The notes under the pieces are model-generated. The model saw only the letters and a list, made by a program, of their open reading frames with translations. It ran no database searches and was not told where the DNA came from. Position numbers and translations under genes: made by a program. DNA of 64,000 nucleotides from Microcoleus sp. (lineage in GTDB: Bacteria > Cyanobacteriota > Cyanobacteriia > Cyanobacteriales > Microcoleaceae), in NCBI GenBank assembly GCA_042408215.1, contig JAYFMW010000017.1, positions 384,001-448,000 of the forward strand, read 5' to 3'. Shown here piece by piece: positions 1 to 64,000 of this stretch. Positions within the stretch are counted from its first letter, which is position 1, and each line of letters opens with the position of its first letter.

Positions 1-521
1 AAGGACTCTTAAAATCAGCCATTCGCGATGATAATCCTGTCCTGTTTTTCGAGCACGTTCTCCTTTATAACCTGAAAGAAGATTTGCCAGAAACGGAATA
101 TTTGGTGCCATTGGATAAAGCGGAAATAGTGCGATCGGGCAAAGATGTCACCATCTTGACTTATTCTCGGATGCGGCACCATGTCATGCAAGCGGTACCC
201 GCACTGGTAAAAGAGGGTTACGATCCAGAAGTCATCGACCTAATTTCTCTAAAACCCCTTGACATGGAGACAATTGGGGCATCCATTCGCAAAACTCACA
301 AAGTAATTATTGTTGAGGAGTGCATGAAAACAGGAGGTATCGGTGCTGAATTAATTGCCTCAATTAGCGATCGCTACTTTGACGAACTCGATGCACCGGT
401 GTTGCGACTGTCTTCGCAAGATATTCCCACACCATACAACGGCAATTTAGAAAGACTGACAATTGTACAGCCAGCTCAAATTATCGAGGCTGTGCAAAAA
501 ATGGTAGCTGGGGGAGTATAA
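1..521 (+). CDS. pdhB: Pyruvate dehydrogenase E1 beta subunit, 5'-truncated by the window edge
   Basis: Frame is open from position 3 ([18 protein letters not shown]...) and continues through [21 protein letters not shown] and [15 protein letters not shown], the transketolase C-terminal motifs. Confidence 0.93.
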
Positions 522-525
522 ATAG

Positions 526-780
526 GTATTGGTTATTAGTCAGTAGTCATTAGTCAGTAGTCATTAGTTATGAGTTGTTGGCTGAGACCAACGCTCGCTA
601 ACAACACGAAATTGATCCTAAAGTACGGATGCAAAGATTGATTATTTCTTTCACCTAACAAATGACCCATGACTGCTGACTCCTGACTGCTGGATTCTGA
701 ATGCTGACCAATAACCAATGACCAATAACTAATGACCAATAACTAATAACCAATAACCAATAACCAATGACTAATAATTA
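526..780. repeat. STRR heptamer arrays: TTAGTCA-type after pdhB, complementary TGACCAA/TAACCAA-type before secD
   Basis: Tandem 7-mers at ~526-570 and ~660-780 in opposite orientations. Confidence 0.85.
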
Positions 781-783
781 AGT

Positions 784-2175
784 ATGCAAAAACAGCAATC
801 GACATTAGCCCTAATTTTCGTTTTAATCATAGCCGCTATTACAGTAATAGTAACAATTCCCACAAGGCTAGGATTAGACTTACAAGGAGGGTCACAACTC
901 ACAATTCAAGTAAAAACTACCCCCACAATTCCCAAAATTGACCAGGGAATGTTAGAAGCAGTGCGGCGCATCGTCGAAAACCGGGTTAACGGTTTGGGCG
1001 TTTCCGAAGCATTAGTCCAAACAGTAGGAGAAGACCAAATTCTCGTGCAATTACCGGGAGTAAATGACCCGCAGCAAGCAGAACGAGTTTTGGGTGGCAC
1101 CGCCAAGCTAGACTTTCGAGAACAATTGCCGGGAACTGAAGCGCAATTAGCCATTGAAAGACAGTTGCAGCAGGAATTGCTGGCCAAACAAGCAGAATTG
1201 AAAATTAGCCCGAATCAGGCAGCAATTCAAGAAAATCAGGCTGCTTTGAAAAGAAGCAATGAGGCGATCGGCAAACTCTATAAAAGCACCGGACTCGGCG
1301 GCGAAAACCTCAAAGACGCTCAAGCTCAACCCACTGGTAATGAATGGAATGTCGCTCTCCGTTTTGATCCTAAAGGAGGCGAACTATTTGCCCAACTTAC
1401 GAAAAATTTAGCAGGAACGGGACGGACTCTCGGCATTTTTCTAGACGAAAGAATGATTAGTTCTCCTGTAGTTGGTGTGGAATTTGCTCAGACAGGAATT
1501 ACTGGCGGTAACGCTGTAATTCAAGGTCGCTTTACAACGCAAGAAGCTAACGATTTAGCCGTGCAATTGCGTGGTGGCGCTTTGCCGGTGCCGGTAGAAA
1601 TTATTGAAAACAGAACTATCGGCGCTAGTTTGGGTAGAGACAGCATTCAAAGCAGTATCACCGCAGGGTTCGGCGGTTTAGTTTTAGTCTTGATTTTCAT
1701 GATAGCCTATTACAGACTACCAGGCGTAATTGCAGATATTGCTCTGTTAATTTATGCTTTGCTAACTTGGGCTGCTTTCGTGCTGTTGGGAGTAACTTTA
1801 ACCCTGCCGGGAATTGCTGGTTTTGTACTCAGTATCGGCATGGCTGTTGATGCGAACGTCCTGATTTTTGAGCGCACGCGGGAAGAATTGCGGGCTGGGA
1901 AAACGCTTTATCGATCGGTCGAATCGGGTTTTTACCGAGCTTTTTCTAGCATTTTAGACGGCAACGTCACAACGCTTATTGCTTGTGCTGCGCTCTTCTG
2001 GCTGGGTGCTGGTTTAGTTAAAGGGTTTGCTGTAACGCTGGCCTTGGGCGTGGCAGTGAGTATGTTTACTGCTCTTACTTGCAGCCGCACTCTGCTGTTC
2101 GTAGTATTGAGCTTTCCAGCGTTGCGGAAACCGCAGTTGTTTTGTCCCGATTTGTCGAAAACTGCTAATAGTTAA
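784..2175 (+). CDS. secD: Protein translocase subunit SecD
   Basis: LGLDLQGG, RVNGLGVSE, IGASLG, TLTLPGIAG, IGMAVDANVLIFER motifs. Confidence 0.97.
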   Translation: MQKQQSTLALIFVLIIAAITVIVTIPTRLGLDLQGGSQLTIQVKTTPTIPKIDQGMLEAVRRIVENRVNGLGVSEALVQTVGEDQILVQLPGVNDPQQAERVLGGTAKLDFREQLPGTEAQLAIERQLQQELLAKQAELKISPNQAAIQENQAALKRSNEAIGKLYKSTGLGGENLKDAQAQPTGNEWNVALRFDPKGGELFAQLTKNLAGTGRTLGIFLDERMISSPVVGVEFAQTGITGGNAVIQGRFTTQEANDLAVQLRGGALPVPVEIIENRTIGASLGRDSIQSSITAGFGGLVLVLIFMIAYYRLPGVIADIALLIYALLTWAAFVLLGVTLTLPGIAGFVLSIGMAVDANVLIFERTREELRAGKTLYRSVESGFYRAFSSILDGNVTTLIACAALFWLGAGLVKGFAVTLALGVAVSMFTALTCSRTLLFVVLSFPALRKPQLFCPDLSKTANS

Positions 2176-2177
2176 CA

Positions 2178-2300
2178 GTTGTTATTGGTTATTGGTTATT
2201 AGTTATTTGTTATTTGTTAGCTGCTACCAATAACTAATAACGACTAACTTCTTCCATCCCTCCGTTAAATCCGTTAAATCCGTTACAGAATCCGTTGCCA
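2178..2300. repeat. STRR heptamers (GTTATTG/TAACTAA) plus a TCCGTTA short-repeat element
   Basis: The TCCGTTAAA-TCCGTTAAA-TCCGTTACAGAATCCGTTG block recurs inverted at ~37298-37340. Confidence 0.7.
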
Positions 2301-2315
2301 ATCTTCCTTCAACTT

Positions 2316-3284
2316 ATGAAATTCAGTGTGATCAAACAGCGATCGATCTGGTGGAGCCTTTCCGCTGCTATCATCCTCGCAGGTATAGCGTCGATGGCGA
2401 TTTCTTGGACAAGTCCCGACATCCGCGCGCCGCTGCGGCCGAGTTTGGACTTTATCGGCGGCACTAGGCTGCAATTTGAGCTCGACTGCACGAAACCGGA
2501 AAATTGTAAACCCATCGATCTTGCTGCTGTCCGCGAAGTGCTGGACACCCAAGGTTTGGCTGGCAGCAGCATTCAAGTTATCGGCAAAGAACAGCGGGGT
2601 TTATCGCTACGAACGAAAACTTTGGATGTGGAAAAGCGGACTAAGTTGCAAACAGCTTTGAGCGATAAAATAGGCGCTTTTGCTCCTAAATCTACTCAAA
2701 TTGATACGGTAGGTCCTACCCTTGGTAAACAATTATTTACTTCTGGATTGTTGGCTATATTGCTTTCCTTTGCTGGCATTACTGTTTATCTGACATTCCG
2801 ATTTCAGTTAGATTATGCCTTTTTTGCTTTTGTTGCTCTGTTTCACGACGTGTTTATTACTGTTGGTATTTTCTCCTTTTTGGGTTTAGTTCTAGGGGTG
2901 GAAGTTGACAGTTTATTTGTGGTTGCTATCTTGACAATCATCGGTTTTTCTGTTAACGATACAGTGGTAATTTACGATCGCGTGCGCGAAGTAATTAAGC
3001 TAAATCCGGGTATGTCGATCGACCAAGTTGTCGATGATGCTGTGATGCAGACCCTGGGAAGGTCAATTAACACGACGATGACTACGCTGCTGACACTGTT
3101 TTCCATCTTTTTGTTTGGTGGCGAAACACTCAAATACTTTGCTTTAGCTTTGATCGTTGGTTTTATTGCTGGTGCGTATTCGAGTATTTTCATTGCTAGT
3201 ACGCTGCTAGCTTGGTGGCGCAGTCGCACGGGCCACTCTATCCCCGTTCCTGTAGAAGTCATCAACCCATCCGATCGAGTTTAG
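2316..3284 (+). CDS. secF: Protein translocase subunit SecF
   Basis: [45 protein letters not shown] motifs; ATG at 2316 chosen over the upstream TTG. Confidence 0.97.
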
Positions 3285-3452
3285 TTGACTGTTAACTGTT
3301 GACTGTTAACTGTTGACTGTTAACTGTTGACTGTTAACTGTTGACTGTTAACTGTTGACTGTTAACTGTTAACTGTTGACTGTTAACTGACTCATCAAAA
3401 ATAACAAATAACCAATAACAAATAACCAATAACCAATAACCAATGACTAATG
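3284..3452. repeat. STRR array (GTTGACT/GTTAACT)n followed by (TAACCAA)n
   Basis: About 15 alternating heptamers directly after the secF stop; the second array runs into the ATG at 3443. Confidence 0.9.
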
Positions 3453-3823
3453 AGAGCGATCGAACTTTTCCAATCGAAGTGCAAAGGCTCCACAAATTAA
3501 CAGTATACGGCCGCTGGTTAACTGTCATATTTTTGTGGATTAGCATCGGTTCTTTCAGCATTTGGGGTTTGCGCGATGAAATTGCTTTGTGGATAGAAAA
3601 CTTTACTTGGGCTGCGGTGCGTTACGGTTTATCTTTTCACCTGTGGCCGACTCTCGGTGTCGGTTTGTGTCTGGGAATGACTTTAGGAGTGTTAACTTGG
3701 CAAAGTCGTAATATTGTGCGAGGATTACCACTGCGGGAAAAACAGGGTTTGGAACAACAAGTGCGCCGGATTCGCCAACAGGGGCCGAGTCATCCTTTGT
3801 GGAAGTGGGTTTGCCGATTTTGA
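3443..3823 (+). CDS. Small cyanobacterial membrane protein, hypothetical
   Basis: 126 aa, two hydrophobic segments, C-terminal IRQQGPSHPLWKWVC. Confidence 0.75.
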   Translation: MTNESDRTFPIEVQRLHKLTVYGRWLTVIFLWISIGSFSIWGLRDEIALWIENFTWAAVRYGLSFHLWPTLGVGLCLGMTLGVLTWQSRNIVRGLPLREKQGLEQQVRRIRQQGPSHPLWKWVCRF

Positions 3824-4187
3824 ATCAGGATTAACCAACAGGAATTACGCACTCCTTACCTAAGAAACCTGGTTTTTGATGATGATTATTAACAGCCGAT
3901 CGAGTATTGGAGAATTCAAGCAAAACCAGCAACTCGGAATTGCTATAAAATGTCAATTGTCAGTCCGATGCTGAGCGCGCTGGTTTTAAACGGTAGCCGA
4001 TCCTATTACATACTACCAAGGTCTACCGCTATATTCACGGAGTTTACAAGAATTCGTTTACTATACGAAAGCAGTCCGAATACTTTTAAGAAGATGCTAG
4101 CGGTTCCCGATCGCGATAAACTTAAAGGTGGGCGGGAGTGTCAAATCAACAGCGTTGAGCGAACCGGAGTTGAACCGCACAGCCAAC

Positions 4188-6086
4188 ATGAATAAGTCTC
4201 TGAACAAAATTCTGCTAGTAGAGCATGATAGATTGCTGAGTGCGACACTGCTAAAGGTGTTGGGAACACATCACTACACGATCGCTCTAGCCAGCGATGG
4301 ACAAGCGGGCCTAGACTTGGCAACCATAGTTGAGTATGACCTGATTTTGCTGGACGTGCAGGTTCCCAAACTAGATGGAATTACTCTATGTCGCCAACTG
4401 CGATCGCAAGGCTATTGCAAACCAATTCTACTACTGACGGCAAAAGATTCAGATGCAGATGTGGTGGCTGGGTTCGATGCCGGCGCCGATGACTACATCA
4501 GCAAGCCCTGTGCTACGGAAGCATTACTGGCGAGGATGCGAACATTATTGCGACGCAGTAAAGCACTTTCCCCAGGAGGTTCTACCCAGGATTCATCTCG
4601 CAATACCTTGACTTGGGGAAATCTTTGTTTAGATATGGATTCAGGTAGAGTCAGGTTTGGCGAACAAGTCATTTCACTGACCGCGACAGAATATAATCTG
4701 CTGGAATTATTCCTGCGAAATCCCGATCGCATCTTTAGCCGCAGTGCCATTTTGGATCGTCTGTGGGGATTTGATGATGCACCAAGCGATCGCGCTATTA
4801 ACACTCACATTAAAGATGTCCGAAAGAAACTCAAAGCAGGCGGCTTAACGGAAGATATTATCGAAACAGTTTATGGTATGGGCTATCGACTGAAGCCTTG
4901 TCCGCAATCTGCGCCGTCTAGTTCCAACAATCCCGACACCGATCGCACCGGAAAACCTAAATCTCCCGTGGGAGATCAGTCTGCGATCGACAAAGTATTA
5001 GAGCGGTTTCGGGGAGTCTTTGACCAACAAGTTGCCCTATTGGAACAGGCAAAAACTGCATTATTAGCAGGAAATTTAGAGGCGGAATTACAGCAAAGGG
5101 CAAAGAATGAAGCCCATAAATTGGCAGGCTCTATGGCATCTTTTGGTTATCCCGAAGGATCGAAATTGGCGCGATCGGCAGAGCATTTACTAATGAAAGA
5201 TCAGCCCTTCAGCGCGGAAGAAATCACTCGTGTTTCGGAAGTGGTGACAGGATTACAACAGGAATTAGCGAAACCTCCAGTTACGTTAACGGCTTCACCA
5301 GTGCCTACCATTTTATCTCATCGGGTGCTAGTCGTTGACGATGATACTGCCTTGACAGAGCGCTTAAAAGCAGAATCCGAAACTTGGGGATTGCGAATTA
5401 AGATTGCTCCCAATCTTACCGTGGCGCGATCGCGTCTTGCTTTGTCAATGCCCGATGTGATGTTACTAGATTTAAGCTTTTCAGAGACAGAGGAAGATGG
5501 ATTGACGCTGCTGCGAGAACTAAATTCGCGATCGCCTAATCTCCCGATAATTGTCTTTACCGGACGAGACAGCCTTGCCGATCGATTAGCAGTATCGCGG
5601 TTAGGGGCTAAACAATTTTTGCACAAACCAGCCACCACCGAGCAAATTTTTCGAGCCATATCCCGTGTCTTACCCAATCCCAAAACTTCAGAAGCCAAAA
5701 TCTTAATCGTAGATGATGACCCTTTAATGCTGGCTACATTATCCGCATTGCTGACACCTTGGGGACTGGAGGTGACAACTCTAACCGAACCACAGCAATT
5801 TTGGGAACTGTTAATTAGCACTGTACCCGATTTAGTCGTGCTGGATCTAGAAATGCCCCTAGTTAATGGTTTAGAATTATGTCAGGTGGTGCGACAGGAT
5901 GTTCAGTGGGGAGATTTACCGATTTTGGTTGTAACTGCTCATACAGATCCAGAATCCCTGCAACAAGCCTTTGCCGCCGGAGCGGATGATTTTATTATTA
6001 AGCCAGTGCTGGGGCCAGAATTAGTTTCGCGGGTACTCAGCCGAATTAACCGCACTCGTCCCTTCCTTAAGCCTGGGAATACTTAA
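4188..6086 (+). CDS. Multidomain response regulator, RcaC-like architecture (REC, OmpR winged helix, HPt, REC, REC)
   Basis: REC LILLDVQVP; winged helix LTATEYNLLELF...IETVYGMGYRL; HPt EAHKLAGS; two further REC domains (LLDLSF, VLDLEMP). Confidence 0.9.
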   Translation: MNKSLNKILLVEHDRLLSATLLKVLGTHHYTIALASDGQAGLDLATIVEYDLILLDVQVPKLDGITLCRQLRSQGYCKPILLLTAKDSDADVVAGFDAGADDYISKPCATEALLARMRTLLRRSKALSPGGSTQDSSRNTLTWGNLCLDMDSGRVRFGEQVISLTATEYNLLELFLRNPDRIFSRSAILDRLWGFDDAPSDRAINTHIKDVRKKLKAGGLTEDIIETVYGMGYRLKPCPQSAPSSSNNPDTDRTGKPKSPVGDQSAIDKVLERFRGVFDQQVALLEQAKTALLAGNLEAELQQRAKNEAHKLAGSMASFGYPEGSKLARSAEHLLMKDQPFSAEEITRVSEVVTGLQQELAKPPVTLTASPVPTILSHRVLVVDDDTALTERLKAESETWGLRIKIAPNLTVARSRLALSMPDVMLLDLSFSETEEDGLTLLRELNSRSPNLPIIVFTGRDSLADRLAVSRLGAKQFLHKPATTEQIFRAISRVLPNPKTSEAKILIVDDDPLMLATLSALLTPWGLEVTTLTEPQQFWELLISTVPDLVVLDLEMPLVNGLELCQVVRQDVQWGDLPILVVTAHTDPESLQQAFAAGADDFIIKPVLGPELVSRVLSRINRTRPFLKPGNT

Positions 6087-6210
6087 AAGAAAAACAATTA
6101 TCGCCTCGATCGAGATGGTTCGGGAGAAGTGATTGCCGAGAATAAGCACTCTGATTTAACGTCCTAGGATTTTGGCGACTATAGCCAAATAGAAAAAAAA
6201 CAGGGGTAGT

Positions 6211-9200
6211 ATGACCGATCGCGACAAAACGAAAGACGAACTGATGGCAGAATTAGAGTTATTGCGCGGGGAAGTCGCGACTCTCAAGCAGACGGGGCGA
6301 TCGCATCCCCAAACCCATCTACCACAGACAACGCCCGAAATGGCAAATTTGACGATTCTCTTAGTAGATGATTCAGAAGTCGCTCGCGCTACCTACCGAC
6401 GATTTTTGATGCAGGATCGCGATCGGACCTACCAGATTGTCGAATTTGATAACGGCGAAGATGCTCTCGAATGGTGTCAGCAAAATATCCCAGATATTTT
6501 TCTAATCGATTACTGGCTACCCGATATGGACGGGTTAGAGTTGTTGCAGCAACTCCAGCAACAAACAGGGCGAAATACCCTTCCCGTGATTATGTTCACA
6601 GGTCAAGGAAATATCCAAATTGCCGTTGATTTACTCAAAAGTGGCGCTCAGGATTATTTAGACAAAAGCCAGATTACCCCTCAAAGTTTGCATCGATCCA
6701 TTAGCTATGTCCTGCGAAATAACCAACTGATTCGAGAACGGGAATGGCAACAACAGCAACAGCAATTCCTTGGCAAAACAGCACTTTCTATCCGCGAATC
6801 AATCAAAATAGAGGATATTCTCAACACTACGGTAAGGGAAGTCAGAAACATTCTTCAGTGCGATCGCGTGATTATTTTTCATTTTTCTCCTGGCTGGGGG
6901 GGGACAGTTGTTGTCGAGTCGGTTGCTGATGACAGTAAGGCTATTTTACCGCTCCAGATTTATGACCCTTGTATTGGGGAAGAGTACGTTGAACCCTTGA
7001 AAAAAGGTTTAATTACGGCAAAATCGGATATCTATAATTCTGATATTAGTCCCTGTCACATAGAATTTCTCGAAAGTTTACAAGTCAGGGCAAATTTAGT
7101 AGTTCCCATTCTCAAAGGAGATGAATTGTGGGGGTTACTGGTTGCTCATCACTGTACAGCGCCTCGCCCGTGGCAATCTTCAGAAATAGAATTGCTGCGG
7201 CAGTTGTCTGCACAAGTTAGTATTGCCCTTCAACAAGCTGATTTATTTGAGCAAGTACAAACGGAACTGAGGGATCGCAAACAGGCAGAAATTGCCCTAC
7301 AACAACTCAATGTCGAACTGGAACAACGGGTAATAGAACGAACAGGAGAACTAACGGAAGTAAACGATCGCCTGTTATTTGCCTTACTAGAAAAAGAACG
7401 CGCCTATCAATTAGTAAAGGAACAAGCACAACTGCTAGACCTGGCCCACGATAGTATTATCACCTGGGATTTAAACTCGGTTATTACCTTTTGGAATCAG
7501 GGAGCCGAGTTGATGTATGGTTGGAAAAAAGCAGAGGCTTTCGGGCAAGATTCTAATACTCTATTGAAAACTCAGTTTCCTCAACCTTTGGCTGAGATTG
7601 AAGCAGAACTGTTAGAAACAGGTTACTGGGAAGGAGAACTAATCCATTTCACCAAGTACGATCGCCAGATTACTGTATCTAGCCGTTGGGTTGTCCAAAA
7701 AGATGCTGCTGGTAGACCGATTAAGATCCTAGAAATTGACAATGATATTAGCGATCGCAAACAAGCCGAGGAGCTTTTGCAACAGAGTGAATCGACTCTG
7801 CGGAGTTTCTTCAATAGTGGCTCGATGATGATGGGAATCGTGGAAATTTACCCCCATGACATCTGCCATATTTCCAGCAATATCGCCACCTCTCAGTTTT
7901 TCGGCACTACGCCCGATGGAATGCAAAATCGTCTTGCCAGCGAGATGGGTATGCCACAAGAGTTTATAGAAATCTGGCTGAATTACTATCGGGAAGCGGA
8001 ACGTACTGGCGCTCCCGTGAAATTTGAATACAAGCATCGGACAGCAAAAACACCAAGATGGCTGTGTGCTACCACTTGCTCAATTGCCAACAGTTCCAGT
8101 AACCAACCCCGATTTTCCTTCGTTGTTGAGGAGATCACCGATCGCAAACAGGCGGAAGTAACTTTACTACAGAAATCCAGACAGGAACATTTGCTCTGGA
8201 GCATTACTCAAGCAATTCGCCAATCTTTAGATCTCAATGCCATTCTGAATACTGCTGTGACTGAAGTCAGGCAAACATTACAAACCGATCGCGTTGCTGT
8301 TTACCGCTTTAATCCCAATTGGAGTGGCGATTTTGTGTTCGAGTCAGTTGGTGAGGATTGGGTAAAATTGGTAGAAGCCGGTATTTGCAAAATCTGGGAA
8401 GACACCTATCTGCAAGAAACTCAAGGAGGTCGCTTCCGAAATAAAGAAAGCTTTGTTGTTAATGATATTTACAGGGCTGGACTTCAAACCTGTCATCTCG
8501 AACTATTAGAACAATTTCAAGCCAAAAGTTATGCCGTTTTCCCTATATTTTCGGGAGAAAATCTTTGGGGTTTGTTAGCTATTTATCAAAATGCTACACC
8601 TCGTAACTGGGAATCCTGGGAAATAGAATTATTGGAACAGATTGCCAGTCAATTGGCCATCGCGATTCAGCAATCAGAACTCTACGAAAAACTTCAGATC
8701 GAATTGCAAGAACGTCAGCAAGCAGCAGCCGTGTTAAGAGAAGCCGAACGACGCTGGCGATTTCTCCTCGACAATGTGCAATTAGTTGTGGTTGGGTTAG
8801 ACAAAACGGGTGCTGTTAATTACGTGAATCCTTGTTTCCTGAAACTGACGGGGTACACTGAATCAGAAGCTTTGGGTAAGCAGTTTTTTGAAACCTTTAT
8901 TCCTCTTTATGAACGGCAAGAAATGACAAGTATTTTATCCACAATATTAACAGATAATGGTCATCCATACTATCAAAATTTGATTCGGACTAAATCGGGA
9001 GAAGAACGATTTATTGCTTGGAATAATACCATCTTAAAAGATTCAGTGGGAAACAGCATTGGAACTATCAGCATTGGGGAAGATATCACCGAACGACAAA
9101 AGATGGAAAAAATTAAGGATGAATTTATTGGGATTGTCAGCCATGAACTTCGTACTCCTTTAACAGCCATTCAAATGTCACTGGGACTATTAAAAACTGG

Positions 9201-9798
9201 GATTTATGATAAAAAGCCAGAAAAATCCCGACGCATGATTGAAATTGCCCTACTCGATACTAATCGTTTGGTGCACCTGGTTAATGATATTTTAGATTTG
9301 GAGCGCATAGACTCCGGGCGGGCAGTTTTGGAGAAAACTGTTTGCAAAGCAGCCGATTTGATGCAGCAAGCAATTGATGGCATACAGGCGATCGCTACTC
9401 AACAGCAGATATCGCTAACTTTTACCCCCACCGATGTAGAAGTCTGGGCCGCAGTAGATGCGATCGTTCAAACCTTGACAAATTTGCTCGGTAATGCTCT
9501 TAAATTCTCGCCCCCCCAGTCCACCATCCACCTCAGCGCCGAAATCCAGACAGACTTTGTGCTATTCCAAGTTCGCGATCGGGGACGGGGGATTCCTGCC
9601 GATAAGCTAGAACTGATTTTTGCGCGATTTCAGCAAGTCGATGCCTCCGATTCCCGTGAAAAAGGAGGAACTGGGTTAGGCTTGTCAATTTGTCAGAGTA
9701 TTATTGAGCGACATGGCGGAAAAATCTGGGCTGAAAGTATTTTAGGTGAAGGCAGCACGTTTTTCTTTACTCTACCTTTACCAAAAACATGGGTCTAA
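6211..9798 (+). CDS. Hybrid sensor histidine kinase with REC, two cyanobacteriochrome GAFs, PAS domains, HisKA and HATPase
   Basis: GAF1 DPCI...SPCHIEFL (dual-Cys type); GAF2 WEDTYLQETQGGR...TCHLELL (red/green type); H-box VSHELRTPL; G2 box GGTGLGLSI. Confidence 0.93.
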   Translation: MTDRDKTKDELMAELELLRGEVATLKQTGRSHPQTHLPQTTPEMANLTILLVDDSEVARATYRRFLMQDRDRTYQIVEFDNGEDALEWCQQNIPDIFLIDYWLPDMDGLELLQQLQQQTGRNTLPVIMFTGQGNIQIAVDLLKSGAQDYLDKSQITPQSLHRSISYVLRNNQLIREREWQQQQQQFLGKTALSIRESIKIEDILNTTVREVRNILQCDRVIIFHFSPGWGGTVVVESVADDSKAILPLQIYDPCIGEEYVEPLKKGLITAKSDIYNSDISPCHIEFLESLQVRANLVVPILKGDELWGLLVAHHCTAPRPWQSSEIELLRQLSAQVSIALQQADLFEQVQTELRDRKQAEIALQQLNVELEQRVIERTGELTEVNDRLLFALLEKERAYQLVKEQAQLLDLAHDSIITWDLNSVITFWNQGAELMYGWKKAEAFGQDSNTLLKTQFPQPLAEIEAELLETGYWEGELIHFTKYDRQITVSSRWVVQKDAAGRPIKILEIDNDISDRKQAEELLQQSESTLRSFFNSGSMMMGIVEIYPHDICHISSNIATSQFFGTTPDGMQNRLASEMGMPQEFIEIWLNYYREAERTGAPVKFEYKHRTAKTPRWLCATTCSIANSSSNQPRFSFVVEEITDRKQAEVTLLQKSRQEHLLWSITQAIRQSLDLNAILNTAVTEVRQTLQTDRVAVYRFNPNWSGDFVFESVGEDWVKLVEAGICKIWEDTYLQETQGGRFRNKESFVVNDIYRAGLQTCHLELLEQFQAKSYAVFPIFSGENLWGLLAIYQNATPRNWESWEIELLEQIASQLAIAIQQSELYEKLQIELQERQQAAAVLREAERRWRFLLDNVQLVVVGLDKTGAVNYVNPCFLKLTGYTESEALGKQFFETFIPLYERQEMTSILSTILTDNGHPYYQNLIRTKSGEERFIAWNNTILKDSVGNSIGTISIGEDITERQKMEKIKDEFIGIVSHELRTPLTAIQMSLGLLKTGIYDKKPEKSRRMIEIALLDTNRLVHLVNDILDLERIDSGRAVLEKTVCKAADLMQQAIDGIQAIATQQQISLTFTPTDVEVWAAVDAIVQTLTNLLGNALKFSPPQSTIHLSAEIQTDFVLFQVRDRGRGIPADKLELIFARFQQVDASDSREKGGTGLGLSICQSIIERHGGKIWAESILGEGSTFFFTLPLPKTWV

Positions 9799-10243
9799 AG
9801 CCCCGTCCTTCTAGGACGGCTTTAATTATCTAAATTTCCGGTTCAAGGTTTCCGAAAATTAATTGAACAGTATGGTACAATAGAGTAATACTACAGGTAG
9901 AATAACCGCCGATAAACAGTGCGCACCAAGCTCAAACGACTGGTCGGGAAATAATAATGGTTAGTGGGTGGCGAACACCACGAAAAACATAGCTAGGGTA
10001 ACTAACGTAACCCAGACCAGAAAACTAAAATCTTGAATATTAAACGTACCGTGGGGCACAGGGAAACAAGAGAGGAAACTCTCTATCGCTTGGGGAGATC
10101 AGCCCTCTGGGATTGTCTAAGTTAGGCTCGAAACTTAGTTCTATTGAACGGGTTTTTGGTTTAAGTAATGCCGAAAGGATAGGCAATTTAAAGGTGTATC
10201 GGTGAACCAAGAATCCCCGCGCATTCATGCCGGGGAGTGTCAA
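9782..10243 (+). mobile_element. Non-autonomous IS200/IS605-family element (left end plus TnpB-type right end, no transposase or TnpB ORF)
   Basis: Follows TTAC (9778-9781); left-end hairpin AAAGCCCCGTCCTTCTAGGACGGCTTT; right-end hairpin GAATCCCCG...CGGGGAG ending GTGTCAA; no target duplication; the same left end recurs after TTAC at 13631. Confidence 0.85.
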
Positions 10244-10259
10244 CTAGCATTGATTAAGG
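10040..10259 (+). ncRNA. Putative TnpB omegaRNA (reRNA) scaffold plus ~16-nt guide from the 3' flank
   Basis: TACCGTGGGGCACAGGGAAAC...CGCTTGGGGAGA...AAGAATCCCCG...GGGGAGTGTCAA resembles cyanobacterial tnpB 3' ends; GAAA-capped hairpin AGAGAG-GAAA-CTCTCT. Confidence 0.65.
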
Positions 10260-10278
10260 CTCAGACGGTGTTGCAAAG

Positions 10279-10591
10279 GTAGGGACACGGCATTGCCGTG
10301 TCCCTGTTATGAAACACGGTAGGGACATGGCATTGCCCATTGGTGTCAACTTAAGCCTGGAACCCTTGATAAATATCGCTTTTACCTGAGTCTAGATCCC
10401 CCTAAATCCCCCTTAAGAAGGGGAGTAGGGGGTGACTTTGATCCATTTCCTGTCCCCCCCTTGCTAAGGGGGAGTAGGGGGCAAGCTAAGGGGGGATCGA
10501 AGTTTAATAGTTAAACAACAGTCTCTGACTGGGTTTGAAGTTAAGTTGACACCAATGGGCTCCTGGAGTGTCCCTAGGAGGATTGAACGAT
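10279..10591. mobile_element. Nested repeat: REP-containing MITE interrupted by a 20-bp-TIR MITE that itself carries a C/G-rich palindromic repeat
   Basis: TIRs GCCCATTGGTGTCAACTTAA (10335-10354) and TTAAGTTGACACCAATGGGC (10541-10560); the flanks match the uninterrupted element at ~25040-25150 in reverse; inner repeat at 10395-10498. Confidence 0.8.
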
Positions 10592-10625
10592 CGGCCCAAA
10601 TCCCAAATCCCAAATCCCAAATCTC

Positions 10626-11005
10626 ATGACAGACAGACGAATTCTCGTAGTTGATGATGAAGAACACCTCCGGGAAGTGGTGCAGGCGTGCCTAGAAGAT
10701 TTAGGGGGATGGGAAACACTGGTGGCAGCTTCGGGAGAGGAGTGTCAAAAATTCTCCAAACAGAACAACCATCAGCCATTTTGCTGGATGTATCAATGCC
10801 GGGAATGGATGGGATTGTCGTGTACGATCGCCTCCAGTCCGATCCCATCACCCGATCGATTCCGGTGATTCTGCTGACAGCGAAAGTGTTGCCGGGCGAT
10901 CGGGCCAAATTTGCCAAAATGGGCGTTGCTGGGGTAATTTCCAAACCAATCCAACCCATCACCCTGACGGAAGAAGTGGCAGAAATTTTGGGATGGGTTG
11001 AATAA
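10626..11005 (+). pseudogene. CheY-like single-domain response regulator, frameshifted (1-nt deletion near 10746-10751)
   Basis: The ORF 10626 N-terminus and ORF 10688 C-terminus together match the intact paralog at 13249-13626. Confidence 0.85.
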
Positions 11006-11124
11006 CTTTCAGGATTTTTGTTAAGTTTTGTAACGAATACTAAATCTTTACAAATTCCTTACCGTTGCTATCTAGCCTCTAGTTATGCAGCTAAAAGCTC
11101 TTTGGATAGTAGGAGCAAGACTAA

Positions 11125-11544
11125 ATGAATGCTTTTCACGGATGGAATGATGTCAGCCTGGGTCTCGAAAATTCATTTTCCAGTTCACTCGATGGTTGTC
11201 AGCAATCGACACTGCCGATCGCAGCCATTAAAATTCATGACCTAGGGGCAAAATTTGTCCTGAAAGTTCGCATTTATGACATTCATTTTGTCAAATTGAA
11301 TCTCAAAATCACACCGGAAACTGTTTTAATCCAAGGTCAACCTACGGAAGCGATGGTAGTCGAAGGTTATTTCCGTCCTCGTGGATTTGAAAGTCTCATC
11401 CTGTTGCCCCACCCCGTACAACCTGAAACCGGTAAGGCCCAAATACTGCCGGATGGTTTGACAATTGAGCTTGCTAAAGAGTTGAGATTTCAGCCATCCC
11501 AAGTTCTGATTCAACTCCCAACTGCAAATTTGAGCGATTACTAA
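11125..11544 (+). CDS. Divergent Hsp20/alpha-crystallin-like protein
   Basis: FVLKVRI...LNLKITPETVLIQG...GFESLILLPHPVQPE...AQILPDGLTIELAK follows the alpha-crystallin strand pattern; AGGAG upstream. Confidence 0.6.
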   Translation: MNAFHGWNDVSLGLENSFSSSLDGCQQSTLPIAAIKIHDLGAKFVLKVRIYDIHFVKLNLKITPETVLIQGQPTEAMVVEGYFRPRGFESLILLPHPVQPETGKAQILPDGLTIELAKELRFQPSQVLIQLPTANLSDY

Positions 11545-11606
11545 AAGATGTACACACAAAACTAAATTAGCAACCGAAAAATAGATTGTTGATCGACCTA
11601 AATAAA

Positions 11607-11854
11607 GTCAACCACCCACCACTAATCGGAGTACCGATCTAGTGGGGGCAAGAAATTCGCCAAGTTGACCAGTCTGAGTGGTTCGCCCACTACGTTTAAG
11701 GTAAGCGTTAAAGTACCTACCAGAAAATGCGTGCTAGTTTTCTGCTCTAGAAATTAAAAGTTAAACAGGTGTAAGGGTTAAGCCAGTGCTTTTAATATAG
11801 TTACCGACCTTAAACATTGACGAAGCAAACATTACCCCGTAAGGGAGGACTTAA
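11607..11854 (+). ncRNA. IscB omegaRNA (HEARO-type) scaffold
   Basis: GTCAAC...GTTGACCAG pairing, CTACGTT, TGCGTGCTAG...GCTCTA, GTTAAACA, CCAGTG, AACATTGACGAAGCAAACATTACC; directly upstream of iscB. Confidence 0.85.
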
Positions 11855-13122
11855 ATGTCTAATTTTGTTTTTGTACTTGATACCAGAAAACAACCGCTCA
11901 ATCCAATCCGGGATTGGCTCGTAAGTTGTTAAACAATGGCAAAGCTGCTGTTTTAAAAAGGTATCCGTTCACGCTAATTCTGAAAGTAGAGGTGACAGCA
12001 ACCCAAAAATCAATCACTCTTAAAATAGACCCGGGTTCTCGAACCAGTGGAATCGCATTAGTACAAGGAGAGGACGTAATTTTTTGTGCTGAATTAACCC
12101 ATCGGGGTCAAACAATTAAATCGTCTTTAGAATCTCGTCGCTCATTGCGTCGGAATCGGATAAATCGTCATACTCGCTATCGTCAAGGGAGGTTCCTAAA
12201 TAGGGATCGCCCTAAAGGGTGGCTGGCTCCCAGCTTGCAACATCGTGTCGAAACAACCCTAACCTGGGTAACTAAATTGATGAAGCTCGCCCCCATTGCC
12301 TCGATTGTTCAAGAACTTGTACGGTTCGACTTACAACAATTAGAAAACCCAGAAATTTCGGGAATCGAGTACCAGCAAGGCGTTTTGTGTGGCTATGAGG
12401 TTCGGGAATACTTGCTCAACAAGTGGGATAGAAAGTGTGCTTACTGTGGTGTTACAAATACACCATTACAAGTCGAACATATTCATCCTAAAGCTAAGGG
12501 TGGTTCTAATCGCATTTCTAATCTTTGCCTTGCTTGTGAAAGATGCAATAAAAAGAAAGGTACTCAAGGTATTGAGCAATTCTTAGTCAAGAAACCAGAC
12601 GTTCTGAAGCGCATTCTTGCACAAGCTAAACGTCCTCTCAAGGATGCAGCAGCCGTCTACTCTACCAGATGGGCATTGTTCAATCGCCTTAAAGAAACGG
12701 GATTGCCTGTTTCGACTGGTTCGGGTGGATTAACTAAGTTCAACCGTACTCGATTGAAACTACCTAAAACCCATTGGCTTGATGCAGCTTGTGTTGGTCA
12801 AGTTGAGGAATTGTCCGTGTTAACAAACAAGCCGTTGTTGATTAAGGCGACGGGACACGGTACTCGACAAATGTGTCGCACGGACAACTTTGGATTTCCA
12901 TCTCGCTATGTTCCCAGGTTTAAATTTGTCAAAGGTTTTCAAACGGGAGATATCGTTAAAGCGATTGTAACCTCCGGCAAAAAAATTGGTAAATACGTTG
13001 GACGTGTTGCCGTTAGAACCAGTGGTTCATTCAATATTTCCGCATCCGAATTGGTGTCAGGAATTAGTCACAAATATTGTTCAGTTATTCACAGAAAGGA
13101 TGGTTATTCGTATGCAGTATAA
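11855..13122 (+). pseudogene. iscB: RNA-guided endonuclease IscB, N-terminal PLMP region out of frame; a 402-aa ORF remains from TTG 11914
   Basis: ATG 11855 after GGAGG reads MSNFVFVLDTRKQPLNPI then shifts frame; RuvC-I IDPGS, Arg-rich bridge helix, RuvC-II QELVRFD, HNH CAYC...EHIHPK...SNRISNL..ACERCN, RuvC-III HWLDAACVG. Confidence 0.88.
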
Positions 13123-13248
13123 ACCTTGCCCCCCTTTTCCTCTCGCCACTGACCAGGGTACAGGTACAGTGGGAGTCTCCAAGGGGGAAGACAGATGAAC
13201 GCTTTGCAAGTAGCTAATTGTTATGGGACTCTCCCGCGTGAACACAAG

Positions 13249-13626
13249 ATGATAGGCCGGCAGATTCTCGTAGTTGATGATGAAGAACATCTCCTGGAAC
13301 TGGTACAGGTGTGCCTGGAAGACCTCGCGGGATGGGACACCCTGGTGGCCGCATCAGGAAAAGAATGTTTACAAATCCTAGAAACAGAACGACCTAATGC
13401 GATTTTGCTGGATGTATCAATGCCGGGAATGGATGGGATTGCCGTGTACGAGCGCCTCCAGTCCGATCCCATCACCCGATCGATTCCGGTGATTCTGCTA
13501 ACCGCGAGGGTGTTGTCGAGCGATCGGGCCAAATTTGCCCAAATGGGCGTTGCTGGGATAATTCCCAAACCATTCCAACCCATCACCCTGACGGAAGAAG
13601 TCGCCGAGATTTTGGGATGGGATTAA
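13249..13626 (+). CDS. CheY-like single-domain response regulator (intact paralog)
   Basis: ILVVDD, ILLDVSMPGMDG, LLTA, PKPF motifs; alternative ATG at 13195. Confidence 0.9.
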   Translation: MIGRQILVVDDEEHLLELVQVCLEDLAGWDTLVAASGKECLQILETERPNAILLDVSMPGMDGIAVYERLQSDPITRSIPVILLTARVLSSDRAKFAQMGVAGIIPKPFQPITLTEEVAEILGWD

Positions 13627-13630
13627 TTAC

Positions 13631-13729
13631 CAAAAACATGGGTCTAAAGCCCCGTCCTTCTAGTAGTAGGGTGCGTCAGGCTAAAACCCTTGTAGCTCTT
13701 CAGTGATGCTTGAGTGCTGACGCACCTAC
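13631..13729 (+). mobile_element. Orphan IS200/IS605 left end (13631-13663) abutted by an inverted REP-like pair
   Basis: TTAC + CAAAAACATGGGTCTAAAGCCCCGTCCTTCTAG is identical to 9778-9814; then GTAGGGTGCGTCAG...CTGACGCACCTAC. Confidence 0.8.
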
Positions 13730-13898
13730 AATACTATTTTTACGAAATATTAAAATTCGTATCAATTCCTTAACAACCTTGTATTTTTTACCAAATCTTT
13801 ATTTTTGACCTCTACAGTCGTGCAATTGGTGCTTCAAGCCAGCTTACAGCACTGTACAACAAGAGCGAAATACACTTTCTTTTTTAATAGAGGTTTTT

Positions 13899-14090
13899 AT
13901 GGCACACTGCCCCTGCTGCTCGAATCCCATGCTCCGTCACTTTGGCCAAAATCAAGTATACTGGTTTTGTCGTCGGTGCTGGCAAGCAGTGCCTGTTAAA
14001 AATCTTAACAGCTATGGTTCATTGCTATCTACAAATTTAGTTACAGAGCTAGGGATCAAGAAACACAATTCTTCATTAGCAATAATTTAA
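13899..14090 (+). CDS. Small zinc-ribbon-like protein, hypothetical
   Basis: CPCC...YWFCRRCWQ; GAGGT Shine-Dalgarno-like sequence upstream. Confidence 0.7.
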   Translation: MAHCPCCSNPMLRHFGQNQVYWFCRRCWQAVPVKNLNSYGSLLSTNLVTELGIKKHNSSLAII

Positions 14091-14234
14091 CTGTTCAATT
14101 TAGGGTTTGCGAAAGTTTAGATTTCGTCTGGTTATTGACTGTTTTTCAAACTAAAAACTTGGCTCTATTGAATCATTAAATTACAAAACCTAGCCCATAA
14201 ATCCAAGACATTTTATGAATACCTGGATCGATTT

Positions 14235-17200
14235 ATGGCTATCGCCCAACTCAACTCATTTAGAACCTTATGCCAAACACTCATTAAAAGACTGCTACCT
14301 CTCCTGCTTAGTGTGTTGGCTTCTGTTGCTGTTTTACTGATGTGGCAACAGTTAACAATCAACGAAGAACTTCACATCGAACAGTTAATTCAGCAAGAAG
14401 CCAATGCGATCGAGCTACAACTGAGCAAAGAACTGTCAAGCCGGATGCTGACACTTCAGCAAATGGCAAATCGCTGGCAAGTGAGTGGTGGTACTGCAAG
14501 GGATCTTTGGGAAGCCGATGCTGCCGCCTATATCAAGAATTTCTATGGTTATCAGGCGATCGAGTGGGTAGATCCATCTTTTAAAGTCCGGTGGGTTGTG
14601 CCACTGGCGGGAAATGAGGCAGCACAAAACTTAGATTTGAGTCGAGAACCCCGTCGCCAAATCGCTTTGCAGGTGGCTCGCGATTTGCGCGAAATTGTCC
14701 TAACACACAATATTTCACTCCCTCAAATGGGTAAAGGATTTCTCGCAATTTTTCCTTTATTTGTGGGCGATCGCTTTGATGGGTTTATTGTCGGAGTCTT
14801 TCAGTTTCAAACTCTATTTGACAGTATCTTAAAAGTGCCACCAGGGTACAAAGTGGCTATCTACGATCGCACAGAATTGATCTATGGTGAGAATCTCCCA
14901 TCTCAACCTTCACTACAGAAAACGGTTGTAGTTATAGCCTATAATGCAGACTGGCGGGTAGAGGTTTTCCCCACTCCAGAATTAATAGCAAAAGTGAAAT
15001 CTTCTTTACCCATCGTTGTGCTAATTGGCGGCTTAGTTTTAGTTTTGCTCTTTGGATTAGTCGTGTATCTGGTACAAGTAAGTTATCGCCAAATTCACGA
15101 AGTTAAGAAAGCGAATCATCAGTTGCAATGGGAAATTCACCAGCGACAACAGGTAGAAATTGAGAACGCTAGACTAGCTGCGATCGTTGAAACTTCGGAA
15201 GATGCCATTATCAGCAAAGATTTAGAGGGTTTAGTTACAAGCTGGAATTTAGGGGCCGAGCGAATTTTTGGTTACACGGAAATCGAAATGGTCGGACAAT
15301 CCGGGACAAAACTGATTCCAGCAGACGATCGAGAGCAGGAAAACCAAATTCTCAGTCGAATTTATCAAGGAGAACGGATCGAACACTACGATACAAAACG
15401 ACTGCGGAAAGATGGCACCTTAATTGATGTCTCCATGAGTGTTTCCCCCATTAAAGACGAGACAGGGAATGTGATTGGAGCCTCAAAGATTGCCCGAAAT
15501 ATCGCTGAACGCAAGCAAGCAGAAGCAGCGCTACGTCAAAGTGAAGAACGCTGGGAACTAGCGGTAAGCGGGAATAATGACGGCATTTGGGATTGGAATG
15601 TTCAAACGAATGAAGTCTTCTTCTCTAGTCGTTGGAAGGAGATGCTGGGCTATGAAGATCATGAAATTCAAAACACTGTAGATGAATGGGCTAAGCGGAT
15701 ACATCCCGATGATTTGGAATGGGTGAGCCAAGCCGTTCAAGACCATTTTGCGAAGAAATCTCCCTTCTATCTCACAGAACATCGCGCTTGCTGCAAAGAT
15801 GGTTCCTACAAATGGATTCTCGATCGCGGTCAGGCACTTTGGGATGATGCAGGTAATGTAATTCGGATGGCTGGTTCTCACACCGACATTACTGAGCGTA
15901 AGCAATCTGAAGTTGCTTTACAGGAAAGCGAAGCCAGATATCGGCAACTAATCGATAACTTAAATGCTGGTTTTGTGATTCACGCGACAGATACCAGCAT
16001 CCTATTATGCAATGCCACAGCCTGTGAATTATTAGGGCTTTCGATGGATCAAATGCTCGGAAAAACTGCGATCGATCCGACATGGCATTTCCAGCGTGAA
16101 GATGGAACCGTGATGCCGATCGAGGAATATCCAGCCCATCGGGTTTTATCCACTGGGATGCCCATTAAAAATTATGTTTTAGGAATCAAAAGAGCAACTT
16201 CTTCTTTAGTTTGGGTATTAGTTAATGCTTATCCAGAATTCGATATAAACGGTCAACTCAAACAAATTGCAATTACGTTTATTAATATCAGCAAGCGCAA
16301 AAAAGCTGAAGAAGAAATCCAACAAACTCGCAATTTCTTACAAGCACTGCTGGATAATCTACCTGTAGCAATTTTTGTCAAGGATGGACATCCTGAAAAA
16401 TTTGGCGTATTTCAGTTTTGGAATAAAACCAGCGAACAGTTATTTGGGATTTCAGCAGAACAGGCGATCGGCAAAACTGACTATGACTTTTTCCCAATAG
16501 AACAAGCAAAATATTTCTACGAAAAGGATCGAGAAATCTTTGTCAAGGGCAGTGTCGAGGATATTCTGGAAGAACTCGTCGATAGTCATAGTCTGGGTAA
16601 ACGTTGGCTGCATACCGTGAAGGTTCCCATTTACGACGAGCAGAATCAGCCCCATTATCTACTTGGTTTTTCCGAAGATATCACCGATCGCAAACAAGCA
16701 GAAGCGGAACTGCGAGAAATGAGTGATGTGATGAAAAATGCGGTGTCGGGCATTTCCAAACTAGACACCCAAGGACATTACCTCTATGTCAATAAAGCCT
16801 ATGCTGACGTGACAGGCTATCAGCCAGAAGAAATGATTGGGATGCCCTGGGTAAATACCGTACATCCCGATGAATTGGAAAAACTGATTGCCGCCTATTG
16901 GCAGATGGTAGAAGAGGGCAGAGTTGAAGTTGAAACCAAAGGGGTTCGTAAAGACGGTTCGGTGTTTTATAAACAATTGGTGATGATTTCAACTTACGAT
17001 GAACAGCACCAATTTCTGGGGCATTACTGCTTTATGAAAGATATTAGCGATCGCAAACAAGCCGAAATTGCACTGGAAAAAGAGTTATTGCGGACTAAAA
17101 CGTTCTTCAACACTTCAATGGACGGTGTTGTGATTATGGATCGGCTGGGAAAAGTGGTCGAAGCCAGCCCCAGTTTTGCTCGAATGCTGGGCTACACCCT

Positions 17201-19712
17201 AGAAGGAATCGTGAATCTGAGTGTCTTTGATTGGGATGCTAAATGGACTAAGGAAGAACTACAGAGCATCCTCGAAATGGAAGATATTATGCCTCTGTTT
17301 GAAACGCAACATCGCCGTAAGGATGGTTCCGTATATGATGTGGAAATTAGCTTTAATCGGGTAGAATTAGACGGTGAAACGATGAACTTATGTATCTGCC
17401 GGGATATTAGCGAACGGAAACGCAACGAAGCCGATCGCCAACAAGCCGAAATCGACTTACAAATCTCTCAAGCGCGATTTGCCGGAATTTTAGAAATTGC
17501 CAGCGATGCGATTATTTCTATCAATAGTAATCAGCAAATCACTCTGTTTAACAAAGGAGCCGAAAAAATTTTTGGTTACGCGGCTGAGGAAGTTTTAGGA
17601 CAACCCCTGACGCTGTTGATGCCCTCGCGCCTTGCCAAGGCTCACGAGCATTGCGTCAGCCAGTATGCCCTGAACGAAGGCGAAGCGCGGCAAATGGCAC
17701 AGCGAGGAGCCATTTTTGGTCGGCGAAAAGATGGTACAGAGTTTCCAGCAGAAGCTTCTATTTCCAAGCTCGATCTCAACGGAGAGATTGTCTTTACCAC
17801 CTTTCTTCGCGACATCAGCGATCGCAAACAGGCAGAAGAATCTCTGCGGTATCAGAAGGAGATGTTTCAGGCGATCGTCGATAATATCCCAGTGATGATT
17901 GCTTTGTTTGACGGGCTGGGTCAAATTGAATTGATCAACCCGGAATTAGAAAAAATTTTAGGTTGGCCCCTAGAAGATTGGCAGCAAAAAGATATCTTAG
18001 CTGAGTGTTATCCTGACCCTGTTGATTATCAAAGTGTCCTGGACTTTATGTTATCAGCAACCGGCAAGTGGCAGGATATGAAAACACTGACCGCCACCGG
18101 ACAGCAATTAGAGACATCTTGGGCCAATGTGCGGCTTTCTGACGGGCATTTTTTGGGCATTGGCCAGGATATTAGCGATCGCAAACAAAAAGAACTAGCA
18201 CTGCGAAACGCGATGGAAGCTGCTGAAGCAGCGAACTTGGCGAAAAGTATCTTCCTCGCCAATATGAGCCACGAACTCCGCACGCCCCTCAACGTGATTC
18301 TGGGATTTACCCAGGTGATGGGCCATGACCCCTCTCTAACTCCCAACCAGCTAGAAGACCTACAAACGATTCGGCGCAGTGGCGATCACCTATTGAGTTT
18401 GATTAACGATGTGTTGGATCTCTCCAAAATTGAATCGGGACACTGCACGATTGAAGAGAGTGGCTTTGACTTGATTGCACTGCTACATTCCCTACGAAAT
18501 ATGTTAGCAGAAAGAGCCAGTTCTAAAGGGCTTGACCTTTGTTTCGAGATTGCGCCAGAAGTTCCCCAATTTATTCTTGCCGATCCTCAAAAACTGCGTC
18601 AAGTTTTGATCAATCTTCTGAGTAATGCGATTAAATTTACCGATCGGGGAAGCATTACTTTGCGCGTCAGCGTTGATGCTCCCGTTACAGAGGCCGCACG
18701 CAAAACTGGGCTGATTCTCCATTGTGCAGTTATTGACACGGGTGTAGGGATTGCGCCGGACGAACTTCATACCATCTTCGATGCGTTTGTGCAAGCCCAA
18801 GCAGGGAAGCGATCGGTGAGTGGGACGGGGCTAGGTCTGACCATTAGCCGCAAACTCTTAGAACTCATGGGCGGAGAAATTTCTGTTAGGAGTATCCTGG
18901 GAGAAGGGAGTACATTCACCTTTACCCTTCCCGTCATTCCCACCAATGGAGTTAATCTCACAACTGAACAGAACGATCGCCTGGTGATTGGGCTGGCTGC
19001 CGATCAACCCCATCATCGCATTTTGGTAGTTGACGATCGGGCCGAAAATCGCCTGCTGATGGTCAGATTACTGGCTCAGTTAGGGCTAGAGGTACGGGAG
19101 GCCAGCAACGGACTGGAAGCAGTGAAAATATGGCGAGAATGGCTTCCTGACCTCACCTGGATGGACATCAGAATGCCCCTGCTAGATGGATACGAAGCCA
19201 CAAAGCAAATTCGGGCAATGGAAGCCGGACAAACCAGTATCATTATTGCGCTCACCGCCCAGGCTTCTCAGAGCGATCGTACCCTCGCCCTCGCTGCTGG
19301 CTGCAACGACTACATCAGCAAACCCTTCCGAGAACAGACCCTATTTCTGAAGATGGCACAATATCTCGGCTTAGAGTATGTCTATCAGGAACAGGGAACA
19401 GAGAACGGGGAACAGGGAACAGATCGTTTTCCTTCTGATCCTTCCTCTGTCACCTCTCCCGGTTCACATTCCCTCGATCCAACGCTGCTGGCGACATTAC
19501 CAGAAGCAGTGCTGGCTGAATTGGAGGATGCTGCTGTGTGTGGGAACGATGGTGAGATTGCAGAACTAGCGACTCAATTTCCTCCTGAATTGGCCGGACT
19601 CGGTACTCGTCTAACTGAACTCGCTAACCAGTATCAATTTGAGCAAATTCTTAAGCTAATTCATGGCAATTCCGCAACCAGAATTTATGAATCGGATGCG
19701 TACAATTTTTAA
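14235..19712 (+). CDS. Membrane hybrid histidine kinase (TM, CHASE-like domain, TM, multiple PAS/PAC, HisKA, HATPase, REC)
   Basis: Two TM helices flanking a sensor domain; repeated DI(S/T)(D/E)RKQAE PAC ends; FLANMSHELRTPLN; GTGLGLTIS; REC WMDIRMP. Confidence 0.93.
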   Translation: MAIAQLNSFRTLCQTLIKRLLPLLLSVLASVAVLLMWQQLTINEELHIEQLIQQEANAIELQLSKELSSRMLTLQQMANRWQVSGGTARDLWEADAAAYIKNFYGYQAIEWVDPSFKVRWVVPLAGNEAAQNLDLSREPRRQIALQVARDLREIVLTHNISLPQMGKGFLAIFPLFVGDRFDGFIVGVFQFQTLFDSILKVPPGYKVAIYDRTELIYGENLPSQPSLQKTVVVIAYNADWRVEVFPTPELIAKVKSSLPIVVLIGGLVLVLLFGLVVYLVQVSYRQIHEVKKANHQLQWEIHQRQQVEIENARLAAIVETSEDAIISKDLEGLVTSWNLGAERIFGYTEIEMVGQSGTKLIPADDREQENQILSRIYQGERIEHYDTKRLRKDGTLIDVSMSVSPIKDETGNVIGASKIARNIAERKQAEAALRQSEERWELAVSGNNDGIWDWNVQTNEVFFSSRWKEMLGYEDHEIQNTVDEWAKRIHPDDLEWVSQAVQDHFAKKSPFYLTEHRACCKDGSYKWILDRGQALWDDAGNVIRMAGSHTDITERKQSEVALQESEARYRQLIDNLNAGFVIHATDTSILLCNATACELLGLSMDQMLGKTAIDPTWHFQREDGTVMPIEEYPAHRVLSTGMPIKNYVLGIKRATSSLVWVLVNAYPEFDINGQLKQIAITFINISKRKKAEEEIQQTRNFLQALLDNLPVAIFVKDGHPEKFGVFQFWNKTSEQLFGISAEQAIGKTDYDFFPIEQAKYFYEKDREIFVKGSVEDILEELVDSHSLGKRWLHTVKVPIYDEQNQPHYLLGFSEDITDRKQAEAELREMSDVMKNAVSGISKLDTQGHYLYVNKAYADVTGYQPEEMIGMPWVNTVHPDELEKLIAAYWQMVEEGRVEVETKGVRKDGSVFYKQLVMISTYDEQHQFLGHYCFMKDISDRKQAEIALEKELLRTKTFFNTSMDGVVIMDRLGKVVEASPSFARMLGYTLEGIVNLSVFDWDAKWTKEELQSILEMEDIMPLFETQHRRKDGSVYDVEISFNRVELDGETMNLCICRDISERKRNEADRQQAEIDLQISQARFAGILEIASDAIISINSNQQITLFNKGAEKIFGYAAEEVLGQPLTLLMPSRLAKAHEHCVSQYALNEGEARQMAQRGAIFGRRKDGTEFPAEASISKLDLNGEIVFTTFLRDISDRKQAEESLRYQKEMFQAIVDNIPVMIALFDGLGQIELINPELEKILGWPLEDWQQKDILAECYPDPVDYQSVLDFMLSATGKWQDMKTLTATGQQLETSWANVRLSDGHFLGIGQDISDRKQKELALRNAMEAAEAANLAKSIFLANMSHELRTPLNVILGFTQVMGHDPSLTPNQLEDLQTIRRSGDHLLSLINDVLDLSKIESGHCTIEESGFDLIALLHSLRNMLAERASSKGLDLCFEIAPEVPQFILADPQKLRQVLINLLSNAIKFTDRGSITLRVSVDAPVTEAARKTGLILHCAVIDTGVGIAPDELHTIFDAFVQAQAGKRSVSGTGLGLTISRKLLELMGGEISVRSILGEGSTFTFTLPVIPTNGVNLTTEQNDRLVIGLAADQPHHRILVVDDRAENRLLMVRLLAQLGLEVREASNGLEAVKIWREWLPDLTWMDIRMPLLDGYEATKQIRAMEAGQTSIIIALTAQASQSDRTLALAAGCNDYISKPFREQTLFLKMAQYLGLEYVYQEQGTENGEQGTDRFPSDPSSVTSPGSHSLDPTLLATLPEAVLAELEDAAVCGNDGEIAELATQFPPELAGLGTRLTELANQYQFEQILKLIHGNSATRIYESDAYNF

Positions 19713-19737
19713 ATTTTAGAATTACTTACTTTAAAGA

Positions 19738-22700
19738 ATGCAACGTCCTATCCTCACCAAACTACGCTCAATCACTCGTTTAGAATTGACAAATTTAGAG
19801 GAGTGCAGCGAGGAATCTGTGTATGCTCCCGGTCATATTCAGCCTTCTGGAATCGTTCTTTTGCTGCAAGGAGCCGACCTCAAGATTTTACAGGTTAGTG
19901 AAAATGTAGAACAGTTTTTTGGTATTTCAGCAGAAGCATTGCTCGGTAAACCCTTGCAACGGTTATTTTCCAGTGCTCAAATCCAACCCATAGCGAACTA
20001 TCTGAACCAAAAGAACCTAGAAAACTATCATCCGTTCGAGATCAAAACACAACGGAGAGTTGGCCTGGTAGATCGGCATCGGAAAACTCAGACATTTAGA
20101 AGCAAACTGCATCGGACAGCAGAGGGAGCGCTCCTGGAACTAGAGCCCCAACTCGCCACCAACAAAACTCATGCAATCGACTTTTCTCATCGCCTGCAAG
20201 CTGCCATCGTCAAACTTCGCAGCTCCATCGGTCTTTCCGATTTAGCTCAAACACTAGCCAGAGAAGTGAAAGCCATGACCGGGTTCGATCGCGTCATGGT
20301 ATACCGCTTTGAAATCGACGATCATGGAGTAGTGATTGGAGAAGCAAAAGAAAGCCATTTAGAAAGCTATCTGGGATTGCATTATCCATCCATCGATATT
20401 CCGGGCCCCGCCCGCCAATTGTTTTACCGCAACTGGGTGCGCCAAATCCCCGATGTCAACTACACACCTGTCCGCCTAATTCCGATACACAATCCCCTAA
20501 CCGATACACCCCTGGACCTGAGTCCTTGTCTGTTCAGGGGTGTATCTCCCTACCACATCGCATATTTGCAGAACATGGGAATCGCCGGATCGCTGACGAT
20601 TTCATTAATTGACAATCAGCGCCTCTGGGGATTAATAGCTTGTCACCATCACAGCCCCCGATCGGTCGATTACGAAACCCGCAAAACCTGTGAATTCTTG
20701 GGACAAATTGCCTCCATCGAACTGGTGCATCAGCAAGAGCGAGAATTGAACGTTTACCGAAAGCAGGTGAAAACCATTCACGATCAACTTCAGGAGGCAT
20801 TCCAGGGAAAGTCGAATGCGATCGAACAGGTATTGACCCGAAATGCCTCTCAACTGCTAGATGTGGTGCATGGTCAGGGGGTAGCAATTCTGCTGGACGG
20901 TCATCTGACGTTGGTGGGTCAAACACCCTCGGAAGAGGAGGTTGGCGAGCTTGTGGAGTGGTTGGTGCAACACAACCAGGAACCAGTGTTTGCAACGGCT
21001 TCTCTCTCTGAGTTGTATCCCAGAGCAAAGCAATTCAAAGTTCGAGCTAGCGGTGTTTTGGCCATCTCAATCCGGCTGAACTATGCCAAACACAATTCCT
21101 ACCACATTCTTTGGTTCCGACCGGAACAAATTCAAACCGTAAACTGGGCTGGTAATCCCCTGGATGCCGTCGCGATCGACGAAATTGGAAAACTGCACCT
21201 CTGTCCCCGCAAATCCTTTGAAATCTGGAAAGAGACGGTGCGGGAAATGTCCTATCCTTGGCGGGTGGTGGAGTTAGAAGCAGCCACCGAAATGAGAAAC
21301 ATACTGATGCTGGCGGTGTTGGAGTTTTCACAAGCAGCCCTAGAACAGGCAGCAGAAAGGGCGCAGATTGCCAACCGTGCCAAAAGCCAGTTTCTTGGCA
21401 AGATGAGCCACGAACTGAGAACGCCACTCAACGCCATTCTGGGATTTACCCAGCTTATGAACCGCAGCACCCAGATCCCCAACGAATTTCAAGAGCATTT
21501 AGGCATTATTAGCCGTAGTGGAGAACACCTGCTGACATTGATTGAGGACGTTTTGGAGATGTCCAGAATTGAAGCTGGCCAATTGGTACTGACTCCAAGT
21601 TGTTTTGATTTACATCGGCTGCTTTTTTCTATTAACGATATATTCCTCCTCAAAGCTAATGAGAAAGGTTTGAATCTGAGCAGTGAGTGGAATGCTACTG
21701 TGCCGCGTTATGTCTGCGGTGATGAAGCCAAGCTTCGCCAAATTTTGATAAATCTGCTGGGGAATGCTGTCAAATTTACAACCACAGGCACGATCGCGCT
21801 GCGGACAAGAGCTGTTTCATCAGACGATCGGCGATTCGGAAATGGCGAACCCGAACCCACCATCCACAAACCCAGTTCAGCACCGCCTATTCCTGCATCC
21901 TCTAATCCACCCAATATCAAACCAACTATCACCTTGTATCTGGAAGTTGAGGATACCGGATGTGGCATTGCGCCCTCAGATTTAGAATCCATTTTTGAAG
22001 CTTTCATGCAAACCGATCGTGGTCGTCATGGACGAGGCACCGGTTTAGGACTGTCTATCAGTCGTCAGTTTGCTCGTCTGATGGGAGGCGAGATCACCGT
22101 GCGAAGCACCCTGCATCAAGGCTCGACTTTTACCTGCACACTTGTTTTAGATCTACCAGATTCCCTCGATGTAGAGGAACCATTAGCCGATCGCGCGATC
22201 GGGCTGGCACCTGGGCAACGGATCTACCGCATTTTAGTCGCAGAAGACGTTCCAGAAAATCGGCTACTGTTGGTGACACTGCTGGAGTCAGTTGGGTTTG
22301 AAGTCTGTGTGGTTGAAAATGGGGCTCTTGCGATCGCCCATTGGCAAGCATGGCATCCTGACCTGATTTTGATGGATATTCAAATGCCTGTAATGGATGG
22401 TTATGAAGCCACCAGACAGATTCGAGCGCTGGAGGCTGAAGGTAGAAAGGGGGCTAGGGGCGATCGAGAACAAAAGACATCGATAATTGCCCTGACTGCT
22501 TATGCATTTGAAGACGATCGCCAAGCCAGTCTGCAAGTCGGTTGCGATGACTGGATTGCCAAACCGTTTACTGAAGCCACACTTTTCGACAAAATCGCCC
22601 GTCACTTGGGAGTTCGCTACCGTTACGCCGAACAAATTCTCCTCAAGTCATCCCCTTTACCAACAAAGACCTTGATTCCAGAAGACTTGAAAATTATGCC

Positions 22701-22869
22701 GAGAGAGTGGATTGCACAAGTCCACGAAGCAGCACTCGCTCTGAACGATTCTCGAGTTTCTCAACTGATTGCTGAAATTCCCAAACAGCACCAATATCTG
22801 ATCGAGGAAATGACATCTCTGGTAGATAACTTTCAGCTTGAAATCATCGCAACTTTAACCCAGATTTAG
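19738..22869 (+). CDS. Bacteriophytochrome-type hybrid kinase (PAS, GAF, PHY, HisKA, HATPase, REC)
   Basis: N-terminal EEC..E....PGHIQP.G, GFDRVMVYRF, DIP motif, VSPYH.AYLQNMG, LWGLIACHH, PHY PRKSF, SHELRTPLN. Confidence 0.92.
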   Translation: MQRPILTKLRSITRLELTNLEECSEESVYAPGHIQPSGIVLLLQGADLKILQVSENVEQFFGISAEALLGKPLQRLFSSAQIQPIANYLNQKNLENYHPFEIKTQRRVGLVDRHRKTQTFRSKLHRTAEGALLELEPQLATNKTHAIDFSHRLQAAIVKLRSSIGLSDLAQTLAREVKAMTGFDRVMVYRFEIDDHGVVIGEAKESHLESYLGLHYPSIDIPGPARQLFYRNWVRQIPDVNYTPVRLIPIHNPLTDTPLDLSPCLFRGVSPYHIAYLQNMGIAGSLTISLIDNQRLWGLIACHHHSPRSVDYETRKTCEFLGQIASIELVHQQERELNVYRKQVKTIHDQLQEAFQGKSNAIEQVLTRNASQLLDVVHGQGVAILLDGHLTLVGQTPSEEEVGELVEWLVQHNQEPVFATASLSELYPRAKQFKVRASGVLAISIRLNYAKHNSYHILWFRPEQIQTVNWAGNPLDAVAIDEIGKLHLCPRKSFEIWKETVREMSYPWRVVELEAATEMRNILMLAVLEFSQAALEQAAERAQIANRAKSQFLGKMSHELRTPLNAILGFTQLMNRSTQIPNEFQEHLGIISRSGEHLLTLIEDVLEMSRIEAGQLVLTPSCFDLHRLLFSINDIFLLKANEKGLNLSSEWNATVPRYVCGDEAKLRQILINLLGNAVKFTTTGTIALRTRAVSSDDRRFGNGEPEPTIHKPSSAPPIPASSNPPNIKPTITLYLEVEDTGCGIAPSDLESIFEAFMQTDRGRHGRGTGLGLSISRQFARLMGGEITVRSTLHQGSTFTCTLVLDLPDSLDVEEPLADRAIGLAPGQRIYRILVAEDVPENRLLLVTLLESVGFEVCVVENGALAIAHWQAWHPDLILMDIQMPVMDGYEATRQIRALEAEGRKGARGDREQKTSIIALTAYAFEDDRQASLQVGCDDWIAKPFTEATLFDKIARHLGVRYRYAEQILLKSSPLPTKTLIPEDLKIMPREWIAQVHEAALALNDSRVSQLIAEIPKQHQYLIEEMTSLVDNFQLEIIATLTQI

Positions 22870-22879
22870 AGATAAGACT

Positions 22880-23842
22880 ATGACTATTCCGATCAAACTT
22901 ACTGCCCAAACGAATATTCTGATCGTGGACGATACCCCAGACAATCTGCGGTTGTTGGCGAAAATCCTGGAATCACAGGGCTATACAGTCCGCAAGTCGC
23001 TGAATGGCAGAATGGCGATCGAGGGTGTTCGTCGCGAGCCACCGGATCTGATTTTACTTGACATCAATATGCCGGAGATGAATGGGTATGAGGTCTGCCA
23101 AAAGTTAAAAGGGTCCGTCGCAACTGCTCAGATTCCGATCATTTTTATCAGTGCGCTCGAACGACTGGAAGACAAGGTACGGGCGTTTGAATTGGGTGGT
23201 GTAGATTATATCACCAAACCCTTTCAAGAACAGGAAGTGCTGATCCGGGTCAAGAATCAATTACTCATCCAACAGCAACACCAACAACTGCTCGAACAAA
23301 ATCAACGTTTAGAACAAGAAATTCAGGAACGTCTCAAGGCTGAGGCTGAAGTAAGACAGCTATCACTAAGGGATGAATTAACTGGATTATATAATCGCCG
23401 AGGTTTTTTTTTACTGGCAGAGCAACAACTAAAAATTGCTCGACGCACCCAAACATCCTACAGTCTTTTGTTCGCTGACTTAGATGGTTTGAAGAAGATT
23501 AACGACACTTTAGGACACGAAATGGGAGACAGAGTGATTGTTGACGCTGCTCAAATACTGAATAAAACTTTTCGTGATGCGGATATTATAGCTCGACTGG
23601 GAGGAGATGAATTTGTTTTATTTCTACCTATTTGTTCCAAGAATTCGGATGAGTTGTATCTGCGACTTGAAAATAATATCAATTGCTTAAATAAACAACC
23701 AGAGCGAGCCTATATACTATCGATAAGTCTAGGCGTGCGGCCAGGGGATTTGAATAATGACTTTTCATTAGAGCAACTGGTAGCACAGGCTGACAAACTC
23801 ATGTACGAAAATAAACGCACCAAACGCTGTTTAAATCGTTAA
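22880..23842 (+). CDS. Response-regulator diguanylate cyclase (REC-GGDEF)
   Basis: LILLDINMP; DELTGLYNRR; FRDAD I-site; ARLGGDEF. Confidence 0.93.
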   Translation: MTIPIKLTAQTNILIVDDTPDNLRLLAKILESQGYTVRKSLNGRMAIEGVRREPPDLILLDINMPEMNGYEVCQKLKGSVATAQIPIIFISALERLEDKVRAFELGGVDYITKPFQEQEVLIRVKNQLLIQQQHQQLLEQNQRLEQEIQERLKAEAEVRQLSLRDELTGLYNRRGFFLLAEQQLKIARRTQTSYSLLFADLDGLKKINDTLGHEMGDRVIVDAAQILNKTFRDADIIARLGGDEFVLFLPICSKNSDELYLRLENNINCLNKQPERAYILSISLGVRPGDLNNDFSLEQLVAQADKLMYENKRTKRCLNR

Positions 23843-23899
23843 CCCCTTCTTGGGGTAAGTAAATCAACTTAATTAAACGTAAAATGCGATCGCGATTAT

Positions 23900-23948
23900 A
23901 GTCCCGCAGCACTTAAAGTGCTGCGGGACTCTGGGTGTTCTGTTTTTT
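23900..23948 (+). terminator. Perfect 15-bp inverted repeat after the signalling cluster; possible terminator or stabilising hairpin
   Basis: AGTCCCGCAGCACTT-A-AAGTGCTGCGGGACT, with a T-run ~12 nt later. Confidence 0.5.
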
Positions 23949-24322
23949 GAGCTTGGTGTACTTGCACTACGAATACAGTAATCGCAGACGCAAAGCTGTC
24001 AAACCTATTGCTCCAGATCGTTAAAAAGTAGTGAGACGACGTAAAGATTTTCAGTACCGATTGGTGGTGTTAGCCAGCAGCGGGATCGCGTCACTGTCTG
24101 GAGTCGTCACGCAATTCTGATTAAGAACTCTAAGATGTTGAAGGCTGGAATCGGGGTGAAGTTTTGTGGTTCGATCGCACTAAGGTGATTAACTTAAGGG
24201 TACTTTGAGGCAAGTAAGTGACGATTTCCATGTGCGAGTTTACCGAACTTGTTTCAGTGCGGTCGGAACACCCACGCTCTGAGGTAGAATGTTCAGCAAG
24301 TGGCACAAGAATTGAGTCAATC

Positions 24323-24470
24323 GATGTGAGATGTGAGATGTGAGATGTGAGATGTGAGATGTGACCCCATCTGATCCTTCCCTCGGCTGAGGATGGGAAG
24401 GAATAAATCCGTCCTTAGCCAATTCCCAATCCCCAATCCCCGATTACCAATTACCCATTACCAATTACCG
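24323..24470. repeat. STRR arrays (GATGTGA)n and (TTCCCAA/TTACCAA)n
   Basis: Tandem heptamers read directly. Confidence 0.8.
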
Positions 24471-24607
24471 ATGAAATTTATCTATTTATGCCTAAAGGCA
24501 GAGCAACCATCTAATTCAAAAGAATGATGTATCAGCCCAAAAATATGTGTTAGGCTGGTGAGGATTGATATAACAAAAACACTTAACGTTAAGGGAAAAG
24601 CAAAAAA

Positions 24608-25006
24608 ATGGACGCATACACAGAAAGGCAACAAGAAAAAGTCGGCGAAAGAGAAATCGAATCAATACCTGTAGGTACACAAGTTTCGGCACAAAAAGTT
24701 AGTGGGGTTGAAGTTGAAGTGGCTGATGGAGAAAATCCTGTTGCTCCTCAAGACAAAATCAGTGTTGAGGAGTTGAAGATTAACGGCGACGATTTGGTTG
24801 CTAAGGTTAAAGAACTGATTCACGAAGGTAATATCCGCCGGATAATTCTCAAAAATGAAGAGGGAAGAATACTGATAGAAGTGCCTCTAACGGTGGGAGT
24901 AGTCGGGGGAGTCATCGGTGCGGCATTGTTTCCAGTCATTGCAGCAGTAGGAGCGATCGGCGCCTTGGTTACTCATATGACGTTAATTATTGAGAGAAAA
25001 GATTGA
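24608..25006 (+). CDS. DUF4342-type protein
   Basis: LVAKVKELIHEGNIRRIILK...EVPLTVGVVGG...AAVGAIGALV motif. Confidence 0.85.
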   Translation: MDAYTERQQEKVGEREIESIPVGTQVSAQKVSGVEVEVADGENPVAPQDKISVEELKINGDDLVAKVKELIHEGNIRRIILKNEEGRILIEVPLTVGVVGGVIGAALFPVIAAVGAIGALVTHMTLIIERKD

Positions 25007-25039
25007 TTGAGGAAATCAATTAGTCCTGGACGCACAGAC

Positions 25040-25238
25040 TATACAGCGGAAACCGCTGTTATGAGGTACGCCCACTTATCGTTCAATCCTCCTAGGGACA
25101 AGGCTCTTGGAGTGTTCCTACCGTGTTTCATAACAGCGGGAACTGCTATATTTGTAGGGTGTGCAGTGTGCACCTTACCCCTACCAATAGCGGAGCGAAT
25201 CATTTAGATCCCCGACTTCTTAAAGAAGTCGGGGATCT
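25040..25238. repeat. MITE with ~20-bp imperfect TIRs (25040-25150), REP unit GTAGGGTGTGCAGTGTGCACCTTAC, and palindrome AGATCCCCGACTTC-TTAAA-GAAGTCGGGGATCT
   Basis: TIR core CCGCTGTTATGA / TCATAACAGCGG; the REP unit recurs at 56945-57105 and the palindrome at ~54266-54299. Confidence 0.75.
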
Positions 25239-25281
25239 TGGTATTGTAAAACTTGATTCTTCCTTGCTTCGGCTACACCTC

Positions 25282-26667
25282 CTAAGAAAGCGCCTTGTGA
25301 GCTAATTTAACTTGCCCTAAAGCTGTCTTTCTACTCTCAAAAAGTTTCATAACTCCTGTGGAGATAGTCTCAACAACATCGGGGTCGCAGTAGGATAGAA
25401 AGTCTTCGGAGGAAAGATGACTTGCAAAAAACTCTTTAGCTTTGTTCAAAAATTTTTCTGTTTCAGCAAAGCCGATAGATTTGATAATAAACGTAGAAAC
25501 GGGGGAGTTTTTAATATCATAGGGCGATTCTTGATTGCGTCCTATTTCTAGCAGATCTAACACTTCTTTTTGCAACTGACTGTCTAGAGGATAAGCGCTC
25601 TGTTTGTCGGGCAAGTAATCTTCCAAAACCGATGTTTTAAATCCTGGTACGCGCAATTCTCCCATCATAGTTGAGAGGGGAATATCGCGCCCTAAGCGGT
25701 GGGCAAGAGCTTCCAAAATGGCGATCGTAATCAGCTTTACGCCTAAATAAAGTTTGGCGACTGCGAGATTTTTTCGAGTTAGGGCAATCAGGTTAGTGTA
25801 GGTTTCATCGTCGGGTTCTTGCATAAACTGCTGGAAAACCTGTTCGGGTTTGAGGAAATTCAAAAATCCTTCCATCTTTTGCAGAGATCTGCGATATCCG
25901 CCCACAGTATAAGAATTGACATTGCTCAATTCGTGGTTGGTTTCTGGCATCAAATTCCAGGTATTGTCTAAGAAATTCGAGGAATTTGGAGAGGCAAAAT
26001 TCTCGACGTCTCTATTTGCTAATCTGACAGCTCGCTTGACAATTTCTGCGGTTTCGGCATCAGTCCATCCCAAATTAAAATCACGATTCACACTGACCAA
26101 ACGCAGGTGCAAAAGTTCGATCGCTCTTAAACCGCTGGCCGAAACCCCACGAAAAGGAATAGTAGCTTCGATGCAAGCTGCTATCTGAGCGATCGTACTA
26201 GCTGGTAAGAAAGGTTCCAAAGATTTCCCTGCAATAATGGCGCTCAAAAATTCGTTTTGGCCGGCAAAGGGAGAAAGAATTTGACCGGGAACAAACCCAA
26301 ATACTGAGGCCACGAGTTGATACATGGCATCCTTGGGGAGTTCGGCTTCATCTCTAATCACTAACTGCGATCGCACCTCTTTGACAAAAGGACAAAGGGC
26401 GCTGCTAATATTGAAACCGACACCCTGATCGACTTGCACGTACACCAGGTCGTGAAATAGCGCAGCCAATACTTCGATCGGATCGACGGACCCCCCAACC
26501 TCAAAAATGTGTTCCGACGTGTGAAAATAGCGCCAGGGCCCCCTCATAGTTTGAATGATTAGCTCGGCGATTTGTTCTAACTTGGCAATTTCTACTCGAC
26601 CGCCTAATTGCTCGATCGAGCTGACCAAGCAATCCAAGCACCGTTTTTGTTCTCCGAAAAGCTCCAT
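25282..26667 (-). CDS. Hypothetical protein with HD-superfamily-like motifs
   Basis: 461-aa ORF with WRYFHTSEH...AALFHDLVY. Confidence 0.7.
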   Translation of the reverse strand: MELFGEQKRCLDCLVSSIEQLGGRVEIAKLEQIAELIIQTMRGPWRYFHTSEHIFEVGGSVDPIEVLAALFHDLVYVQVDQGVGFNISSALCPFVKEVRSQLVIRDEAELPKDAMYQLVASVFGFVPGQILSPFAGQNEFLSAIIAGKSLEPFLPASTIAQIAACIEATIPFRGVSASGLRAIELLHLRLVSVNRDFNLGWTDAETAEIVKRAVRLANRDVENFASPNSSNFLDNTWNLMPETNHELSNVNSYTVGGYRRSLQKMEGFLNFLKPEQVFQQFMQEPDDETYTNLIALTRKNLAVAKLYLGVKLITIAILEALAHRLGRDIPLSTMMGELRVPGFKTSVLEDYLPDKQSAYPLDSQLQKEVLDLLEIGRNQESPYDIKNSPVSTFIIKSIGFAETEKFLNKAKEFFASHLSSEDFLSYCDPDVVETISTGVMKLFESRKTALGQVKLAHKALS

Positions 26668-27089
26668 TTACGCACCTCCAGTGCATTCCCTGATTCCTGC
26701 GCTTGATTGCATGGTATCAAAACCCGTTGCGATCGTGCCATTATTCGTTACTCAAAAATTGCAAATTTTAGGGTGAAAGAGGGTGAGGGGGGGGAGGGGG
26801 AGAGAGGGAGAGGGAGGAAGAGGGAGATCGGGAAATTAAATATTAAAAATTTTGCATTTGTGGAGATTCGCGGAACTTGGGCGATCGGTATCTTGAATTA
26901 CAGTAAAGCTGACAAAAAGTTGGCAGAAATCCCCCGCGCTTTCCTCTGTCCCTTTCCCCCGATCCCCCTCTTCCCGATCGCGAACCGCAACCCCATTCAA
27001 TAAATCAATTTTCAGCTTTTAGAGAGATGTAAAAACTCGATCGCTCGTCGCAATATTAACTAGGAACTCAACTATTTGGGAGAAGTGGC

Positions 27090-28691
27090 GTGAAATTCGT
27101 TTCCGACCCGCCAATTTCGGTCAAAATCCGCAAGATGAACGAGCGAGTACGGTGGCAAGAAAAGTCGATCGCCGATCGGGCAATCGACCAAACTAAGATT
27201 ATTTTAGACGATCGAGTTCCAGACGATCGAGAATTTTCGTTTTTAGTCGCAGGCGACAGCGGCAGCGGCAACCACCGGGGCCACAACCCCCAGCGCCAAG
27301 TCGCCGAACTGATGCTGCGAGAGCGTAAAAGTTGCCGTTTTGTCCTGCACACAGGCGATGTAGTGTATCTAGTCGGTTCCAGCGAATATTATTTGCAAAA
27401 CTTTATTCGCCCCTACCGAGAGTTTCTAGTCGGTGGCGAAGAGCCGTCTCGGATTGGATACGATCGCATGGTATTCAATTTTCCCTTCCTACCGGTACCG
27501 GGAAATCACGACTACTACGACTTGCCACTTTTCTACGGGATTCTCTCCGCTACCGCACAGCCACTGCGTCGCCTGTTAGGTTCAAAGTTGGATCTAGATG
27601 TGGGCTGGCACGGTTCCTTTCGAGGAAATGCCTATGCTAAAGCCTTTCTGGACTACCTGCAAGCTCACAAATTGCCGGGAGAGCTCGATCGACACCTAGA
27701 CACCCACTACACAGCTCACACCAGCACAGGCCGCTGCTTGCGCTACCAACCAGGACACTTTACCCGCTTACCCAACCGTTACTACAGTTTCCGCAGTGGC
27801 GGAATTGACTTCTTTGCTCTGGATTCCAACACCTTTAACGAACCTTTACCACTCCCAAAAACCTCTGAGGGCGACATTCACCGCCGGAATTTGGAACAAC
27901 AAAGGCAGAAGTTGGAGGAAGAAAAATTGGAAATGCTCGAAATGTCCGATCGTCTGAACCCGGAAATTTCCTCCGAAGCCGAACAGCTAGACGACTTGCG
28001 CGCCAAATTAGAGCAAGTTGATGAAATCCTGATGGACATTGATAAGCAACTGTCGCCGGACAAAACCGTCGCCACCGACTTGGAACAGCTCGAATGGCTG
28101 AAACTCAGCTTGATTGCATCTTGGGCTGATTCTGAGGTGCGGGGACGGGTAATTTACCTGCACCATCCCCCCTACGTGACTGAGGGGACAAAGTGGAATC
28201 AAGCTCAAACTTTGGCGGTTCGGTGGCATTTGCGCGAGGTTTTCGATGGGGCGGCGCGGGAAATTGGGGATGGGTTGCGGGGGCGGGCGATCGTCGATTT
28301 AGTGCTGACGGGCCACGCTCACTGTCTGGAATACCTGCGGACTGGGGATACGGGACACGCTGATTCTCACATTAATTGGATGATCTGTGGGGGAAGCGGC
28401 CACAGTCTCCGTCGCCAGCGCCCGGAAGGGCCGGTGTTGGAGGAAGTATCGAGTCCTGAAGCCGATCGGTTGGGGCGCGAGTCTGGTTCCGAAACAGCCA
28501 GCCGGCGGGTAGCGGAATCTTTGCTATATGTGGGCCGCAGCGGCCAAGGTTCCCACAAACGCCGTCCTTATTCGTGTTTGCGGATTGATGTTCTCGACGG
28601 GTGTCCCCCGAAGTTCCGAATCCGACCTTTGATTGTCGAACGATTTGAGGGGAAATGGCTGGATATCTCGATCGAACCTTTTGTAATTTAG
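27090..28691 (+). CDS. Calcineurin-like metallophosphoesterase with an internal coiled-coil insertion
   Basis: AGDSG, HTGDVVY, PGNHDYY, HHPPY, TGHAH, CGGSG motifs. Confidence 0.9.
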   Translation: MKFVSDPPISVKIRKMNERVRWQEKSIADRAIDQTKIILDDRVPDDREFSFLVAGDSGSGNHRGHNPQRQVAELMLRERKSCRFVLHTGDVVYLVGSSEYYLQNFIRPYREFLVGGEEPSRIGYDRMVFNFPFLPVPGNHDYYDLPLFYGILSATAQPLRRLLGSKLDLDVGWHGSFRGNAYAKAFLDYLQAHKLPGELDRHLDTHYTAHTSTGRCLRYQPGHFTRLPNRYYSFRSGGIDFFALDSNTFNEPLPLPKTSEGDIHRRNLEQQRQKLEEEKLEMLEMSDRLNPEISSEAEQLDDLRAKLEQVDEILMDIDKQLSPDKTVATDLEQLEWLKLSLIASWADSEVRGRVIYLHHPPYVTEGTKWNQAQTLAVRWHLREVFDGAAREIGDGLRGRAIVDLVLTGHAHCLEYLRTGDTGHADSHINWMICGGSGHSLRRQRPEGPVLEEVSSPEADRLGRESGSETASRRVAESLLYVGRSGQGSHKRRPYSCLRIDVLDGCPPKFRIRPLIVERFEGKWLDISIEPFVI

Positions 28692-28718
28692 CATTAGTGT
28701 AGCTTGTAGTCGAGTTTC

Positions 28719-28817
28719 GATCCCCCTCGCATCCCCCTTAAAAAGCGAGTAGGGTGTGAGTAGGGTTGACTTTCACCCCCCCTGTCCCCCCCTTATTAAG
28801 GGGGGTTAGGGGGGATC
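28719..28817. repeat. C/G-rich palindromic short dispersed repeat bounded by GATC
   Basis: Same family at 10395, 46128, 54880, 56832 and 62610. Confidence 0.8.
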
Positions 28818-28894
28818 TCCGGCTCAAAAAAACACGCCATCTTAGAGATTTTCCCTCCTATAAAGCAATGACCAATTACCATTACGAATGACTT

Positions 28895-29854
28895 ATGAAA
28901 CGTTCTGCTTGCCTAATTTTCAATCCGGCTGCTGGTCAAAGCGATCCAGAGCAAGATTTAGCTCAAATTCGGGGACTTTTAGAACCTACTATTGACTTAG
29001 ACATTCGGATGACAACACCTGAATTAGATGGAGCCCAAATCGCCCTAGAAGAGGTTTCTAGAGGAGTTGAGGCAATTATTGCTTCCGGCGGTGACGGCAC
29101 TTTATCAGCCGTTGCTGGTGCGATTGTCGGCACAAATATTCCCTTGGGAATTATTTCGCGAGGAACTGCGAATGCTTTTGCGAATGCTTTAGATCTTCCG
29201 AATACAATTGAAATGGCCTGCGCCACGATTTTGTCCGGGCTAACGCGGGTGGTGGATGCGGGTATTTGCAATGGAAAACTGCCGATGGTTTTGTTGGCTG
29301 GTGTTGGCTTTGAGGCGGAAACTGTCGAAATGGCCGATCGCGAAATGAAAAATCGCTGGGGAATGTTGGCTTATGTGTTGTCGGGAATTAAACAGTTAAA
29401 TAATTTAGAAAGGTTTGAAGCGGAAATCGAAACAGAAGATAAAATTGTCACCGTTACTGCTGTGGCCGTAACGGTGGCGAATGCAGCGCCGCCTACTTCG
29501 ATTTTAGCTCAAGGGCCGGCGGGGATTATTTTTGATGATGGTTTGCTGGATATTACTTTGGTTGCACCAGAGAATAAAGCTGGGGCGATCGCAGCTTCTT
29601 ATCACCTATTGCAAACTGCTTTGAGTGGAAATGCTACCGATCGCGATGACATCGGTTATATGCGAGCCAAAAAGGTGAAAATTACTACCGATCCACCTCA
29701 AAAAGTTGTTTTAGATGGGGAAATTATCGGCATGACACCGCTGTCGATCGAGTGTATACAGGGGGGGTTAACTGTGTTTGTACCGCGAGTAGAAGAGCCA
29801 CCTATAACGGAAAAACTTACGGGTTTATCTGATATCAAAGTTGTTTTTAAGTAA
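28895..29854 (+). CDS. YegS/Rv2252/BmrU family lipid kinase
   Basis: IFNPAAG, ASGGDGT, GTANAFA, LDGE motifs. Confidence 0.92.
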   Translation: MKRSACLIFNPAAGQSDPEQDLAQIRGLLEPTIDLDIRMTTPELDGAQIALEEVSRGVEAIIASGGDGTLSAVAGAIVGTNIPLGIISRGTANAFANALDLPNTIEMACATILSGLTRVVDAGICNGKLPMVLLAGVGFEAETVEMADREMKNRWGMLAYVLSGIKQLNNLERFEAEIETEDKIVTVTAVAVTVANAAPPTSILAQGPAGIIFDDGLLDITLVAPENKAGAIAASYHLLQTALSGNATDRDDIGYMRAKKVKITTDPPQKVVLDGEIIGMTPLSIECIQGGLTVFVPRVEEPPITEKLTGLSDIKVVFK

Positions 29855-29970
29855 TCCATTCCGGCCCATAGAAACCGCGTCTATACAAACAAAGTCCGCC
29901 TGGACTGGGAGGATAGAGAAGATTAATTAGCTTGATTTGGGAGCGATACCGCAGGGGCGGTCAGGCTTTT

Positions 29971-30327
29971 TTATGCTGATAAAATTTGGCGAATCCGACG
30001 CTCTAGAAGTTCGAGATCGAGTCCACCTTCATCGCGGCTAATGCGACGCACGGTGACGTTGACATGGCTCAAATCAGCCAACAAATCTTGGAGGATTTCC
30101 TGTTGTTGGCGAGCTTGAGTTATTTCGCGCGGTTCCTGTACCAAGTCGCGGACAATGGTGTCCTCAGCCCGCGAAGCAACGATCGGGTCTGGTTCGCCTT
30201 CTATATGCACGAAAGTGCGCCGTCCTGGCCCGCGTTCTTCTTCAATGGGGATGACTGCTGTTACTTTGTCCGATCGCACATATTTGCCAAATCCTAGATG
30301 GACTAAGACGGAAGATTGTATTTTCAT
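29971..30327 (-). CDS. Hypothetical protein (N-terminus loosely RemA/DUF370-like)
   Basis: LVHLGFGKYVRSDKVTAVIP; C-terminal coiled coil. Confidence 0.7.
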   Translation of the reverse strand: MKIQSSVLVHLGFGKYVRSDKVTAVIPIEEERGPGRRTFVHIEGEPDPIVASRAEDTIVRDLVQEPREITQARQQQEILQDLLADLSHVNVTVRRISRDEGGLDLELLERRIRQILSA

Positions 30328-30504
30328 AGATAGCAAGTTTTATTTGTAAGTTATCTATATTTTAACCTTTACACCCTGAAATAACAACTACTTTGGCAAT
30401 TATTTAGACTACAATATATGTCGGTTTTCTCTCGGCTTTATAGTTGTCAATATTGGCAAAAAATGCTAATATTGGTTGTATTCCAACAGTCTTATCTTCG
30501 CACA

Positions 30505-30850
30505 ATCCGACCGTCCTGCCGGGGTTTCAACCCCAGCCTCAAAGCTAAATTCCTCTTAAGAGGACTGAAGAATTTATTCAAAATGCTCGAAGCTGTAAAT
30601 TTAATTTCATCCAACAATGTTATTACATATCATATCTATTTCGGTGGGTTCGGAATGATTTAACCGCAGAGAACACAGAGAACACAGAGAAAGAGAAAAG
30701 AGAGCTGCATAATTCGGATGTTAACAGATTTAATATCATTCAATATCTGGGTTGAATCCAATTACTAAATAAAATACGATTCCATAGTCCTCAGAGCGAG
30801 GATTTTCTCTATGAGAGAGGGGTTGAAACCCCTGTCGGACTGTCGGAGTG
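30505..30850. repeat. Two inverted copies of a GGGGTTTCAACCCC / TCCTC..GAGGA repeat flanking (ACACAGAGA)n short repeats
   Basis: Copies at ~30505-30568 and ~30784-30848; AACCGCAGAGAACACAGAGAACACAGAG at ~30662. Confidence 0.6.
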
Positions 30851-31015
30851 TAGGAATATCTGTGGAAATCTCGGACTGTTGGTGCGCGACTGTTAGCTGA
30901 TGTGTTAACATGAAAATAGAGCAATGTGCGATCGCCCGCAACGCATTTCAGGGGTTCAGTCTACCGATTTGAGATTTGAGCGTTACTTCCACGGAAAAAC
31001 AGGAAAGCCTAAATT

Positions 31016-31177
31016 ATGCTAATTAGTCTCGACTTAGTTATCAGTCTCCTGACAGCCATTCCCTTCGGCACTATCAAAGACAAGTTTCATCGCAAGGAAA
31101 CTGTCATCACAATATTAAAAAGATTTAACCTCGACCCCGATACCCCACCAGCCGATTTTATTAGAAAATTTGGTTGA
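31016..31177 (+). pseudogene. 53-aa remnant resembling the N-terminal helical domain of cyanobacterial NACHT proteins
   Basis: Hand translation MLISLDLVISLLTAIPFGTIKDKFHRKETVITILKRFNLDPDTPPADFIRKFG; the ETVI..LK.FNLDP..PPADF motif is recognised from memory, not from a search. Confidence 0.5.
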
Positions 31178-31270
31178 TTAGCGATCGCATTTTGCGTTGC
31201 GCCGCCAACCCCCGTAGCGGACTACAAACCTGAGTGGTAAAATTGGTTAAAGACTTTAATAATTGTCAAA

Positions 31271-32251
31271 ATGCTAAGCAGCGCCTCATTGAGAAAAACC
31301 GGGTCGGGGTGGGAATTTGCAAGTGAAGAAGCGTTAGAGGATTTTGTCGAATTTCACTTGCCAAGTTTGCTCGGTTTGACAGTCATCAAGCGGCAATTCA
31401 CTGTCAACGAGCAAAGATGCGATATTATAGCGGCGGACGAGAATAAACGGTTAGTTGTGCTGGAGTTGAAAAACGCCGAAGATAGATATGTCGTTCAGCA
31501 GTTAACCCGTTATTACGATGCTTTGTTGGAATACAAACCTTTTGCCGATCGTGTGGATTACGATCGACAAGTTAGCTTAATAGCAATTGCGCCAAAATTT
31601 CACAGGGATAATTTTACAGACAGGAAGTATCACGGGCTCTTTTTTCAGTTTTTGCAATTTGCGATCGTCTTTTCTGAGGACAACTTAAATTTACAACTGA
31701 AAGATGTAGATACTGAACAGATTGCACAAGTAGAGATTACATATCAGCCAAGAGAAAGCACGGACAATATACTGACTCCACCCAGAGAGTTTCGGAATCT
31801 ACTCAAGAAGTTTATTGATGACGAACAACAGGTAATCTGGAGAATTCGGGAGAAGATTCTCGGATTTGACACCCGTATACAAGAAATAATTTGCTCTAAA
31901 AGCATTAGCTATGGTAAAGGTAAAAGTAAACTATGCGCTCAGATTTGTGTAGATAGAAGAGCTAAGGAAGGTTATATTAGACCAATACTCATGTTATGGC
32001 TACCTCTTTCCCCTTGGATCGATAACTGTAACAGGGTTGGGAGAATAGCGATTTATAATCGCAAGCTCAATGATGCTTTATCCCTTAGCAAAATAGATGA
32101 GTATTCCTATCTTCGGCACTGGCCTGTGGGTTCTCGTTATTCTGCTTCTGATGGGTCAGTTCAAACTTGGGATTTAAAACGCTATGTAACTGAGATAAGT
32201 AAGCAAAATAATGAATCTAATCCTTTGGAGTTCCTCATTAATTTATCCTGA
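31271..32251 (+). CDS. NucS/EndoMS-like PD-(D/E)xK endonuclease domain protein
   Basis: SEEALEDFV...RCDIIA...LVVLELKN...QQLTRYY motif set. Confidence 0.8.
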   Translation: MLSSASLRKTGSGWEFASEEALEDFVEFHLPSLLGLTVIKRQFTVNEQRCDIIAADENKRLVVLELKNAEDRYVVQQLTRYYDALLEYKPFADRVDYDRQVSLIAIAPKFHRDNFTDRKYHGLFFQFLQFAIVFSEDNLNLQLKDVDTEQIAQVEITYQPRESTDNILTPPREFRNLLKKFIDDEQQVIWRIREKILGFDTRIQEIICSKSISYGKGKSKLCAQICVDRRAKEGYIRPILMLWLPLSPWIDNCNRVGRIAIYNRKLNDALSLSKIDEYSYLRHWPVGSRYSASDGSVQTWDLKRYVTEISKQNNESNPLEFLINLS

Positions 32252-32445
32252 GAAAAGTGGCTAGAAAAACTTTAACGTAAGTAACAAATACGATCGCACT
32301 CCTCACCCCTTGCCAAATCGACAATCCATCTGCGTCTATCTGCGTGCATCTGCGGTTAAAAACATCCAATCAATAGCTTGGCAACAAATCAAATTACCTA
32401 ATATTGTATAATTGAATAATTTACCGCACGGATCGATCCGCCAGC

Positions 32446-32667
32446 TTATTTCTTGGATACCACGTTTTCTTTCGTAATTCTAATCAGAAATCGCAGGGCT
32501 TCATTCACGGCTTCAGAATCGGGAAACATCTCTGCCACATCCGGTTCTAAACGAATATTTACACCACCAAAGGTCTTTCGTCCAGATCCTACCCTTCTTA
32601 CACGCAACTTGCTCAAATCATATTCCGATCGCAGTTCATCCTCCATCCCTGTTTCATCCTTCTTCAT
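32446..32667 (-). CDS. BrnA-type antitoxin
   Basis: DELRSEYDLS...IRLEPDVAEMFPDSEAVNEALRFLI; overlaps the toxin stop. Confidence 0.8.
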   Translation of the reverse strand: MKKDETGMEDELRSEYDLSKLRVRRVGSGRKTFGGVNIRLEPDVAEMFPDSEAVNEALRFLIRITKENVVSKK

Positions 32668-32926
32668 AAACTTCTCGCTCCATTCGTGTTACTTTTCTGG
32701 CGCTAATCAAACGAATAATATCTCCTCTTTCAGTATACGACACTATCAATAAATGACCAGGCTGGGACTCTCCAACAATAATATAGCGCTCTTCTTCATC
32801 AGAGCGATCTGGATCGTAGAAATCGACATAGAGGGGAGCGTCAAAAACCGTTCTCGCTTCCTCAAATGAGATTCCATGCTTGGAAAAATTTAACGCAGCC
32901 TTGTTTTCATCCCACTCGAATTTCAT
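32654..32926 (-). CDS. brnT: BrnT family toxin
   Basis: MKFEWDENKA..N..KHGISFEEA..VF...IRLISARK. Confidence 0.9.
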   Translation of the reverse strand: MKFEWDENKAALNFSKHGISFEEARTVFDAPLYVDFYDPDRSDEEERYIIVGESQPGHLLIVSYTERGDIIRLISARKVTRMEREVYEEG

Positions 32927-32989
32927 AAAGATCCAAAATCAGCATCTTTGATATAATATTACACCTATAAACCAAAACATCAAATTATC

Positions 32990-33628
32990 ATGGCACAAAC
33001 AGTCTGGATCGCACGACACGGAAACCGCATCGACTTCGTTAACCCCGACTGGTTTCTCACCGCAGAACAACCCTATGACCCCCATCTTTCCGCAGATGGC
33101 CACATTCAAGCAAAACAACTAGCCAATCGCCTTAAAGGTGCAGGAATTTCTCACATTTTCGCCTCCCCTTTTCTGCGAACAGTCCAAACAGCCAACTACG
33201 CAGCCGAAGCTCTGGATTTGCCACTTAAACTAGAGTGGGGATTGTGCGAATGGCTGAATCCTGAATGGATGCCGGCAATGCCAGAAACTATGTCTGTCGA
33301 GGCTTTGTGTCAGCGTTTCCCTCGGATTGACCCCTCCTACACAGGGGCACTCCCTAAGTACCCAGAAACAGCGGAATCTTGCCTCAAAAGGGCCGGGGAT
33401 ACTGCTAAACGTCTGGCGGCTGAGTTTCCACAGGATATACTGTTAGTGGGTCATGGTGCGTCGGTTTTAGGGACTGCGATCGGGCTTTCCGGTGCTGTGG
33501 AAACGGAAATTAATGCTTCTTTGTGTTGTTTGGTGAAAGTGGTGTGGCAAAATGGGGAATGGTCGATCGAACTTAATGGCGATACTTCTCACCTCACGGA
33601 TACTGAAACCACGATCCGGTTTAATTAG
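32990..33628 (+). CDS. Histidine phosphatase (phosphoglycerate mutase-like) family protein
   Basis: IARHG, SPFLRTVQTA, LVGHG motifs. Confidence 0.9.
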   Translation: MAQTVWIARHGNRIDFVNPDWFLTAEQPYDPHLSADGHIQAKQLANRLKGAGISHIFASPFLRTVQTANYAAEALDLPLKLEWGLCEWLNPEWMPAMPETMSVEALCQRFPRIDPSYTGALPKYPETAESCLKRAGDTAKRLAAEFPQDILLVGHGASVLGTAIGLSGAVETEINASLCCLVKVVWQNGEWSIELNGDTSHLTDTETTIRFN

Positions 33629-33704
33629 AAGTTAGAGTTGAGTAAATCTCAAATCTCCAATCGGCTGACTACTGAATATTGACTATTGACTCAGAACAAT
33701 TGAT

Positions 33705-34475
33705 ATGGCTGGACATAGTAAGTGGGCGAATATTAAGCGCCAAAAAGCTAGAGTTGATGCTGTTAAAGGCAAAGTCTTTACCAAAATATCTCGCGAAATT
33801 ATTGTAGCAGCCCGCAGCGGAGTGCCCGATCCGGCTGGCAATTTTCAACTGCGGACGGCTATTGACAAAGCGAAGGCGGCGGGTATTCCTAATGATAATA
33901 TCGATCGGGCGATCGCCAAAGGTGCCGGCAAATTAGGCGGGTATTCCGAGTTAGAATCTATCCGCTACGAGGGTTACGGAGTTGGGGGCGTAGCTATTCT
34001 GATTGAAGTGCTGACAGACAACCGTAACCGCATGGCGGCTGACTTGCGAGAAGCTTTTACTAAAAATGGCGGCAACCTTGGCGAAACTGGTTGCGTCGGC
34101 TGGATGTTCGACCAAAAAGGGGTTTGTACGGTACGCGGTGCCATCGAGGAAGAACAGTTGTTTGAAGCGTCGCTAGAAGCCGAAGCCGAATCTTATGAAT
34201 TGATCTCAATTGATGAAAATGATGCAGGTGCAGAGGTATTTACAAATGTCGCTAAGTTGGAAAATCTGGCTCAGGTTTTGACAGCTCAAGGTTTTGCAGT
34301 TATCCAGTCAGAAACTCGCTGGATTCCCAGCAATACAGTAGAAATGGACAATCCTGAAAAAGTGCGATCGCTCCTCAAGTTAATGGACGCACTGGAAGAT
34401 TTGGATGATGTGCAAAGTGTGACAGCTAATTTTGAAATGGCAGAGGAATTGATGTTATTAGTCAGTAGTCATTAG
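33705..34475 (+). CDS. yebC: YebC/PmpR family protein
   Basis: MAGHSKWANIKRQK, YEGYG.GGVA, TDNRNR, LEDLDDVQ.V..N. Confidence 0.95.
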   Translation: MAGHSKWANIKRQKARVDAVKGKVFTKISREIIVAARSGVPDPAGNFQLRTAIDKAKAAGIPNDNIDRAIAKGAGKLGGYSELESIRYEGYGVGGVAILIEVLTDNRNRMAADLREAFTKNGGNLGETGCVGWMFDQKGVCTVRGAIEEEQLFEASLEAEAESYELISIDENDAGAEVFTNVAKLENLAQVLTAQGFAVIQSETRWIPSNTVEMDNPEKVRSLLKLMDALEDLDDVQSVTANFEMAEELMLLVSSH

Positions 34476-35404
34476 TCATTGGTCATTAGTCAGCAGTCAT
34501 TAGTCATTGGTCATTGGTCATTAGTCATTAGTCATTAGTCATTGGTCATTAGTCATTGGTCATTGGTCATTGGTCATTAGTCATTAGTCATTAGTCATTG
34601 GTCATTAGTCATTAGTCGTCATTAGTCATTGGTCATTAGTCATTAGTCATTAGTCGTCATTAGTCATTAGTCATTGGTCATTAGTCATTAGTCAGCAGTC
34701 ATTAGTCATTGGTAATTAGTCATTGGTCATTAGTCATTAGTCATTGGTCATTAGTCAGCAGTCATTAGTCATTAGCTAAGAGTTAAGGATTGAGAACTAA
34801 GAAATACAGAAGTTATTAGCTTTTAATTAAAACGTTATTTGCTAACAACTCAATACCAATGACCAATTATTAATGCCCAATTATTAATGCCCAATTATTA
34901 ATGCCCAATTATTAATGCCCAATGCCCAATGCCCAATGACCAATGACTACTGACCAATGACTACTGACTAAGGACTACTGACTAAGGACTACTGACTAAG
35001 GACTACTGACTAAGGACTAAGGACTACTGACTAAGGACTACTGACTAAGGACTAAGGACTACTGACTAAGGACTACTGACTAAGGACTACTGACTAATGA
35101 CCAATGACTACTGACTAAGGACTACTGACTAATGACTAATGACCAATGACTACTGACTAAGGACTACTGACTAATGACTACTGACTAAGGACTACTGACT
35201 AAGGACTACTGACTAATGACTAATGACCAATGACTACTGACTAAGGACTACTGACTAATGACTAATGACTACTGACTAAGGACTACTGACTAATGACTAC
35301 TGACTAAGGACTACTGACTAAGGACTACTGACTAAGGACTACTGACTAAGGACTACTGACTAAGGACTACTGACTAAGGACTACTGACTACTGACTACTG
35401 ACTA
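34458..35404. repeat. Very long mirror-image STRR array: (TTAGTCA/TTGGTCA)n, spacer, then (TGACTAAGGACTAC/TGACCAA)n
   Basis: Left arm ~34458-34775, right arm ~34853-35404, between convergent genes. Confidence 0.95.
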
Positions 35405-37273
35405 ATCTTTCCGACCAATTAGCAAATAAGTAATCATGTATCCCTTACCCTTAACTTGAATAGCACCTCGCCTCTCAAAATTGTATTTATCCTTTAAGAG
35501 CTCGTAAGTTTCTGTGGTTACTTGAATGCAGCCGGTAATCCCGTGAGATTCCATGCGCGAAGCAATATTTACAGTGTCTCCCCACAAGTCGTAAATAAAC
35601 TTTTTGAGGCCGATGACGCCTGCGACTACTGGGCCTGTGTTAATCCCGATGCGAATGCTGAAAGGTTCCTCATGAGTTACGCTGAGACGGCGAATTTCTA
35701 GCAGCATATCGATCGCCATTGCTGCGATCGCCTCGGCGTGATCCGATCGAGGTGTAGGTAAACCGCCGACAACCATATAAGCATCACCAATAGTTTTAAT
35801 TTTCTCTAAACCGTGGCGATCGGCCAAGTGGTCAAAAGCCGAAAAAATATCGTTGAGCACTTTCACCACCGCAGTAGCTGAAATTCTCGACGAAAGCTCT
35901 GTAAACCCCACAATATCGGCAAACATCACAGTCACTTCGCCAAAACTCTCGGCAATATTGTTTTCGTTGTGCTTCAAACGCAGCGCAATCGCTGCGGGCA
36001 GAACATTTAGCAGCAGTTGTTCCGACTTAGCTTGCTCTGCTTTCAACTGTTGGTAAGCATCCTGCAATTCTTCGGCTTGGCGAGCTCTGTCTCTGGCTAG
36101 CTTTTCGATTTGAGCAGTGCGGCTCAAGGCTGTCAACATATAAGTGACGGGAATCAGAGTCCACAGCATCCCCATCGTGAGAGTTCCCCAAGAGCGCCAG
36201 TGTTTCCGAGTTTTGCGAATTTCCGGCGTTGCTGCGACATAGAGAAACCACTGGCGGCCACTAATTTTGAGGCTCCTCCTACAAGCTGTATACTGCGGGC
36301 CTGGATTCTCTTCAATCGGGCAGTTTGTCCTTGCTTGCTGTTCAACATTAGCTGGAATTGAAAACACTTGTTGGTTGGCGGATTTAAACAGCATCCCAAA
36401 GGGATGAATTTGTCGATCGGCAGCTAGATTTTTGAGAACGGGGTCCCCCATTGGCCGTGAAAGCGGTGATGCTGCTGGGCGCTCTGGTGGCTCGCTGGTG
36501 AGATAAATTTGGAGGTACTCGGTATTGCGCCCTTTTAAAGAGGCTTGAAAAATATCTTTGCCTCGAAATATGCCCAGAACAAATCCTTGGAGTAGTTCCC
36601 GGCGGGATTGTACGGTAATTGGTTGGGCGCTGTTTTCGTAAATCGGGACTATTGCCAACAGACCGGGTGCTATGGGACGATGTTCAATTAAGCCGACGTA
36701 GTCGGTGACAATCATTTCTCCTGTATCGCGGCTGCGATCGAGTGCGGCGCGAAGATCTGGGTGGGAGGCGAGGTCAAAGCCTAACGCTGTCTCGTTTCCG
36801 GCTGTGGGCTCCACGTAGTATGCGGGGAAGTATTCGGAACGCTGGCCGGCTGGGCGTAGTTCTCCTTGGGGGCCGCGTTCTGTAATCTCGAAGCTGGGGT
36901 TAGTTTGGGTTTTGGCTTTGGCTTCGTAGTCTCCGCGTTCGGAAGTGGTGATGCGGGGAACCCAAGCGAGGAGTTGCAGGCTGGGGTGGACGGAGAGGGG
37001 ACGCCCTACGAATCGGGCAAAGGAAGAAGGCTCGACGACGCTGAAGGCTTTCATGTAGTCGCTGAGGGCGAGAACTGTGTCTAAGTCGGAGTTTAGCTGG
37101 CGTTCGATTCCGATCGAAATGTCGTCAATGCGACGGTGCATTTCGTAGTCGCGACGCTTGTCTTCCCAGTCCCATACAACTACGAATGTCAATATAGACA
37201 ACCCGACGCCCAAAGTCAGTGTCAAGCAGGCTGGAATGTAGCGAGACCAGGGTAAAGGTAATTTTTTAAACAT
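35402..37273 (-). CDS. CHASE-domain adenylate/guanylate cyclase (class III)
   Basis: TM-CHASE-TM; VMFADIVGFT, EKIKTIGDAYM, IYDLWGDTVNIASRMES (Lys/Asp pair suggests ATP specificity). Confidence 0.93.
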   Translation of the reverse strand: MFKKLPLPWSRYIPACLTLTLGVGLSILTFVVVWDWEDKRRDYEMHRRIDDISIGIERQLNSDLDTVLALSDYMKAFSVVEPSSFARFVGRPLSVHPSLQLLAWVPRITTSERGDYEAKAKTQTNPSFEITERGPQGELRPAGQRSEYFPAYYVEPTAGNETALGFDLASHPDLRAALDRSRDTGEMIVTDYVGLIEHRPIAPGLLAIVPIYENSAQPITVQSRRELLQGFVLGIFRGKDIFQASLKGRNTEYLQIYLTSEPPERPAASPLSRPMGDPVLKNLAADRQIHPFGMLFKSANQQVFSIPANVEQQARTNCPIEENPGPQYTACRRSLKISGRQWFLYVAATPEIRKTRKHWRSWGTLTMGMLWTLIPVTYMLTALSRTAQIEKLARDRARQAEELQDAYQQLKAEQAKSEQLLLNVLPAAIALRLKHNENNIAESFGEVTVMFADIVGFTELSSRISATAVVKVLNDIFSAFDHLADRHGLEKIKTIGDAYMVVGGLPTPRSDHAEAIAAMAIDMLLEIRRLSVTHEEPFSIRIGINTGPVVAGVIGLKKFIYDLWGDTVNIASRMESHGITGCIQVTTETYELLKDKYNFERRGAIQVKGKGYMITYLLIGRKD

Positions 37274-37486
37274 ATAGCAGAAGGCAGAAGTAAGTTCAGC
37301 AACGGATTCTGTAACGGATGTAACGGATTCAAGGAAGAAGTCGATGCGATCGGGTAATTCCCCGCAAACGTTTCAGCCATTGATAACGTCCGGTGGTACC
37401 TGGTTGGTTGCTATAAAAACTCTGATAAATCCACCACAAAGGGCGATCGTCCATTCTTGAATAAACCTCAGTCCGATTTTCCTCTT

Positions 37487-40402
37487 TTATACCGGAATTT
37501 CAATCCAGAACTCAGCTCCCTGTCCGGGTGCTGAGATGCAGCGCAGAGTTCCCTGATGTTTTTCTACCACAATCTGATAGCTGATAGACAATCCCAGGCC
37601 TGTCCCCGATCCTACTGGTTTGGTGGTGAAAAAGGGGTCAAACAGCCGCTTGCGGATGTCTGCTGTCATTCCCGGCCCGCTGTCGGCTATGCAAATAACG
37701 ACCCGATCGCACTGACTGATGGCGCTGTCACTCTTAGCCTTCAACCCTGCTTTTTTTAGTTGGGTGCGAATGGCGATCATCCGAGGTTGCTGTTGGTTTT
37801 GTAGGGCGTCGATCGCATTGCTAAGAATGTTGAGAAATACCTGGTTTAACTGGCCAGCACAGCAATTAACTTTAGATATCTCTCCGTATTCTTTAACTAT
37901 TTCAATCCGGTTTTTTTGACTATCCTGATTCAATCTGTGCTGCAAAATTAACAGGGTGCTTTCAATACCTTCGTGAAGGTCTGCCAACTTCATTTCCGCT
38001 TCATCCAGTCGCGCAAAATTTCGCAGCGATAAAACTATTTTACTAATTCTTTTTACTCCCATCATCATCGAGTCTAGCATCTTTGGCAAGTCAGATTTCA
38101 GATATTCTAACTCTAATTCCTCAATTTTTTCTGTAATCTGAGGTTCTGGGGCTGGGTAACAGCGCTGGTAGAGATTCAAGAGTTCTATTAAGTCACGAAA
38201 GTAGTGTTCTGCGTGAGAAATATTACCCTGAATAAAGGTGGCGGGATTGTTAATTTCGTGGGCAATTCCAGCCACCATCTGACCGAGGCTAGACATTTTT
38301 TCTGAGTGAACTAATTGGGTTTGGGTTTGTTGGAGTTGTTCGTAGGCTTGTTGCAATTGGGCTGCTTGTTTTCTCAATTGAAATGCAGAGGCTTGAAGTG
38401 CGGCTTCTGAAATTTTGCGATGAGTAATATTTTCAATCATCCCTAAGTTGTAAATTGGCTTTCCCTCGCCGTCTCGAATCAGAGTACCTGTCACGTTAGC
38501 CCAGACAATCTTACCTGTTCCTGTGATCAGACGTTTTTCGACCTGATAGCTCCGAATTTCTTGTCGCTCAAGAGCTAAAGCCCCTTGCATATTTTGTTCA
38601 ATATCTTCGGGATGCACTAGGTCTATAAATGTTTTTCCCAACAATTCAGATTCGGTATATCCCAGCATTTCGCAGTAAGCTTTATTCACTTGGACTAGCT
38701 GGCGATTCTCTAAATTGGCTAAGTCAATTCCAATGGGAGCATCTTCAAATATTTTGCGAAACACTTCTTCGCTAGCATGGACTTTTGCTTCGAGAGCAAG
38801 TCGATCTGTGATATCTTCAAAAGTACACAAAATGCCGACAACATTGCCGTGGTTGTCGTGGAGGGGTATTTTATTTTTATCCAGCCAGCGCTGGGTGCCG
38901 TCGGCTTGCAGTTGGGATTCTATGATGTGATATTTTGGGGTATTGGTCTCCATGACCTGACGGTCGCAAGCTCGAATAAATTCTGTTTCTTCTGGCTGCC
39001 AAGGCAGCTCGAAGTCGGTGAGACCAGGGATTTGATTAGGGTGATTTAAACCTGCTACTTTGGCAAAGTTTTGGTTGCCTCCTAAATAAACTAAATCTCG
39101 ATCTTTCCAAGCAATCAACTGAGGGATGTTGTTGATTACTAACCACAGCATTTTTTGGGTTCTTTGCAATGCTTGCGTCCGCTCTAGTACCCGCTTTTCT
39201 AGTTCTTGATTAGCTTGTATTAACGCGGCTTTTGACTCGCCGAGGGCGATTTCTGCTTGTTTGCGATCGCTGATATCTAGGATCATTCCATCCCAAAGTA
39301 TATCGCCGCCTGATTGCTTTTCTGGGCGAGCAATTCCCCGAATCCATTTAATTTTACCTGATTTGGTGACGAGCCGCCCTTCATATTTCCAAGGTTCTAA
39401 AGTTTGGGCTGAAATGGCTACGGATTTTGACAGGAATTTTACGTCATCTGGATGAACTGCCGACCACATTGAATCGGCTTTTTTTTCAATTTCTTCTACT
39501 TCTAATTCGGACAATTCTCTACAGCCAGGACTGACATAAATAAAATTATAGGAACCGTCAGGATGCAGCAATAATTGATAAATCATTCCCGGTACGTTGG
39601 CGGCTAATTTCTGGAATTTAGCTTCGCTGGCCACTCGTGCTGCTTCTGCTTCTACGCGATCGGTGATATCGTAAAATGCCGATAAGATTGCTTCTTTACC
39701 GTTAAAATGAATTAACCGCATCGATATTTTTGCCCAAAACAGACTGCCGTTTGCTTTCTTGAGGCAGATTTGTTCACGATCGCTAAAGCCGTTTTCTTTG
39801 ACTGATGCTAGTAATTGTTGGCGATCGCTGACATTGGCATAAAACTCGATTTTTTTGCAACCGACAAGTTGTTCGGAACTTAAACCGAAAGTTTGGCCAA
39901 GGACGGGATTTGCATACAAAATAACGCTGTCTTCCACCCTGGTGATTAACAAGGGAACGGGAGTCGCGCTGGCGATCGCCCGCAATCGTTCTTCACTTTC
40001 TGCTAGGGCTGTTTCCGCTGCTACTCTTTCGGTGATATCATTTTGAACTCCGATAAAGTGAGTGAGCTGGCCGCTCGCATCTCGCACCGGGGAGACGGTG
40101 AGTTCATTCCAAAAAGGAGTTTTGTCCTTGCGGTAATTTTTGAGAACTACTGTAATTTCTGTGCCTGCTTCCAAGCTGCTGCGGAGTTTGCTTAATTGGG
40201 CGCGATCGGTATCTGGGCCTTGTAAAAATCGGCAGTTGCGCCCAAGGACTTCATCGCGGCTGTAACCGCTGAGTTTCTCAAAACCAGGATTGCAGTAGAT
40301 AATTGGTCGATCGGGATCGCCAGCATCGACAATTATGATGCCGTTACTAGACGCTGCGATCGCTCGTTCTAGGAGAGACAGGTGGAAAGAATCTGTTGTC
40401 AT
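37487..40402 (-). CDS. LOV/PAS multi-sensor histidine kinase
   Basis: LOV signature GRNCRFLQG; further PAS domains; AHEINNP; DPFFTTKPVGSGTGLGL. ATG at 40402 chosen because the upstream extension is STRR-derived. Confidence 0.92.
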   Translation of the reverse strand: MTTDSFHLSLLERAIAASSNGIIIVDAGDPDRPIIYCNPGFEKLSGYSRDEVLGRNCRFLQGPDTDRAQLSKLRSSLEAGTEITVVLKNYRKDKTPFWNELTVSPVRDASGQLTHFIGVQNDITERVAAETALAESEERLRAIASATPVPLLITRVEDSVILYANPVLGQTFGLSSEQLVGCKKIEFYANVSDRQQLLASVKENGFSDREQICLKKANGSLFWAKISMRLIHFNGKEAILSAFYDITDRVEAEAARVASEAKFQKLAANVPGMIYQLLLHPDGSYNFIYVSPGCRELSELEVEEIEKKADSMWSAVHPDDVKFLSKSVAISAQTLEPWKYEGRLVTKSGKIKWIRGIARPEKQSGGDILWDGMILDISDRKQAEIALGESKAALIQANQELEKRVLERTQALQRTQKMLWLVINNIPQLIAWKDRDLVYLGGNQNFAKVAGLNHPNQIPGLTDFELPWQPEETEFIRACDRQVMETNTPKYHIIESQLQADGTQRWLDKNKIPLHDNHGNVVGILCTFEDITDRLALEAKVHASEEVFRKIFEDAPIGIDLANLENRQLVQVNKAYCEMLGYTESELLGKTFIDLVHPEDIEQNMQGALALERQEIRSYQVEKRLITGTGKIVWANVTGTLIRDGEGKPIYNLGMIENITHRKISEAALQASAFQLRKQAAQLQQAYEQLQQTQTQLVHSEKMSSLGQMVAGIAHEINNPATFIQGNISHAEHYFRDLIELLNLYQRCYPAPEPQITEKIEELELEYLKSDLPKMLDSMMMGVKRISKIVLSLRNFARLDEAEMKLADLHEGIESTLLILQHRLNQDSQKNRIEIVKEYGEISKVNCCAGQLNQVFLNILSNAIDALQNQQQPRMIAIRTQLKKAGLKAKSDSAISQCDRVVICIADSGPGMTADIRKRLFDPFFTTKPVGSGTGLGLSISYQIVVEKHQGTLRCISAPGQGAEFWIEIPV

Positions 40403-40499
40403 CCGATTTGAGATTTGAGATTTGAGATTTGAGATTATGGAATTGGTCAAGAGGATAAATATGTTTATTTGAATTTTAACATTGTTAACAAAATCAGTA

Positions 40500-40664
40500 T
40501 ACCAACCTCAAAAAATAGCTGTAGGGTGCGTCGCCCTTGTTTAATCTTAAAAAAAAATCGACTATCTCGCAGCGACGCACCCTACAAACAGGGTTGAGAA
40601 AACAACCCTCCGTTGCACCTCGCCCAACACTCATCATTGTTGCAAAACGAGGCGAGAATTGGTA
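40500..40664. mobile_element. MITE with TACCAA...TTGGTA ends carrying an inverted REP pair
   Basis: Ends TACCAACCTC / GAGAATTGGTA; internal GTAGGGTGCGTCGC...GCGACGCACCCTAC. Confidence 0.65.
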
Positions 40665-40790
40665 TTACGTTTGATTAGGTTGATTTACTTACATAACAAG
40701 AAAGCGGGGAAACGGCAAAAGTGACGCAGCGAAAAAGCCCCGATTTCGACGCTTTTGTGCTCTCTTGTTCGCTTTTGCTCAACAACGCAT

Positions 40791-43700
40791 CTAAATTGAC
40801 AAGCTGATTTTAGAACCCTGGGCGGTTTTGTTAACTTCGATTCTGGCTTGAAAAGCTTCTTTCAGGTGCGGCATATGGGTGACGGTGAGAATGCAGGCGA
40901 AATCAGAGGCGATCGCATTAATTGCTGAAATCAGCCGCTCGCACCCGACCGCATCTTGAGTGCCGAATCCTTCATCAATAATCAACATTTGCAAAGCCGT
41001 ACCCGCACGCTGAGATAGCAGTCTCGCCAAGGCCAGCCGAATCGCAAAATTAATCCGAAAAGCTTCGCCACCAGAGTAAGTTTCATAGGGACGAGTGCCG
41101 CGGGCGTCGGCAATTAAAATGTCTAAAGTGTCAATCAATTTAGTTGCTTTTTTAGAAGCAGCCGCCCGCTGAGTGATAAATTGAACGTGCAATTGATTGG
41201 CGCTCAATCTCGATAATATCTGATTAGCTTCTGCTTCGAGTTGAGGCAAAACATTTTCAATCATTAAAGCTTGAATACCATTCTTACCAAAGGCTTGACC
41301 TAACTCTTGATAGACTCGCTGCTGGCGTTTAGCAACTTGCATTTGCTCCTTTTGAGCTACTAACTGAACTTGCAAAGCTTCCAGATTTTGCTGCTGCTGC
41401 TGGAGGCTTCCGAGACTTCCCAAATGTTGGTCTAGCTGTTGGCGACGGCGGCTGATTTGCTGTTCGATCGCACTTATGCTCGCCCTAGGATCGGGATGTT
41501 CTTGTAACTGCTTGCTGATGGCGGAAAGTTGAGCGCTGACAGCTTGCAAATCTCGATCGCGCACAGCGATCGAACTGGCGATGTCATTCACCCGCTGCTG
41601 TACTTGCGGGTACTGCTGAATTGCCGATCGCAGTTTTTCGGCCCTAGCGATCCAAAATTGCGTCCGGCGCATTTCGCTCCGCACCTGTTCGTGCTGCTCC
41701 AAATTGTAACCAACTTCCGCAATGTATCTATCTAAAGACAGAATTTGCTGCTGTATTTCTGAACTGTTTTTTTGCTGTTCTAACTGCTGCTGAAATGTGA
41801 CTAATTGAGTTTGCAATTCTGGACGGCTGGCGTTAATTTTATTGAGTTTCTGTTGAGCAGTTTTGATTTGAGCTTGCTGAATTTCCGCCCACCGCAACCG
41901 CTTTTCTTCGCTGCGGGCTAAAGCGTGACTGCGATCGCTATAATTGAGTTGTTGCAGTTGCACTTCGAGTTGCTGGAGTTGCGCGTACTCATCGGATGCG
42001 TAATCCCCGGTACGGAGCGATCGCTCTATTTCCGCAGCATCTTTTCGCATACTTTGCAAGCGGTTTTCATCTTTTCCGAGTGCATCCAATTGAGCCTGCA
42101 AATTGGCGCGCCGTTCCCGCAATTCTTCGTAGGGCGCTAATTCTTCTTCTAGTTTGCGAAATTCCTGTCTGAGGACTTGAATTTCGCGTTCGGAGACGGC
42201 CAACTGTTCGCGCACAACCCAGAGTTGGTTCCAAATTTCCTGCTGTTGGCTGTGATGTTTTTTGACTACCAAATTCCAGTAGTGTTCGTCTAAAGGTCGA
42301 TCGCACAAAGGACAATTGCCAAAATCAGCATCCTGCACAATTAAATGGGAATTAGATTGCTCATTTTCCGCCAAATTCGAGGCTTGACTTTCGCTGCTAA
42401 CTGCTTCCCCTAGACTTTTTTCTGCTTCATCCTTCCGTAACAGTTGCAGTTTTTGGTCTATTTCAGCGAGTCGAGTTTGATAGTCGCGGCTTTTGACTTG
42501 CAGGTTGGCCAGAAAGTTGTGTCTTTCTTGGCCTTTTTCGCGTACACGCTGTTGGTAAACCCGCTTGTTTTCCAACTGCAAAATTTGACTAGCAATTGCC
42601 GAGATTTCCTGCTGCAATTGCGGCTCTCGCTGTTGCTGCTGAACTTGTAACTGTCGGTTGATTTCGTCCAAGCGAGCGCTCAAACCGGCGTGGGCGCGAT
42701 CGAGCCGAGTTTGTGTCTGCTGCTGCTGTTGGAGTAGGGGCGAAACTTGGAGTTGCAGTTGTTCTAGTTGGTTGAGCTGCGATCGGGCTGCTTGCAATTG
42801 TACCAGTCCTTTTTCGACCTCCGGCTGCTGTTTGAGAACTTCTAGAACTTCTTTTTCTTGCTGTTCTAAGACATCTAATTGAGCTTGCAATTGCTGAATT
42901 TTGCCTTGCCAAAGGCTCAGTTCTTGCCGCTGCTGTTCTTGCAATTGCTGGCGCTGATTTTGGGCTTGTTGGTGAGCCTTGAATTTGCCAGCCAGAGTCT
43001 CTTCTGTGGCTTGCAAACTGTGGAAATAGGTAATTCCTTCTGTTATTTCATTTTCTTTTTCTAGGAGGGCTTGCAGTTCGTTTTGTTGCTGTTTAGCTAC
43101 GACGAGTTCTTGCTGCAAGCGGTGGCATTCCTGAGAGATGTTGGTGTGTTGCTGCTGGTAGCCGGCGAGGAGTTGTTGCCAAGTTTGGCGGTTGTGGTGT
43201 TGGAGTTGCAGTTGCTGCAAATGTTCTGTGTCGGCTTGCTGCTGCTGTTGGAGTCGATCGGTTGCTTGCTGCAATTCTACTTGTTCTGTGGCGATCGCAT
43301 CTTTTTGTTGCAGTTGCTCTTGGATAGCGTGCAAACTGTGTTTGATCGCTTCGACTTGAGCTTTAAATTGTTTGGATGTATCCTTAGCTTGTTCGGATAA
43401 ACTATCGTACTGGTCGAGTTTGAGCAGATTGGCTAAAACTTGTTTGCGTTCGATCGACTTTTTGAGCATAAACTCATCAGCTCGCCCTTGTCGCAGGTAC
43501 GCCGAGTTGATGAAAGTATCGTAATCGAGTTTAATGTGTTCGAGGATTTTTTGCTGAGTTGTTCTGAGGCCTTTGTCTGTCAGCGTGCGAAAATTAAGTC
43601 GATCGTCGATCGCATCAGAATTCAAACTGACCTGAAATTCCAAACTCCCCGATTGTCCGCGGCGGCGGTTGCGAATCACCCGGTAAATTTGGCCGCCAGT

Positions 43701-43925
43701 CGAGAAAGTGAAATCAACGCGGACATCAATTTCGCCCATGTGGATGATATCGTCTTCCGAATCGCTGCGACAACAGCCCCAAACTGCCCAGGCTATGGCT
43801 TCTAACAGCGAAGATTTGCCAGCACCGTTAGGCCCGCAAATGCAAGCGGTGTGCAAGCCGCGAAAGTCTAAAGCAGCTTCGCGATAGCTGAGAAAATTTT
43901 TGAGTGTAAGTTGTATAGGAATCAT
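40791..43925 (-). CDS. sbcC: Exonuclease SbcC (Rad50-like SMC ATPase)
   Basis: LKNFLSY, GPNGAGKSS, central zinc hook CPLC, YSGGE, LIIDEGFGTQD. Confidence 0.95.
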   Translation of the reverse strand: MIPIQLTLKNFLSYREAALDFRGLHTACICGPNGAGKSSLLEAIAWAVWGCCRSDSEDDIIHMGEIDVRVDFTFSTGGQIYRVIRNRRRGQSGSLEFQVSLNSDAIDDRLNFRTLTDKGLRTTQQKILEHIKLDYDTFINSAYLRQGRADEFMLKKSIERKQVLANLLKLDQYDSLSEQAKDTSKQFKAQVEAIKHSLHAIQEQLQQKDAIATEQVELQQATDRLQQQQQADTEHLQQLQLQHHNRQTWQQLLAGYQQQHTNISQECHRLQQELVVAKQQQNELQALLEKENEITEGITYFHSLQATEETLAGKFKAHQQAQNQRQQLQEQQRQELSLWQGKIQQLQAQLDVLEQQEKEVLEVLKQQPEVEKGLVQLQAARSQLNQLEQLQLQVSPLLQQQQQTQTRLDRAHAGLSARLDEINRQLQVQQQQREPQLQQEISAIASQILQLENKRVYQQRVREKGQERHNFLANLQVKSRDYQTRLAEIDQKLQLLRKDEAEKSLGEAVSSESQASNLAENEQSNSHLIVQDADFGNCPLCDRPLDEHYWNLVVKKHHSQQQEIWNQLWVVREQLAVSEREIQVLRQEFRKLEEELAPYEELRERRANLQAQLDALGKDENRLQSMRKDAAEIERSLRTGDYASDEYAQLQQLEVQLQQLNYSDRSHALARSEEKRLRWAEIQQAQIKTAQQKLNKINASRPELQTQLVTFQQQLEQQKNSSEIQQQILSLDRYIAEVGYNLEQHEQVRSEMRRTQFWIARAEKLRSAIQQYPQVQQRVNDIASSIAVRDRDLQAVSAQLSAISKQLQEHPDPRASISAIEQQISRRRQQLDQHLGSLGSLQQQQQNLEALQVQLVAQKEQMQVAKRQQRVYQELGQAFGKNGIQALMIENVLPQLEAEANQILSRLSANQLHVQFITQRAAASKKATKLIDTLDILIADARGTRPYETYSGGEAFRINFAIRLALARLLSQRAGTALQMLIIDEGFGTQDAVGCERLISAINAIASDFACILTVTHMPHLKEAFQARIEVNKTAQGSKISLSI

Positions 43926-43993
43926 TTAAGGCATCGCGCCATAGAATCTATCTCTTTATAAATAACACTATTTGTGCGCTGTTGCCTAGTTAT

Positions 43994-44330
43994 TCAATCC
44001 AGATCCATAACAATTAGTGCTTCTGAAAGATCTTCCATAATTGTATCGGACAGAACTCCGATCTGTCGGACGAACCTTTGTTGCGAGACAGAACGAACTT
44101 GAAAAGTGTCGGCGGCGGAGAGTTTAGCCAAGCCATTTTCGCCACTGGGTTCTAGTCGAACCATCCAATTTCTCTGGGTGTATCGCTGTTTCCAGTCCGT
44201 GATGGGAACAATAACTTCAAGTAGCAAAATTCCAACCGTTTCATCACTGACAATTACTGCTGGACGGGTTTTGCCGATTTCTGCGCCCACAGTAGGTTCA
44301 AGCGCAACCAGCCAGATTTCACCTACGCAT
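43994..44330 (-). pseudogene. PemK/MazF family toxin with a 2-nt deletion at codons 3-4
   Basis: ATG CGT AGG TGA from 44330; the shifted frame reads GEIWLVALEPTVGAEIGKTRPAVIVS...QVRSVS..RF. Confidence 0.8.
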
Positions 44331-44598
44331 TAGTTTTTATCCCTGCGTTAAGGTATTCTTCCTCAGATTCAAAATAGGGATCGTTGTCAGGCGACCACAG
44401 GTCGTACAGCACACCTCCCGGCATATAATCATTAACGGCGGCTTCTGCTGCGGATCTGAGTTTCTGCTTTCTCTCAGCTTTGCGCTGAACCTTCTCTTCT
44501 ATTTCTTCCCGCATCATCCGCGAAGCTGTTTCGATGATTTCCAGGCGTTCTTCTGCTGTCAGATTTTTGAGTGCTGCTAAGATTTCGGTTTTGGTCAT
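44323..44598 (-). CDS. Putative antitoxin partner of the PemK/MazF toxin
   Basis: 91 aa, acidic C-terminus; its last codons overlap the toxin ATG. Confidence 0.7.
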   Translation of the reverse strand: MTKTEILAALKNLTAEERLEIIETASRMMREEIEEKVQRKAERKQKLRSAAEAAVNDYMPGGVLYDLWSPDNDPYFESEEEYLNAGIKTNA

Positions 44599-44663
44599 GG
44601 TTTTTTTGGGTTGGTTGGTCAAAAAGTGCGATCGAACCCAATCATCATTATATCTATTACAAA

Positions 44664-44827
44664 ACAGTCCTGGACGCAGCTATTGTGTCTGTGATTAGTC
44701 CCATCTGTGATTAGTCGCATCTGTCATTCGGAAACGTAGCGAATAATCTCGGAGATTCTTCGCTACGTTTCCGAATGACATAATTACTCGGAATGACATA
44801 ATTACCTTGAAATGCGTCCAGGAATGT
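44664..44827. mobile_element. MITE with 15-bp TIRs and an internal 22-bp perfect hairpin
   Basis: ACAGTCCTGGACGCA / TGCGTCCAGGAATGT; TGTCATTCGGAAACGTAGCGAA (44722-44743) pairs with 44759-44780. Confidence 0.75.
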
Positions 44828-44914
44828 AAGTTCTCAATCAAAAAAAAGGTTGACCGTATTCCTACAGCCAACCCCACAGAATTTACTTGCAGTGCAGTTT
44901 TTCAAACAGCAAAA

Positions 44915-46042
44915 CTATCTAACAATATTCGGGAACGTATAGCCAACACCGATTAACAATCCCGCTTCAGCACCGTCGAGAAAACCAATATTCACGCCAG
45001 CCGTTGCTGTAAAATTCTTCGACAGCGGCACATCTACACCGCCGGAAATTAGGAAGCCTAAACTACTGTTGTCGCCTGTAGAAAATGCCACGCCAGCACC
45101 TGCATAAGGAGCCGCAGTAATCACAAAATCATCGCTGACTTCCACTGCATCTTGAGATACAAAATCGTAGGTAACGGGAACCAGAAAAGTTAAGTTGTCG
45201 CGAAACAAAACAGTTGGTCTCACGGAGATATTGCTCGTCAAACCAATTTTGCTAAGAATCGCAAATGAACTGTCGCCCAAGGCGGAATTTCCGCCAAAAC
45301 CGAGGTTGCCGCCAATCCCGACGTAGCTGGGGCCAGAACGGGTAGCTCTTCCGGGTCTGACCTCAACTTGTGCTACTTTTCGATCGGGTGTTTCAGAGGC
45401 GGTTTCCGATTTTTCAGCAACTTGCGGCTGGTTTGTCAGGGCCGATGCTGAAGTGCTGACAGGAGTTTTTAATACTTCCTCTGCTGTTTTGACCTCTTTT
45501 TCATCCTGGGCTGCTGTCAATTCGGAATTTTCGCTGTTCACGATTGAGGTAGGTCGATCGACATTTTTGGCAGTCTCAGCAGATGGCTGAACATTGACGC
45601 TATTATCAGCAATCGTAGCTGTTGCTTCGGAGTTTTTCATGTCAGCAGCAAAGGATGTATTTTCCTGATTTTGCATCTGGGCAATTTCAGATTTTACTGC
45701 TTCGGAATTTTCCTGTGCCGCAGCAGATGCTGGCAAGTTTGCAGTCGGTTGCGAGGCTGCTGCAATAGCTGGTTCTGACTCAGATTTGACTCCGGCATTT
45801 AGTTCGATCGAACTGATAGAATCAATTTTTTTATTAGTAGCAGTTGTTTCGAGATCGGCGGTCACTCCTGAAGTTACCACCGACTCAGACAATTGGTCAA
45901 TATTTTGAGCGGTAAAAGTTGCAGTTGTATCCGCAGCGGGAAAGTTGCCAGTTTCAGCTTTAGCTGAGAGGCCAGTGCAACAAACAGCTAGAGCTGCAAG
46001 ATTTATTAACGCACAAGCCGACTTGGAAAATAGGCTATTCAT
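44915..46042 (-). CDS. Exported protein with a low-complexity Ala/Ser/Thr/Glu region and a C-terminal outer-membrane beta-barrel-like domain
   Basis: Signal-peptide-like N-terminus; PSYVGIGGNLG...PYAGAGVAF...GVDVPL...GVGYTF. Confidence 0.75.
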   Translation of the reverse strand: MNSLFSKSACALINLAALAVCCTGLSAKAETGNFPAADTTATFTAQNIDQLSESVVTSGVTADLETTATNKKIDSISSIELNAGVKSESEPAIAAASQPTANLPASAAAQENSEAVKSEIAQMQNQENTSFAADMKNSEATATIADNSVNVQPSAETAKNVDRPTSIVNSENSELTAAQDEKEVKTAEEVLKTPVSTSASALTNQPQVAEKSETASETPDRKVAQVEVRPGRATRSGPSYVGIGGNLGFGGNSALGDSSFAILSKIGLTSNISVRPTVLFRDNLTFLVPVTYDFVSQDAVEVSDDFVITAAPYAGAGVAFSTGDNSSLGFLISGGVDVPLSKNFTATAGVNIGFLDGAEAGLLIGVGYTFPNIVR

Positions 46043-46075
46043 AAACACTCCTCAATCATCTAGTGTGTTAAAAGT

Positions 46076-46400
46076 TTGACATACTCCCGCCACTAATACC
46101 AATTTAATGGGTCGTTGCATATATCTCGATCCCCCTAAATCCCCCTTAATAAGGGAGTAGGGTGTGAGTAGGGGTTGACGAAAGAGCAGAATCTTGTTCC
46201 CCCCTTATTAAGGGGGGTTAGGGGGGATCAGATTCTACGGGGCCTCATAAAAAACTGGTATAAAGGGCGAAGCAATTAGCTGGGGATTCCCAACCTCCGT
46301 CACATTTGGTCGGTTCTAATGACACAAATATGAGTTGTCTTGTTCCTAGATTGGCACTCAACGGTTTAAGAGTCAACTCTCAAGGCGATTGCTTGAAGAA
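46076..46400 (-). mobile_element. IS200/IS605 TnpB-type right-end remnant interrupted by a MITE
   Basis: Minus strand with the MITE removed reads GAATCCCCAGCTAATTGCTTCGCCCTTTAGTGGCGGGAGTATGTCAA; the far boundary is uncertain. Confidence 0.6.
46097..46260. mobile_element. MITE, TACCA...TGGTA ends, TAA target duplication
   Basis: TAA on both sides; near-identical inverted copy at 56801-56943. Confidence 0.85.
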
Positions 46401-47004
46401 CCATCAGCTTATTTAGGGCTGAATTTAAATTTACCGTTCCACGGGCTAAAAATCAATCTTAGGGAGGATTTGATCCAGATGCTGTTGAATTTAGAGTCGG
46501 GCGCGGGGAGATGGGGAGAGCGGGCCCAGGGAGAGCGGGCCCAGGGAAATAGGGAGAATTTATTCACCGAAAGCAATCGCAGGCTGACGGGAGTAATTCT
46601 CAAATCTCAAATCTCAAATCGGCTGACGCAGCAGCCCTAACAAAATTTGAACTAACTAGCGACGCTGCTGCGCTGTCGCCGACAAGTAAGGTAAAATAGG
46701 ACTGATCCGATCGAGGGTGGCGATTCGATCGGGTCAAAATTAGTAAATTTGATTAAAATCGTGTAAAATTTGCTATCCTCTCAGTAAATTTGACCGATCG
46801 CTCTGGTTAAGCCTCCGATCGTCTCACAAAACAAAAGCAAAAAACTCAAGAAGTCATGCTCTCGTCAGAAAGCACTTATGTCTTCGTCATAATTTTCCCC
46901 ATCCATAAATTGAGGTTTTTTTCGCTCCCTCCGATACAGGAGACGCTTGTACCCTTGATTTCCTAGTTAACAAAATAGAAAGCAAATCATTGTAAACTTA
47001 CTGT

Positions 47005-47544
47005 ATGAGCAAAGTTCTAGTTATATTAGGTGAATTGAGCGATCGCGATATAGATTGGATGCTCGCCAACGGTAAGCGCACCAAAGTCCAAGCCGGCACA
47101 ATACTAATCACCGAAGGCCAGCCCTTAGACGCCCTGTACATTCTTCTGGATGGAACTTTAAGCGTTTCTGTATCATCTTTAGGCGACAAAGAAATTGGCA
47201 AAATTATTTGTGGGGAAGTGTTGGGGGAAATGTCTTTTGTAGACGGGAGGCTTCCTTCTGCTACCGTCACCGCCATAGAAGAGTGCCTGATCCTGTCAAT
47301 TCCGAGGCCACTGCTAACAGAAAAACTGGAGCAAGACGTGCTTTTTTCCCTACGGTTTTATCGGGCGATCACCAAATTTCTGTCCTATAGACTGCGAGGT
47401 ACTGTCAAGCGCTTTGGCGAAAAGGGTGATTATTTAATATATGAAGACCCCGATGACGAGGGTCCCACCCAGCAAAATGTTGATGCTCCAGACTTGGCTG
47501 AATCTAGATTTCAATGGCTATTGCAGCGTTTGAAGGGTTCTTGA
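47005..47544 (+). CDS. Cyclic-nucleotide-binding domain protein
   Basis: LITEG...LYILLDG...GEVLGEMSFVDGRLPSATVTA. Confidence 0.88.
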   Translation: MSKVLVILGELSDRDIDWMLANGKRTKVQAGTILITEGQPLDALYILLDGTLSVSVSSLGDKEIGKIICGEVLGEMSFVDGRLPSATVTAIEECLILSIPRPLLTEKLEQDVLFSLRFYRAITKFLSYRLRGTVKRFGEKGDYLIYEDPDDEGPTQQNVDAPDLAESRFQWLLQRLKGS

Positions 47545-47545
47545 A

Positions 47546-47800
47546 AGAAGGAAGAAGGAAGAAGGAAGAAGGAAGAAGGAAGAAGGAAGAAGGAAGAAGG
47601 AAGAAGGAAGAATTAAAAATTACGAATTACGAATTATTCAATCGTAATTAGGAATTAGGAATTCGTAATTCCCTACTCGTAATTAGGAATTCGTAATTCG
47701 TAATTCGTAATTCCCTACTCGTAGCCCCAGGCCCCATCCGCCATGCCCAATGCCCAATGCCCAATGCCCAATTCCCAATGCCCAATGCCCAATTCCCAAT
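47546..47800. repeat. STRR arrays (AAGAAGG)n, (AATTACG/ATTCGTA)n and (ATGCCCA)n
   Basis: Tandem heptamers between convergent genes. Confidence 0.9.
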
Positions 47801-48213
47801 TAAAAAACATATTTTTCAGCGACGCGCCAGTAGCGAGAAAAACGCTTCAAATCTATGTAGCCATCATAGCGCACAAACGGTTCTAGGGGCAAAACTTCCA
47901 CAGGGAGCGATCGCTTAATTTCCCGACAAATATCCTGAAATCTCGGACTAGGACTTTCTGCTGTCACCACTTTATTAGCACCGCATTCTTTAGCAAAAGC
48001 AAGAACTTCCGTAGCCACATCACCGCGCCGAATAACTACCGGCAACTCCAGCAAACATTCGTAAATAAACACCATGCGTTTGAGACTCAACTGCCATTCA
48101 TCTATGAGCGCCTCGTCCCAAACCCAGATAGCCTGAGCTTCTGGGTGTGCTTGGAAAGCAGGGCCTTCAGGACTCAGACAGTCGCCATGTAGCCAAATAA
48201 TCTGATTTTGCAT
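47800..48213 (-). CDS. Photolyase N-terminal (Rossmann-like) domain protein, stand-alone
   Basis: [37 protein letters not shown]. Confidence 0.7.
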
Positions 48214-48214
48214 A

Positions 48215-48400
48215 ATTGGTCATTGGTCATTGGTCATTGGTCATTGGTCATTGGTCATTGGTCATTGGTCATTGGTCATTGGTCATTGGTCATTGGTCAT
48301 TCGTAATTCCCAATTAGTAAAAAGGGAATTTCAAAAAAGGTAACAGCCAACAGTCAACAGACAACAGACAACAGACAAATCAAAAATCAAAAATCAAAAA
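48215..48400. repeat. STRR array (TTGGTCA) x ~12 and (AACAGAC)n
   Basis: Tandem heptamers between the two photolyase-like genes. Confidence 0.9.
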
Positions 48401-48421
48401 TAACTAATCACCCATAATTTT

Positions 48422-49282
48422 TTAATTACTGCGGCCTTTTTGAGGACGATCCCAACTCTTAGAACCGCCACTCCGATCGACCTTTTCTCCATTAGGAAAC
48501 AACTGAGCCTCCAAGTATTCGTAACTCCCCTCAAAATCGCATTGGCCATACAGAGGACAATCTCGACAATAAACCGCCTTGCTGTAACGCTCCAAATTCT
48601 CCCGATTAAAAAAATAAGCCTTGTGACTAAAAGTGCTAGCCACCCACTGCCAAGAAAGATTATTACTGGCCGGATCGCCGTCTAGCAAATGTTCCAAAAA
48701 CCAGCGAGCCCCCGCTTGCCACTTCACCCTGCGCCAGTGTACAAGATAAGCGGCCATCCACATCCGCTGGTGATTGTGTAAATAACCAGTTTCCTGCAAC
48801 TCGCGGCTGAAACTGTCGATACAAACCAAACCAGTTATACCCTTGATGATCTCCTCTGGCAGAGTTTCGCTGTAATCTTTAGCAGTGTAACCAGTTTTGT
48901 AGGGTTCCCGGTCTTGCCAAATCCCCTTTCCCAACTCGGCGTATAGCCGCTGCCAATAATCGCGCCACCCCAACTCATCGATCAGTTTCACAGCATCTTC
49001 TGGATGCCGTACCTTTAAGAGCAGGGCATCCCGCACCTCTGCAAGGCTCAAAACGCCGTAGCGCAAATATGGTGACAAGCGCGTTACTGCGCCGTTGAGG
49101 AAATTGCGGGTTGACGCATACTTGCCGACCTCTACTTGTTGCAGTGCTTTGAGCGCAGCTTTGCGCCCGCCTAGGGTTGCGGTTACGTGACTTGCCCGGC
49201 CATCGGCTTGGGGGAAGTGTTCGCGCAGGTAGGCAATTAATTCTTCGCGGCTGGAAAAGTCCCGTTTCATGTCTTGACTCAT
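48422..49282 (-). CDS. DNA photolyase FAD-binding domain protein
   Basis: VTRLSPYLRYG, ELGWRDYW, TGYLHNHQRMW.A, LLDGDPASNNLSWQWVAS. Confidence 0.9.
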   Translation of the reverse strand: MSQDMKRDFSSREELIAYLREHFPQADGRASHVTATLGGRKAALKALQQVEVGKYASTRNFLNGAVTRLSPYLRYGVLSLAEVRDALLLKVRHPEDAVKLIDELGWRDYWQRLYAELGKGIWQDREPYKTGYTAKDYSETLPEEIIKGITGLVCIDSFSRELQETGYLHNHQRMWMAAYLVHWRRVKWQAGARWFLEHLLDGDPASNNLSWQWVASTFSHKAYFFNRENLERYSKAVYCRDCPLYGQCDFEGSYEYLEAQLFPNGEKVDRSGGSKSWDRPQKGRSN

Positions 49283-49493
49283 GGTTTTTAGGTGTTATTT
49301 TTTCAGTGCCTGCTATTTTTTTGAAGATTAAAAATATTTGCTTTGGGTGCGATCGAGCCTCGCGCACAAAATTCCTGTTTGATACTCGTACTGTACAATT
49401 TGCTGTCAGCAGCAATTCTTCGGTGGACTTGCAGGCAAAATTAACATCAAACTTATACCATACACTCAGGATTAAATATCATAGCAAAATCTC

Positions 49494-50669
49494 ATGGAAA
49501 CTTTTCAGGCGGACAAAGAAGCGATCGTCACAGAAGCTAAGGAGCAACACCAAGACATCAAAAAACTCGAAAATAGCCAAATTCAAGAGATCGATCGAGC
49601 AATGATGCGCCGCTGCATAGAATTAGCTCGTCGCGCCCTAGGCAAAACAGCTCCCAATCCCCTAGTAGGTTCCGTAGTCGTGCGAGATAGCAAGATTGTC
49701 GGCGAAGGGTTTCATCCCGGCGCCGGTCAACCTCACGCCGAAGTTTTTGCACTCCGAGAAGCGGGGGAACTCGCCGAGGGCGCAACTGTCTACGTGAGCT
49801 TAGAACCCTGCAACCACTACGGGCGGACTCCTCCCTGTACCGAAGCTTTAATCGCGGCCAAGGTGGCAAAAGTAGTGGCTGGGATGGTAGATCCGAATCC
49901 CTTGGTGGCTGGGAGCGGGCTGGCTCGATTGCGGGCAGCTGGCATTGAAGTTGTGGCGGGGGTGGAAGGGGAAGCTTGTCAAAAACTGAACGAGGCTTTT
50001 GTCCACCGGATTTTGTACCATCGGCCTTTAGGAATTTTGAAATATGCGATGACTTTAGACGGTAAAATTGCTACCAGTGCAGGTCATAGCACTTGGGTAA
50101 CAGGCGAGGAGGCTCGGAGCGAAGTACACAAGGTGCGCGTCGGCTGCGATGCTGTGATTGTTGGCGGAAATACGGTGCGTCTGGATAATCCCCAACTGAC
50201 GAGCCACCAGCCAGATAGGAACAATCCTCTGCGAGTGGTGATGAGCCGCACTCTGGATTTGCCGAAGTCGGCTTGGTTGTGGGAAACCTCTGTGGCGCGC
50301 ACTTTGGTGCTGACTGAGCCGGGGGTTAATCGCGAATTTCAGGAATTTTTGATCGCAAAAGGGGTGGAAGTTGTCGAGCTCTCGCCGTTGACGCCGGCTA
50401 AGGTTATGGCTTATTTGTACGATCGATCTTTTATGTCAGTGCTATGGGAGTGTGGCGGCACTTTGGCAGCAAAAGCAATTGCAGAAGGTGCTGTGCAAAA
50501 AATTATGGCTTTTATTGCTCCTAAAATTATCGGGGGTGCGGCGGCTCCAACTCCCGTCGGGGATTTGGGGTTTGCAGCAATGACTGAGGCTCTAACTTTA
50601 GAGCGAGTTTCTTGGCGCACGATTGGTGCAGATTGTTTGGTGGAAGGCTATTTGAAAATTAAAGATTGA
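49494..50669 (+). CDS. ribD: Riboflavin biosynthesis deaminase/reductase RibD
   Basis: PNPLVG, HAE, LEPCNHYGRTPPC, KYAMTLDGKIA, ECGG. Confidence 0.96.
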   Translation: METFQADKEAIVTEAKEQHQDIKKLENSQIQEIDRAMMRRCIELARRALGKTAPNPLVGSVVVRDSKIVGEGFHPGAGQPHAEVFALREAGELAEGATVYVSLEPCNHYGRTPPCTEALIAAKVAKVVAGMVDPNPLVAGSGLARLRAAGIEVVAGVEGEACQKLNEAFVHRILYHRPLGILKYAMTLDGKIATSAGHSTWVTGEEARSEVHKVRVGCDAVIVGGNTVRLDNPQLTSHQPDRNNPLRVVMSRTLDLPKSAWLWETSVARTLVLTEPGVNREFQEFLIAKGVEVVELSPLTPAKVMAYLYDRSFMSVLWECGGTLAAKAIAEGAVQKIMAFIAPKIIGGAAAPTPVGDLGFAAMTEALTLERVSWRTIGADCLVEGYLKIKD

Positions 50670-50732
50670 GAGTTAAAAATTAACAGTCAATGTCTCTGTT
50701 TAGTTTTTAATTTTTCAGTTTGAATTCCTTGT

Positions 50733-51344
50733 ATGGTAGAAATTCTGATTTGGAGTTTGATGGTTGGCAGTCTCGGCTTGGAGGCTGCGCTCGCGGGTGT
50801 ATTTGTGAGCCGGGAGCAATTGGTGACGGGGCAAAAATCTGAGGAGGAGGAGGAAGTTTTGACCAGGTATGAATCTCAAGAAGAAAATGTCTCTGCGCGA
50901 GATAAAGCGCCATTGAAGGGGAATCCTAAACCTGATAGTAACGATTCTAATTTGATGGTTTGGGAGTATAAGATTGTGCGGGCTAGTAGGGATTTATTTC
51001 GCAATCCTGCTATTTTTCATCGGCTGTGCAGAGAAGAGGCGGAAGTTGGCTGGATTTTGCTAGAAAAGCTGGATGACAGGCGGGTGCGGTTCCAGCGTGC
51101 GATCGCACAGCGGGAGACTCAGAGGTCTAATTTGCCAACCTTTGACCCTTATCGCACTCATTATGGCCCGATGTCGAATGCTATGACGTGGGCGGGGGCG
51201 ATCGTGTTTCTGAGTGCGATCGTGCTTCCTGCTGTTTTAGGCTATGCTTTGGTGTCCACTACTCTAATGAGAAGTCGGTCTAATTGGCCGCCAGCTCCTA
51301 TTCAATCTTTACCTTCTCCCTCTGGGCCGGAAACTAATAATTGA
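50733..51344 (+). CDS. Hypothetical membrane protein
   Basis: WEYKIVRA...GWILLEKLDDRRVRF; N- and C-terminal hydrophobic segments. Confidence 0.75.
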   Translation: MVEILIWSLMVGSLGLEAALAGVFVSREQLVTGQKSEEEEEVLTRYESQEENVSARDKAPLKGNPKPDSNDSNLMVWEYKIVRASRDLFRNPAIFHRLCREEAEVGWILLEKLDDRRVRFQRAIAQRETQRSNLPTFDPYRTHYGPMSNAMTWAGAIVFLSAIVLPAVLGYALVSTTLMRSRSNWPPAPIQSLPSPSGPETNN

Positions 51345-51369
51345 AATCGGCCCTTTTTGCAGTCGGTTT

Positions 51370-51498
51370 TATGGCAAGTCTAAATCATTGGTGAACTAGC
51401 TTTTTTTAAACGAACCGCGAAGCCGCGAAGGCCGCGAAGGAAGATAGGAGAAGAGCAGAGATGTCTGTGTGTTCGCTAGACTGATTTAGGCTTGCTAT
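51370..51498. mobile_element. MITE with 18-bp imperfect TIRs carrying (CCGCGAAG)n repeats
   Basis: TATGGCAAGTCTAAATCA / TGATTTAGGCTTGCTATA. Confidence 0.7.
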
Positions 51499-51514
51499 AT
51501 ATGTTAGTTCGATT

Positions 51515-52429
51515 TTAAGTTTGGGGCGGTATTTCTGAGGGAGCGGATATCAATCTCAAGTTATAATTTACATCGCCTTGAAATTGAGAAACACGCACAA
51601 AATAAGTACCCGCCGGCAAAGCTCCAGGACTGACAATCTGTTCTGAAGCCGTACCTAAATTATTAGATGAAGCAATAATATCGTCTAATCCAACTGCGCC
51701 ATTACCGTTGAGATCCTGAATTAATTCTACATCAGCATCGGCGCTCAAACCATCGAGTGTTAAGCTGAAAAGGCTCGGAGTATTCAGGATAAAACTGTAA
51801 ATGTCGGCTGGTTCATTAGCGCCCACAAAATCAGTGAAATTTTGAGCTTCTGTCAAAACTCCCAGGTTTTTAGCTCGATTTAAATTATCGTCAGGAGCGG
51901 GGATAGTGCTCAAAAGTCCTTCTGATTGACCAAATTGAATGTAATGGTCGATCGCACTTTTAACGGCTCCGTTTGTGACTGCTGACGCTACCAGCGGGTA
52001 TTTTTCTAGATAAAAACTGGGGTCGAAGAAAGCACTGGGTTTGCGGTTCTCAAATTGACCGTATTTCAGAAAGTGTTGAAAGGCTGTAACTTGATTGGTT
52101 TGGACTGCTATTTGAAGGTCTGGATTGCTGGTTATATAAAAATTAACATCAAATAAAGGGTTGGGGCTGCGAACTTCAAATTGACCGAATTTGATAAAGT
52201 GATCGGCGGCTGAAAAGCCGTTGAGTTTCGCTGATACCGCTACGTCTGTATTTGTTTCTAAATAATAGCTGGCGTCGAACAGGGGATTAGGATCGCGATT
52301 TTCAAATTTGCCAATTTTTTGGTAGTGATCGAAGGGGCTCGATACAGTCCCTCTGGCAACTGCTACGGCGACATCGGGGTTGTTTTCGAGGTAAAATTTG
52401 CTGTCGAATAGTGTTCTGAGGGTTAGCAT
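51515..52429 (-). CDS. Repeat protein (4 x FD..YYL..NPDV...H(F/Y)..FG..E.R.P) with a C-terminal pre-peptidase (PPC)-like domain
   Basis: Four ~41-aa repeats; DIYSF...LDGLSADADVEL...AGTYFVRV. Confidence 0.8.
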   Translation of the reverse strand: MLTLRTLFDSKFYLENNPDVAVAVARGTVSSPFDHYQKIGKFENRDPNPLFDASYYLETNTDVAVSAKLNGFSAADHFIKFGQFEVRSPNPLFDVNFYITSNPDLQIAVQTNQVTAFQHFLKYGQFENRKPSAFFDPSFYLEKYPLVASAVTNGAVKSAIDHYIQFGQSEGLLSTIPAPDDNLNRAKNLGVLTEAQNFTDFVGANEPADIYSFILNTPSLFSLTLDGLSADADVELIQDLNGNGAVGLDDIIASSNNLGTASEQIVSPGALPAGTYFVRVSQFQGDVNYNLRLISAPSEIPPQT

Positions 52430-52528
52430 TATTAAAAACAATCTCTCTGGACTCAGGCGGGTAAGTGCTCGATCGAGTTCAATCCAGCATACAGTTTACA
52501 TCAAAGTTTCGTGAGAGTGTCTAGAATT

Positions 52529-54220
52529 ATGGCTAAATCTGCACTGATGGCAATGCTGCGCCACGCTTCGAGCATTGCCCAGAAATCAATGGAAACGGGC
52601 ATTCCGGCTGACGAAATGCTGGGAATGATATCAGATCGCCCAGCCAATTTTCGCATATCTCGGCGCCACTTGCTGCACGGGGGTTTGGCTGCTGCGGGAG
52701 CAGTCGCTGCTGCGACTTTGACAGGGGAGGGAGAGGGGGCTTTTGCTCAACAGCAAGGTCGATCGCCCATTTTGGTTGTGGGTGGAGGGATTGCTGGTTT
52801 GACGGCGGCCTATCGCTTGCGTCAGGGGGGCGTGCGTGCCGATCTAATCGAGGCAACCAACCGCATAGGGGGGCGGATTCGCACTGTGCCAAAGGTGGCC
52901 CGAACGGAGATTTCGGCGGATGTGGGAGGAGAATTTATTGATAGCGGCCATAGTAATTTGATTTCGCTGGCGACGGAATTGGGCTTGCGGGCGATCGACT
53001 TAGCTCAAGTCCAGAGTGGATTTGTCAAGGATGCTTTTTTCTTGGAAGGACGCCGATTTTCTGTTCAGCAATTAATCGCAGATTTTGCGCCACTAGCTAG
53101 TAAGATTCAAGGAGATTTGCGGGCGGTTGGAGGTAACATTAGCTATCTTGATTTTACAGAAACAGCCGAAAAATTAGACAATATTTCAATTGCTGAATAT
53201 CTAGAAAAAGCTGAGACTAGCACGGCGATCCGACAGTTGCTCCGCATTGCTTACGTGACTGAATATGGTCGAGATGTTGAGGAACAGTCGGCCTTAAATT
53301 TGTTGTTTTTAATTGCTGCTCAAGCTGATAATTTTAGTTTGTACGGCGACAGCGATAAGCGTTATCAAATTGACGGAGGCAATAGTCAAATTGTCAACCG
53401 TTTGGCAAGTCAATTGTCGGGTTCGATCGAAGTGGGAACGGCTTTGGAAGCGATTACTATTTTGCCGGATGGGCGTTATCGAGTCAGTTTGCGATCGGGA
53501 CAAAGTACCTTCGATCGCACTTACGAGCGAGTTTTGTTAACTTTGCCCTTCAGCACTCTGCGAGAGGTTAAGATCAATGTGCCTTTACCGCAACCGAAGC
53601 GACGGGCGATCGAGCAATTGGGTTACGGTACTAATTCTAAATTAGTTACTGGCTACCGCAGCCGCATTTGGCGAGAAGTTTATCAATCCACTGCTTCTGT
53701 GTTTACAGACTTAGGATTTCAAAACACCTGGGAAGCTACACCTTTTGCTCCTACTGCTAACGGTTTAGTAACTAATTTTACCGGAGGCCAACAAGGTTTG
53801 GCAATGGGTAGCGGAGTTCCTGAAGACCAAGCACAAAGATTTTTAGGACAATTTGAAAGAGTCTTTCCCGGCGTGAAAAACTTAAGAACGGGAAAAGCTG
53901 TGCGAGCTTTTTGGCCGGGAGAACGTTTTTCAAAAGGTTCTTATGCTTGCTATTTAGTCGGACAATGGACGCAAATGTACACAGTAGAAGGCGAACAAGT
54001 TGGGAACTTATATTTTGCCGGAGAACACACTTCCCTAGAAAATCAAGGTTACATGGAAGGCGGTTGCGAAACTGGACAAAGGGCGGCTGTGGAAATTTTG
54101 CAAGATTTAGGTTTGACAGTTGCTGCTAATGCTTTGACTGCTAGAAGTGCTAGCAGTTTGAACAGTCGTCGTCCGAGTCGAAAAGTTCCGGGTGCTAAGA
54201 ATTATGGGAACGGCAATTAG
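52529..54220 (+). CDS. Flavin monoamine oxidase family protein with a Tat-like RR segment
   Basis: SRRHLL; VGGGIAGLTAA; RIGGR; LYFAGEHT...GYMEGGCETG. Confidence 0.9.
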   Translation: MAKSALMAMLRHASSIAQKSMETGIPADEMLGMISDRPANFRISRRHLLHGGLAAAGAVAAATLTGEGEGAFAQQQGRSPILVVGGGIAGLTAAYRLRQGGVRADLIEATNRIGGRIRTVPKVARTEISADVGGEFIDSGHSNLISLATELGLRAIDLAQVQSGFVKDAFFLEGRRFSVQQLIADFAPLASKIQGDLRAVGGNISYLDFTETAEKLDNISIAEYLEKAETSTAIRQLLRIAYVTEYGRDVEEQSALNLLFLIAAQADNFSLYGDSDKRYQIDGGNSQIVNRLASQLSGSIEVGTALEAITILPDGRYRVSLRSGQSTFDRTYERVLLTLPFSTLREVKINVPLPQPKRRAIEQLGYGTNSKLVTGYRSRIWREVYQSTASVFTDLGFQNTWEATPFAPTANGLVTNFTGGQQGLAMGSGVPEDQAQRFLGQFERVFPGVKNLRTGKAVRAFWPGERFSKGSYACYLVGQWTQMYTVEGEQVGNLYFAGEHTSLENQGYMEGGCETGQRAAVEILQDLGLTVAANALTARSASSLNSRRPSRKVPGAKNYGNGN

Positions 54221-54311
54221 AGGATTATAAGATAAGTGAGCAACGGCTCAAAAAACAGAAGACCCAGATCCCCGACTTCGCAGAAGTTGTCGGGTATCTC
54301 AAATAATAGCG

Positions 54312-54803
54312 TTGAAAGTAATGAAAATTTTACATTGGCTCGTGACTTTATCAATTCTACTAACAGCGCTCCTATCAGCTCGCCCTTTGCTGGCAGATAC
54401 TGCCAATCTCCTGGCCCAAAACTCCGAAATTGACGAACCGTTTTGCTACATGAAAACCCCCGACGGGAAAATAGTAAACTTGGGCAATTTGTGCGAAAAA
54501 AAACCAGGCTTAAGAAATTCTCAAACTTGTATTCCAGGTACCAACATTGCCTCCAAAGTTTCAATCACTAACGTAAATTACGACGGCAATTTTTTCAGTG
54601 GCAAAATCATCAATCAAGGCTGTAAAATTGTCAAAAATCTCAAAGTCAACTATGAAGTTTTAGACGAATCAGGGAATCTAATAGACAACGGATTTATCGA
54701 GGCTCAACCAGTTGCTATTGAACCGGGAAAGTCCGCCACCTTTCGGGGAGCAGTTGTCGCGGGGGCTCAGGTACGCGCAACTCATGCAGATGGTCAAGAA
54801 TGA
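54312..54803 (+). CDS. Exported protein with an FxLYD-like C-terminal domain
   Basis: Signal peptide; CYMKT.DG..VNL..LC; G.IIN...YEVLDESG...IEPGKSATF. Confidence 0.7.
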   Translation: MKVMKILHWLVTLSILLTALLSARPLLADTANLLAQNSEIDEPFCYMKTPDGKIVNLGNLCEKKPGLRNSQTCIPGTNIASKVSITNVNYDGNFFSGKIINQGCKIVKNLKVNYEVLDESGNLIDNGFIEAQPVAIEPGKSATFRGAVVAGAQVRATHADGQE

Positions 54804-54879
54804 TTTTTGATATTTGCCCGATCGCTGCTATCATATTCTGGCTGAGAATCTCTATGACTTACGCAATGATTTACGCAGA

Positions 54880-54961
54880 GATCCCCCTAAATCCCCCTTA
54901 AGAAGGGGGACTTTGAATCGGAATCTTGTTCCCCCCTTATTAAGGGGGGTTAGGGGGGATC
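54880..54961. repeat. C/G-rich palindromic short dispersed repeat bounded by GATC
   Basis: GATCCCCCTAAATCCCCCTTAAGAAGGGGGAC...CCCCCCTTATTAAGGGGGGTTAGGGGGGATC. Confidence 0.85.
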
Positions 54962-55019
54962 GAAGTTTGAATATGCTTGCAGAAATCCCCAAAAACAGAA
55001 CTTGCAGAGGCAAAATATC

Positions 55020-56792
55020 TTGAAAGCTCGATCGACTTATTGGCAAATCTTACCCTACCTCCAGCCGCAAAAACAAACCATTGGTAAAGCATTAGCTTGT
55101 ACCTTAGTGTTTACTGTATTTTGGCCGATAATAGCGTGGCTAGTTGGCGAAACAGCAAAATTTGTAGGTAAAGGAGATTTAAAAGGATTCGCTCAAATTG
55201 CCGCACTCAGTGCGATTATATTTCTGATTCGCGGTATAGTCCAGTACGGCCAAGATACGCTCATGGCAAAAGCTGCTTTGACTATTGCTTTAGAACTCCG
55301 AAAAAAAGTCTATACACACCTGCAACATCTAAATCTAGGCTACTTTGAAACTGCCAAAACAGGAGATTTATCCTATCGTTTAACTGAAGATATTGACCGC
55401 ATTGGCGAAGTCATAAATAAATTTTTTCATCAGTTTATTCCTTGTATTTTACAGCTAATTGTGGTAATGGGATATATGATTTATCTCAACTGGCAATTAA
55501 CTTTAGGTGCATTGATAATTGCACCGCTGATGGCAATATTAATTGGCTGGTTTGGAGAGAGATTGCTGAATTACTCACGGCTAAGTCAAAATCGCATTTC
55601 TGATTTATCAGCTTTACTGACAGAAGTATTCAGCGGCATTCGTTTAATCAAAGCGTTTGTGGCTGAAGAATACGAAATTTCCCGCTTTGCAGAAGAATCG
55701 GAACAAAACCGCCGCGCTAAGTATTTGTCAGAAAGAGTAAAAGCACTCCAGTTTGTCGTAGTTGGCTTTCTAGAAGCAATTAGCGTGATTTTGCTATTTT
55801 TCCTGGGAGGTTGGCAAATTGCTCAAGGTAATCTCACAGGGACTCAATTTATCAGTTACATAGCAGGAGTGGCGCTTTTAATCGATCCGATCGCCATTAC
55901 AACTGCTAATTACGGCGATTTCAAGCAGGGAGAAGCTTCTAGCGATCGCATTTTTGAACTATTAGCAATTCAACCAACAGTAGTCGAAAAGCCAGGGGCG
56001 ATCGAACTTCCCCACGTTACCGGAAAAGTCGAATACCGCAACATTAATTTTGCCTACCCCCCTCAACCCCCCCTCGATCGGGGGGGGCTAGGGGGGGTTC
56101 CGATTTTACAAAACATGAGTTTGCTGGCACTTCCCGGAGAAATGATCGCCCTCGTCGGCGCATCTGGTGCTGGGAAAACTACTTTAGTAAATTTGTTGCC
56201 CAGATTTTACGATCCGCAATCTGGACAGATTATGATTGACGGGATTGATATTCAAGATGTGACATTAAATACGCTGCGCCGACAAATCGGGATTGTGCCG
56301 CAAGAAACTATTTTATTTTCCGGTACAATCGCTCAAAATATTGCTTTTGGGCGATCTTATTACGAACTGAAAGATGTTCAAAAAGCGGCGGAAATTGCCA
56401 ACGCCCATCAATTTATTAGTGGGTTTCCCGACGGTTATCAAACTTGGGTTGGAGAAAGGGGCGTAAATTTATCTGGTGGCCAAAAACAAAGAATTGCGAT
56501 CGCCCGTGCAGTTTTGCTCAATCCTCGAATTTTGATTCTCGATGAAGCGACATCGGCGCTAGATTCGGAATCGGAAGCTTTGGTACAGGAAGCGTTGGAA
56601 AGATTGATGCGCGATCGGACTGTGTTTATTATCGCTCACCGCTTGGCTACTGTGCGAAAAGCCGATCGAATTTTGGTATTGGAAAAAGGGAGAATTATGG
56701 AATCGGGGACTCATGAGGAGTTGCTGGAAAAGGGCGATCGCTATGCTCGTTATTACGCTCAGCAATTTAATCAATCGGGTGTGTTAAGCTAA
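55020..56792 (+). CDS. ABC transporter ATP-binding/permease protein (MsbA-like exporter)
   Basis: TM domain; GASGAGKT, LSGGQKQR, ILDEATSALD, IAHRL; start codon uncertain (TTG 55002 or 55020). Confidence 0.93.
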   Translation: MKARSTYWQILPYLQPQKQTIGKALACTLVFTVFWPIIAWLVGETAKFVGKGDLKGFAQIAALSAIIFLIRGIVQYGQDTLMAKAALTIALELRKKVYTHLQHLNLGYFETAKTGDLSYRLTEDIDRIGEVINKFFHQFIPCILQLIVVMGYMIYLNWQLTLGALIIAPLMAILIGWFGERLLNYSRLSQNRISDLSALLTEVFSGIRLIKAFVAEEYEISRFAEESEQNRRAKYLSERVKALQFVVVGFLEAISVILLFFLGGWQIAQGNLTGTQFISYIAGVALLIDPIAITTANYGDFKQGEASSDRIFELLAIQPTVVEKPGAIELPHVTGKVEYRNINFAYPPQPPLDRGGLGGVPILQNMSLLALPGEMIALVGASGAGKTTLVNLLPRFYDPQSGQIMIDGIDIQDVTLNTLRRQIGIVPQETILFSGTIAQNIAFGRSYYELKDVQKAAEIANAHQFISGFPDGYQTWVGERGVNLSGGQKQRIAIARAVLLNPRILILDEATSALDSESEALVQEALERLMRDRTVFIIAHRLATVRKADRILVLEKGRIMESGTHEELLEKGDRYARYYAQQFNQSGVLS

Positions 56793-56800
56793 AGTGGTAA

Positions 56801-56943
56801 TACCAGTTTTTTATGAGGCTGCATAGAATCCGATCCCCCCTAACCCCCCTTAATAAGGGGGGAACAAGATTCTGCTCAAAGTCCCCCTTCTTAAGGGGGA
56901 TTTAGGGGGATCGAGATCTATGCAACGACCCATTAAATTGGTA
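56801..56943. mobile_element. MITE, TACCA...TGGTA ends, TAA target duplication
   Basis: Inverted near-copy of 46097-46260; TAA at 56798-56800 and 56944-56946. Confidence 0.85.
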
Positions 56944-56944
56944 T

Positions 56945-57105
56945 AATGTGCACACTGCACACCCGACAAGTGGAGTTTTTTTGTAGTAGTAAGGTGCACA
57001 CTGCACACCCGACTATTCGAGTTTTTGCAGAGTAGTAAGGTGCACACTGTACACCCGACTATTCGAGTTTTTGCAGAGTAGTAAGGTGCACAATGCACAC
57101 CCTAC
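56945..57105 (-). repeat. Tandem array of four REP-like units, 46-bp period
   Basis: GTGCACA at 56948, 56994, 57040 and 57086; the minus strand begins GTAG/GTCG-GGTGTGCA. Confidence 0.85.
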
Positions 57106-57794
57106 AAGTCTCGCCCCGTCACCCGCAACATCTTGTTTCCACCTTTCTGAAATTCATAAGATACCTGTTGAATTTCTACACAAAAACCTGTTTTTTCTAA
57201 CTCTTTAATTGTCGGTTCCAACCGCTCGGAAACCTCGCCAGTAAAACTCTGCAACAAAGGAAATATCCGCACTTCCTTAGCAACCCGACACATTTCAGTA
57301 ATGGCCGCGATATGAAATTCTTCGGAAAGCAGGTGAGAATAGGCAAATAAAAAATGGCTGCACAAAGCTAAATCGAACTGGCGATTAGTGAAAGGCAAAA
57401 ACGGCAATTCAGCAGTTATGTAGCGACCTTGCTGAATTCCTAGGGGAAAATCTTTGAAAAATTGCTGCATCGCCCCCATCCGTAACTCGCCTAGTTGTGA
57501 CGGCGATGTGATATTTGTCCAGACGTAGCCATCTAAATTTGCCTGAACTCCGTTAATCACAGTTTGGTAAGTTGCTTGAATGCGATCGCGAATTTCAACC
57601 GCACTAAACTGATACACTGGATCGCAAGAAATTACCTTGTTACCTCGACGAGTCATTTCAGCATTGAAGCTAGCGGGCCCACCAGCACAGTCAAGAATTT
57701 CTAACTCAAAATCAGCAGGTTTCAGATTAAACATTCCCATGTATTCATCCAAACACCGCCCCCAGGGAATTACTTGCTCTAGTTTGATTGACAC
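57102..57794 (-). CDS. SAM-dependent methyltransferase-like protein
   Basis: VIPWGR, ILDCAGGPASF, FDLALCSHFLF, EMCRVAKEVRIFPL. Confidence 0.85.
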   Translation of the reverse strand: MSIKLEQVIPWGRCLDEYMGMFNLKPADFELEILDCAGGPASFNAEMTRRGNKVISCDPVYQFSAVEIRDRIQATYQTVINGVQANLDGYVWTNITSPSQLGELRMGAMQQFFKDFPLGIQQGRYITAELPFLPFTNRQFDLALCSHFLFAYSHLLSEEFHIAAITEMCRVAKEVRIFPLLQSFTGEVSERLEPTIKELEKTGFCVEIQQVSYEFQKGGNKMLRVTGRDL

Positions 57795-57851
57795 TTGTGT
57801 TTGCCCAGCAGTTAGAATTCTTTGATATTATCAAAAAAATGAGGGTGCATA

Positions 57852-57873
57852 CTTTACAATTCCTTTACAAACC
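57852..57873. promoter_or_regulatory. 11-bp direct repeat, possible OmpR/PhoB-family regulator box
   Basis: CTTTACAATTC-CTTTACAAACC in the divergent promoter region. Confidence 0.35.
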
Positions 57874-58029
57874 GGGTGCGAGATTGCCAAGTACGATCGC
57901 ACAAATTTTACCATTCCAGCTAGAGATTTTGAATCGCGGCGAGGCTACACTTGACAACAGGGAAAACAAATTAAAATCAATTAACCAAATCGCTCTTAAT
58001 CATGGGCACGCTGCAACCAGGGAAGAAAC

Positions 58030-59910
58030 ATGAAACATACCGTTAAAACCTGCACAAGTCTGAGTTTGTCAGCACTCCTGCTACTGAGCAGTTCCCTGCC
58101 CAGTATAGCTCAGTTGCCCGTCATCAGAACTCCTGCACCCAGTCCGAACCGAAATCGGCCAAGAGTACCACCACCACCACCCCCAGGCTCCGCTCTACCC
58201 AACGGAAATTTTGGTTCACTGACACAAGAAGCAGCTTATATTTTAGGATCGGGCGATCGCATTGCTTTAGATATTTTCGGCGTTCCAGAATTTAGCAAAG
58301 AATACCAAGTATTAGTTGACGGAACGCTGAATTTACCAATCATTCGCAGTGTATCAATTCAAGGGCTGACATTGCAACAAGCCGCCAACGTCATTACCAA
58401 GCGATACGAACCCTTTATTAATGTTCCCGTTGTCACTGTAACTTTGATGGTTGCTAGACCCCTAAATATAGGAGTTGCCGGTGAAGTTACTCGACCGGGT
58501 TCCTACAAAATTAATCCCTCCAGAGAAGGAGGAGGAGTAAAATTTCCGACTTTGATGGAAATGCTGCAACTTGCAAAAGGGGTGACATCAGCAGGAGATA
58601 TGCGAACTGTCCAAATTCGCCGTCCCCGTAGAGGTGGGTCAGAGCAAGTTATTAATGTTAATTTGCAGGATTTTTTAGACACAGGAAATCTGCGGCAAGA
58701 TGTCACTATCCGAGATGGAGATACAATTTTTGTACCGACAGCAAGTGCTCTCAATACTCAAGAAGTACGTCAAAGAGCTAGTGCTAATTTTTCCGCTGAT
58801 ATTACTAAACCAATTGGTGTGGTAATTGTCGGCGAGGTAAGCAGGCCAGGGCCTTATACTGTATCTGCTTCTGATTTGCGATCGACCAACCAACAAACCG
58901 AGCTGGGTTTTGTCAGTATCGAGCAACAGCAAGGAGCAGTTGTGGGGCTACCAACCATAACTAGAGCCCTCAAAATTGCTGGCGGTATCACCACAGAAGC
59001 TGACATTCGCCGCGTGCAAATCCGCCGCCAAATCAAAGGAGGTACTGAACAAACTATCCTGGTAAATCTCTGGGATTTGCTGCAAAAAGGTGATGCTACA
59101 CAAGATGTTTTGCTCCAAGAAGGAGATAGCATTATTATCCCAACAGCAGCTAACGTAGACTTGGCTGAAGTTTCTCAAGTCGCAACTAGCAGTTTTGCTC
59201 CGAACGCAATTCAGATCAATATTGTGGGGGAAGTGATCAGACCTGGGGCTTTGCAGGTTAAACCTAGTACATCCCTCCACCAAGCTCTGCTAACCGCAGG
59301 AAGTTTCAATCAATTGCGGGCGAAAAAAGACAAAGTTGAACTGTTGCGTTTGAACCCAAACGGTACTGTTTCTCGCCGCACTATAGACGTTGATTTTGCT
59401 CAAGGGTTGAATCTAAATAATAACCCAACTCTCCGCAATAATGATGTGATTCTTGTAGCGCGATCGGGCTATACTAGAGTAGCAGATAATATCAACACTT
59501 TCTTGCAGCCAATCACAGGAGTTGCAGGTGTCATCAACACTGTTAGCGGAGTTTTTACTGGGTTTCAAACGACTATCAACGCTTTTCAGAACTTATTTTT
59601 AGGAGGAGATTTCGAGCGCAAAAATCAACTCAGACAGATTCGTCAACAAAATCAAGACAGAGAACAGCAACGTGAAGACAGACAGCTAGAAAGAGAGATA
59701 CAACGTCAAGATAGAGAACAGCAACGTGAAGACAGACTGCTACAATTAGAGCTACAACGTCAAGATAGACTACAGCAAGCAGAAGACAGAAGACTGCTAC
59801 TTGAAGACAGACAGCGGCAAATTGATGTTGAAAATCAGCGACTTCAGATTCAAAATCAGCAACTTGAGCTCCAGCAGCAGCAGCCGCAGCAAATTCAGTC
59901 TACTCCTTGA
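58030..59910 (+). CDS. Polysaccharide export protein (Wza-like, Poly_export plus SLBB domains) with a Q/R/E-rich tail
   Basis: YILGSGDRI, DGTLNLP, GLTL; three GEV.RPG SLBB repeats. Confidence 0.9.
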   Translation: MKHTVKTCTSLSLSALLLLSSSLPSIAQLPVIRTPAPSPNRNRPRVPPPPPPGSALPNGNFGSLTQEAAYILGSGDRIALDIFGVPEFSKEYQVLVDGTLNLPIIRSVSIQGLTLQQAANVITKRYEPFINVPVVTVTLMVARPLNIGVAGEVTRPGSYKINPSREGGGVKFPTLMEMLQLAKGVTSAGDMRTVQIRRPRRGGSEQVINVNLQDFLDTGNLRQDVTIRDGDTIFVPTASALNTQEVRQRASANFSADITKPIGVVIVGEVSRPGPYTVSASDLRSTNQQTELGFVSIEQQQGAVVGLPTITRALKIAGGITTEADIRRVQIRRQIKGGTEQTILVNLWDLLQKGDATQDVLLQEGDSIIIPTAANVDLAEVSQVATSSFAPNAIQINIVGEVIRPGALQVKPSTSLHQALLTAGSFNQLRAKKDKVELLRLNPNGTVSRRTIDVDFAQGLNLNNNPTLRNNDVILVARSGYTRVADNINTFLQPITGVAGVINTVSGVFTGFQTTINAFQNLFLGGDFERKNQLRQIRQQNQDREQQREDRQLEREIQRQDREQQREDRLLQLELQRQDRLQQAEDRRLLLEDRQRQIDVENQRLQIQNQQLELQQQQPQQIQSTP

Positions 59911-60002
59911 CATAGCGGTTTTCAAAGGTTATGTACAGAGTGTTGGGCCCAGCGATCGCAACCGCAACATCCGATTAAGTGAGTGTTGGGTTCTCAGGTT
60001 GC

Positions 60003-60725
60003 CTACTGATCAGAAGGTGTGCGCGTTTCAGAGGGAGAATTTAAAATATTTAACAAAACTTTCCTGTAGATATCTAAACCTTTTGCATTCAGGTGAACGC
60101 CGTCAATTGTTAAATCTTCGTTGAGTGCTTGTTCCTTAAATAATGCTTGTATTCCTCGATATTCAACAGGAACTTTTTCAGAATTAGCTACTCGATCGAT
60201 CAGAACATTAATTTCGTCAACTCTAGCAATTGTTCCTGCTGATTGAGGATTGTAGCTGGCGGCAACAGTTGAGTAAAAACTAGGAATAAGAATGATTTGT
60301 TTAGTACCAGTCGATCGCATAATTGCGATCGCCTCTTTCAAATTACTGACAAACTGCTCATCGCTAATGCCGTACATAGCATCATTTGTGCCGATCGCAA
60401 TAATAGATTTTTCGCACTGAAAACCCTTTGGTACTACAAGCTTAAGCTGTTCGAGCAGCGAAACTGAGCTCATCCCGCCGATCGCAAAATTAAAATTTTG
60501 TTCACCCAAAGAAGCTCCCAGAGCCGAGGAAATAGAATCGCCCCACACGCACCCTTGATAATGCTGATCTTGAATTTGTTGTACCTGATTGTATACAGCA
60601 ACTTGCCACCACAGGGCCGAGCTCACAGTATCACCCGCAGGTTGCGGATTAGCTAGAGTCCGAAAGGGGATGTACGCACACAACAACGCCAACAAGACGG
60701 AGATTAACCTAAATTTAACTTTCAT
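60003..60725 (-). CDS. SGNH/GDSL hydrolase
   Basis: WGDSIS, IGG, IGTND, DGVHLN blocks. Confidence 0.9.
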   Translation of the reverse strand: MKVKFRLISVLLALLCAYIPFRTLANPQPAGDTVSSALWWQVAVYNQVQQIQDQHYQGCVWGDSISSALGASLGEQNFNFAIGGMSSVSLLEQLKLVVPKGFQCEKSIIAIGTNDAMYGISDEQFVSNLKEAIAIMRSTGTKQIILIPSFYSTVAASYNPQSAGTIARVDEINVLIDRVANSEKVPVEYRGIQALFKEQALNEDLTIDGVHLNAKGLDIYRKVLLNILNSPSETRTPSDQ

Positions 60726-60866
60726 AAAACTTGCTTCAATTGGCTGCTACTTGAGTTTATGGTATTGCTTTAACAAGCAGTCAGGATTTATGCAAATTTC
60801 AAGAAATTGCGATCGCCAACAACAAGTCAAGTCCGAGTTGTAGTGACATTTTTTCAGGACAATTAA

Positions 60867-61694
60867 TCAACCTTTCGCCCCCAACAATTCCGGCTGCAAA
60901 ACCTGATTTAATTTGCCGCTGCGAAACCCCTCCAAATCCAAAGTCGCGTAAACAAAACCCAACTCCTGAAACGCCCCCACCAATGCAGGCAAATCCGCCT
61001 TTAACACAAACTCCTTAATCTCCTGGGCTGGTAACTCAATGCGCGCCGTGTCTCCATCCGATCGCACTCGCAGATTTTTCAGTCCCAACTGCCGCAAATA
61101 TCGTTCAGCGCGCCCCACTCTTTGCAACTTTCCCACGGTGATTTCTTCACCGTAGGGAAAGCGCGAACTCAAACAAGGCTGAGCCGGTTTGTCCCACCAA
61201 GGCAAACCTAATTCTTTGGCTAATTGCCGCACTTCCAATTTAGTAATTCCTACTTCTGCTAAAGGCGATCGCGCGCCCCGTTCCTTCGCCGCCTGAATCC
61301 CCGGACGATAATCCTTTAAATCATCAGCATTCACCCCATCCACCACATAAGGATAACCCTTTTCGAGTGCTAGCGGTTTCAAAGTATCATGCAGTTCGCT
61401 TTTGCAGAAATAGCAGCGATTAACCGGGTTAGAAGTGTAATTAGGATTTGCCATTTCCTGAGTTTCTACTTCCTCGTGAACAATACCAATTTCTGCTGCT
61501 TGAATCCGCGCATCTTCTAAATCTTCTGGTAATAAAGACGGGGAAACTGCTGTCACGGCCAAAGCGCGATCGCCCAAAACGTCAAAAGCAATTTTTGCCA
61601 CCAAAGTGCTGTCAATGCCGCCAGAGTAGGCAATCAGCGCCCGATCCATCTGTGCGAACAGAGTTTTTAATTTTTCGAGTTTTTCGACTAACAT
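60867..61694 (-). CDS. larE: ATP-dependent sacrificial sulfur transferase LarE family
   Basis: AYSGGIDS, NRCYFCK, DYRPG, PCLSSRFPYG, DLEGFRSG. Confidence 0.93.
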   Translation of the reverse strand: MLVEKLEKLKTLFAQMDRALIAYSGGIDSTLVAKIAFDVLGDRALAVTAVSPSLLPEDLEDARIQAAEIGIVHEEVETQEMANPNYTSNPVNRCYFCKSELHDTLKPLALEKGYPYVVDGVNADDLKDYRPGIQAAKERGARSPLAEVGITKLEVRQLAKELGLPWWDKPAQPCLSSRFPYGEEITVGKLQRVGRAERYLRQLGLKNLRVRSDGDTARIELPAQEIKEFVLKADLPALVGAFQELGFVYATLDLEGFRSGKLNQVLQPELLGAKG

Positions 61695-61714
61695 GATTTC
61701 AACTTTTTTTACTG

Positions 61715-62515
61715 TTATTCTGGATCGATACCGAGGGCGGCCAATCGCGCCAAAAGTTCTTGATTGCGCTGTCTTTCCTGTTCCAGTAGAGTCTGGGCTG
61801 ACTCTTTATCTTGCTGTTCTCGATCGGCCCGCTGGCTTTCTGCTTCAGCCCGCAGGCGTTGATTCTCCGCGCGTTCTTCCGGCCACAAAAGCAACTCCCC
61901 AGCCATATTCCACCAGCGCAGCCAATATCCCGTTCTACCTTCGCGAGTTCCCAGCCAAACTCCCAAAAATAGATCTAATCCAGGTATTAAATAACGCTCG
62001 TTTTCATCAGGGTTTTGATTGTCATAGCGCTCGGATTCTAGCGCATAAACTTCTATTCTGCCTGTATGCGGTCGAAAAATGACATAGCGGGGAACTTTGA
62101 TTACTTGTTCGTAAAAAAACCACTTGCCGATTTCTTCTGTGTGTTCGACAGAGTATTCATCGCCGTAAGTAGCTGACAGAAATTCCATCACTACAAAAGG
62201 CACTGTTCCTTCGGTATGAGGAGTATAACTGCGACGCGGATAGCTGTGAGGCCAAGGTTGAACGGGGCGCACGTACATCCAGTCTGGGGCTTTGCAAATA
62301 GTTCGATCGTCCACAGCCGCGCACAAAGCAAAATTAGAAACGATCAGTGCGTCTTGCATTACTTCGGGGGAAGCAACTAAAGACTGGCGCAAACCATTAG
62401 CGATTAAGGGATGGTCTATATCGTCTACAGGGTCATCTGGTAGGATAAAATCATCTGGTAGCAGTGGCCAAGTAATCTTTAGCTCAGAGAGCGGTTTGTG
62501 AATTATCGTAGTCAT
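61715..62515 (-). CDS. Uma2 family endonuclease-like protein
   Basis: LPDDPVD, KAPDWMYV, VVMEFLS, WLRWW, C-terminal coiled coil ending LGIDPE. Confidence 0.9.
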   Translation of the reverse strand: MTTIIHKPLSELKITWPLLPDDFILPDDPVDDIDHPLIANGLRQSLVASPEVMQDALIVSNFALCAAVDDRTICKAPDWMYVRPVQPWPHSYPRRSYTPHTEGTVPFVVMEFLSATYGDEYSVEHTEEIGKWFFYEQVIKVPRYVIFRPHTGRIEVYALESERYDNQNPDENERYLIPGLDLFLGVWLGTREGRTGYWLRWWNMAGELLLWPEERAENQRLRAEAESQRADREQQDKESAQTLLEQERQRNQELLARLAALGIDPE

Positions 62516-62609
62516 AAGTCACCTAATTTTACCAATAAAAGTGTAAGTTTTAATCTCGATTGTCGATGGATCAATACGCTTGGGTTAAAACAGTTTATTC
62601 CTCGGAAAA

Positions 62610-62695
62610 CCCCTAAATCCCCCTTAAGAATGGGAGTAGGGGTTGACTTTGAGTAAGTTCTTTTCCCCCCTTGGGAAGGGGGGTTAGGGGGGATC
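62610..62695. repeat. C/G-rich palindromic short dispersed repeat
   Basis: CCCCTAAATCCCCCTTAAGAA...CCCCCCTTGGGAAGGGGGGTTAGGGGGGATC. Confidence 0.8.
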
Positions 62696-62794
62696 TGGCT
62701 TAACTGAATCCGATTGGGCGATCGATCGCCTTGTCTATATCTTAGCCTGCTAATTCAATTTTACTGCACTCGTTTAAGGTGCAAAATGCCGATT

Positions 62795-63568
62795 TTAAAA
62801 CTCCCGGCGGGAAAATATAGCGATCGAAATTGACAGCAGCAACACCCCATACAGCAAACCATAGCCAGCATTTGTAATCAGAGCAGCCAAATAAGGCACT
62901 TGTCCGTAAACAGCATCATTTCTCAAATTAAATCGCGCCAAATCGGGCAAAACCAGATAAAGTCCCATCATCAATTGTTCAAGGCCAGGATTTTTAGTTA
63001 ACTTACCCAAAGCCACTAAATCTCGCGTCGAATGTCCCACCAAATAAACGCCAAATGTCAGTAAAGTTGCCAGCAGCGAACTGGTAAACACTCCAAATAA
63101 AATCCCTATAGCAGTCACCAAAGACAGCTCGAACCAGATGAATAATGAAGCTATTAAAATGCTTTGTAAAGGGTAAGGAATGCGACTCAAACTCAAAATC
63201 GCCAGATAAATAACAGTCATTGCCGCGACAAGTACGCCCAGCACTGCCGACAACCCTAAATGCTTGCCAACAATTAACTCAGCGCGACTTATCGGTTTAG
63301 CTACCAACAGGTAAACAGTCCGTTTTTCAATTTCTTTGTTAACCAATCCGGTAGACACAAAGACAGTGACAATTATACCGAGGATGCTAATAGCAGCCAA
63401 ACCGATATCTAAGATAATTTTTTTCTCTGTTGTCGCCGCCAATTCCGGTATCAACCGCACCACAGCTCCCATCAACAGAGCAAAAACAATAATTAAGTAC
63501 AGGATGCGATCGCGAATTACTTCCCAGAATACATTAATCGCAACAGTCAAGATTCTTCTCAAATTCAT
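62795..63568 (-). CDS. ABC-2 type transporter permease
   Basis: Six TM segments; [28 protein letters not shown]. Confidence 0.88.
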
Positions 63569-63820
63569 TTGGTAATTGGGAATGGGGAATGGGGAATGGG
63601 GAATGGGGAATGGGGAATTGGGAATGGGGAATTGGGAATGGGGAATTGGGAATGGGGAATGGGGAATGGGGAATCGGGAATGGGGAATGGGGAATGGGGA
63701 ATGGGGAATGGGGAATCGGGAATTGGGAATTGGGAATGGGGAATGGGGAATTGGGAATGGGGAATGGGGAATGGGGGAATGGGGAATGGGGGAGTTGGGA
63801 ATTGGGAATTGGGAATTGGT
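63569..63820. repeat. STRR array (GGGAATG/GGGAATT) x ~35
   Basis: Tandem heptamers directly upstream of the permease start. Confidence 0.95.
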
Positions 63821-64000
63821 AAATGACAGAAACTAACAGCAGAATCATTTCCTGCTGTAAGGTTTACATTTAGCAGCCAAAAGCAGAATCAAACTTGAGT
63901 CTCTCCCGGAGTTCCATCTTTTTTCAGCCCTGGCTTAGAGCGTTTGATAGCATTGCAGTCTATAGTAGCTGCATTGCCTATATTGATCACCTCGCAAGAT

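Follow-up and report, generated by a model that had tools for sequence, protein, structure and literature searches.

A protein-free IS200/IS605-type element of Microcoleus with a predicted promoter, a predicted pseudoknot leader, and a TnpB-type guide RNA scaffold

PATEs often encode omegaRNAs that are acted on in trans, as reported in the available text of Meers et al. (10.1101/2023.03.14.532601). Standalone omegaRNAs likewise work in trans; their role is called unknown in PMC10691335 (citing Altae-Tran 2021), and the available portion of that paper does not address how such an RNA is made without a tnpB mRNA. Normally, TnpB trims its guide from its own mRNA, with 5′ trimming by the TnpB RuvC (PMC10278001), and both the 5′ region and stem 3b of the ISDra2 omegaRNA are dispensable (PMC10097598). 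Guide-only PATEs that use TnpB in trans are thus already in print (Meers et al.; PMC10691335). A previous sequence-only reading of the DNA described here had proposed just this lifestyle, that of an RNA-only parasite; the multiple copies, mobility, and lack of proteins reported below agree with it, but the idea itself is not new.

The window is the whole 64,000-nucleotide stretch of Microcoleus DNA that was analyzed (contig JAYFMW010000017.1, positions 384,001 to 448,000; source genome G000). Inspection of its sequence identified a gene-less IS200/IS605 element of 462 bp (window positions 9782 to 10243; plus strand, as for the parts of the element and its host gene below unless noted), lying 3′ of TTAC (9778 to 9781) and terminating in TCAA. 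This tetranucleotide is the TnpA insertion site and the predicted TnpB TAM. The left end (9782 to 9822) holds the DNA guide AAAG (9797 to 9800) and a subterminal hairpin (9803 to 9819), and the right end (10214 to 10243) holds a second hairpin (10214 to 10236) followed by the terminal GTGTCAA; terminal inverted repeats are absent, as expected of a PATE. At locus L148, TTAC is immediately succeeded by the same 16 nt that lie beyond TCAA in the window, forming an exact empty site and showing that the element inserted without target duplication. These 16 nt of host flank (10244 to 10259) are the predicted guide, for which no target was found elsewhere in G000 within 1 mismatch at 10 to 16 nt. Locus L147 has nearly the same empty-site sequence, and the element was absent from all 19 orthologous kinase loci compared (36 other genomes had a kinase match). 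The orthologous TTAC at the kinase 3′ end of L165 carries another element, of 49 nt, in which IS605-type ends are fused; either this site was used independently, or the element is a remnant that has lost its core. The sequence-only reading had described an insert of this size after TTAC with two end hairpins, a TCAA end, and no target duplication, and each of these points is borne out; its predicted guide, with TTAC as the proposed TAM, matches the real empty site.

The element also alters the gene into which it inserted, a hybrid sensor histidine kinase (REC-GAF-PAS-HisKA-HATPase; 6211 to 9798), by supplying its last four codons and stop: the kinase C terminus reads PLPKTWV with the element and PLPSID in the L148 empty allele. 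Within the element, only one ORF reaches 50 aa or more, a minus-strand TTG frame of 67 aa, and the longest frames of sister copies range from 45 to 123 aa. Because these lengths vary, we conclude that the element has no conserved ORF; the sequence-only reading had seen no credible one. A tblastn comparison of 26 proteins from longer elements with the interior gave a best E value of 0.014, only at a TVGHT stretch that falls in omegaRNA stem 1. The interior is therefore not decayed tnpA or tnpB coding sequence, again as first read, except for a stretch that would be omegaRNA anyway.

Other features of the neighborhood were observed in passing. An HEARO RNA (11607 to 11835; Rfam, 133 bits) is followed by a 402-aa RRXRR+HNH ORF (11914 to 13122), a pair that makes up an IscB element, 1.4 kb from the gene-less element. 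A response-regulator gene (10626 to 11005) appears to be split by a frameshift into frames of 80 and 105 aa, and an intact paralog lies at 13195 to 13626.

The focal element belongs to a mobile, multicopy family. In G000, BLAST recovered 14 near-full copies with different flanks (74 to 100% identity), and profile and covariance-model searches alike found 21, including one diverged subfamily. Two sister copies in other flanks are 98% identical to the focal element, with 8 and 10 differences that fall largely within the left end; together with the shared ends and the empty allele, they support its annotation as a PATE without an ORF. The left end was found 44 to 223 nt upstream of the RNA in 62/71 type A copies with no tnpB in between, and the tnpB fragments seen at a few family loci are separate or on the opposite strand. 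Beyond G000, the element interior was matched in 29/36 same-genus genomes and a diverged copy in 35/301 genomes of the order, many in part only. Strong matches to a model of the leader described below (E < 1e-10) occurred in 11/151 genomes of the phylum, all within one order and three families; three of the weak matches (E of 4e-5 to 9e-3) were inspected, and none belongs to the family. When a single genome of each species was scanned with a pattern, 37 loci were returned, 34 cyanobacterial and 3 attributable to chance, from records titled Microcoleus, Nostoc, Phormidium, Aerosakkonema, Coleofasciculaceae, and Elainellales. Among the metagenome pattern matches, 49/61 were due to chance and all 12 strong loci belong to the gene-less leader family. 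The five matches in viral contigs were all chance, and the three in plasmids comprised the left end only.

Some insertions are shared between genomes. One is retained at a position shared by six congeneric genomes (L035, L039, L041, L042, L043, and L044). At L097, L122, L243, and L176, two different subfamilies occupy the same flank, ∼30 nt before a gene that we take to resemble NAD kinase on the basis of its GGDGT motif; in L097, L122, and L243, no left end was found within ∼250 nt, yet the promoter and RNA are kept. We also observed a repeat of ∼16 nt inserted in the left ends of both family copies and tnpB elements (G000 C17:629132, C17:754729, C6:689553, C6:855177, and C20:547128), with similar small repeats inside the right hairpin of L013 and L100. 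G000 contains several other gene-less families (C20:265196-265480, C6:75537-75845, C28:257876-258261, C5:344678-345546, and C6:∼554800-555100) with the same kind of ends but different noncoding leaders, placed ahead of the scaffolds of other tnpB clades, suggesting that a leader plus an omegaRNA may be a recurring design. Of these families, the 386-bp one carries an exact boxA-like word.

Potential partners for the element are encoded in the same genome. Over 51/51 nt, the focal left end is identical to that of a tnpB element (C30:429581-429631), and since this segment (9782 to 9832) differs from both 98% sisters, the comparison suggests that left ends may be exchanged between elements. TnpB with all three RuvC motifs (Pfam) is encoded by 15/33 same-end elements of 1.3 to 1.4 kb, 11 of these after TTAC. 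No fewer than 15 intact TnpB genes in G000 thus share the element's ends, and candidate partners with the target motif TTAC are among them. Across G000 as a whole, there are 94 distinct tnpB 3′ ends and about 90 tnpB loci. The profile favors the MLVFEF clade of TnpB, which likewise has a hairpin after stem 1. TnpB relatives, present in 43/46 genomes checked, were too common to discriminate. Two tnpA genes adjoin the same left hairpin in G000; however, the elements to which they belong (tnpA plus tnpB) target TGAC, not TTAC. In the family, TTAC is paired with the left-end guide AAAG in 39/62 copies and TTAT with AAAA in 15/62. Target and left-end guide therefore covary, a pattern that would follow from target choice by the DNA of the element itself; in that case, the TnpAs of the TGAC elements could move the TTAC-type family.

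The 3′ 195 nt of the predicted RNA read as a TnpB omegaRNA core enlarged in stem 3. Stem 1 (10049 to 10063) has a loop, GGGCA, that is predicted to pair with 10238 to 10241 in a TnpB-type terminal pseudoknot; in the focal copy and its sisters, this stem contains a G-G mismatch (10051/10061). A GNRA-capped hairpin (10070 to 10083; 5/5 pairs with changes on both sides) is followed by stems 2 and 3 (10089 to 10211; helices 11 to 16 of our model). The stem 3 arm (10111 to 10188) is ∼55 to 65 nt longer than in same-end tnpB elements, an enlargement located where ISDra2 tolerates deletion. The family and the same-end tnpB elements have in common stem 1, CGCTT.GGA, and an end composed of GAACCAAGAATCCCC, the hairpin, and GTGTCAA. 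As in a standalone omegaRNA, the scaffold is homologous to a tnpB 3′ end and stops at the right end, and the TAM and flank guide together rebuild the empty site. Profile matches to tnpB ends spanned model positions 126 to 249 and never the first 125. Thus, the tnpB-3′-like scaffold placed at ∼10040 to 10243 by the sequence-only reading is supported by homology, but that reading missed the 150-nt covarying pseudoknot leader in front of it.

Covariation supports a conserved fold across both parts of the RNA. We aligned 28 of 30 copies at <95% identity, excluding L013 and L030. RNAalifold predicted 70 pairs, of which 22 had changes on both sides. In a hand-refined model, 92.7% of cells were paired, compared to 30 to 43% for slid partners, and 25/81 pairs covaried (0/500 shuffles); this model was partly drawn from the RNAalifold prediction and leans toward it. 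Its totals include two helices, 4 and 7, that were placed according to the focal copy and do not line up in the alignment (24 and 70% paired, respectively). Since the alignments contain related copies, these counts are not independent events. Taken singly, the focal sequence folds only weakly better than shuffles (z of −1.3 and −1.6). The terminal pseudoknot between the stem 1 loop and the last nucleotides was paired in 98% with no compensatory change, and because it is invariant, its assignment rests on homology. Exchanges of G-U type are frequent, and GNRA loops are present.

Upstream of the scaffold, the first ∼150 nt form a non-tnpB leader consisting of a multistem front domain, an H-type pseudoknot, a variable hairpin, and the conserved ACCAGAAAA. 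The front domain of the focal copy (type A; 9890 to 9961) has a closing helix (9890 to 9893/9958 to 9961), a hairpin (9896 to 9907), and a stem (9909 to 9913/9943 to 9947); type A helices 1 to 3 were paired in 99, 99, and 94%, with 5 pairs changed on both sides. The predicted pseudoknot (9964 to 9995) comprises S1 (9964 to 9967/9978 to 9981), S2 (9969 to 9972/9992 to 9995), and an A-rich loop 3. Across 30 sequences, it was 80 to 85% paired with 20 to 23 compensated cells (0/500 shuffles), and the S1 register shifts by one base between subfamilies. The next part of the leader (9996 to 10024) contains the variable hairpin (9996 to 10013) and ACCAGAAAA in unpaired form (10016 to 10024).

The pseudoknot distinguishes the family from resident tnpB elements: the 21 gene-less copies are the only G000 loci that carry it, and every tnpB locus lacks it. 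The leader was always accompanied by an omegaRNA end, both in the strong G000 matches (21/21) and in the 8/8 further strong matches inspected (one without a clear right end) and 12/12 strong metagenome loci (one cut by the contig end). In different subfamilies, the same pseudoknot is preceded by different front domains, no fewer than four, with no relationship apparent by eye. In one distant copy (L049), it is joined to a scaffold that is 80% identical over 127 nt to that of a different tnpB clade, a single joint that indicates that the leader is a swappable module. The covariance models of Rfam 15 had no match over the element (E ≤ 5) or in 18 family loci (E ≤ 2). Two candidate resemblances were rejected. 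A likeness of the type A start to RNase P was reached by 13/500 shuffles in one of five domains and by 222/500 for the focal copy. A likeness of ACCAGAAAA to the rRNA boxA signal lacks the TT of the boxA in G000's own ITS, and only 1/17 copies came within one mismatch, at a position inside the pseudoknot. Separately, the type C front domain (L079, L081, L084, and L107) terminates in a word that falls one base short of matching the rRNA spacer boxA of the genome.

These additions to the omegaRNA core admit other roles. The leader could be a functional RNA in its own right, such as a self-cleaving ribozyme or a ligand- or protein-binding module, with the omegaRNA part doing no more than maintaining the element. 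The covariation of the leader's fold, its pseudoknot, its exchange of front domains, and its junction with a different scaffold in L049 are in line with this idea; however, it matches no Rfam family and never stood apart from an omegaRNA end at the loci inspected, and we consider an independent function quite unlikely. It is also improbable that the RNA acts as a decoy or damper, binding TnpB while the leader and enlarged arm block cutting and thereby allowing host or element to limit TnpB damage. Such a role would fit the conservation of large additions across families, the abundance of tnpB in G000, the inhibition of cleavage by part of a tnpB mRNA (reported in the available text of PMC10278001), and the copies that persist at one site in several genomes or have no recognizable left end (L097 and L122). 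In contrast, the additions fall in regions described as dispensable in ISDra2 (PMC10097598), and copies that are still moving retain the target motif jointly with both ends, as expected of a selfish guide.

An internal promoter is predicted from a conserved −10 box. In the focal copy, TGGTACAAT (9873 to 9881) comprises TG and the hexamer TACAAT, with a predicted start at ∼9888. A TAnnnT hexamer was found 9 to 12 nt upstream of the RNA start in 60/62 distinct promoter regions (shuffles: mean 10, maximum 19). A TG extension was present in 18/62 and a −35 box in 3/62, and the presence of either (20/62) was not clearly above shuffles (mean 12, maximum 22), so the hexamer alone is well supported. 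The extended −10 box of the sequence-only reading is present in the focal copy; across the family, its hexamer is conserved, its TG mostly not. A sigma-70 scan of the element returned no site, owing to the lack of a −35 box. The spacer around the −10 box is 42% identical, compared to 81 and 79% for the two RNA halves, and RNA length is narrowly distributed (median of 354 nt; range, 345 to 391) relative to the left-end spacer (44 to 223 nt).

Sequences from RNA libraries are compatible with transcription of the element but do not demonstrate it, since they are contigs without strand or transcript ends and may originate from DNA. Part of the element is contained in 14 RNA runs; we compared eight runs chosen for holding it, seven RNA runs and one of unidentified kind. 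Contigs span the interior; three of them continue beyond the right end into the focal flank, with 0 differences (X6, 10175 to 10318; X4, 10031 to past 10330; and X12, 10068 to 10264). X4 and X6 extend at least 75 nt past TCAA, and X12 stops 21 nt past it (one contig from one study). The kinase flank had no coverage in 6/7 RNA runs, which carries no evidential weight because the runs were picked for holding the element. Downstream, abundant genomic palindromic repeats lie at 10278 to 10337 and 10340 to 10560, and a hairpin in the first of these (10281 to 10305) could be the transcript end.

Taken with the folds, the promoter bears on two further readings. In IS608 and ISDra2, TnpA requires only the element ends. 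The conserved folds could nevertheless act in single-stranded DNA during TnpA transposition, given that IS200/IS605 elements move as top-strand DNA (10.1101/2023.03.14.532601), the strand that bears the pairs. We find this very unlikely: the −10 box keeps a fixed distance upstream of the fold, G-U exchanges and GNRA loops are characteristics of the fold, part of it is homologous to omegaRNA, and sequence between the ends is not needed by TnpA. Equally remote is the prospect of a neutral remnant, left after deletion from a tnpB element. PATEs are described as arising by deletion (PMC3119063), and the 3′ part reads TVGH like tnpB. The pseudoknot also bears a faint likeness to RuvC-III codons (22/94 top-5 ranks versus ∼13 expected, with nothing for the cognate clade), although this comparison is weak, using five pseudoknot strings, one a false capture, and related tnpB genes. 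Against this, the first 150 nt showed no tnpA or tnpB similarity in the 26-protein translated search or by profile, and compensatory changes, a fixed RNA length, and a conserved promoter recur across several families; covariation already largely refutes a neutral remnant.

The explanation that we consider probable is a guide-only, protein-free mobile PATE with its own promoter, whose RNA would load resident TnpB in trans to cut the empty TTAC site. In the proposed cycle, Y1 TnpA from either of the two tnpA+tnpB elements with the same hairpins would move the element as single-stranded DNA, with the element's own AAAG selecting TTAC as the target. Transcription from ∼9888 through the right end into the flank would yield an RNA of ∼370 nt, whose 3′ 195 nt would fold into a TnpB scaffold, with the extra arm placed where ISDra2 needs nothing. 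TnpB made by other elements would be loaded with this RNA and guided to the empty TTAC site, and cutting of excised or never-filled sister chromosomes would allow recombination to restore the element. The 150-nt leader would replace the lost tnpB mRNA context, most likely by stabilizing the untranslated RNA and aiding its folding and its competition for, or loading onto, TnpB, which may afterward trim the leader off.

A more speculative extension, to which we give limited credence, is that guide-only parasites attach the pseudoknot leader, as a portable RNA module, to scaffolds of different TnpB clades as a substitute for the missing mRNA, allowing their RNA to outlast and outcompete the enzyme's own guide. 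If so, TnpB hijacking in trans would have its first defined RNA device, which would also be a natural stabilizer for engineered omegaRNAs. Should the leader raise RNA stability or TnpB loading, the persistence of guide-only parasites would be explained, and compact genome editors could be improved; if the leader does nothing, the element is a well-documented but ordinary PATE. The family offers a defined test: it combines a predicted promoter of its own with a leader that covaries, an empty site that was verified, candidate TnpBs with the same target motif in the same genome, and natural swaps of front domains and scaffolds.

IStrons, which combine a group I intron with IS605 or IS607, end in G, and splice, resemble this element in having a structured RNA within IS605 ends and in inserting inside a gene. 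However, the element has no Rfam group I intron match, ends in A (TCAA) rather than G, and has an internal promoter, and no left-to-right end joint was found in the seven RNA runs, whose contigs show presence rather than absence; an IStron was therefore rejected. The pseudoknot leader is absent from Rfam and from the openly searchable literature examined. The available main text of PMC12873609 contains no transposon terms, though its supplement might list the leader motif, and the available text of PMC9956272, PMC3610870, and PMC12558985 holds nothing further on it.

Among described elements, the PATEs of Haloquadratum have the same subterminal palindromes, lack terminal inverted repeats and target duplication, are likewise too short for a transposase, and show the same insertion of small repeats into end hairpins (PMC3119063; PMC4810608); in contrast, they are described as deletion products, and RNA function is not considered in the available text of PMC3119063. 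The PATE-like elements of Geobacillus stearothermophilus (10.1101/2023.03.14.532601) are alike in having no protein genes, IS605 ends, and TnpB and TnpA in trans, but a dedicated promoter, a leader at the 5′ end, a pseudoknot, an enlarged arm, and a family conserved across several taxonomic families do not figure in the available text. With the ISDra2 omegaRNA (PMC10097598), the predicted RNA shares a stem 1 loop with the potential to pair with positions −3 to −6, stems 2 and 3, a right-end hairpin, and a flank-derived guide; the 5′ region of ISDra2 overlaps tnpB and is disordered and dispensable, whereas here it is noncoding, structured, and conserved. Finally, like the standalone omegaRNAs of PMC10691335, the element is mobilized without an effector or transposase of its own, but differs from what is described there in its modular leader and in an RNA whose length is ∼2.5 times that of the cognate scaffold.
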